A stretch of DNA of 20,000 nt from positions 47,019 to 67,018 of IMG/VR virus record IMGVR_UViG_3300000156_000110; one strand, 5' to 3'. Under the pieces are notes generated by a model. The model saw only the letters and a program-made list of their open reading frames with translations, had not been told where the DNA came from and searched no databases. Shown one piece after another: positions 1-20,000 of the stretch. Made by a program: the position numbers and the translations under genes. The stretch comes from an uncultured virus (IMG/VR IMGVR_UViG_3300000156_000110) (taxonomy: Duplodnaviria; Heunggongvirae; Uroviricota; Caudoviricetes). Position 1 is the first letter of the stretch, and every line of letters begins with the position of its first letter.

Positions 1-86
1 ACACGACCAGTGAAGTAGTTGGTGACGGTGCGAATGAACACCTTCTCGCCGTCCTTGAGTCCAATCGTTCGTGTCACTTCGGGCAT
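1..86 (-). CDS. 5' part of small conserved phage protein (MPEVTRTIGLKDGEKVFIRTVTNYFTGR...), runs off the window
   Basis: ATG at 86 with AAAGGAG RBS upstream; open to window edge; VFIRTVTxYxTGR resembles small beta-barrel (possibly Sm-like) phage proteins. Confidence 0.6.
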   Translation of the reverse strand, partial: MPEVTRTIGLKDGEKVFIRTVTNYFTGR

Positions 87-301
87 TTCTCTCCTTTGGG
101 TTGGAATGGCAATGACAGCCGCACCGCCGAGCACAGACACCACTCGCACCGCCGAACGTGGGGCAGAGCCAAGTCCCTCGCCATCCACCGATGACACGAG
201 GGACAGCGTGACGGGTGACGGGCGGCCCAGACGAACGAGCGGGCAACGAGGGTGACAGCGACCGCGGCGCAGGCGATGGCGTAGATCGTGGGGAGGCTCA
301 C
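74..301 (-). CDS. small membrane-anchored protein with CxxC...CxxC zinc-finger-like motif (75 aa)
   Basis: GTG at 301 overlaps upstream stop (GTGA); hydrophobic N-terminus then CPSC...CEWC; 3' part of ORF 74..553. Confidence 0.55.
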   Translation of the reverse strand: MSLPTIYAIACAAVAVTLVARSFVWAARHPSRCPSCHRWMARDLALPHVRRCEWCLCSAVRLSLPFQPKGEKCPK

Positions 302-462
302 GATCGTCCAATCACCGTGGCAATCGTCAACCATCCGACGCAACCAAGGAGGACGATCACCAACATGACCCAAGCCAGAAGATCCCAACCTCGATAGGCG
401 AACCACACCCCGATGAGGCCGCCCGTCGCGAAAAGGATTTGGCCGAGGGTGCCGAGACTCAC
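298..462 (-). CDS. small two-TM membrane protein (54 aa)
   Basis: GTG at 462 overlaps exonuclease stop; two hydrophobic segments. Confidence 0.6.
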   Translation of the reverse strand: MSLGTLGQILFATGGLIGVWFAYRGWDLLAWVMLVIVLLGCVGWLTIATVIGRS

Positions 463-1112
463 GCGATGACCGCCGAGTAGATAGCACGCGCCCACAACGC
501 ATCACCGAGGGCGGTGTGGCGATCGAAGTCCCTCGGGTCGACACCGACGGCACGGCTCAGCGCCTCCGACTTCCACGGTGGCTTCGCGCCAGTAGGCGAC
601 TCGTTCAGCTCATGGTTGGTCCAGGGGTGCTCAAGGCAATAGTTGGATGGACCGTCCTCGGTGTTCATCATCCCGAAGCGACATGCAGCGGTCTTGGTTC
701 GCAGATCCGCTGCGTTCCAGGCGACGCGGCGACCGGCGAGCCATCCCGCGGCAAGGGCCTCCACGTCGATCAAGTGGTAGTGCCACATTGGGCACTGACC
801 ATTGGCCCGCAGGAGCTTGCGCAGGCGTTCCTCGTCGAAGGAGATGACAGCACCGGCCAGGTGGAGCCCGTCGGTGAGACGGGCGAACGCTGAGGCGAAA
901 GTCCAATGGTCAGTGAGCCCCTCTTCCACCGCTCGCCGACTTCGATAACCGTTGATCTTGAGTGCCATAGGGTCAGCCCGGCCGAGGTCGACAGGGAGCT
1001 GCCAAACATGCCGGTAGTCGTCGGGCGTGATGAGCGCCACTTCCCAGATCTCATGCAGTTCGGGATCAAGGCCAGTGGTTTCCGTGTCGACGAAGCAGAC
1101 GTTGTCGAGCAT
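459..1112 (-). CDS. DEDDh 3'-5' exonuclease (DnaQ-like)
   Basis: ExoI FVDTETTGLD, ExoII ISFDEERL, ExoIII HTALGDA; ATG at 1112 in TGATG overlap with AGGAGG RBS. Confidence 0.9.
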   Translation of the reverse strand: MLDNVCFVDTETTGLDPELHEIWEVALITPDDYRHVWQLPVDLGRADPMALKINGYRSRRAVEEGLTDHWTFASAFARLTDGLHLAGAVISFDEERLRKLLRANGQCPMWHYHLIDVEALAAGWLAGRRVAWNAADLRTKTAACRFGMMNTEDGPSNYCLEHPWTNHELNESPTGAKPPWKSEALSRAVGVDPRDFDRHTALGDALWARAIYSAVIA

Positions 1113-1564
1113 CAACAACCTCCTGCCCGGCCTGCCTCGGCCAGTTGAGCGGCGAGAGCCGTTACTTCGCCCTGGACATATTCAACCGTCCTGTAGGTGG
1201 TGCCCCAATGTCCCGGAATGCTGATGTCCGGAAATGGAAACCCGGGCACCAAGTCCCCGGCGTGGCCGCAGTCGAACCCGAACCACCACACATCGCCTGA
1301 TTCGCCCGGTTGAGGAACATGACAGATGCCCTCACCTTCCTCGCCGTCGCAACTGGCGGCATAGGTCAACCCCCCATGCACGTCGACTTGCTCGGCACAC
1401 TCGGAGTATCCGAGGCCATGCCAGGGATGGCCGGGAGCGACCGCTACATAGCCGCAGAGCATCCCAAGGCGGGCACGCCTGATGAGGCACGGCATACCGG
1501 TGGCCTCGTCGCGCCACTCGACGCGATCGGGTTCGTCGGTCCAGGGTCCGCTCGTTATGGACAT
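1112..1564 (-). CDS. conserved phage hypothetical protein (CGYV / VHGGLTY / GFDCxH family), 150 aa
   Basis: Motifs LCGYVAV, VDVHGGLTYA, WWFGFDCGHAGD, YRTVEYV typical of a widespread uncharacterised phage family; ATG at 1564 in TGATG overlap with GGAGG RBS. Confidence 0.8.
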   Translation of the reverse strand: MSITSGPWTDEPDRVEWRDEATGMPCLIRRARLGMLCGYVAVAPGHPWHGLGYSECAEQVDVHGGLTYAASCDGEEGEGICHVPQPGESGDVWWFGFDCGHAGDLVPGFPFPDISIPGHWGTTYRTVEYVQGEVTALAAQLAEAGRAGGC

Positions 1565-1740
1565 CAGTGGCCTCCCGTCCATGTCGCCTCGGCCAACCCG
1601 GGCATGGCACATAACTCAGTGAGCATCCGAACCTCGTGGGGCGTGGGAGGGACCGACACCTTCATGGTGACCGATCCCTCGGGAGTGGTCGCGATCAGGT
1701 GCGGGTGGCCGACGAAGGGTGCCGCTGTCTCGGCGCTCAC
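1564..1740 (-). CDS. hypothetical protein (58 aa)
   Basis: GTG at 1740 overlaps stop of the 35-aa peptide and its own stop overlaps the next ATG; 3' part of ORF 1564..2331. Confidence 0.55.
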   Translation of the reverse strand: MSAETAAPFVGHPHLIATTPEGSVTMKVSVPPTPHEVRMLTELCAMPGLAEATWTGGH

Positions 1741-1844
1741 AGGACCATGCTCCAAGTCCAGACCACCAGAGCCGCGAGCATGGCACCGATGAACACCAGG
1801 AAAATCACCACTGCGACATCGCTCGGGTCGAGCCCTCTCGCCAT
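1737..1844 (-). CDS. 35-aa single-TM peptide MARGLDPSDVAVVIFLVFIGAMLAALVVWTWSMVL (not in ORF track)
   Basis: AAGGAGG RBS, ATG at 1844 just downstream of promoter P1, stop at 1737-1739 coupled to the next GTG. Confidence 0.7.
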   Translation of the reverse strand: MARGLDPSDVAVVIFLVFIGAMLAALVVWTWSMVL

Positions 1845-1874
1845 TCGCCTTGCCTCCTTGGGTTGGAACTCGGA

Positions 1875-1904
1875 AGTGTAACCGTACCGGGGTGCGGTTC
1901 GCAA
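1875..1904 (-). promoter_or_regulatory. promoter P1: TTGCGA-18bp-TACACT with palindromic operator as spacer
   Basis: Minus strand TTGCGA ACCGCACCCCGGTACGGT TACACT; intergenic, ~30 nt upstream of the ATG at 1844. Confidence 0.75.
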
Positions 1905-1910
1905 GTGAGC

Positions 1911-1944
1911 GGGACGGTCCCCACTCGTCAGCGACGACCGTCCC
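1911..1944 (-). terminator. GC-rich hairpin, probable terminator or 3' stem of small RNA
   Basis: GGGACGGTC/GACCGTCCC perfect 9-bp stem, extended by G-U-containing pairs on the minus strand; no U tract. Confidence 0.55.
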
Positions 1945-2036
1945 TACCAGCCGCCCCGCTTGACTAGTCATCCGTTCCGAGCACTCGGTCGGATCGGTAG
2001 CCCCTGGGAAGTCGCGACCCCACGGTGACGGCTGGT
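1911..2036 (-). ncRNA. putative structured small RNA (~126 nt) expressed from P2
   Basis: Predicted +1 (2036) coincides with the first base of a 10-bp closing stem (2036-2027 with 1955-1946); internal nested stems; G-U pairs favour the minus strand; no credible ORF. Confidence 0.55.
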
Positions 2037-2042
2037 GCTCGA

Positions 2043-2071
2043 ACCCTACCGCACCGGGGTGCGTTACGCAA
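2043..2071 (-). promoter_or_regulatory. promoter P2: TTGCGT-17bp-TAGGGT with palindromic operator in spacer
   Basis: Minus strand TTGCGT AACGCACCCCGGTGCGG TAGGGT, immediately after the MTase stop. Confidence 0.75.
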
Positions 2072-2912
2072 TCAGTTACCAGGAACCGCCACCGCCTCGA
2101 CGACCTCGAAGAACATCGGGCCCACGCGTTGACGGGCCAGTTCGACATTGCGAACGTCAAGGTCGATCCCGATAGCCGACCGGCCGTGCCCGTGAGCGAC
2201 CGCCAGTGTGGTCCCTGATCCGGCGAAGGGATCGAGAACCAGACCATTACGCCAGGCGCTATGACCGCAGTCGGTCCAGCCAGTCGTGATGCGCTCGGCG
2301 CTGACGATGGCCGCCGGTCGAGACCCGCCATTGCGACCAGTCGTGCGGCTAAGAGCCTCGGGCGCCTTGTTCGGGAACTGGTGGTAGATGTCGGAGTGTG
2401 ATCGGTTGGCCGCGTACTCCGGCGTGTCCTCAGTGATCCGTTCGCTCGGTCGTCCGCATTCCAGGCACACCCGTCGAGGACACATCGCCTCGATCGGGCG
2501 AATCAGGAGGGCCTTGGGCCAGGTTGCAAAGTGGGCTCCGGGGTAGCCCTCGGTCGGGATCTCCCACCAGTCGAGGGGCGGCGCGCCGGCGGGGTTGGAC
2601 GGCACTCGGTTGTCGTAGTTGGCGGTTTGGACCTCGGCCGGATCGCCCTTCTTCGACCCGTTGGTTGTGCGGGTTCGCTGGTCGATGGCAACGGTCCGCA
2701 CGGCGTCGAGGTCGAAGTACCTCGTCCGCCCGGTGCAGGCCACCAACATCTCGGAGGTCGCTGGACGGAACTTATCCGCCAGTTCGCCAGGCGCAGGATT
2801 CGGGCGGCACCACCGCACGACATTCCGCACCCGCCATCGGTCGGTCGTGCGTCCGGTGAGCGGGTTGAACCCATAGACCATCGCCCACGATGTATCGCAC
2901 GGTCGCGCTCAC
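2072..2912 (-). pseudogene. beta-class N4/N6 DNA methyltransferase with internal deletion/frameshift (catalytic motif IV absent)
   Basis: ORF 2072..2881 has HFATWP and SAM-binding VLDPFAGSGTT...IGIDL but no (D/S)PP(Y/F); a typical N-terminus MSATVRYIVGD starts at 2912 in another frame and stops at 2772. Confidence 0.7.
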
Positions 2913-2919
2913 GCCTCGG

Positions 2920-3303
2920 TCACCGGTTCCACGAGGGCCTCAGCATCCCGGCCAACGTGGCCAGGCGCGGTTCATCCTCGGTGAAGCGATGGCAGTTGTG
3001 GCAGAGGGCGAGGCAGTTGTCGGAGTCGAGGATCGAGCCACCGCGGGAACGCTTCTTGATCTCGTGAACCTCGGTCGCGAAGCGTTGGCAGTTCGCACCC
3101 GCCGCGAACAGGGCGTGGGCGTCGTGAGGCATCGGCGAAATGGACGTATCGCCACCCACCAATGTCAGCGCAGCATCGTCGATCAGTGGCCGCCCTTGAC
3201 ATCGACGGCCATCATGCAGGAACTCGGACACCAGGATTCGGCGCTCGACGTAGACAGCCTCCATCTTCTTCGACCGTTGCCGAAGTCGGCCGGATCGCTT
3301 CAT
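2920..3303 (-). CDS. HNH endonuclease-like protein (127 aa)
   Basis: C...C, EVHEIKKRSRGGS, NCLALCHNCH; ATG at 3303 in ATGA overlap. Confidence 0.8.
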   Translation of the reverse strand: MKRSGRLRQRSKKMEAVYVERRILVSEFLHDGRRCQGRPLIDDAALTLVGGDTSISPMPHDAHALFAAGANCQRFATEVHEIKKRSRGGSILDSDNCLALCHNCHRFTEDEPRLATLAGMLRPSWNR

Positions 3304-3461
3304 TCGGCGAATACCGTCAGAATGGTGCCCATCACGACCACCCCGACAAGGAAGCCCTGACCCTCTGGCCTCATATGGCAATGATTGATGAGGGCACCAA
3401 TGGCGGAACCCACGATTCCGCATGCGATTAGGTACCAGACCCGATGAACGCTGACCTTCAC
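3300..3461 (-). CDS. small two-TM membrane protein (53 aa)
   Basis: GTG at 3461, 4 nt after the Rpf stop; two hydrophobic segments; stop overlaps the HNH ATG. Confidence 0.55.
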   Translation of the reverse strand: MKVSVHRVWYLIACGIVGSAIGALINHCHMRPEGQGFLVGVVVMGTILTVFAE

Positions 3462-3465
3462 CGGA

Positions 3466-4002
3466 TTACCCCGCCAAGTACCGCCCGCACGCTGGCCACT
3501 GCCCACGACCAGCTCGTTCGTAGAGCATCTGAGCCCGCATGTCCTGTTCGGCGGCCGAGGCGTGGGCCGGGTTGCCCGTCCCGCCGACGTTGGCCCAGGT
3601 TCGGAGCGAGAACTGGTAGGCGCCGTAGTAGCCGTTGCCCGTGTTCCGATCGTAGGCCCCGCCGGATTCGCACTGTCTGAGCTTGGCCCATTGCTCGGCG
3701 GTGGGCGTCGAGCGCCCGGAACGGGCCGATACGGGTGCCTTGGGTGCCCGAGGGGGCGCAACGGTCGTTGAGGGCGTAGAGCGGGCCGTTGGGGCCTCCA
3801 CCGGGGCAACCGAGAGCGCCACGATCGGGGGAGATACCACGGCGTTTGCCACTTCCACCGGAGAGGGCATAATCGGGGCGTAGGGCTCGGCGTGTGGGAC
3901 CGCGAAGGACACAACCCTTCGAGGGCTTTGGATGACCGCTTCGGTCGCTGACACGACCGTCGAGAGGATGGCCAAGGCGAGTCCCACCACGCCGGCCCTC
4001 AT
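3466..4002 (-). CDS. rpf: secreted or anchored resuscitation-promoting-factor (Rpf)-like lytic transglycosylase
   Basis: WAKLRQCESGG (catalytic Glu), NTGNGYYGAYQF, TW, EQ, QWPACG; N-terminal signal-like MRAGVVGLALAILSTVVSATEA and P/A/T-rich linker; alternative TTG start at 4047. Confidence 0.9.
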   Translation of the reverse strand: MRAGVVGLALAILSTVVSATEAVIQSPRRVVSFAVPHAEPYAPIMPSPVEVANAVVSPPIVALSVAPVEAPTARSTPSTTVAPPRAPKAPVSARSGRSTPTAEQWAKLRQCESGGAYDRNTGNGYYGAYQFSLRTWANVGGTGNPAHASAAEQDMRAQMLYERAGRGQWPACGRYLAG

Positions 4003-4050
4003 TAGGGGTATCCACCACCGTAGGCATGGACCGCAGGCCCAAGTCAAGCT

Positions 4051-4335
4051 TCACGACGCGGCCGCCCGTTGACGCTGGACGCGATCCCACAGCGTCGGAG
4101 GCGGATGCTCGATGCGATGTTGGCGATCTCTGATCCGTCGCCGCTCCTTCGCACTCAGTCCGCCCCACACCCCGTGCTCGCGTTCTCCCGCCACCCGGCA
4201 TTCGTTCGCCACCGGGCATTCGGCGCAGAGTTGACGCACCGCTGGACGAACGTTCTCGCCGTCTTGGGGGAAGAACAAGTCCGAGTCCATTCCCCGACAC
4301 GCGGCCTCCAACCTCCACTTTTCGGCATCTTTCAT
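4051..4335 (-). CDS. whiB: WhiB-family Fe-S transcriptional regulator (94 aa)
   Basis: W..AAC, LFFP, CAECPVANEC, GVWGGLS..ERR; ATG at 4335 in ATGA overlap. Confidence 0.93.
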   Translation of the reverse strand: MKDAEKWRLEAACRGMDSDLFFPQDGENVRPAVRQLCAECPVANECRVAGEREHGVWGGLSAKERRRIRDRQHRIEHPPPTLWDRVQRQRAAAS

Positions 4336-5006
4336 GACTTTCGCCTCCTGTCCTTTCCGGTGATCCGCATGACCAACGCGCCCCCCACCAGGCGCGAGTA
4401 GGTGTGTTCTCCGACCATTGCCTCGAAGGACTTGTCCGTAGGGTCGAGGTTCGTGGTGACGATCGTTGGGAGCATCTCCAACCACCGTCGGTTGACGATC
4501 AGGCCGAGGGCCACGGTCGTCGCTTCGCTCGATTTCTCGGAACCGAGGTCGTCGATGACGAGCCGACCCACGGTCAGCATCCGGTGCATCTCCGAGCGCG
4601 AGTTGTCGTTCGGTTGCAACTTCCAGAACATCTCACCAGCGGGCTCGAAAGCCACGTCGAACCCGCGCCCGAAGGCAGCTCGGACAGCGGCGACAGCGCA
4701 ATGCGACTTCCCCGGGCCGACCGGGCCGAACAGGACCAGGTTCGGCGGCCGCTCGGCCACGGCCCACTCCGTGAGTTCGTTCAGTTGTCCGGTGTCGAGG
4801 TCGAGAGTGTCGAGAGATGCATCCCAAAACCGCATCGGGATCTCGGCTTGCCACCGCATGAGCGCCATGGCCGCCCGTCGATCGTTGATCTCCTGCACCG
4901 CCTCGCCGTCATCGTCGTTCAGCGGGGCCAGGCTCGGGCCCGGAGTGGCCGCCAGGCGCTCCCGAAGCTCCTGAAGCGAGTCCGCCACCATCTTCGGGTC
5001 GCTCAC
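4332..5006 (-). CDS. DnaC/IstB-like AAA+ ATPase, putative helicase loader
   Basis: Walker A GPVGPGKS, Walker B LVIDDLGSE, PTIVTTN, SRL, GKDRR; directly after the initiator gene. Confidence 0.88.
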   Translation of the reverse strand: MSDPKMVADSLQELRERLAATPGPSLAPLNDDDGEAVQEINDRRAAMALMRWQAEIPMRFWDASLDTLDLDTGQLNELTEWAVAERPPNLVLFGPVGPGKSHCAVAAVRAAFGRGFDVAFEPAGEMFWKLQPNDNSRSEMHRMLTVGRLVIDDLGSEKSSEATTVALGLIVNRRWLEMLPTIVTTNLDPTDKSFEAMVGEHTYSRLVGGALVMRITGKDRRRKS

Positions 5007-5779
5007 AGCCTGAACACCGCCCCCGGCAGATCCCGGTCCACCTTGTTCTCGGGACGATCGTTGGCGGGCAGGACAGCCCGGCCCTTACCTGCGCCGAGGG
5101 CGAAGTCGAACGAGTTGCGACTGAACACGGTCATGGTCCGCAGAGCCGCGGTGACGGCTTCGGGGGAGTGCCCTGCGGCCAGAGCCTCGCCGATGCGAGC
5201 CCGGAGGGCGAGGAACCCGCAGACGGGTTTGGGGTTCCGCCGGTCCCATTCGGAGCGTGCGATCTCGTTGGAGAGCTTCCTAGAGGTTTCTAGGTCTAAT
5301 TCATAGGTCACTAAGGAAGAAGGAACTGACGCTTGCGCGTCACTTCCAACTGACGTTGGCGCGTCACTTCGGAACTGACGCTTGCGCGTCACTTCGGGAT
5401 CGGGTTCGTGAAGGATTCGGGCCCTCTGGATGGCCTCGAAGACCGGCCTCCATGCCGTGGTCGGGCCGATATCGCGCTTGAACCGGCGGCACTCGACCAA
5501 CTCGGCTTTGGTGAGCACGGACTTGGCCCGCCGGACCTGTCGCAGCGACAACCGCGTCTCACCCCACCACTCGTCATCGGAGCGCAGGAGCCACCGCTGA
5601 CCGGCCCGCTCGAACTTGCACCGCGGGGTTCCGTCCTTGGACGGTTGGTGCCACCACAAGACCTGTGAGAGCACCAGGGCGACGGGGTAGTCGCATTCGG
5701 TCACATCGAGCACCCAAGTCTCGATGAAGACCCCGCGGCTGTCATAGTGGGCCGACTGGCTCCCGTCTCCGATGGTCAC
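5003..5779 (-). CDS. putative replication initiator (winged-HTH, lambda O-like organisation)
   Basis: HTH-like WWGETRLSLRQVRRAKSVL; internal DNA direct repeats; coupled to the DnaC-like gene. Confidence 0.75.
   Translation of the reverse strand: MTIGDGSQSAHYDSRGVFIETWVLDVTECDYPVALVLSQVLWWHQPSKDGTPRCKFERAGQRWLLRSDDEWWGETRLSLRQVRRAKSVLTKAELVECRRFKRDIGPTTAWRPVFEAIQRARILHEPDPEVTRKRQFRSDAPTSVGSDAQASVPSSLVTYELDLETSRKLSNEIARSEWDRRNPKPVCGFLALRARIGEALAAGHSPEAVTAALRTMTVFSRNSFDFALGAGKGRAVLPANDRPENKVDRDLPGAVFRL
5324..5395. repeat. three 23-bp iterons AACTGACG(CTT/TTG)GCGCGTCACTTC, putative replication origin
   Basis: Copies at 5324-5346, 5348-5370, 5373-5395; internal dyad TGACG...CGTCA; adjacent AT-richer tract 5281-5320. 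Confidence 0.8.
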
Positions 5780-6324
5780 AGTTCGACCGTTCGGATAGTT
5801 CGGACCTGAACGATGGCGTTGTCACTGAACCAGATGGGCGTGTTGGCCCCGACAAACCGGCGCATATTGGGATCGCGAATCTCCCAACCCGGTGCGATCA
5901 GGTCGAGATACCGGGAGTTGAGAGCGTCGCCGTACGAGACCGTGACCAATTGGTCACGCGTAAGTGGGTTGTGCCAGGCGTTGATGCACCCACCATCTTC
6001 CCTCACGAAGTGGACGGGAACCGTCCGCCGCGGCAGCTTCAAGTGCTCAATCAGAACCGATTGCGGCCATTCAGGGTCGACCAACACGGGGATTGTTCCG
6101 GGCAGAGGAGGCCCTGACATGGCATATTTACCCGGACTCAGTGGTACGCCCGACTCCACGAACCAGCGCTCGATGACGGTCCCGGCAATCTTCATCGCCC
6201 AATGCGAGTCCGACGCCCACAACTCGCCATCCTTGTCCGCCACGTACAGGTAGGCGTCGATGGCCGCGAACAGGACATCGAACCCGGGGTCCACCGGAAC
6301 CTCGCCGGTTTTGCTATCGTCCAT
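5776..6324 (-). CDS. hypothetical protein (182 aa)
   Basis: ATG with GAAAGG RBS; stop overlaps the initiator GTG; no motif recognised. Confidence 0.7.
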   Translation of the reverse strand: MDDSKTGEVPVDPGFDVLFAAIDAYLYVADKDGELWASDSHWAMKIAGTVIERWFVESGVPLSPGKYAMSGPPLPGTIPVLVDPEWPQSVLIEHLKLPRRTVPVHFVREDGGCINAWHNPLTRDQLVTVSYGDALNSRYLDLIAPGWEIRDPNMRRFVGANTPIWFSDNAIVQVRTIRTVEL

Positions 6325-6335
6325 CTGACGCCTTT

Positions 6336-6458
6336 CGTTCTCTGTGTCTTCGGATACGTGGAACGCCTGGGGTGTTGCTCCGGTCCTCTATCGCCGGGGG
6401 GCCGGAACCTCTCACGAGGTTGGAGCAGGAAGGGAGTCCTTTCGGGGGCTCCCTTCCT
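6336..6458 (+). ncRNA. putative antisense structured RNA (or ssDNA structure) with two UUCG-capped hairpins
   Basis: Stems 6336-6365 (cUUCGg), 6382-6403, 6406-6421, closing 6376-6381/6422-6427, and 6427-6458 (14 bp, UUCG); wobble pairs are G-U on the + strand. Confidence 0.55.
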
Positions 6459-6490
6459 CGCGTGCGGTGCCTTGTCTGAGCGGGCGAAGG

Positions 6491-7150
6491 TTACGTCTGG
6501 ATTCCGCGCTTCGCCAGTGCCTTTTCGGCTGCCTCCACGAAGTCGATGATCTTGCGGGCGGAGTTGAGTAGCTCGGGTCGGGTGGTTTCCTCCCCCCACT
6601 TCTTGCCCGTCCCGACGCTGTCGAGCAGGCCCAGGGCGCGCCCCAAAAGACGGTCGGCGGCGGAGGGGTCGGGGCGCTTGGCGATGCCCGGAGCTTGGGT
6701 GGTCGCAGCCGCAGAAATGCGCGGTGGTCCAACTCTCTGACCTGCACCTTTACCAGATTCACCGCGCACTTTTGGAGCCGCGGCGCGAGGGCTCGCGGCC
6801 TGCTTGGCCGCGGCTTCGGTGACCGCCTGAGCCGCCGGTGTGGTCTTGTTGGCCTTGGCCCGAGCTTCGATGGCCAACGCCTCCCGCGCCTTCGCGAGCG
6901 CGGAGTAGGCCGACGACCGACTCGTCCATCCCCATCGGTTGAGGCAGTAGTCGGCGAAGGACTTCTGTCGGGCTCGGTAGAGCTTGCGGTCATGGATCTC
7001 CACGAAGGCACCGAACACGGCCTTGCCGAACTTGTCGGTAGCCCGGTCGATTTGGTTTTCAAGCTCCCGCAACCGGTCGGCCTCTTCGCGACTCATCGTC
7101 TCGATCGGTACCTCGGTTTTGGCGTCAGGGAAGGCCAGTTCTTGGGTCAT
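6491..7150 (-). CDS. putative DNA-binding phage protein (EIxDxxLYR...FxDYCxxRWG motif) with Ala/Lys-rich linker, 219 aa
   Basis: FVEIHDRKLYRARQKSFADYCLNRWGWTSRSSAY resembles a common HTH-like phage domain; ATG at 7150 in ATGA overlap, GAGGAG RBS. Confidence 0.7.
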   Translation of the reverse strand: MTQELAFPDAKTEVPIETMSREEADRLRELENQIDRATDKFGKAVFGAFVEIHDRKLYRARQKSFADYCLNRWGWTSRSSAYSALAKAREALAIEARAKANKTTPAAQAVTEAAAKQAASPRAAAPKVRGESGKGAGQRVGPPRISAAATTQAPGIAKRPDPSAADRLLGRALGLLDSVGTGKKWGEETTRPELLNSARKIIDFVEAAEKALAKRGIQT

Positions 7151-9753
7151 TTTCTCCTCGTCTTGAGTTGGCGGGCTGCCATTTTGGCGTCGATGGCTTG
7201 GGACACATCGCCCTTGCTCCAAGTCGGGTCGACCTGGATGCCGAGCTTGCGGGCGAAGGCGAGTTGCTTATCAGAGGGCGGGGTCTTGCGCCATGGGGCG
7301 TCGCGAGCGGTCAACTGCGGGGCCTGCCGACGCACGTAGTCCTCCGCCGCTCCCTGCGCCCACTCCAAGTCAGCCGCCCTCGCCAGCTCCACGTTGCGAC
7401 CCTTGACCCCGTACCCGGCAGGCATCGAGGTCGCGACCCACTCGTCACCGGACTTCTCCAACAGCACCATCCGCTGCGGCAGCATCACGGCATACCCGGC
7501 GTCGACGTGGACCCAGGCAATCGGAGCCTGCTTGAGCTTGCCAAGCAGCTCGATCTCCTTGGCCTGTAGAACGCCCATCGCGACCTGCTTGGCTCGCATG
7601 GCGACCAACCCGTCGCTCACCTTCGCCGTACCGTTCTCGAAACCCTTGGGGTCGATGCCGAGCAGGGTGGGGACAGTGCAGAGCTTATGTTCGGACGCCA
7701 CCCCCACACAGTCGAGGACGAGACAGTCGGTCTTGTCCACGTGCTTGCGAGTACCTCGTCCAATAACTTGGGCGTAGAGAGCCCGGGACTGAGTTGGGCG
7801 GGCCATCACGATGCAGTCGACCCGCGGGTTGTCGTAGCCCTCCGTGAGCACCCCGCAGTTCGTCACCACGTCGAGGTCACCGCGAGCGAAGGCGGCCAGG
7901 GTCCGGCGTCGGTCGGCGATGTCCTGAGCACCCCACACCACGCCGGCGCGGATACCCGAAGCACCGAAGGCGTCGGCGGTGGCTTGGGCGAGGTCGACAG
8001 TCGGGCAGAACACGATCGTGCGCCGCCCGATGGCGTGCTCCATCCATGAGGCGACGACGTGGCCGGGAGCATCGGCGGCTTCGAGCGCGGCCCCAAGAGC
8101 ACCGTCCTGGTAGTCGCCCTTGGACTTCGCGACCGTCCCGAGGTCGACGGCCAACTTGACCTGGATGCCTCGGAGGTCGCAGAGATAGCCCGCCTCGATC
8201 CCCCACCCGAGGTCGTAGTTGAACACGATCTCGTCGAAGACGGAGTCGAGTCCGGTCTTGTCGCCTCGGTCGGGCGTTGCGGTCACCCCGAGTAGGAGAG
8301 GTTGTGGCGCGCCATCCACCGGCCCCATCGGGCCGCACCCGAGGGCATTGAGGACGGTCCGGTAGGACGCCGCGCTCGCGTGGTGGGCCTCGTCGACCAC
8401 CACCAAGGAGAACGGGTTGCGCTGGTGACGATGGATGAGGTTCCGCAGGCGTCGAGGGACCGAGACGGTTTGGATCGAGGCGACCACGACATCGGACCAT
8501 CCCTCGTTGCGCTCCGCCTTCACGATCCCGATGTCTCGATCCGGGCAGACCCACGACACCTTCTCGGCCGCCTGGGAGATCAGTTCGTCGCGGTGGGCGA
8601 GGATGAGCGTTGGCCCAGGAGTCTCGGCCGCCATCGTCCCGAACAGGATTGTATTGTGCGTGACCACATGGCCCACGGTGACGAAGAGTCCGTCCGCGGC
8701 GTCGACCTTGATGCAGACGGTCTCAGTCGGGTCGATCGGCTCAATGGCAGAGATACGGCGAACCGGCCCCGTCCGAGGTTTGGACGACCACTTGGCCGCC
8801 TTACGCTCCAAGAGGAACGGATTCATCCCGAACCGCAGGATAACGTTCGCACCCCAAGGGTCCGCATAGATGGTTGCGATGCCGCCTAAAGACTGAACCA
8901 GTTCAACCATATCCTGGGCGAGTCCCATTGAAGAGGTCGAGAACTCAACGAAGCTCTCCATATGTCCGTCGCAATCCATGAGTCCACGGAGAAGGTCGAG
9001 TCGTTGTTCGATGGATGACTCCAAGAAGTTGCGCGGGATGCGCTTCGTTGTCAGGTTCAAGTCCAGATCAACGACTCCGGCCCAGAAGCGATGATCCGGC
9101 GTGTCTCGGGCGAAATCCGCCGGACTCGGCACCTGACAACGGCCACCCCGTCTCCCTTGTAGGAATGTGACGAGGGGAACCAAAGCAAGATGCTTCGGGA
9201 GGCGCTGTTCCAGTTCGACGACCATCCCGCTCCCGCCCGAACCATCACTCAGCAGGACACCGAGCACGTATGGGTCGATCGACAATGGGGTGTCCGGTCT
9301 CTCGACTGGCTGCGTCACCGGTATCCGCCACGACACATAAGTGTCGGCAAGTTCCTCGGTGCTGAGCGTCCTCCACGAGCGTCCGAGCTTGAGCATGGCG
9401 TCAGTGGTGACGGTCCAGAGATGATCGGCGTCGACCACGATCGAAACGCCATCTTCGGTGGTCACCCGGTATGCGGGTTGGAGTCCACGATGGAACACGC
9501 CCGTCACGGCCACGGGATGACCGTCGGCGCCGACGACCTGATCGCCTACGACGAGATCCTCCACCGGCCGCCAACCGTTCGCGGTCAGAACCGGAGTCCC
9601 GAGAGCGAGGCCCTTCCCGGCTCCCGTGAACGCAACCCCGAGTTGACGCTTGACTCCCCGGGCCTGAGCCTCGGCGATGGCATCGAGCGCCTGGCGTTGA
9701 TAGGGCCGAAGCTCGATCTTGGGAGGAGCGCCGCCGAGTGCGAGGGTGCTCAT
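7147..9753 (-). CDS. SF2 DEAH-box helicase (Res/Irc3-like) precursor containing an intein (868 aa; ~548 aa spliced)
   Basis: LRPYQ, TGAGK|T, ILAHRDELISQ, VVDEAHH, GVTATPDR, VLTEGYD, QVIGRGTR; ATG at 9753 in ATGA overlap. Confidence 0.93.
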   Translation of the reverse strand: MSTLALGGAPPKIELRPYQRQALDAIAEAQARGVKRQLGVAFTGAGKGLALGTPVLTANGWRPVEDLVVGDQVVGADGHPVAVTGVFHRGLQPAYRVTTEDGVSIVVDADHLWTVTTDAMLKLGRSWRTLSTEELADTYVSWRIPVTQPVERPDTPLSIDPYVLGVLLSDGSGGSGMVVELEQRLPKHLALVPLVTFLQGRRGGRCQVPSPADFARDTPDHRFWAGVVDLDLNLTTKRIPRNFLESSIEQRLDLLRGLMDCDGHMESFVEFSTSSMGLAQDMVELVQSLGGIATIYADPWGANVILRFGMNPFLLERKAAKWSSKPRTGPVRRISAIEPIDPTETVCIKVDAADGLFVTVGHVVTHNTILFGTMAAETPGPTLILAHRDELISQAAEKVSWVCPDRDIGIVKAERNEGWSDVVVASIQTVSVPRRLRNLIHRHQRNPFSLVVVDEAHHASAASYRTVLNALGCGPMGPVDGAPQPLLLGVTATPDRGDKTGLDSVFDEIVFNYDLGWGIEAGYLCDLRGIQVKLAVDLGTVAKSKGDYQDGALGAALEAADAPGHVVASWMEHAIGRRTIVFCPTVDLAQATADAFGASGIRAGVVWGAQDIADRRRTLAAFARGDLDVVTNCGVLTEGYDNPRVDCIVMARPTQSRALYAQVIGRGTRKHVDKTDCLVLDCVGVASEHKLCTVPTLLGIDPKGFENGTAKVSDGLVAMRAKQVAMGVLQAKEIELLGKLKQAPIAWVHVDAGYAVMLPQRMVLLEKSGDEWVATSMPAGYGVKGRNVELARAADLEWAQGAAEDYVRRQAPQLTARDAPWRKTPPSDKQLAFARKLGIQVDPTWSKGDVSQAIDAKMAARQLKTRRK
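8653..9612 (-). mobile_element. intein (320 aa) with LAGLIDADG homing-endonuclease motifs, inserted in Walker A; class-3 signature
   Basis: Starts GLALGTPVLTANGW, block B DADHLW, blocks C/E LGVLLSDG and LRGLMDCDG, block F TVCIKV, ends VVTHN/T. Confidence 0.92.
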
Positions 9754-10022
9754 GCCAGACGGAGCAGCCACACCGACACGGCGATAGTGGCCGCGACGAG
9801 CAACACGATGAGGCATAGTCGGACGGTGATCTGGATGGCGAGGCGGGTGGCGCTTAGCGCCCGTTCCGAACGAGTCGGAGGCTTCGGCTCCGATGGGACT
9901 CCGAAGAGGGCTTCACACAGTCCCCCGATGATGCCGCCAGTGGGTGCTGCGGAGGGGGAGCCCGAAGGCTTCCCCCTCACGGTCGCACTCCATGAGTCCT
10001 CGGAGAATCTGGGCGGACTCAC
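9750..10022 (-). CDS. hypothetical protein with C-terminal TM helix (90 aa)
   Basis: Coupled by 4-nt overlaps on both sides; hydrophobic C-terminus. Confidence 0.6.
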   Translation of the reverse strand: MSPPRFSEDSWSATVRGKPSGSPSAAPTGGIIGGLCEALFGVPSEPKPPTRSERALSATRLAIQITVRLCLIVLLVAATIAVSVWLLRLA

Positions 10023-11011
10023 GCTGCGACGACCTCTCGGACCAGCTTCACCGCCCGAGCCTTGAGGGGCTCAGGACGAAGGAGCTGACGACCGAACAGC
10101 GTCGCATCGCTGCGGGCCTTGCGCACGTGGTCGAGGTACTCGCCCGACGCCTGCACCAGACCGTAGGCCGTGTCGCGGATGCCATCGCAGGTGGGTGAGG
10201 CGAGGATGGCCCGGATGGCGGCCCTTGCCTCTTCCACGTTGGCGGCGACACGGTCGGAGATGAGAGCCTCGACCGGCGAGGGGATGAACTCGGCGATGAA
10301 GCGCCGGGTCTGGACCTCGTCGACGTGCAGCAGGCTCAGTTGAGTGGCGAGTTCCCTCCACTCCTGGGCCTCGGCCCTTGTGGCGTTGATGACCCGTCGA
10401 GCGTCCTCCACCCGGTCACGCCAGTTCTTCGTGTGACGGAAGGTGAACTGCAAGCCGGACCTCTGGCCCTCGGCTTCGGCGGCGGCGAAGGTGTTGGCGC
10501 AGACCACTCGGACCGTGGTCCGGTTGACCTTGCATGCCGTCGACCCGTCGAAGCTGTTGAGCACCGAGGCGTAGGGGTAGGTGGCGCTTGGGTCGCCCGG
10601 GATCTGGAAGGGCTCGTCGACCCGAAGGACCGCGGCGAGCTTCTTGCCGCCGTCGAGCACGACCGTCGTCTCGTACTTGACGTTGTCCTCCTGCACCACG
10701 GCTTCGATGATCGGGCCCATGTCGGCCACCGTGATCGTGCCGTAGGTGGACTTCGGGACGCTCAGGATTGAGCCGGTGTCGCTGCGGGCGAGCCCCTTCT
10801 GGCCGGGGATCTCGGCGTAGGTCGCGGAGGGAATGCCGAAGGGATCAACCTCGACCTCGCGGGTGAAGACCGGAACCTCGACCACATCCCATTCCAAGCC
10901 TGCCAGCTTCCGGGCCTCATCCCAGGAGCCGGGGTAGTCGTCGATCACGACGCCCAACCGATGCCACGCTGGCTTTCGGACGAAGAAGCCACTCTCGAAC
11001 TCTGCGCTCAT
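10019..11011 (-). CDS. DUF932-family phage/plasmid protein (330 aa)
   Basis: PAWHRLG, AGLEWDV, LNSFDGS, TTVRVVCANT, FRHT motifs; ATG at 11011 with GGAGG RBS. Confidence 0.88.
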   Translation of the reverse strand: MSAEFESGFFVRKPAWHRLGVVIDDYPGSWDEARKLAGLEWDVVEVPVFTREVEVDPFGIPSATYAEIPGQKGLARSDTGSILSVPKSTYGTITVADMGPIIEAVVQEDNVKYETTVVLDGGKKLAAVLRVDEPFQIPGDPSATYPYASVLNSFDGSTACKVNRTTVRVVCANTFAAAEAEGQRSGLQFTFRHTKNWRDRVEDARRVINATRAEAQEWRELATQLSLLHVDEVQTRRFIAEFIPSPVEALISDRVAANVEEARAAIRAILASPTCDGIRDTAYGLVQASGEYLDHVRKARSDATLFGRQLLRPEPLKARAVKLVREVVAA

Positions 11012-11056
11012 CTCTGCCTCCAAGGGGTTGATGGCGGGCCGGAATGCCCGTCGCTG

Positions 11057-11086
11057 AGTATAACCGCACCCGGGTGCGGTTCATTC
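11057..11086 (-). promoter_or_regulatory. promoter P3: -10 TATACT preceded by perfect 20-bp palindrome AACCGCACCCGGGTGCGGTT; -35 poor
   Basis: Palindrome 11062-11081, -10 at 11057-11062, upstream of the DUF932 gene. Confidence 0.7.
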
Positions 11087-12037
11087 CGACGGCGACGTAT
11101 CCGACATCTCCACTCGCTCCAACTCAGCGCACTCGGCGTGGTAGGGCTCGCCCTTGGCGTTGCCGGATGCGACTGCGGTGGGGTCGAAGATCGGCGTATT
11201 GCACCAGACACACTCCGGGTCGTTGGCTTCGGCAGGCGTATCGTCTGCCAACTGCACCACGAAAGCACCGGAGACGGCGACGATCTTGACCACGGCGGCC
11301 GGGTCGAGGTCGCCGAACCTAATACCGTCCAGTCCGGACCGCTCCTTCCACTCCCTCATCGCCTCCCGCACTGGCTCGGACAGTCCATGGAGGTATTCGC
11401 CTGCGGCCTTCCTGACCAAATCGACCGCAGGCGGTGCGGGAGGCGGAGGCGGCACATCGCGGTCCGATACTTCTTCAGCACTGACTTCGCCACTGCCGAA
11501 CAAGTCAGACGAAGCGCGATTCGTGGCCCTCGTCATGGCTGTGGCTGGAAGGTCGTGGCCGGGCTTCGAGAAGTGGACGAACCCATTGCAGTCCTCCAGG
11601 CAACAGGTGTGGCCGTTCCAGTTCACCTTCCCGCACGGCACCGAGCAACATCGTTCCGTGATGTCGCAGGCACCGAGCCCGTCCATGATCCGACCGTTCG
11701 GTGCCGTGGCTCGCATGACGACCTCGGCCCGGATGATCCGGCCGCGGTCGTCGCGCTCGTAGACGCGGTCGAGGATCTCGGTGGACACGCCGAACGCCAC
11801 CGCGAGCTTTCGCCATGCCGACTTCTTGCGGAAGGACTTCGAGCCGATCGACTGGTAGTCCTTGGGCACCAGGAGCCGATCGCAGAGGGCGACGTAGTCC
11901 TTGAACGACTGCTCGATCTCGGCCAGCGGCGCGACCGGGGTGACGAGCGAACCGTGGGAGAGGATCGGCGTCAGGTCGACGACCGTCGTCTCGATCGCTT
12001 CGGCTTCGGGTATGTCCTCGGTCTTAGTACGCGCCAT
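11081..12037 (-). CDS. putative ssDNA-annealing/recombination protein (Rad52/Red-beta-like fold by inference), 318 aa
   Basis: KKSAWRKLAVAF, RATAPNGR..DG.GAC, HDLPATAMTRATNRASSDL..GEVSAEE; adjacent to Gam-like gene; ATG at 12037 with AAGGAG RBS. Confidence 0.55.
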   Translation of the reverse strand: MARTKTEDIPEAEAIETTVVDLTPILSHGSLVTPVAPLAEIEQSFKDYVALCDRLLVPKDYQSIGSKSFRKKSAWRKLAVAFGVSTEILDRVYERDDRGRIIRAEVVMRATAPNGRIMDGLGACDITERCCSVPCGKVNWNGHTCCLEDCNGFVHFSKPGHDLPATAMTRATNRASSDLFGSGEVSAEEVSDRDVPPPPPAPPAVDLVRKAAGEYLHGLSEPVREAMREWKERSGLDGIRFGDLDPAAVVKIVAVSGAFVVQLADDTPAEANDPECVWCNTPIFDPTAVASGNAKGEPYHAECAELERVEMSDTSPSE

Positions 12038-12674
12038 CGGAATCTCCTTGTGAGGTTGGAAGCTCAACGCTACCGAGGGGGTGAGACACCGAAGCAGGAG
12101 CGAGGCTCGGCGGCACCGCGGGCTTCACCCGGAAGGATCGGCCGGCCGGCGTGCCGACTAGACCGGGCACGACCTCGTCGTCACTGAGCACCTTGTCATC
12201 CACAATCGTCAGCAGGTGCTTGATGGATCCGACTGACGGCGACAGGTTGAGCAGGTCGAGGCGGTTGTTCGCCACGGCCCATTCTACGAACTTCTCCTTG
12301 TCGACGACATCAACGCCGGGTTGGGTAGCCGACGAGGCGATGGTTCCAGCCGGGAGCTTGTGAGACTTCGGGGCCTTGTCCTCGGGACCGTCGAACTCTC
12401 GGCGCAGTCGGCGCAGATAACCGGTCAGCAACGCCTCCATGTATTCCATGGTCGCCGCCGATGGATTCGTCACGGCATCGAGCCACTGGCCGATCATGGT
12501 CCGCCACCGATGAGCTTCGGCCACGGCCTCCGCCATCGCCGCTTCGGCCTCTGCGAACTTGAGCATCGCCCAATTCGCCTTAGCGTCGTTGTCGACGACG
12601 AAAGACCCGTCGGGGTGCGGGTCCAGTTGCTCGGCCAGGTATTCGCCCAATCCGCTCGAAACTTGGTCATTCAT
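12024..12674 (-). CDS. Mu Gam-like host-nuclease inhibitor / DNA end-binding protein (216 aa)
   Basis: FVVDNDAKANWAM + coiled coil + KSHKLPAGTI + FVEWA pattern; ATG at 12674 with AAGGAG RBS. Confidence 0.7.
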   Translation of the reverse strand: MNDQVSSGLGEYLAEQLDPHPDGSFVVDNDAKANWAMLKFAEAEAAMAEAVAEAHRWRTMIGQWLDAVTNPSAATMEYMEALLTGYLRRLRREFDGPEDKAPKSHKLPAGTIASSATQPGVDVVDKEKFVEWAVANNRLDLLNLSPSVGSIKHLLTIVDDKVLSDDEVVPGLVGTPAGRSFRVKPAVPPSLAPASVSHPLGSVELPTSQGDSDGAY

Positions 12675-13143
12675 CCTTGGCACTCCTTTTTGATAGCGGT
12701 GGGGTCTGAACATCGAGTTCCTTGAGTCGGACGGGGTTGCCCCTCGCCCACGCCTGCCAGACGAGGTTCTCCCGAGCAAGACGCGCCTGGCGCAAGGACT
12801 CCTTCGTCTCCTCGATGCGATCATCAGCCTCACCAATGGCCGCGGCCTCCTCGGCCCTCAGCTTCCTGACGGCACCCTTGACACCGCGAGCCGTCGCGGA
12901 GCATCTGACTGTTCGTGGTGGTGCCCTAAATCCATCACCAGCCATCGGCTCCGAAAACCTAAGATCCAATTGCGATCGATCCCACCCGGCGTGTTCCGAG
13001 ATCGTGAAGATCCCCCCAAGCCTTTCCTTGCTGGCTCGGCGGATCTCTCGGGGGCGCACCGTCATCGCATTGGCCGTATATATCTCGGTCTTGGCCGCGC
13101 CCCTGTCATGGAATAGGAACACAAAACGTTCGCCATCAGCCAT
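12667..13143 (-). CDS. hypothetical protein with C-terminal coiled coil (158 aa)
   Basis: ATG with GGGAGG RBS, first gene after P4; stop overlaps the Gam start region. Confidence 0.75.
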   Translation of the reverse strand: MADGERFVFLFHDRGAAKTEIYTANAMTVRPREIRRASKERLGGIFTISEHAGWDRSQLDLRFSEPMAGDGFRAPPRTVRCSATARGVKGAVRKLRAEEAAAIGEADDRIEETKESLRQARLARENLVWQAWARGNPVRLKELDVQTPPLSKRSAKDE

Positions 13144-13178
13144 TGTCAGCCTCCCTCACATACCCCCGGTTGGATCGG

Positions 13179-13199
13179 GGAGCGGGTCAGTCCCGCTCC
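13179..13199 (-). terminator. 8-bp hairpin after the tail operon, possible terminator
   Basis: GGAGCGGG-N5-CCCGCTCC about 30 nt downstream of the tail-fibre stop. Confidence 0.4.
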
Positions 13200-13202
13200 A
13201 CC

Positions 13203-13229
13203 AGTATACCGCACCGGGGTGCGCTACAA
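13203..13229 (-). promoter_or_regulatory. promoter P4: -10 TATACT with operator AGCGCACCCCGGTGCGGT; TTGTAG at short 15-bp spacing
   Basis: Minus strand TTGTAG CGCACCCCGGTGCGG TATACT at the tail/early-gene junction. Confidence 0.7.
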
Positions 13230-13231
13230 GG

Positions 13232-15355
13232 TCAGACGCCGCCCGACGTGAGGCCCGGGACCATCCCGACAGTGCCATTCACGGTGTCGGCCACGAGGGT
13301 GACCCGGATCAGTGCGACCTCGCTGGTCAGTAGCGCCAACGCCAAGTCCTCGCGCTGTTCGGTGACCGAGAACGGTTCGCGGGGTTGTCCCGCCCCTGGC
13401 GACTTCAAGCCCAAGTCGGGATGGATCGTGTCGTTGACTGAGTAGGCCCAATCGGGGGGAAGGATCATGCGCCGAGCAGATGCGTGGAAACTTGCCCCCC
13501 CGGATGGAGGAATGGTCGCGGCCGCTACCGCCGTCAGTTCATCGGGCATCATCGCCCAGGCATTGTTGACCGGCTGGGCGTCGGTTGGTGCGGTTCCGAG
13601 CGTGTCCACGATCACCGGATCGCCGTCGGCTTCGATGAGTGGGAGCACAACCGGGAACCCCCCAACCTGCGGCGAGTAGGTCACCGTGATCTTTCCCTCG
13701 CCCGAATTGGCTCCCTGGTTGTTGGTGACAGTGCCGAACTCACCAACCGAATAGGCGGTCGACCCTCCACCGCCACCGGCGGCCCCGAACCCGATCCGCA
13801 CCCCGCCGCCACCGCCGCCGCGGTATCCACCACCGCCCGCGCCGGCGCACCAACTCTCCCCGCCCGTCCCGGCAGTGAACTGCCGCCCGTTGCCGCCCTG
13901 CAATGGTGACCCATCCCGCCCGACCAAATCTCCCGCGCCACCGACTCCCGAATAGGTCTGACCACCACCCTGACCCCCCTCGGCATCGGCGGCTGCACCG
14001 CCATCCCCGGCGATCGGTCCGCCTCCCAACCCTCCGACACCGGGAACGTTTCCTCGCCCAGCCCCACCACCGCCACCAACGATGGCGATGATGTTCGAGG
14101 CACTCGTCCCGCCCCGATAGACCGCGCTGCCAGCCCCCCCGCCGCCGCCGAGAGCCAACGGCGATCCGTGCCCGGCGTCGAGTTCGCAGTCGCCGCCCGG
14201 AGCAGGACCGTCACCGCCCGAGCCCGCACTGCCCATTGAACCCGCCCAGAAGTGCAAGACCTCGCCGGGAGTGACCGGCATGTCTGCCTCGAACACTCCA
14301 CCAGGACCGCCCGCCACCAATGCTGACTCCCCCGCCGCACCCTCGACGGTGATGTGAACGGAGAATACGTCCGTCGGAACCGTCCATGCCTCCTGAACAC
14401 CGGGGAAATATTCGTCGGTCTTGGAGAATGTCTGCTCGCTGACCCTGAAATATTGAAAGCTCGGCCCGAATGAAGGGTCGACGTAGAACAATACAAACCG
14501 CCCGTCGCTCAGGGCCACTATCCGACCGACCGCATCCACGTCAACCGGCTCGGACAGATATGGCCCATCGGGAAGCAGGACCGTGCCCTGGTTCGGGCCG
14601 ATGAGACGAACCGTGTTGCGGGTGAAGGCGCCGTTGACATCGTGGTGTCGGCTGAGCATCACCGACCAGGCGTCGGCCAACCGATACCGGCCCTCGCTGT
14701 CGACACCGTTGGCAACTCGGCCCGGTTGTCCGGCCTGAACGCTCACCGGCACGTCGATGTAGGGATCGTCCTCATCAGGCACCATGTAGTCGACCGTGAA
14801 GACCGTGAGGGCCGGGAGCGCCCCGCCTTCTTCGGGAAAATGGACGAGCCGGAAAGTGGCGGCCCCCGATTTGTTGATAGCTGGGAGGGTGGAAAACCGA
14901 TATCCGGGGAAGTAGTAGCCGACCTCGGGCTGTGTCCTGACGACCTTCCCATTGAGTGAGCCGATGCCGGGATGGACCTCGGCCTCGATGTAGACGGGAT
15001 CGGGTCGGGAATGGTCGATCCGAATGATCCCCACTGATGCGAGGAACACCGGTGGACTCGATGAGGCATAGGGGTTGAAGACGAACAGGAACCGGCTCGC
15101 ATCGACCTGGGTAATCCCGGCCCAAATCTCCCCAAGTGACGAGATCGGGTTCGTCGGCCCCCCGTCGTGGTAGGCGAACTCGGGCGTCACGACCGGTGCG
15201 GCAGTCACATGCATCAGGGTGACTCGACGCTCATAGCTGCCTTGGTCAGTCGACGTAAGGACTATGGCGTAGTCCTTGTCGACCCGCAGGAGGATGGGCG
15301 GATAGAAGGAGGTCGGGTAGCTCACCTTGTTGATGAGGGTGATGCCTTGGCTCAC
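13232..15355 (-). CDS. glycine-rich minor tail / receptor-binding protein (707 aa)
   Basis: GTG at 15355 overlaps upstream stop (GTGA); WTVP..V...VEGAAG then GGGGGAGS/GGGGGYRGGGGG polyglycine domain; last gene of the tail module. Confidence 0.75.
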   Translation of the reverse strand: MSQGITLINKVSYPTSFYPPILLRVDKDYAIVLTSTDQGSYERRVTLMHVTAAPVVTPEFAYHDGGPTNPISSLGEIWAGITQVDASRFLFVFNPYASSSPPVFLASVGIIRIDHSRPDPVYIEAEVHPGIGSLNGKVVRTQPEVGYYFPGYRFSTLPAINKSGAATFRLVHFPEEGGALPALTVFTVDYMVPDEDDPYIDVPVSVQAGQPGRVANGVDSEGRYRLADAWSVMLSRHHDVNGAFTRNTVRLIGPNQGTVLLPDGPYLSEPVDVDAVGRIVALSDGRFVLFYVDPSFGPSFQYFRVSEQTFSKTDEYFPGVQEAWTVPTDVFSVHITVEGAAGESALVAGGPGGVFEADMPVTPGEVLHFWAGSMGSAGSGGDGPAPGGDCELDAGHGSPLALGGGGGAGSAVYRGGTSASNIIAIVGGGGGAGRGNVPGVGGLGGGPIAGDGGAAADAEGGQGGGQTYSGVGGAGDLVGRDGSPLQGGNGRQFTAGTGGESWCAGAGGGGYRGGGGGGVRIGFGAAGGGGGSTAYSVGEFGTVTNNQGANSGEGKITVTYSPQVGGFPVVLPLIEADGDPVIVDTLGTAPTDAQPVNNAWAMMPDELTAVAAATIPPSGGASFHASARRMILPPDWAYSVNDTIHPDLGLKSPGAGQPREPFSVTEQREDLALALLTSEVALIRVTLVADTVNGTVGMVPGLTSGGV

Positions 15356-17520
15356 GAGATTTGGATTCCGAGCCCCCGGGCCACCGAGCCGGGCACCGTG
15401 ACCGCCGCCCACACGGTGACGCCCGAGGCGAAGGTATAGGTCCAGTCGAAGGAATGCTCCAACTGGTTCGCCGGGAAGGTGAAGGTACCCACGACGGTCT
15501 GCGTCGGGCCAGCGGGGTCGCGCACGGTGATCGTGAACGTCGTGGCGGTCGTGCCTGCGACGGCGAGGGTGGCATAGACCGTCGTGGCATCGCCGCCAGT
15601 CGTCTGTTGGCCGACCGATCGCCCGACGCCCAACGGCCCGGGGAAGGCGAACGGAGTCATCCCGCCCCCCAACCCCCCACCCCCGAAGCTGCCGGGATCG
15701 GTAGGAACGAACTCTCCGAGGCCCGGGTCCCATGCGGGCACGAACCCGTCGGGGAAGGGATCGGACGAGAAGTCCACCAGATCGCCGGTGGCAGGGGGCA
15801 CATCCACGGGCGAGTCGAAGGCGGGCGGAGGCGGTGGGGGACTGGCGGATTCCGACGAACCTTCGAGTGTGCCGGGCACCATCCGGCGCACCCACCGCTG
15901 AAGTCGCTCGGCGAACTCCATGCGGATCGACGACAACTCGGGCACAGACGTGACGTTGCCCTCGGCGTCCTCGGTGATAGTTATTCCCTTGACCCGATAG
16001 CGAGTACTCGCGCCGGCGCGGTCGGGAGCGTGAATCCAGTCTCCGAGCCCATAGTCAACGTATGCCCGGCAGTGCTCGTCCCCGCTGGCATCCGGGCGTT
16101 CGATGGGCTCGGCGGTGATGGCTTCGGATGGAGCGACCAGCGACTCAAAGGACGCCGCCGCGAGCTGGCGAACGTAGGACTCATCCTGAGTACCCGCGGA
16201 GAGAAACTGCTCACGCCGACGCACCGCTGCCGAGCCCCCGGGATCGGTCAGTTCGAGCCAGCCCTGTTGATCCGAGCCACGACCGCGGTAGCGACTGAGC
16301 AACACGTTGGCCCGGCCCTCGGTAGAGCCCTGGCGAGTCAGGGACAAGAGGTTGACGGACCGGGCGAGCACAGTGACGGCATCGGTGCCGATCCCCTCAC
16401 CATTCCAGAGCCGCAGGGTGTTCATCGTCGGGTCCATATGCCAGTCGAACCCGAACTCGGCAATCTGGCGCAGCACGTCGAGATAGGTCGCGCCGACGGC
16501 GAAGGTGGGGTTGATCGAAGCTCCCCAAGCGATACCCGCCGAATCCACCGTGTCGCTGAAGGCGAGCGTCATACCCGCATCGTTGGCCCACATCCCCCGG
16601 GCGATGGCCTCCTCGGTCAATACCCGCATGATGCGCCCCGGCGTCATCCCCGGCGCTTGGGGTGGGTAGCCGATGGCCTTCCACGACACGTCCGTGTGCA
16701 GCACGACCACGCCCAAGTCGCGCCCGCCATTCGTGGTGCGCAGCATCGTCATAATCACGCCTGCCGCGCCGCCGAACTCATTGCGGCCGTGGATCGCCAT
16801 GATGTGATCGCCGGCGTCGAGGTCGACGTCGACCCGGCGCGTCGAGTTGAACATGAAGGCGGTCAGTTCGCCCGAGATCCGCGCTCCGTCGATCCACAGC
16901 TCGTAACCGTCGTCGGCCGTGATGAAGATGGCGAACCGCCCGGCCTCGGGGGCCGATAGGGAGAAGGGACGGCGGAAATAGGCATCGCCGTTCGGCGCGG
17001 CCATGCTCCCGTCCATGGCCTGTGACCACAGCCACCGCGCCGCCGCATCCGGCCACCCATCGGGGTTCCCGGGCCAGGGACCGTCGCTCGATTGACCGGT
17101 CTGGATCGACACCGCGGCGGCCCACGCCGAGTCATCGAACGCCGAAGCGGTCCAGTCGAAGGGGCGCTGGTCGGGAGTGCGGCGAGTGATCCCGAACTCG
17201 GGATAGACCTTGGCCCAATCGAGCTGCAAGGCGTTACCGCGCCCGCCAACAACGGAGACTTCGGCGGCTTCCTCGCCCTGGTCGACCGGGTTCTCGTCGA
17301 GGGTTTCCACCACTCCCCCGAAGCGCACCGAGCCGTCGAGTTTGAGGATGATCTTGTCGTCGTAGTCGATCAACGCGAGCACGGGATCTTCGAGTCCGAT
17401 CTTGAACTTGAAGGCTCCGGTATCACTCAGATGATCGAAGAAGGTCCGGTCTGCCGATAATGCGATGCCCGCCTGCTTGAGCGTTCGAGTGGGCGAATAG
17501 ACATCAATGGTGATGCCCAC
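15352..17520 (-). CDS. minor tail protein (Tal/baseplate hub-like) with inserted carbohydrate-binding jelly-roll domain (722 aa)
   Basis: Follows Dit-like gene; HLSDTGAFKF, RFGGVVE, YVDYGLGDWI...RVKGITI hub-like motifs; insert WLW/YFRRPF/ITADDGYELWIDG. Confidence 0.8.
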   Translation of the reverse strand: MGITIDVYSPTRTLKQAGIALSADRTFFDHLSDTGAFKFKIGLEDPVLALIDYDDKIILKLDGSVRFGGVVETLDENPVDQGEEAAEVSVVGGRGNALQLDWAKVYPEFGITRRTPDQRPFDWTASAFDDSAWAAAVSIQTGQSSDGPWPGNPDGWPDAAARWLWSQAMDGSMAAPNGDAYFRRPFSLSAPEAGRFAIFITADDGYELWIDGARISGELTAFMFNSTRRVDVDLDAGDHIMAIHGRNEFGGAAGVIMTMLRTTNGGRDLGVVVLHTDVSWKAIGYPPQAPGMTPGRIMRVLTEEAIARGMWANDAGMTLAFSDTVDSAGIAWGASINPTFAVGATYLDVLRQIAEFGFDWHMDPTMNTLRLWNGEGIGTDAVTVLARSVNLLSLTRQGSTEGRANVLLSRYRGRGSDQQGWLELTDPGGSAAVRRREQFLSAGTQDESYVRQLAAASFESLVAPSEAITAEPIERPDASGDEHCRAYVDYGLGDWIHAPDRAGASTRYRVKGITITEDAEGNVTSVPELSSIRMEFAERLQRWVRRMVPGTLEGSSESASPPPPPPAFDSPVDVPPATGDLVDFSSDPFPDGFVPAWDPGLGEFVPTDPGSFGGGGLGGGMTPFAFPGPLGVGRSVGQQTTGGDATTVYATLAVAGTTATTFTITVRDPAGPTQTVVGTFTFPANQLEHSFDWTYTFASGVTVWAAVTVPGSVARGLGIQIS

Positions 17521-17985
17521 TCAGACGAACACCCCGAGTGGCAGCTGAAGGTTCAGCACGGCGCGCATGGCGAACGGTCCTACCGCCCCGAGCGACATTG
17601 GCGAGCGGACCTTGACCCGAGCCGTGAGGGTGGCACCGCTGGCAATGTGCAGCACCCCAGCTCGGCACCCATCGGCATCGCTCGAAGGAGCGAGCACCGC
17701 GGCCTTGAATGCGGCCAGGTTCGTCTCCAACCCGACGCGCTGGTCGGCATAGGGAGTGCCCTCATCGTTCATATCTCCATAGAACACCATCGGCAGTTGG
17801 CGCTCCGAAACAGTCGGCCGCTCGGGGAAGGAAACGACCCACGGCGCTCCGGGTATCAGCCGGTTGTCACCCCGCATGTCGGGCCCGTCGAACAATTGCG
17901 AGAGGTCGAGATGGGTCCATGCCGGAGTCGACAGGGAGAACCCATCGAGGGTCAGGTATTCGGCCAGAACGATCTCCTGGGCCAT
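17521..17985 (-). CDS. distal tail (Dit)-like protein (154 aa)
   Basis: Position between tape measure and Tal-like gene; size and RG.N..IPG motif. Confidence 0.7.
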   Translation of the reverse strand: MAQEIVLAEYLTLDGFSLSTPAWTHLDLSQLFDGPDMRGDNRLIPGAPWVVSFPERPTVSERQLPMVFYGDMNDEGTPYADQRVGLETNLAAFKAAVLAPSSDADGCRAGVLHIASGATLTARVKVRSPMSLGAVGPFAMRAVLNLQLPLGVFV

Positions 17986-20000
17986 CTAGTTCCCCCCCCA
18001 CTTCCCACCGACGAGGTATGCCTGCTCCCGCAGCTTCTTGGGGATCGCCGTGGCCACGGCGGCAGCATTCGGCACTCCGATGTGGAACGGTCCGTAGGTG
18101 TCGCCGCCCCGGTTGTTATTCACCGTGCCCCCCAACCCATAGCCACCGACTCCCACCCCACCGGTCACTCCAAGACCCGGGGCACGACGGGTCCATTCGC
18201 TGCCAAGGGTGCCCGCCAGTCCGGCGAGTGTCTGCGTCAGGCTCGCCTCATGGCCCCGTAGGCCGACTTCGAGTCCTTCGACCACGTTCTTGCCAAGCCC
18301 GGCGAAGACTTTGGACGGGCTGTCGATCCCGAGAACGTGCTTCACCGGTCCAGGGAGATGCGAGGCCAGGTCGTGGATCAGATCGGTCACCTTGTGCCAT
18401 GTCGAAGCGATGCCGCGGAAGAACCCGTTGACCAACGCCTCGCCCGCGCTCACGAGCCAGTTCCCCGCGCCGGCGAAGAAGTCCCTGATCCGAGTCGGCA
18501 CCGAGGCGAAGAACCGCTCGATTGAACTGAACCCGGACCGTACGCCAGTGGCGATGCTGCCGAGAAGATCGGGAATCCCCGACAGGATCGGTCCGAAGAA
18601 ACCGTAGATCCGCTGGCCGATGGCCCCGATGACCTTGCCCCCGAAGTCGGTGATGGCCGACTGCACCTTTTCGAGCGCGGCGGGGATCTGCTCCTTGATG
18701 AACCGAGGCAAGGTGTCCTCGAAGAAGTGCCCGACTCCCTTGCGATGTTCGAGGATGAACGAGGTCAGGAGGAACGCGGCCACGCCAGCGGCGAAGACGA
18801 GGCAGGCGGACGCGATAACAGCGGCTCCCGCGCCGGCGATGGCACTGATGAGGGCAGAGGCGACCGCGCCCACAACCACGTCTCGGATGGTCCCCTCCAA
18901 GTCCTCGCCCGACAAGGCGGCAACCGCCAACCCGGCCAGTCCACCAGCCGCCGCCCCCTTGCCCACCGTCTTGCCCACCCCCGGAGAGAGAGCGGATGCC
19001 GTCGCGCCGGCGGTCTTACGTCCCTCCCCTCCGAAGGCACCTGCGAAGGCGCTGAGCTTGCTCAGACCCTCGGCGTTACTTGCCGCGGCGATCGCCACCT
19101 TCAGGTCACGCATCAGCCCGATGGCCGTCTTGATACCGCCGATGAAGGGGCCGAAGACCGTGTTCAGAACCTTGAATCCGAGCATGACTCCAAGCAGGCC
19201 GCCCAGGATCGGACCGAGGCCGGGGATGTTGTCCAACAGGAAGGTGAGCGCCTGCACGATCGGCTTGAGGATGGCGGCTGTGGTGCGAAAAACCGCCTGA
19301 AGCACACCGGAGTCGAGGATGGCCCGGAATAGCGGGGCGGCCTTGGAAAGCAGATCCACGATCACCGGCAGGATGTCGGTCCGCAGGATCTTGAGGGCGT
19401 TGGTCAGAGGGCCGAAGTTCTGGCTGGCCAGCAGGACGAGTCCCTTGGCGATGTCACCGATGAGGCGGCCCGCTTCGAGCAACGGCGGGCCGAGGGAGTC
19501 GAAGAACCGCTTGAGCGCCGACTGGCCCGAGGTCGACGCCGCGATCCGGTCGAGTGAGCGCAGGGTGCCGTCGAAGGCGCGCAGCAGGAGATCACCGACG
19601 GGCTTGGCCGCGCGGCCCACGTCGACGAGCAACTTGAAGAAGTTGCCCAGGATCGACACCGTGAGCTTGAGGGTTTCAAGCGTCCCCTTGAAGAACTCCT
19701 GTAGGCGCCCGGAGTCCCGCCCTGCTTGGGCGAAGCCCTTGAACGCCTCGCTGGCCTTGACTGCGATGTCGCCGAGCCCGTCCACCAATGGCTTCGCCGC
19801 CACGGAGATGTTTCGGACGGCGTCGAGGACGTTCAGGGCCGAGACGCCCAACTTCGCCATCAGCTCGTTGCTACCGGCGAGGACCGACTTGAAGTCGCTG
19901 GCGAAGGGGCCGCTCGACAACAGGGCGCCGAGCTTCTGCACGAACCCACCGAACAGTCCACCCGCCGTCGTGAGGGCGTCGTGGATCACCGGCGAGAGCG
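17986..20000 (-). CDS. tape measure protein, C-terminal part (continues beyond the window)
   Basis: Long Ala/Gly/Leu amphipathic helical ORF; C-terminal LGIDSPSKVF...G...GL signature; precedes Dit/Tal. Confidence 0.9.
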   Translation of the reverse strand, partial: LSPVIHDALTTAGGLFGGFVQKLGALLSSGPFASDFKSVLAGSNELMAKLGVSALNVLDAVRNISVAAKPLVDGLGDIAVKASEAFKGFAQAGRDSGRLQEFFKGTLETLKLTVSILGNFFKLLVDVGRAAKPVGDLLLRAFDGTLRSLDRIAASTSGQSALKRFFDSLGPPLLEAGRLIGDIAKGLVLLASQNFGPLTNALKILRTDILPVIVDLLSKAAPLFRAILDSGVLQAVFRTTAAILKPIVQALTFLLDNIPGLGPILGGLLGVMLGFKVLNTVFGPFIGGIKTAIGLMRDLKVAIAAASNAEGLSKLSAFAGAFGGEGRKTAGATASALSPGVGKTVGKGAAAGGLAGLAVAALSGEDLEGTIRDVVVGAVASALISAIAGAGAAVIASACLVFAAGVAAFLLTSFILEHRKGVGHFFEDTLPRFIKEQIPAALEKVQSAITDFGGKVIGAIGQRIYGFFGPILSGIPDLLGSIATGVRSGFSSIERFFASVPTRIRDFFAGAGNWLVSAGEALVNGFFRGIASTWHKVTDLIHDLASHLPGPVKHVLGIDSPSKVFAGLGKNVVEGLEVGLRGHEASLTQTLAGLAGTLGSEWTRRAPGLGVTGGVGVGGYGLGGTVNNNRGGDTYGPFHIGVPNAAAVATAIPKKLREQAYLVGGKWGGN

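Follow-up and report, generated by a model that had tools for sequence, protein, structure and literature searches.

What is encoded in the 227-nt gap of an uncultured phage in which two closely similar predicted promoters frame a strongly folding segment? The gap lies in a window of 20,000 nucleotides, the whole stretch of DNA analysed here, which corresponds to bases 47,019-67,018 of a virus record that is 67,018 bp long and has a terminal repeat of 52 bp. The genome has a GC content of 63-66%, and its minus strand carries nearly all credible genes. In the direction of transcription, the window presents first large tail-type proteins and then, from 13,222 downward, a replication block with Mu Gam, DUF932, a helicase interrupted by a Hint/LAGLIDADG intein, DnaD-like and DnaC-like loaders, WhiB, an HNH endonuclease and an N4/N6 DNA methylase (Pfam, PHROG). 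Past the gap are found a 35-aa hydrophobic peptide, a small ORF, a PHROG 2164 protein and a DnaQ-like exonuclease, and further downstream, beyond the window, a C5 methylase and an RNA ligase. Considering the WhiB gene, we take an actinobacterial host to be likely.

The gap and its two predicted promoters

The methylase gene (2072..2881, minus strand; Pfam N6_N4_Mtase, E 1.3e-16; PHROG DNA methyltransferase) exhibits a high third-codon-position GC in frame, and its stop codon TGA (2074-2072), the upstream limit of the gap, adjoins the -35 box of a first predicted promoter, P2. From this stop to the ATG at 1844, the gap is used without slack, in the order stop codon, P2 (29 nt), 6 nt, the candidate RNA (126 nt), 6 nt, a second predicted promoter P1 (30 nt), a 30-nt leader with AAGGAGG, and ATG. 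P2 (2043..2071, minus strand) is composed of TTGCGT (2071-2066), a 17-nt spacer (2065-2049) containing the palindrome CGCACC-CC-GGTGCG, and TAGGGT (2048-2043). In the same way, P1 (1875..1904, minus strand) presents TTGCGA (1904-1899), an 18-nt spacer with a copy of the palindrome, and TACACT (1880-1875), after which come TCCAACC, AAGGAGG and the ATG. The two promoters form a 24-nt direct repeat, 88% identical, at a distance of 167 bp. TANNNT is the form of actinobacterial -10 boxes, and a distance of 7 nt past the -10 box is usual for the start site of sigma-70/SigA-type promoters. A2036 is located 7 nt past the -10 box of P2, and the closing helix of the fold described below begins exactly there. 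An earlier note on this DNA had proposed that the helix starts at the predicted +1 of a well-formed promoter; upon re-reading of the minus strand by hand, this coincidence and all positions given in that note were found to be right.

The first gene served by P1 (1737..1844, minus strand) encodes the 35-aa hydrophobic peptide, for which neither a Pfam nor a PHROG family was found. The ORF list extends it to 1737..1904 via an upstream TTG; we assigned the start, as read from the sequence, to ATG 1844-1842, 8 nt past AAGGAGG.

The promoter module recurs in the phage. The sequence GCACCCCGGTRCGGT, with at most two mismatches, gave 5 matches at 4 sites in the window against 0.29 expected, a number reached by 0/200 shuffles. 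Genome-wide, CGCACCC occurs at 13 minus-strand sites, 8 clear and 1 doubtful of which exhibit the arrangement (A)ACCGCACCC, 3 nt, T(G/A)CG(G)(T), and a hexamer directly after. This hexamer fits TANNNT in most copies, so that palindrome and box keep a fixed register. All 8 clear (9 possible) copies are located in gaps preceding minus-strand genes, among them the copy at 13202..13232 (minus strand) preceding the replication-gene block, whose leader opens with a 5' hairpin, and the copy at 11058..11090 (minus strand) preceding the DUF932 gene, which holds a perfect 9+9 palindrome. Two family promoters other than P2 have a leader that opens with a hairpin (5-8 bp). The other copies whose downstream sequence was read present a ribosome site and a start codon within about 60 nt, one of them looking leaderless, and P2 is the sole copy among those read without these signals nearby. 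We tentatively regard P2 as a genuine promoter from the phage's own promoter/palindrome family that would serve a non-coding transcript of about 126 nt, the promoter itself being predicted and its start inferred.

Folded as RNA, the palindromes give weak hairpins (−8.3 and −5.8 kcal/mol); for this reason a function as RNA terminators was rejected, and they are better regarded as DNA sites for a regulator. The protein reading them may be a repressor or an activator. The more specific reading as a repressor operator, made in the earlier note, is not established; the Pfam and PHROG scans revealed no DNA-binding protein besides WhiB, and no integrase or repressor-type domain was detected among the 66 proteins scanned against Pfam. 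The same note had proposed that the RNA is co-regulated with early genes. Co-regulation with other phage genes is plausible, as the palindrome recurs at other promoters, but the 'early' class of these partners is not established, because some module copies precede genes in the lysis and head regions.

Predicted fold of the segment

Folding of the minus strand from 2036 to 1905 (132 nt) with ViennaRNA gave a minimum free energy (MFE) of −73.2 kcal/mol. The MFE and centroid structures agree, the single MFE structure makes up 31% of the ensemble and the mean pair probability is 0.96. No competing fold lies within 15 kcal/mol, and forcing a strand of the closing helix or the 5' arm of the terminal hairpin open costs 15-19 kcal/mol. 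The structure begins with a three-way-junction domain of 91 nt (1946..2036, minus strand), in which ACCAGCCGTC (2036-2027) pairs with GGCGGCTGGT (1955-1946); crossing the bulged A2026, this pairing extends to a closing helix of 14 bp. The short arm of the junction has 4 bp and carries the 8-nt loop UCGCGACU, which contains the 6-nt palindrome UCGCGA. The long arm is built of GGCUA/UAGUC, AUCCG/CGGAU and CCGA-GUGC-UCGG; it is interrupted by a 3x3 internal loop and two bulges and capped by a GUGC loop. One base past the junction follows a 34-nt hairpin (1911..1944, minus strand) with 9 bp, a 1x1 loop, 5 bp (two of them G-U) and a 4-nt loop, whose energy alone is −26.3 kcal/mol. Few bases are left unpaired, in the 8-nt loop, the 4-nt loop, the 3x3 internal loop and some bulges. 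The junction fold is unchanged between 132-nt and 237-nt contexts. These are the helices that had been drawn in the earlier note, recovered by the minimum-energy fold.

The 34-nt hairpin had also been taken for a terminator, a reading that the sequence behind it does not bear out. GCTCAC follows directly, the tail being GCUCACUUGCG, there is no U-tract, and the terminator scan made no call. As the U-tract is missing, termination at this hairpin is unproven.

Two observations on motifs of the segment are added here. On the sense transcripts of the phage, the loop UCGCGACU is perfectly complementary to a single site, 7093-7086, immediately past a candidate ATG (7096); chance predicts one such 8-mer. 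The motif CGATCC[AG]ACCG, found post hoc, is present three times on the minus strand and not on the plus strand (simulated mean 0.25; 1/300 simulations reach 3), and all three copies lie at most about 55 nt downstream of a family -10 box. In two mRNA leaders it presents a 7-nt loop AUCCAAC on 5-bp stems, CCCCG/CGGGG and AGUCG/CGACU, with compensatory differences, while the third copy, inside the RNA (1996-1986), is instead part of the long arm. The P2 unit may be derived from a duplicated promoter-leader cassette, or a factor for the leader motif may also meet the RNA; we give both little weight.

The fold was then compared with dinucleotide shuffles on both strands. The minus strand of the 132-nt stretch has a z of −4.40, 0/200 shuffles being as low (shuffle mean −56.4, sd 3.8), compared with −54.3 kcal/mol and a z of −0.96 for the plus strand, where 35/200 shuffles were as good. 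G-U pairs account for 5 of the 46 pairs on the minus strand, in line with the claim of the earlier note that the wobble pairs are G-U on the transcribed strand, and its shuffled-control check is thus passed. The strand specificity of the fold, together with the minus-strand G-U pairs, points to a signal at the RNA level, on the gene strand. For the junction domain by itself, the MFE is −44.8 kcal/mol, with a z of −2.64 (3/200 shuffles) and of −0.91 on the plus strand.

As a GC-rich phage folds well everywhere, the phage's own genome was used as a further control. Among 8,920 windows of 130 nt (15-nt grid, both strands, GC-corrected), the residual z of the candidate, −3.40, was matched by 5 windows at 4 other loci, some of them within genes. 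On a 4-nt grid of 33,464 windows of 91 nt, an energy of −44.8 kcal/mol or lower was reached by 509 (1.5%); 41 windows on this grid are closed by at least 6 terminal pairs, with E ≤ −40 in 9 of the 41, candidate included. Additionally, in a set of 600 random 126-nt windows, the candidate is equalled in fold energy by 1, in dominance of one structure by 1 and in low ensemble diversity by 4, which places the candidate in the top 0.2-0.7% for energy, dominance and ensemble diversity. The three-way junction by itself is only moderately unusual. Energy alone does not make the fold unique; it is set apart by its well-definedness and its placement.

Known RNA families and search for relatives

Rfam 15 gave 0 matches on the whole window at the gathering threshold and 0 on 1800-2150, on both strands, even at E ≤ 10, and the earlier note had likewise been unable to assign the RNA to a known family. 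No tRNA or tmRNA gene was detected in the window with ARAGORN.

Several functional classes were tried and rejected. Type III antitoxins are tandem repeats of about 34-36 nt preceding an endoribonuclease toxin gene. Here, direct repeats in 1600-2300 are limited to the two promoter copies and a single pair of 11-mers, and the next gene encodes the 35-aa peptide without family, which argues against a ToxI-like RNA. In type I systems, the mRNA of a small hydrophobic toxin is countered by an antisense RNA, whereas the RNA considered here lies upstream of the 35-aa peptide gene on the same strand, and the ribosome site of this gene shows no pairing with the RNA module in the centroid of the 237-nt fold. 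For a mimic of the 16S rRNA 3' end, the best local alignments to Mycobacterium-genus 16S (L199) score 19 and 18 in the two senses, below the shuffle means of 20.3 and 19.1. Finally, a replication origin with iterons was discarded, no iterons having been found and the fold being strand-specific.

Relatives of the segment were searched at several levels. A blastn search (word 11) of 1700-2400 against 50,697 phage records, which also covers a possible match to the Pleft RNAs discussed below, gave no match. With blastn-short and nhmmer, no RNA homologue was found in 90 loci, the only hits being 12-nt chance words at E 3.5. A covariance model was built from this one sequence, which was entered twice to make the alignment. 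Run over 100 loci (47 viral, 53 from metagenomes) and 42 complete viral records, it recovered only the sequence itself (159.9 bits); the next scores were 15.7, 15.2 and 13.1 bits, with E about 1. Pattern scans for the RNA, exact or degenerate, matched 0 viral contigs and 0 genome contigs. The perfect palindrome, considered as a marker of phage relatives, was rejected, as the 4 viral loci that it matched are all ordinary hairpins in other settings, and the degenerate promoter pattern was found in 27 contigs with one match apiece, none of them showing the regulon.

The neighbouring genes do have relatives, at a distance. The methylase has 10 viral relatives (at most 51% identity over the full length) and 53 in metagenome loci (at most 60%, near-full match), downstream of which lies a different sequence and not the RNA gap. 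Relatives of protein P0003 do not exceed 55% identity, and the best viral relative of the portal is 34% identical. By these comparisons, made in collections from which records very close to this genome may be missing, the phage is an orphan without close relatives, and the case for the RNA rests on one sequence.

Possible roles of the segment

The explanation that we favour, with less than even confidence, is that the gap encodes a dedicated, stable, shape-acting non-coding RNA, which would be a positional analogue, not a homologue, of the Pleft RNAs of L5 and D29. P2 would transcribe a non-coding RNA of about 126 nt, from 2036 to about 1911, that is locked from base one by the 14-bp helix closing the three-way junction and carries a 15-bp hairpin at the other end. 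As both ends would be buried in duplex, a discrete nuclease-resistant species can be expected to accumulate. Given 5'-end-dependent and 3'-exonucleolytic decay, buried ends predict stability even if the hairpin stops only exonucleases. As for the 3' end, either the polymerase would stop at the hairpin or a longer transcript would be trimmed as far as this structure, and P1, six bases on, would restart transcription for the downstream genes. The position of P1 right behind the hairpin is most simply understood if P2 transcripts mostly stop there. A stand-alone RNA best accounts for a full promoter before a segment without ribosome site and a second full promoter after the hairpin. The RNA would act via its shape, probably in trans, by binding or titrating a phage or host protein; considering that nearly all bases are paired and one fold is dominant, this is likelier than the role of a base-pairing sRNA. 

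The kind of arrangement proposed is already known, namely a phage promoter with a folded non-coding first product. The segment belongs to no described family, and no homology to the known examples was detected. In L5, D29 and StarStuff, the early promoter Pleft is reported to yield abundant stable non-coding RNAs, about 90% of the transcripts stopping before the first gene (Dedrick et al. 2017, PMC5712189). As in that account of Cluster A phages, where the promoter is regulated, the first product behind the predicted promoter with its recurrent palindrome would be non-coding, and the hosts are high-GC Actinobacteria, the likely host group of the present phage. The Pleft RNAs as described there arise from a region of about 500 nt at the genome end and are processed to species of 100-400 nt, whereas the present candidate is a compact mid-genome unit with a follow-on promoter; their expression, stability and toxicity were shown experimentally in that study, while the RNA here is predicted from the sequence.

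It is doubtful, but conceivable, that with the 126-nt unit we see the first member of a class of actinophage RNAs not described before, running from promoter to hairpin, co-switched with the palindrome promoters and acting by shape on a protein that it binds or titrates, such as a phage regulator or a host factor of defence or RNA processing. Such an RNA might dimerise via the palindrome UCGCGA in its loop. The pRNA of phi29 is a phage RNA of about 120 nt with its own promoter, a helix closing its 5' and 3' ends, a three-way junction and intermolecularly pairing loops, and is represented in Rfam. The likeness is one of shape only: the candidate has an 8-nt loop with UCGCGA, but no Rfam match at any threshold, and the portal of this phage is Mu-type and its tail genes are siphovirus-type, unlike those of phi29.

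We give a smaller, though real, chance to a cis-acting leader, in which P2 transcripts would continue beyond the hairpin, which has no U-tract, and beyond P1 to cover the downstream genes. The module may then be a 5' stabiliser hiding the 5' end from 5'-end-dependent RNases, or a put-like element that protects RNA polymerase against pausing and termination along the long minus-strand array. The hairpin without U-tract and without a terminator call is consistent with read-through, all the more as mycobacterial RNA polymerase is reported to require a U-tract for termination (Czyz et al. 2014, PMC3993855). The hairpin resembles canonical intrinsic terminators in being GC-rich and closing a transcription unit, and differs from them by the missing U-tract and by the 91-nt junction in front, which a terminator would not need. 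The hairpins opening the leaders of two other family promoters and the downstream genes, nearly all on the same strand, also fit a leader. A precedent is putL of HK022, described as an RNA of about 70 nt with two stem-loops just past an early promoter, which makes polymerase terminator-resistant without protein factors (Hwang et al. 2022, PMC9378689). The present module shares with HK022 putL and putR, as characterised in that work, the position of a compact folded RNA right after a phage promoter and before a long same-strand array. The put elements, in that description, have two stem-loops without a long closing helix and act in cis on E. coli RNA polymerase, in another host group, and neither sequence nor family links the module to them, the resemblance being one of position and size only. 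Moreover, a cis-acting leader would make P1 redundant, a second promoter being needless behind a cis-antiterminator; no pairing between module and ribosome site appears in the centroid of the longer transcript; and 126 nt with 46 pairs far exceed the 5-8-bp hairpins of the other leaders.

It is rather unlikely that the fold is mere operon punctuation, i.e. a terminator, insulator or 3'-end stabiliser of the replication/methylase operon, with an RNA that has no role of its own and with the palindrome pair, 167 bp or about 16 helical turns apart, serving cooperative binding of a regulator. The fold does sit directly behind the stop codon, and the palindromes are direct repeats at this spacing. 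At the same place, five metagenome relatives of the methylase have another non-coding sequence that folds, about 185 nt long, with a hairpin and T8 at its end. However, the -35 and -10 boxes of P2 are complete and follow the spacing rules of P1 and the other copies, which would be superfluous for an operator copy, the closing helix begins at the predicted +1, and a terminator needs one hairpin and not a three-way junction.

A chance fold in a GC-rich non-coding spacer left by promoter duplication is quite improbable. It is favoured by the orphan sequence, by the share of 91-nt windows reaching the junction energy (1.5%, and 9 of the 33,464 closed with E ≤ −40) and by the 4 other loci that lie as far beyond expectation. 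Against it stand the z of −4.40, reached by none of the shuffles, with an unremarkable plus strand, the rank of the candidate among the genome windows in energy, one-fold dominance and ensemble diversity, and the match of the fold ends to the promoter-defined start and to the next promoter.

A riboswitch or attenuator, with the junction as a ligand- or factor-sensing aptamer and the hairpin as expression platform, is very unlikely. The order of promoter, junction closed by a P1 helix, hairpin and gene resembles that of a transcriptional riboswitch, but Rfam is empty even at E ≤ 10, the U-tract is missing, and a promoter intervenes between the 'platform' and the gene. Nor is there an antiterminator, since the constrained folds are 15-19 kcal/mol worse and offer no alternative helix with the hairpin arms.

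Translation of the 255-aa frame 2331-1564, the one minus-strand frame open throughout the gap, or of a small ORF within it, can practically be dismissed: codon-position GC is similar across 2070-1880 (0.57-0.73), with no frame-specific bias, unlike the flanking genes with their usual third-position excess; there is no ribosome site; the ORFs overlapping the gap, the 255-aa frame included, have no Pfam match at E ≤ 1; in six-frame tblastn against 194 loci (709 kb), no hit of the gap fell below E 0.03 and the 255-aa frame had no match; and this frame overlaps the methylase gene by 260 nt.

The stand-alone RNA that we favour is thus of value as a well-defined candidate resting on one sequence, and not as a finding. 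The window also displays a whole-genome promoter/palindrome regulon in an uncultured phage lineage without close relatives. Structured phage RNAs with a promoter of their own are few and mostly without known function; the Pleft RNAs of the L5/D29 group, known since 2017, are still described without an explanation of their function in that report (PMC5712189). A compact, cleanly bounded three-way-junction RNA would be easier to handle than the 500-nt Pleft regions, and could show whether such RNAs have the role of a decoy, a stabiliser or a polymerase modifier.

Loop of the RNA and other folded elements

The putative 126-nt folded non-coding RNA of the minus strand carries an 8-nt loop, UCGCGACU (window 2015-2008), which holds the 6-nt palindrome UCGCGA; loop-loop dimers of the RNA are therefore conceivable from this sequence. 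Only one perfect complement of the loop is found on the phage sense transcripts, a number equal to the chance expectation of 1, and this site (window 7093-7086) comes after a candidate ATG at 7096, just past the helicase gene.

A different folded stretch, non-coding, nearly invariant and of about 185 nt, directly follows the methylase stop in five metagenome relatives of the DNA methylase gene that precedes the RNA (L101:1871-2055, L103:1966-2150, L108:3287-3471, L110:2849-3032 and L111:3287-3471). Its 3' end consists of a hairpin and T8. Among these five relatives the stretch gave no match to Rfam and no tRNA, and its variation is too small for covariation to show.

In the phage genome itself, two other spots fold very strongly, at whole-genome coordinates G000:C1:21650-21790 and G000:C1:32217-32405. 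Near the Mu F-like gene there is a perfect hairpin of 16 bp; the other spot, a long hairpin with UUUUC after it, lies in the gap that separates the gene of an 881-aa protein from the portal gene.

Promoter palindromes and a putative leader motif

For the promoter/palindrome P1, the predicted promoter after the RNA (window 1905-1875), 19 of 20 bases align, with one 2-nt gap, to the 3'-terminal helix-45 region of a 16S rRNA from the genus Mycobacterium (locus L199), read in antisense. The score of 28 was reached by none of 500 permutations, for a comparison that was picked post hoc. Three further promoter/palindrome copies were compared with 16S rRNA, and none of the three gave a significant alignment.

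The genome has 14 minus-strand copies of the heptamer TCCAACC and 6 plus-strand copies, with minus-strand sites at window 13174, 12060, 1867 and 105 and at whole-genome coordinates (G000:C1) 40002, 24130, 23552 and 18180. Approximately 8 of the 14 minus-strand copies precede a ribosome site and start codon by 3-17 nt, and the heptamer looks like a recurrent leader motif. Its longer form, CGATCC[AG]ACCG, is present in 3 copies against 0.25 expected, all three just downstream of a -10 box of the promoter family.

Other phage genes

Two genes downstream, a 166-aa protein is encoded on the minus strand (window 1112-1612) that belongs to PHROG 2164, a family of unknown function. It has 191 relatives among viral contigs, and prophage-like relatives with 31-54% identity in Vicinamibacterales, Mycobacterium, Bradyrhizobium and Paraburkholderia assemblies.

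The helicase gene (window 7147-9816, minus strand) is split by a Hint/LAGLIDADG intein, and the 881-aa protein whose gene adjoins the portal gene (L154:12406-15051, minus strand) also has a LAGLIDADG domain. Two further minus-strand genes are RNA-repair-like: an RNA ligase gene (L155:1162-1866; PHROG 14301, E 3e-64) and the gene of an 821-aa fusion protein (L153:13968-16433), which joins a Zeta/AAA_33 kinase fold with a 2H phosphoesterase ('2'-5' RNA ligase' superfamily) and an XkdF-type protease.

Follow-up and report, generated by a model that had tools for sequence, protein, structure and literature searches.

The + strand of a 166-nt gap in the replication gene run of an uncultured phage folds into a dense structure that begins directly behind a promoter-like motif. 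This core may be transcribed from its own promoter into an RNA of about 132 nt that lies antisense to the leader and RBS of a 182-aa gene coupled to the helicase loader genes. Judged from the sequence, this reading is given somewhat less than an even chance. The + strand structure, the promoter-like motif with its spacing, the complementarity to the leader and the coupling of the genes are shown by the analysis. Positions are those of the window, a 20,000-nt stretch of Caudoviricetes DNA (positions 47,019 to 67,018 of IMG/VR record IMGVR_UViG_3300000156_000110).

Gap and gene coupling

The gap at 6325-6490 separates the stop codon of ORF 6491-7150 (-) from the start codon of ORF 5776-6324 (-). 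It is the sole long gap in the minus-strand run of replication genes, which is joined by 4-nt start/stop overlaps; the genes were mapped by a crude ORF call that relied on GC3. An initial annotation of the sequence had described both a 166-nt gap in a tightly coupled minus-strand operon and the coupling of the stop of the 182-aa gene to the initiator start, and both were recovered (Table 1). The next pair is joined in the same way, with the DnaC-like start overlapping the DnaD-like stop (GTGA, 5006-5003). The DnaD-like protein had 1514 homologues at E <= 0.001. A tRNA/tmRNA scan returned zero hits. Table 1 also lists a leader-like motif on the minus strand that had been missed in the initial annotation.

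Table 1. Positions of genes, structural domains and motifs in and around the gap.
Feature	Position	Strand	Details
DnaC-like helicase-loader gene	4332..5006	-	PF01695 E 6.5e-14; phrog_50 E 1.6e-29
DnaD-like helicase-loader/initiator gene	5003..5779	-	phrog_6493, E 9e-8
182-aa orphan gene	5776..6324	-	first after gap; stop overlaps DnaD-like start, GTGA 5779-5776
Extended -10-like TGCTATCGT	6312..6320	+	hexamer TATCGT 6315-6320; predicted start ~6327
RBS GAAAGG of 182-aa gene	6331..6336	-	6 nt before ATG 6324-6322; read directly; proposed target
H1, 20-bp hairpin	6327..6376	+	7 G·U; cUUCGg tetraloop 6349-6352; pair probabilities 0.78-1.0
Three-way junction domain	6377..6426	+	stem GCUCC/GGAGC 6377-6381/6422-6426
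Leader-like TCCAACC then GAGAGG	6409..6424	-	as in the phage's other operon leaders; no start codon after
H4, 14-bp terminal hairpin	6427..6458	+	UUCG loop; candidate 3' end or terminator
Unstructured tail, H4 to upstream-gene stop codon	6459..6490	+	6459-6520 not above shuffles
TAACCT, TANNNT hexamer over TAA stop codon	6488..6493	-	6 TAACCT sites in genome
219-aa orphan gene upstream of gap	6491..7150	-	start overlaps helicase stop, ATGA 7150-7147

Structure of the + strand core

In the core at 6327-6458 (+), a 20-bp hairpin is followed without a gap by a three-way junction and then by a 14-bp hairpin, giving three domains. The fold of the core holds 53 pairs, 12 of them G·U; A·C appositions number 0, and the helices are interrupted by one mismatch and two bulges. 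Because A·C appositions are absent on the + strand, all of the asymmetry favours this strand. About eight wobble positions had been proposed initially; the G·U asymmetry stood, and the count was revised upwards to 12 in the core and 15 in the MFE structure of the whole 166-nt + strand.

The core folded at -76.7 kcal/mol on the + strand, with a z of -5.53 (0/300 shuffles), and reached a z of -2.25 (5/300 shuffles) on the - strand. Over the whole gap, the values were -87.0 kcal/mol and z -4.46 (0/200 shuffles) on + and -53.8 kcal/mol and z -0.72 (49/200 shuffles) on -. The mean pair probability of the + strand was 0.965, and the MFE frequency was 0.25 on + vs 0.018 on -. In a composition-corrected genome scan with 150-nt windows, the + window ranked 5th among all window-strands and the gap was the best locus structured on + only. 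Among 98 non-coding tiles of the 67-kb genome, it was the only one with z(+) <= -4.

The strand bias differed between the domains. H1, whose 5' arm includes CCUUUC, the complement of the RBS, folded at -22.6 kcal/mol on + (z -4.08, 0/300) and at -7.9 on - (z -0.35, 97/300). The junction domain, with z values of -2.41 on + (6/300) and -1.41 on - (26/300), encloses one hairpin at 6382-6403 with the hexaloop AUCGCC (6390-6395) and 3 G·U, and a second at 6406-6421 (AACCUC-UCAC-GAGGUU) with the loop UCAC. H4 folded on both strands (-25.4, z -3.77 on +; -19.8, z -3.56 on -), and for H4 and the small UCAC hairpin the strands fold about equally well. Beyond the core, 6459-6520 gave z +1.68 (+) and +0.27 (-). 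Hairpins with a UUCG loop and a stem >= 5 number six in the genome (813 TTCG sites examined); two lie in the element, both on +.

The hairpin and junction layout of the initial annotation reappeared in the + strand fold of 6327-6458, its hairpin 6336-6365 with the cUUCGg loop being the upper part of H1. Its claim of a densely structured, strand-biased element withstood folding of both strands against shuffles. It had also offered three functions, a ctRNA, a trans-acting ncRNA or an ssDNA signal. A + strand RNA is favoured because of the 12 G·U vs 0 A·C, the two UUCG loops on + and the better-defined fold as RNA; the ssDNA signal is favoured less.

Promoter-like motif upstream of the core

An extended -10 had been proposed at 6312-6320 (+) with a start near 6327. 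It is present there, and the start is placed after a 6-nt spacer. The sequence TGNTANNNT has 2 sites in the 134 kb of strand that make up the 67-kb genome. One of them is the copy at 6312-6320 (+), separated by exactly 6 nt from 6327, where pairing begins; the second sits in intergenic DNA ahead of a gene. TANNNT hexamers are depleted genome-wide, with 108 observed vs ~316 expected from the TA count. For structure in the next 130 nt, the 6312-6320 site held rank 1 of the 108 (z -5.81). The site ranked second is inside a coding region, and the rank test is therefore not fully specific; these promoter statistics are post hoc. A 6316 of the -10 lies opposite the third-position T of codon 3 (GAT) of the 182-aa gene, and the ratio of GAT to GAC was 79 : 206 in 12 genes.

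No -35 element was found at the 6312-6320 site, and a sigma-70 consensus scan of 5500-7500 gave 0 promoters. The site is also unlike the conserved promoter family of the phage, which has six clear copies and ~3 variants, all on the - strand. The best portal matches came from Arthrobacter phages (44-45% identity), which fits a host with TANNNT -10 elements. The TAACCT hexamer at the far end of the gap is a possible sense promoter, convergent with 6312-6320.

3' end of the core

H4 is followed by CGCGUGCGGUGCC, without a U-run, so that no U-tract was found after the hairpin. A terminator scan of 5500-7500 called 6293-6309 and 7034-7047 only, not H4. Between H4 and the start of the 182-aa gene the - strand carries no TANNNT, which makes an efficient sense terminator at H4 unlikely. 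A bidirectional intrinsic terminator was rejected, as H4 was uncalled, no T-run occurs on either side and no sense promoter was seen between H4 and the next gene. The structured core does not extend beyond 6458, and the stop codon of the upstream gene occupies 6491-6493; the RNA would overlap that gene only if transcription continued through H4.

Proposed antisense pairing with the leader

The core is exactly complementary to leader positions -134 to -3 relative to ATG 6324, GAAAGG (6336-6331) included. This agrees with the complementarity to the GAAAGG RBS that had been predicted initially. In the minus-strand MFE structure, the RBS is unpaired.

We infer the production of the RNA, its end point and all of its effects as follows. 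Initiating at ~6327 from the extended -10 TGCTATCGT, host RNA polymerase would transcribe in the direction opposite to that of the replication operon. The nascent RNA would fold as it is made, first H1, then the three-way junction and the terminal H4, and would end at ~6458. Its 12 G·U pairs correspond to A·C mismatches in the complementary mRNA stretch, which would therefore stay open, and a stable folded antisense RNA would meet an accessible target. Pairing would start most easily at the hexaloop AUCGCC and then extend over the RBS. The hexaloop at 6390-6395 is the best computed mRNA nucleation site, with a 7-mer of -8.3 kcal/mol and calculated opening costs of 1.5 kcal/mol for the loop and 0.5 for the facing mRNA segment. 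Masking of the RBS would reduce translation of the 182-aa gene and, via the GTGA overlaps, of the DnaD-like and DnaC-like loaders. The RNA duplex could be cleaved by a double-strand RNase, and convergent transcription could also hinder polymerases bound for the likely origin inside the DnaD-like gene, an effect suggested for pO of lambda.

Two features of the fold are among the points against this reading. The anti-RBS sequence lies within a stem and would cost 8-9.5 kcal/mol to expose, which speaks against RBS masking. UUCG loops are poor kissing loops, and two loops of the element are of this type. The antisense claim draws on one sequence, and its present value is that of a well-specified hypothesis.

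Candidate origin of replication

The DnaD-like gene contains three 25-nt iterons (5322-5395). They adjoin the 60-nt stretch with the highest AT content in the genome, which begins at 5263 (GC 0.43). Together, the iterons and the AT-rich spot at 5263-5395 are the likely origin, ~950 nt from the structured element. A repeat search of 6150-6700 recovered 2-copy repeats of 9-10 nt only, with no iterons. The gap itself was rejected as a replication origin because it holds no iterons; these and the AT-rich spot sit at 5263-5395 instead.

Alternative explanations

It is unlikely, though it comes first among the alternatives, that the + strand has no function and that the gap is a sense leader or regulatory module of the type common in this phage, consisting of a hairpin, TCCAACC and the SD-like GAGAGG. 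It might be what remains of an internal promoter that decayed at a mosaic joint. The + fold would then be a by-product of palindromes and of a C+A-rich, open mRNA leader. TCCAACC has the distribution of a sense leader motif, with 7 of 14 copies on - and 0 of 6 copies on + falling in non-coding DNA (18% of the genome). An SD-like purine run follows it at 5 of 6 other sites, and the order hairpin, 3-4 nt, TCCAACC is common with the locus 13174-13223. ACCGCAC, half of the conserved promoter element, lies at 6468-6462, but the leader-like motif in the gap has neither a -10 nor a start codon. H4 and the small hairpin (GUGA loop on -) fold on both strands, whereas H1 (7 G·U, z -4.08 vs -0.35) and the arm 6382-6403 are without a sense counterpart. 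The G+T content of the + strand (61%) accounts for 18 of the 33 kcal/mol of strand difference, calculated from shuffle means, yet the + strand retained z values of -4.5 to -5.5 against composition-keeping shuffles and the minus strand is unstructured overall (z -0.72). A ratio of 12 G·U to 0 A·C would also be unexpected for decaying palindromes.

Quite unlikely is a + strand RNA that is made but acts without RBS masking in cis, either through convergent transcription or as a stand-alone structured RNA. The stand-alone version, perhaps a sibling of an RNA encoded at 2036-1911 (-), would bind a protein or act in trans. All evidence for a + strand RNA applies here as well, and burial of the anti-RBS sequence in a stem, the almost fully helical, scaffold-like fold with stable tetraloops, and the layout and promoter spacing common with the 2036-1911 RNA speak for it. 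Convergent transcription has a proposed precedent in lambda, where passages of one study suggest that pO-pR interference tunes replication (PMC3985674). Against an action in trans, no target stood out. The duplex energies for 63 other translation-start regions matched those of 40 random + strand segments (mean -50.0 vs -47.9 +/- 3.6; minimum -68.1 vs -63.8 +/- 5.0), and GGUUGGAG, the complement of the TCCAACC leaders, is paired within the fold. The sibling version is opposed by the weak similarity of 15.7 bits between the two RNAs.

The 2036-1911 (-) RNA has a conserved CGCACCC...TANNNT promoter and its own transcription unit on the sense strand. In both RNAs, the -10 is followed by 6 nt and the first paired base, and a junction domain leads directly into a long terminal hairpin without a U-tract. 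Both measure 126-132 nt with z about -5. They differ in that the 2036-1911 RNA is on the sense strand behind a conserved promoter, and the promoter-like site at 6312-6320 is unlike that family. The loose resemblance suggested in the initial annotation was retained for layout and promoter spacing and dropped for homology (15.7 bits, E ~0.05).

It is highly doubtful that the phage makes a small class of promoter-driven, nearly all-helical RNAs without U-tract terminators, with the 6327-6458 and 2036-1911 RNAs as its members, acting as stand-alone RNAs and not as simple cis antisense. In such a class, the GGUUGGAG segment could address the TCCAACC leader of at least six phage operons, or the RNAs could act on a host or phage protein as a decoy or scaffold. 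Such a class, if real, would amount to a type of phage regulatory RNA not described before.

A role of the + strand as ssDNA, as a priming or primosome-assembly signal, is very unlikely. A fork moving from 5263-5395 toward higher coordinates would make + the lagging-strand template, and the exposed hairpins would be recognised by a primase or a helicase-loading factor. This presumed orientation, the candidate origin ~950 nt away and the location within the replication gene cluster are consistent with such a signal. With DNA parameters, the + strand reached a z of -2.79 (0/200) vs -1.03 (31/200) for -, but the fold is weak (-34.9 kcal/mol, MFE frequency 0.0006, a centroid of 3 hairpins only) and of its 53 pairs, 12 would turn into G·T mismatches. 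The extra stability conferred by UUCG loops is confined to RNA. No primase gene was recognised in the window, and the promoter-like motif at the exact start-site distance would be unaccounted for.

Plasmids and ssDNA phages carry single-strand initiation (ssi) or primosome-assembly sites, which are strand-specific hairpin arrays near origins. The element is like them in being a hairpin array of 100-150 nt on one strand, close to a candidate origin and presumably in the lagging-strand template. Unlike them, it folds much better as RNA than as DNA, with many G·T pairs, and has a promoter-like motif at start-site distance.

Searches for relatives

The window gave 0 matches at gathering score in Rfam 15. 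At E <= 10, 6200-6600 matched only CrfA (- strand, E 1.6) and a trypanosomatid snoRNA, and no homology to a described ctRNA family was found in Rfam even at this threshold. A single-sequence covariance model of the element gave weak matches in the genome, the best at 9946-10086 (-) with 22.6 bits and 1909-2026 (-) with 15.7 bits. No DNA relatives were found in the phages collection in distant mode. The exact H4 30-mer was absent from viral contigs, and the degenerate H1 pattern from both genome contigs and viral contigs.

At the protein level, neither the 182-aa nor the 219-aa protein had a tblastn match in phages, and no loci for these two or the DnaC-like protein were found in viral contigs. 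The DnaD-like protein had only 4 tblastn matches in phages, all from Stenotrophomonas phage with 27% coverage. Alignment searches with this protein returned nothing from viral and genome contigs and one locus (L002) from metagenomes, with 43% identity. It was the only relative retrieved, and it has a different upstream gene and an unstructured gap of 197 nt (z -0.70 and -1.10). A literature search on actinobacteriophage antisense RNAs returned no text naming 'actinobacteriophage'.

Comparison with known replication control systems

Plasmid ctRNAs include CopA of R1, RNAIII of pIP501, RNAI of pT181 and RNAII of pMV158, and Rfam holds ctRNA families. In R1, tap is translationally coupled to repA. 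The putative phage RNA is like these in being a small, stem-loop-rich RNA opposite the leader of a replication gene, complementary to the RBS region and convergent with sense transcription. As in tap-repA, the first target gene is coupled to the initiator, here the 182-aa gene to the DnaD-like gene. The phage element differs in having no Rfam match, no U-tract terminator, two UUCG loops and an anti-RBS sequence within a stem. Plasmid ctRNAs pair two mirrored stem-loops, whereas the G·U asymmetry in the phage would leave the target unfolded. The genome is that of a 67-kb phage with terminal repeats in which no integrase or partition gene was found, and it is therefore not a copy-controlled plasmid.

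A second comparison is offered by the oop RNA of lambda, which is 77 nt long. Passages of a study on lambda propose that pO-pR interference, not the oop RNA itself, tunes replication (PMC3985674). As lambda is described in these passages, the likeness would extend to a short transcript that opposes the main early transcription and starts where the replication genes begin, at their upstream edge, to an origin inside the initiator gene ~1 kb downstream (here the candidate iterons at 5322-5395) and to the gene order of DNA-binding-protein gene, antisense RNA, initiator with origin and helicase loader (PMC3985674). The oop RNA differs by overlapping the 3' end of cII and acting on cII, again in the terms of these passages (PMC3985674). 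Unlike oop, the phage RNA, provided that its end is at H4, would terminate 33 nt before the upstream gene, and it would cover the RBS of the downstream gene. The two are unrelated in sequence, and the lambda initiator O and the DnaD-like protein belong to different families.

If the antisense RNA is real, it would bring antisense control of replication genes, as seen in plasmids, to a high-G+C phage that looks lytic and whose lineage has no cultured relatives. In addition, it would clearly illustrate how G·U asymmetry can keep an antisense RNA folded and its target open. The control map of the replication module, with a likely origin, a family of conserved sense promoters and leaders, and strong genome-wide TANNNT avoidance, makes the transcription and replication programme of the phage testable.

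Proteins encoded beside the gap

The 182-aa protein matched only itself among 5.8 billion clustered proteins and had zero Pfam or PHROG matches. Its Atlas model showed a weak likeness to sliding-clamp domains (TM 0.48-0.51), a lead only. The 219-aa protein likewise matched only itself in the protein collection. Its Atlas features pointed to DUF3102-like clusters in 9 of 30 matches with a score of 0.92, and this predicted assignment is also taken as a lead only. A + strand ORF at 6546-6740 has third-codon positions in common with the minus frame of the 219-aa gene and was taken as a shadow ORF.

Structure and strand bias of the intergenic element

The replication genes of the minus strand were joined by 4-nt start/stop overlaps (ATGA 7150-7147, GTGA 5779-5776 and GTGA 5006-5003), except at a gap between two orphan genes. 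The favoured reading of the gap, which is tentative, is an antisense RNA of the ctRNA/oop kind that would be transcribed from its own promoter and act on the leader of the replication genes. Domains and folding energies are listed in the table; coordinates marked 'genome' refer to the whole virus record, all others to the window.

Features of the gap element, its gene neighbourhood and the conserved promoter-like sites
Feature	Coordinates	Strand	Description
Helicase with intein	7147-9816	-	First of the minus-strand gene series
219-aa orphan	6491-7150	-	Between helicase and gap
Gap, 166 nt	6325-6490		Between 219-aa and 182-aa orphans; + -87.0 kcal/mol, z -4.46, 0/200 shuffles; - -53.8 kcal/mol, z -0.72, 49/200
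Core of the gap	6327-6458		+ -76.7 kcal/mol, z -5.53, 0/300 shuffles; - -48.3 kcal/mol, z -2.25, 5/300
Hairpin H1	6327-6376	+	20 bp including 7 G·U; loop cUUCGg; z -4.08 (+), -0.35 (-)
Three-way junction	6377-6426	+	Closing stem GCUCC/GGAGC; hexaloop AUCGCC hairpin and small UCAC hairpin
Terminal hairpin H4	6427-6458	+	14 bp; loop UUCG; z -3.77 (+), -3.56 (-)
182-aa orphan	5776-6324	-	First gene past gap
DnaD-like protein	5003-5779	-	After 182-aa orphan
DnaC-like loader	4332-5006	-	After DnaD-like gene
Conserved promoter-like sites	2063-2043, 1896-1875, 11078-11057, 13223-13203, 12085-12067 (variant)	-	Window
Conserved promoter-like sites	genome 40033, 23585, 39313, 22674	-	Genome

The structure described in the initial annotation was confirmed: the + strand core folded into three domains abutting without linker. 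Wobble pairs were present as claimed, but their number had been underestimated at about eight. The core comprised 53 pairs (28 G-C, 13 A-U and 12 G·U) with one mismatch and two bulges. Its mean pair probability was 0.965 and its MFE frequency 0.25, compared with 0.018 on the minus strand. The asymmetry originated mainly from H1 and the arm 6382-6403; H4 and the small UCAC hairpin folded on both strands. The + strand held 61% G+T and shuffle means were -68.8 (+) and -50.7 (-), so that the raw energy difference between + and - is partly compositional, an effect for which the z-scores already correct.

In a genome scan regressed on composition (150-nt windows, 25-nt step, both strands), the + strand window ranked fifth overall and was the top locus among those structured on + only. 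Among 98 folded tiles, which were all tiles of gaps of at least 70 nt in a crude gene map, the gap tile alone reached z(+) <= -4, and the remaining tiles with z <= -4 were all on the sense strand. Only six of the 813 TTCG sites in the genome were loops of hairpins with a stem of at least 5; two of these were in the element, both on +. Both the structure of the gap element and its strand bias are real, and within this genome they are exceptional. Other strongly structured non-coding loci were sense (-): genome 44294-44493, 32217-32405 and 13385-13485 (z -5.49, -4.38 and -4.19). Genome 21576-21825, between two small genes, was structured on both strands.

Candidate promoter

The TA dinucleotide was depleted genome-wide (observed/expected 0.45). 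TANNNT was depleted further, with 108 sites on both strands where the TA count predicts about 316, and 29 of the 108 were in the 18% of the genome classed as non-coding. This avoidance fits selection against stray -10 elements. Two genome copies of TGNTANNNT were present, one intergenic upstream of a tail-region gene and the other at 6312-6320 (+), where TGCTATCGT is a candidate extended -10. A spacer of the usual 6 nt would put the start at 6327, the first paired base. For structure of the 130 nt downstream, this site ranked first of the 108 (z -5.81). Third (z -4.64) was the site driving the 2036-1911 RNA, a minus-strand element of the same phage; the second was within a coding region, so the specificity of the rank test is imperfect. 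Codon choice lends the promoter weak support: the -10 A at 6316 requires a GAT codon, and GAC outnumbers GAT 2.6-fold. Counting against the promoter, no -35 element was found at 6312-6320, and a consensus promoter scan gave no match. A hairpin ACCGG..CCGGT at 6293-6309 (+), followed by TTT, immediately preceded the candidate -10 and was called by the terminator scan. A structured stretch at genome 33511-33650 (L004 13511-13650), inside an 881-aa gene bearing a LAGLIDADG domain, also started 6 nt past a TANNNT hexamer on the minus strand (z -4.02 (-), -2.28 (+)).

A different promoter-like family was conserved in the phage, with a palindrome (CGCACCC, 1-2 nt, GGTGCG) directly before a TANNNT hexamer and usually a TCCAACC leader and a Shine-Dalgarno sequence downstream. 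Six clear copies and about three variants were all on the minus strand. They were unlike the 6312-6320 (+) site, which also counts against its reading as a promoter. An inverted repeat adjoining the -10 was common to these promoters and 6293-6309 (+). The 2036-1911 (-) fold, a 126-nt sense element (-72 kcal/mol, z -5.24 against -1.87 on the + strand, MFE frequency 0.31), started exactly 6 nt past the -10 of one conserved promoter, and its long end hairpin stopped 13 nt short of the following one. It probably represents a small RNA gene of its own. It shares with the gap element the -10-to-fold spacing and a terminal hairpin without U-tract.

Alternative explanations

TCCAACC, a leader motif at seven non-coding sense-strand places and none on +, was followed by GAGAGG on the minus strand of the gap, with no start codon after it. 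The order of hairpin, then TCCAACC, recurred at 13174-13223. Part of the gap may thus be a sense-strand leader module or relic. H4 and the small hairpin would be accounted for in this way, H1 would not; that the whole element is such a relic without + strand function is unlikely.

Somewhat less likely still is a + strand RNA acting otherwise than on the replication-gene leader; no trans targets stood out when duplex energies were compared with those of random + strand segments. Weakening the antisense-RNA reading, the element had no match in Rfam, and DNA and pattern scans of phages, viral contigs and genome contigs found no relatives. Each flanking protein was a singleton among 5.8 billion protein clusters. 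The sole retrievable distant relative of the DnaD-like gene (43% identity), on a metagenome locus, had a different upstream gene and an unremarkable gap. The element is in no described family and is a candidate member of the ctRNA/oop kind.

A priming signal in single-stranded DNA is the least probable explanation, kept because the + strand beat its shuffles with DNA parameters (z -2.79; minus strand not, z -1.03) and would be the lagging-strand template for a fork moving from 5263-5395 towards the gap, but its DNA ensemble was diffuse (MFE frequency 0.0006), and RNA rather than DNA is favoured by the two UUCG loops and by the twelve pairs that would be G·T. A candidate replication origin is at 5263-5395, inside the DnaD-like gene and in the linker that joins the initiator's two conserved domains. 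It comprises three tandem 25-nt iterons at 5322-5395, each with an internal palindrome TGACGC..GCGTCA, and adjoining them the 60 nt with the highest AT content in the genome (GC 0.43, from 5263). The gap, without iterons, was ruled out as origin.

Proposed antisense mechanism

As an antisense RNA, the transcript (6327 to about 6458) would complement positions -3 to -134 of the mRNA leader, including GAAAGG 6336-6331. The target would be open because each G·U pair of the antisense RNA corresponds to an A·C mismatch in the mRNA; the computed median cost of opening a 7-mer was 4.3 kcal/mol for the mRNA versus 9.3 for the antisense RNA. The best computed nucleation site was the hexaloop at 6390-6396 (-8.3 kcal/mol total, opening costs 1.5 and 0.5). 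The anti-ribosome-binding-site sequence was buried (opening 8-9.5 kcal/mol), so the duplex would have to extend by about 55 nt before the site was masked. Lost translation of the 182-aa gene would be passed via the overlaps to the DnaD-like and DnaC-like genes. For lambda, passages of PMC3985674 propose that pO acts by interfering with transcription from pR in the direction of the origin and that replication depends little on the oop RNA itself. By analogy, an effect of the gap element could come from convergent transcription.

Genome context

The virus record, 67,018 bp long with a G+C content of 65%, carried direct terminal repeats, and nearly all genes were on the minus strand; the window is its final 20 kb. 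The host is likely an actinobacterium, since the best portal matches were Arthrobacter phages with 44-45% identity. The 182-aa protein is a possible clamp-like replication protein, as a lead only: its Atlas model resembled DNA polymerase III beta sliding clamp domains with TM 0.48-0.51, under the tool's bar. Likewise only a lead, the 219-aa protein was near DUF3102-like clusters in the Atlas. Intein-type insertions were present in three large genes (window 7147-9816, genome 18150-20492 and 32406-35051). The helicase insertion comprised Hint and LAGLIDADG_3, and the other two genes had LAGLIDADG_3. RNA-repair-like domains were encoded at two loci: an 821-aa protein (genome 13968-16433) held Zeta_toxin/AAA_33 kinase-like, 2'-5' RNA ligase-superfamily and XkdF protease domains, and a 234-aa protein (genome 41162-41866) matched the RLIG1 RNA ligase.
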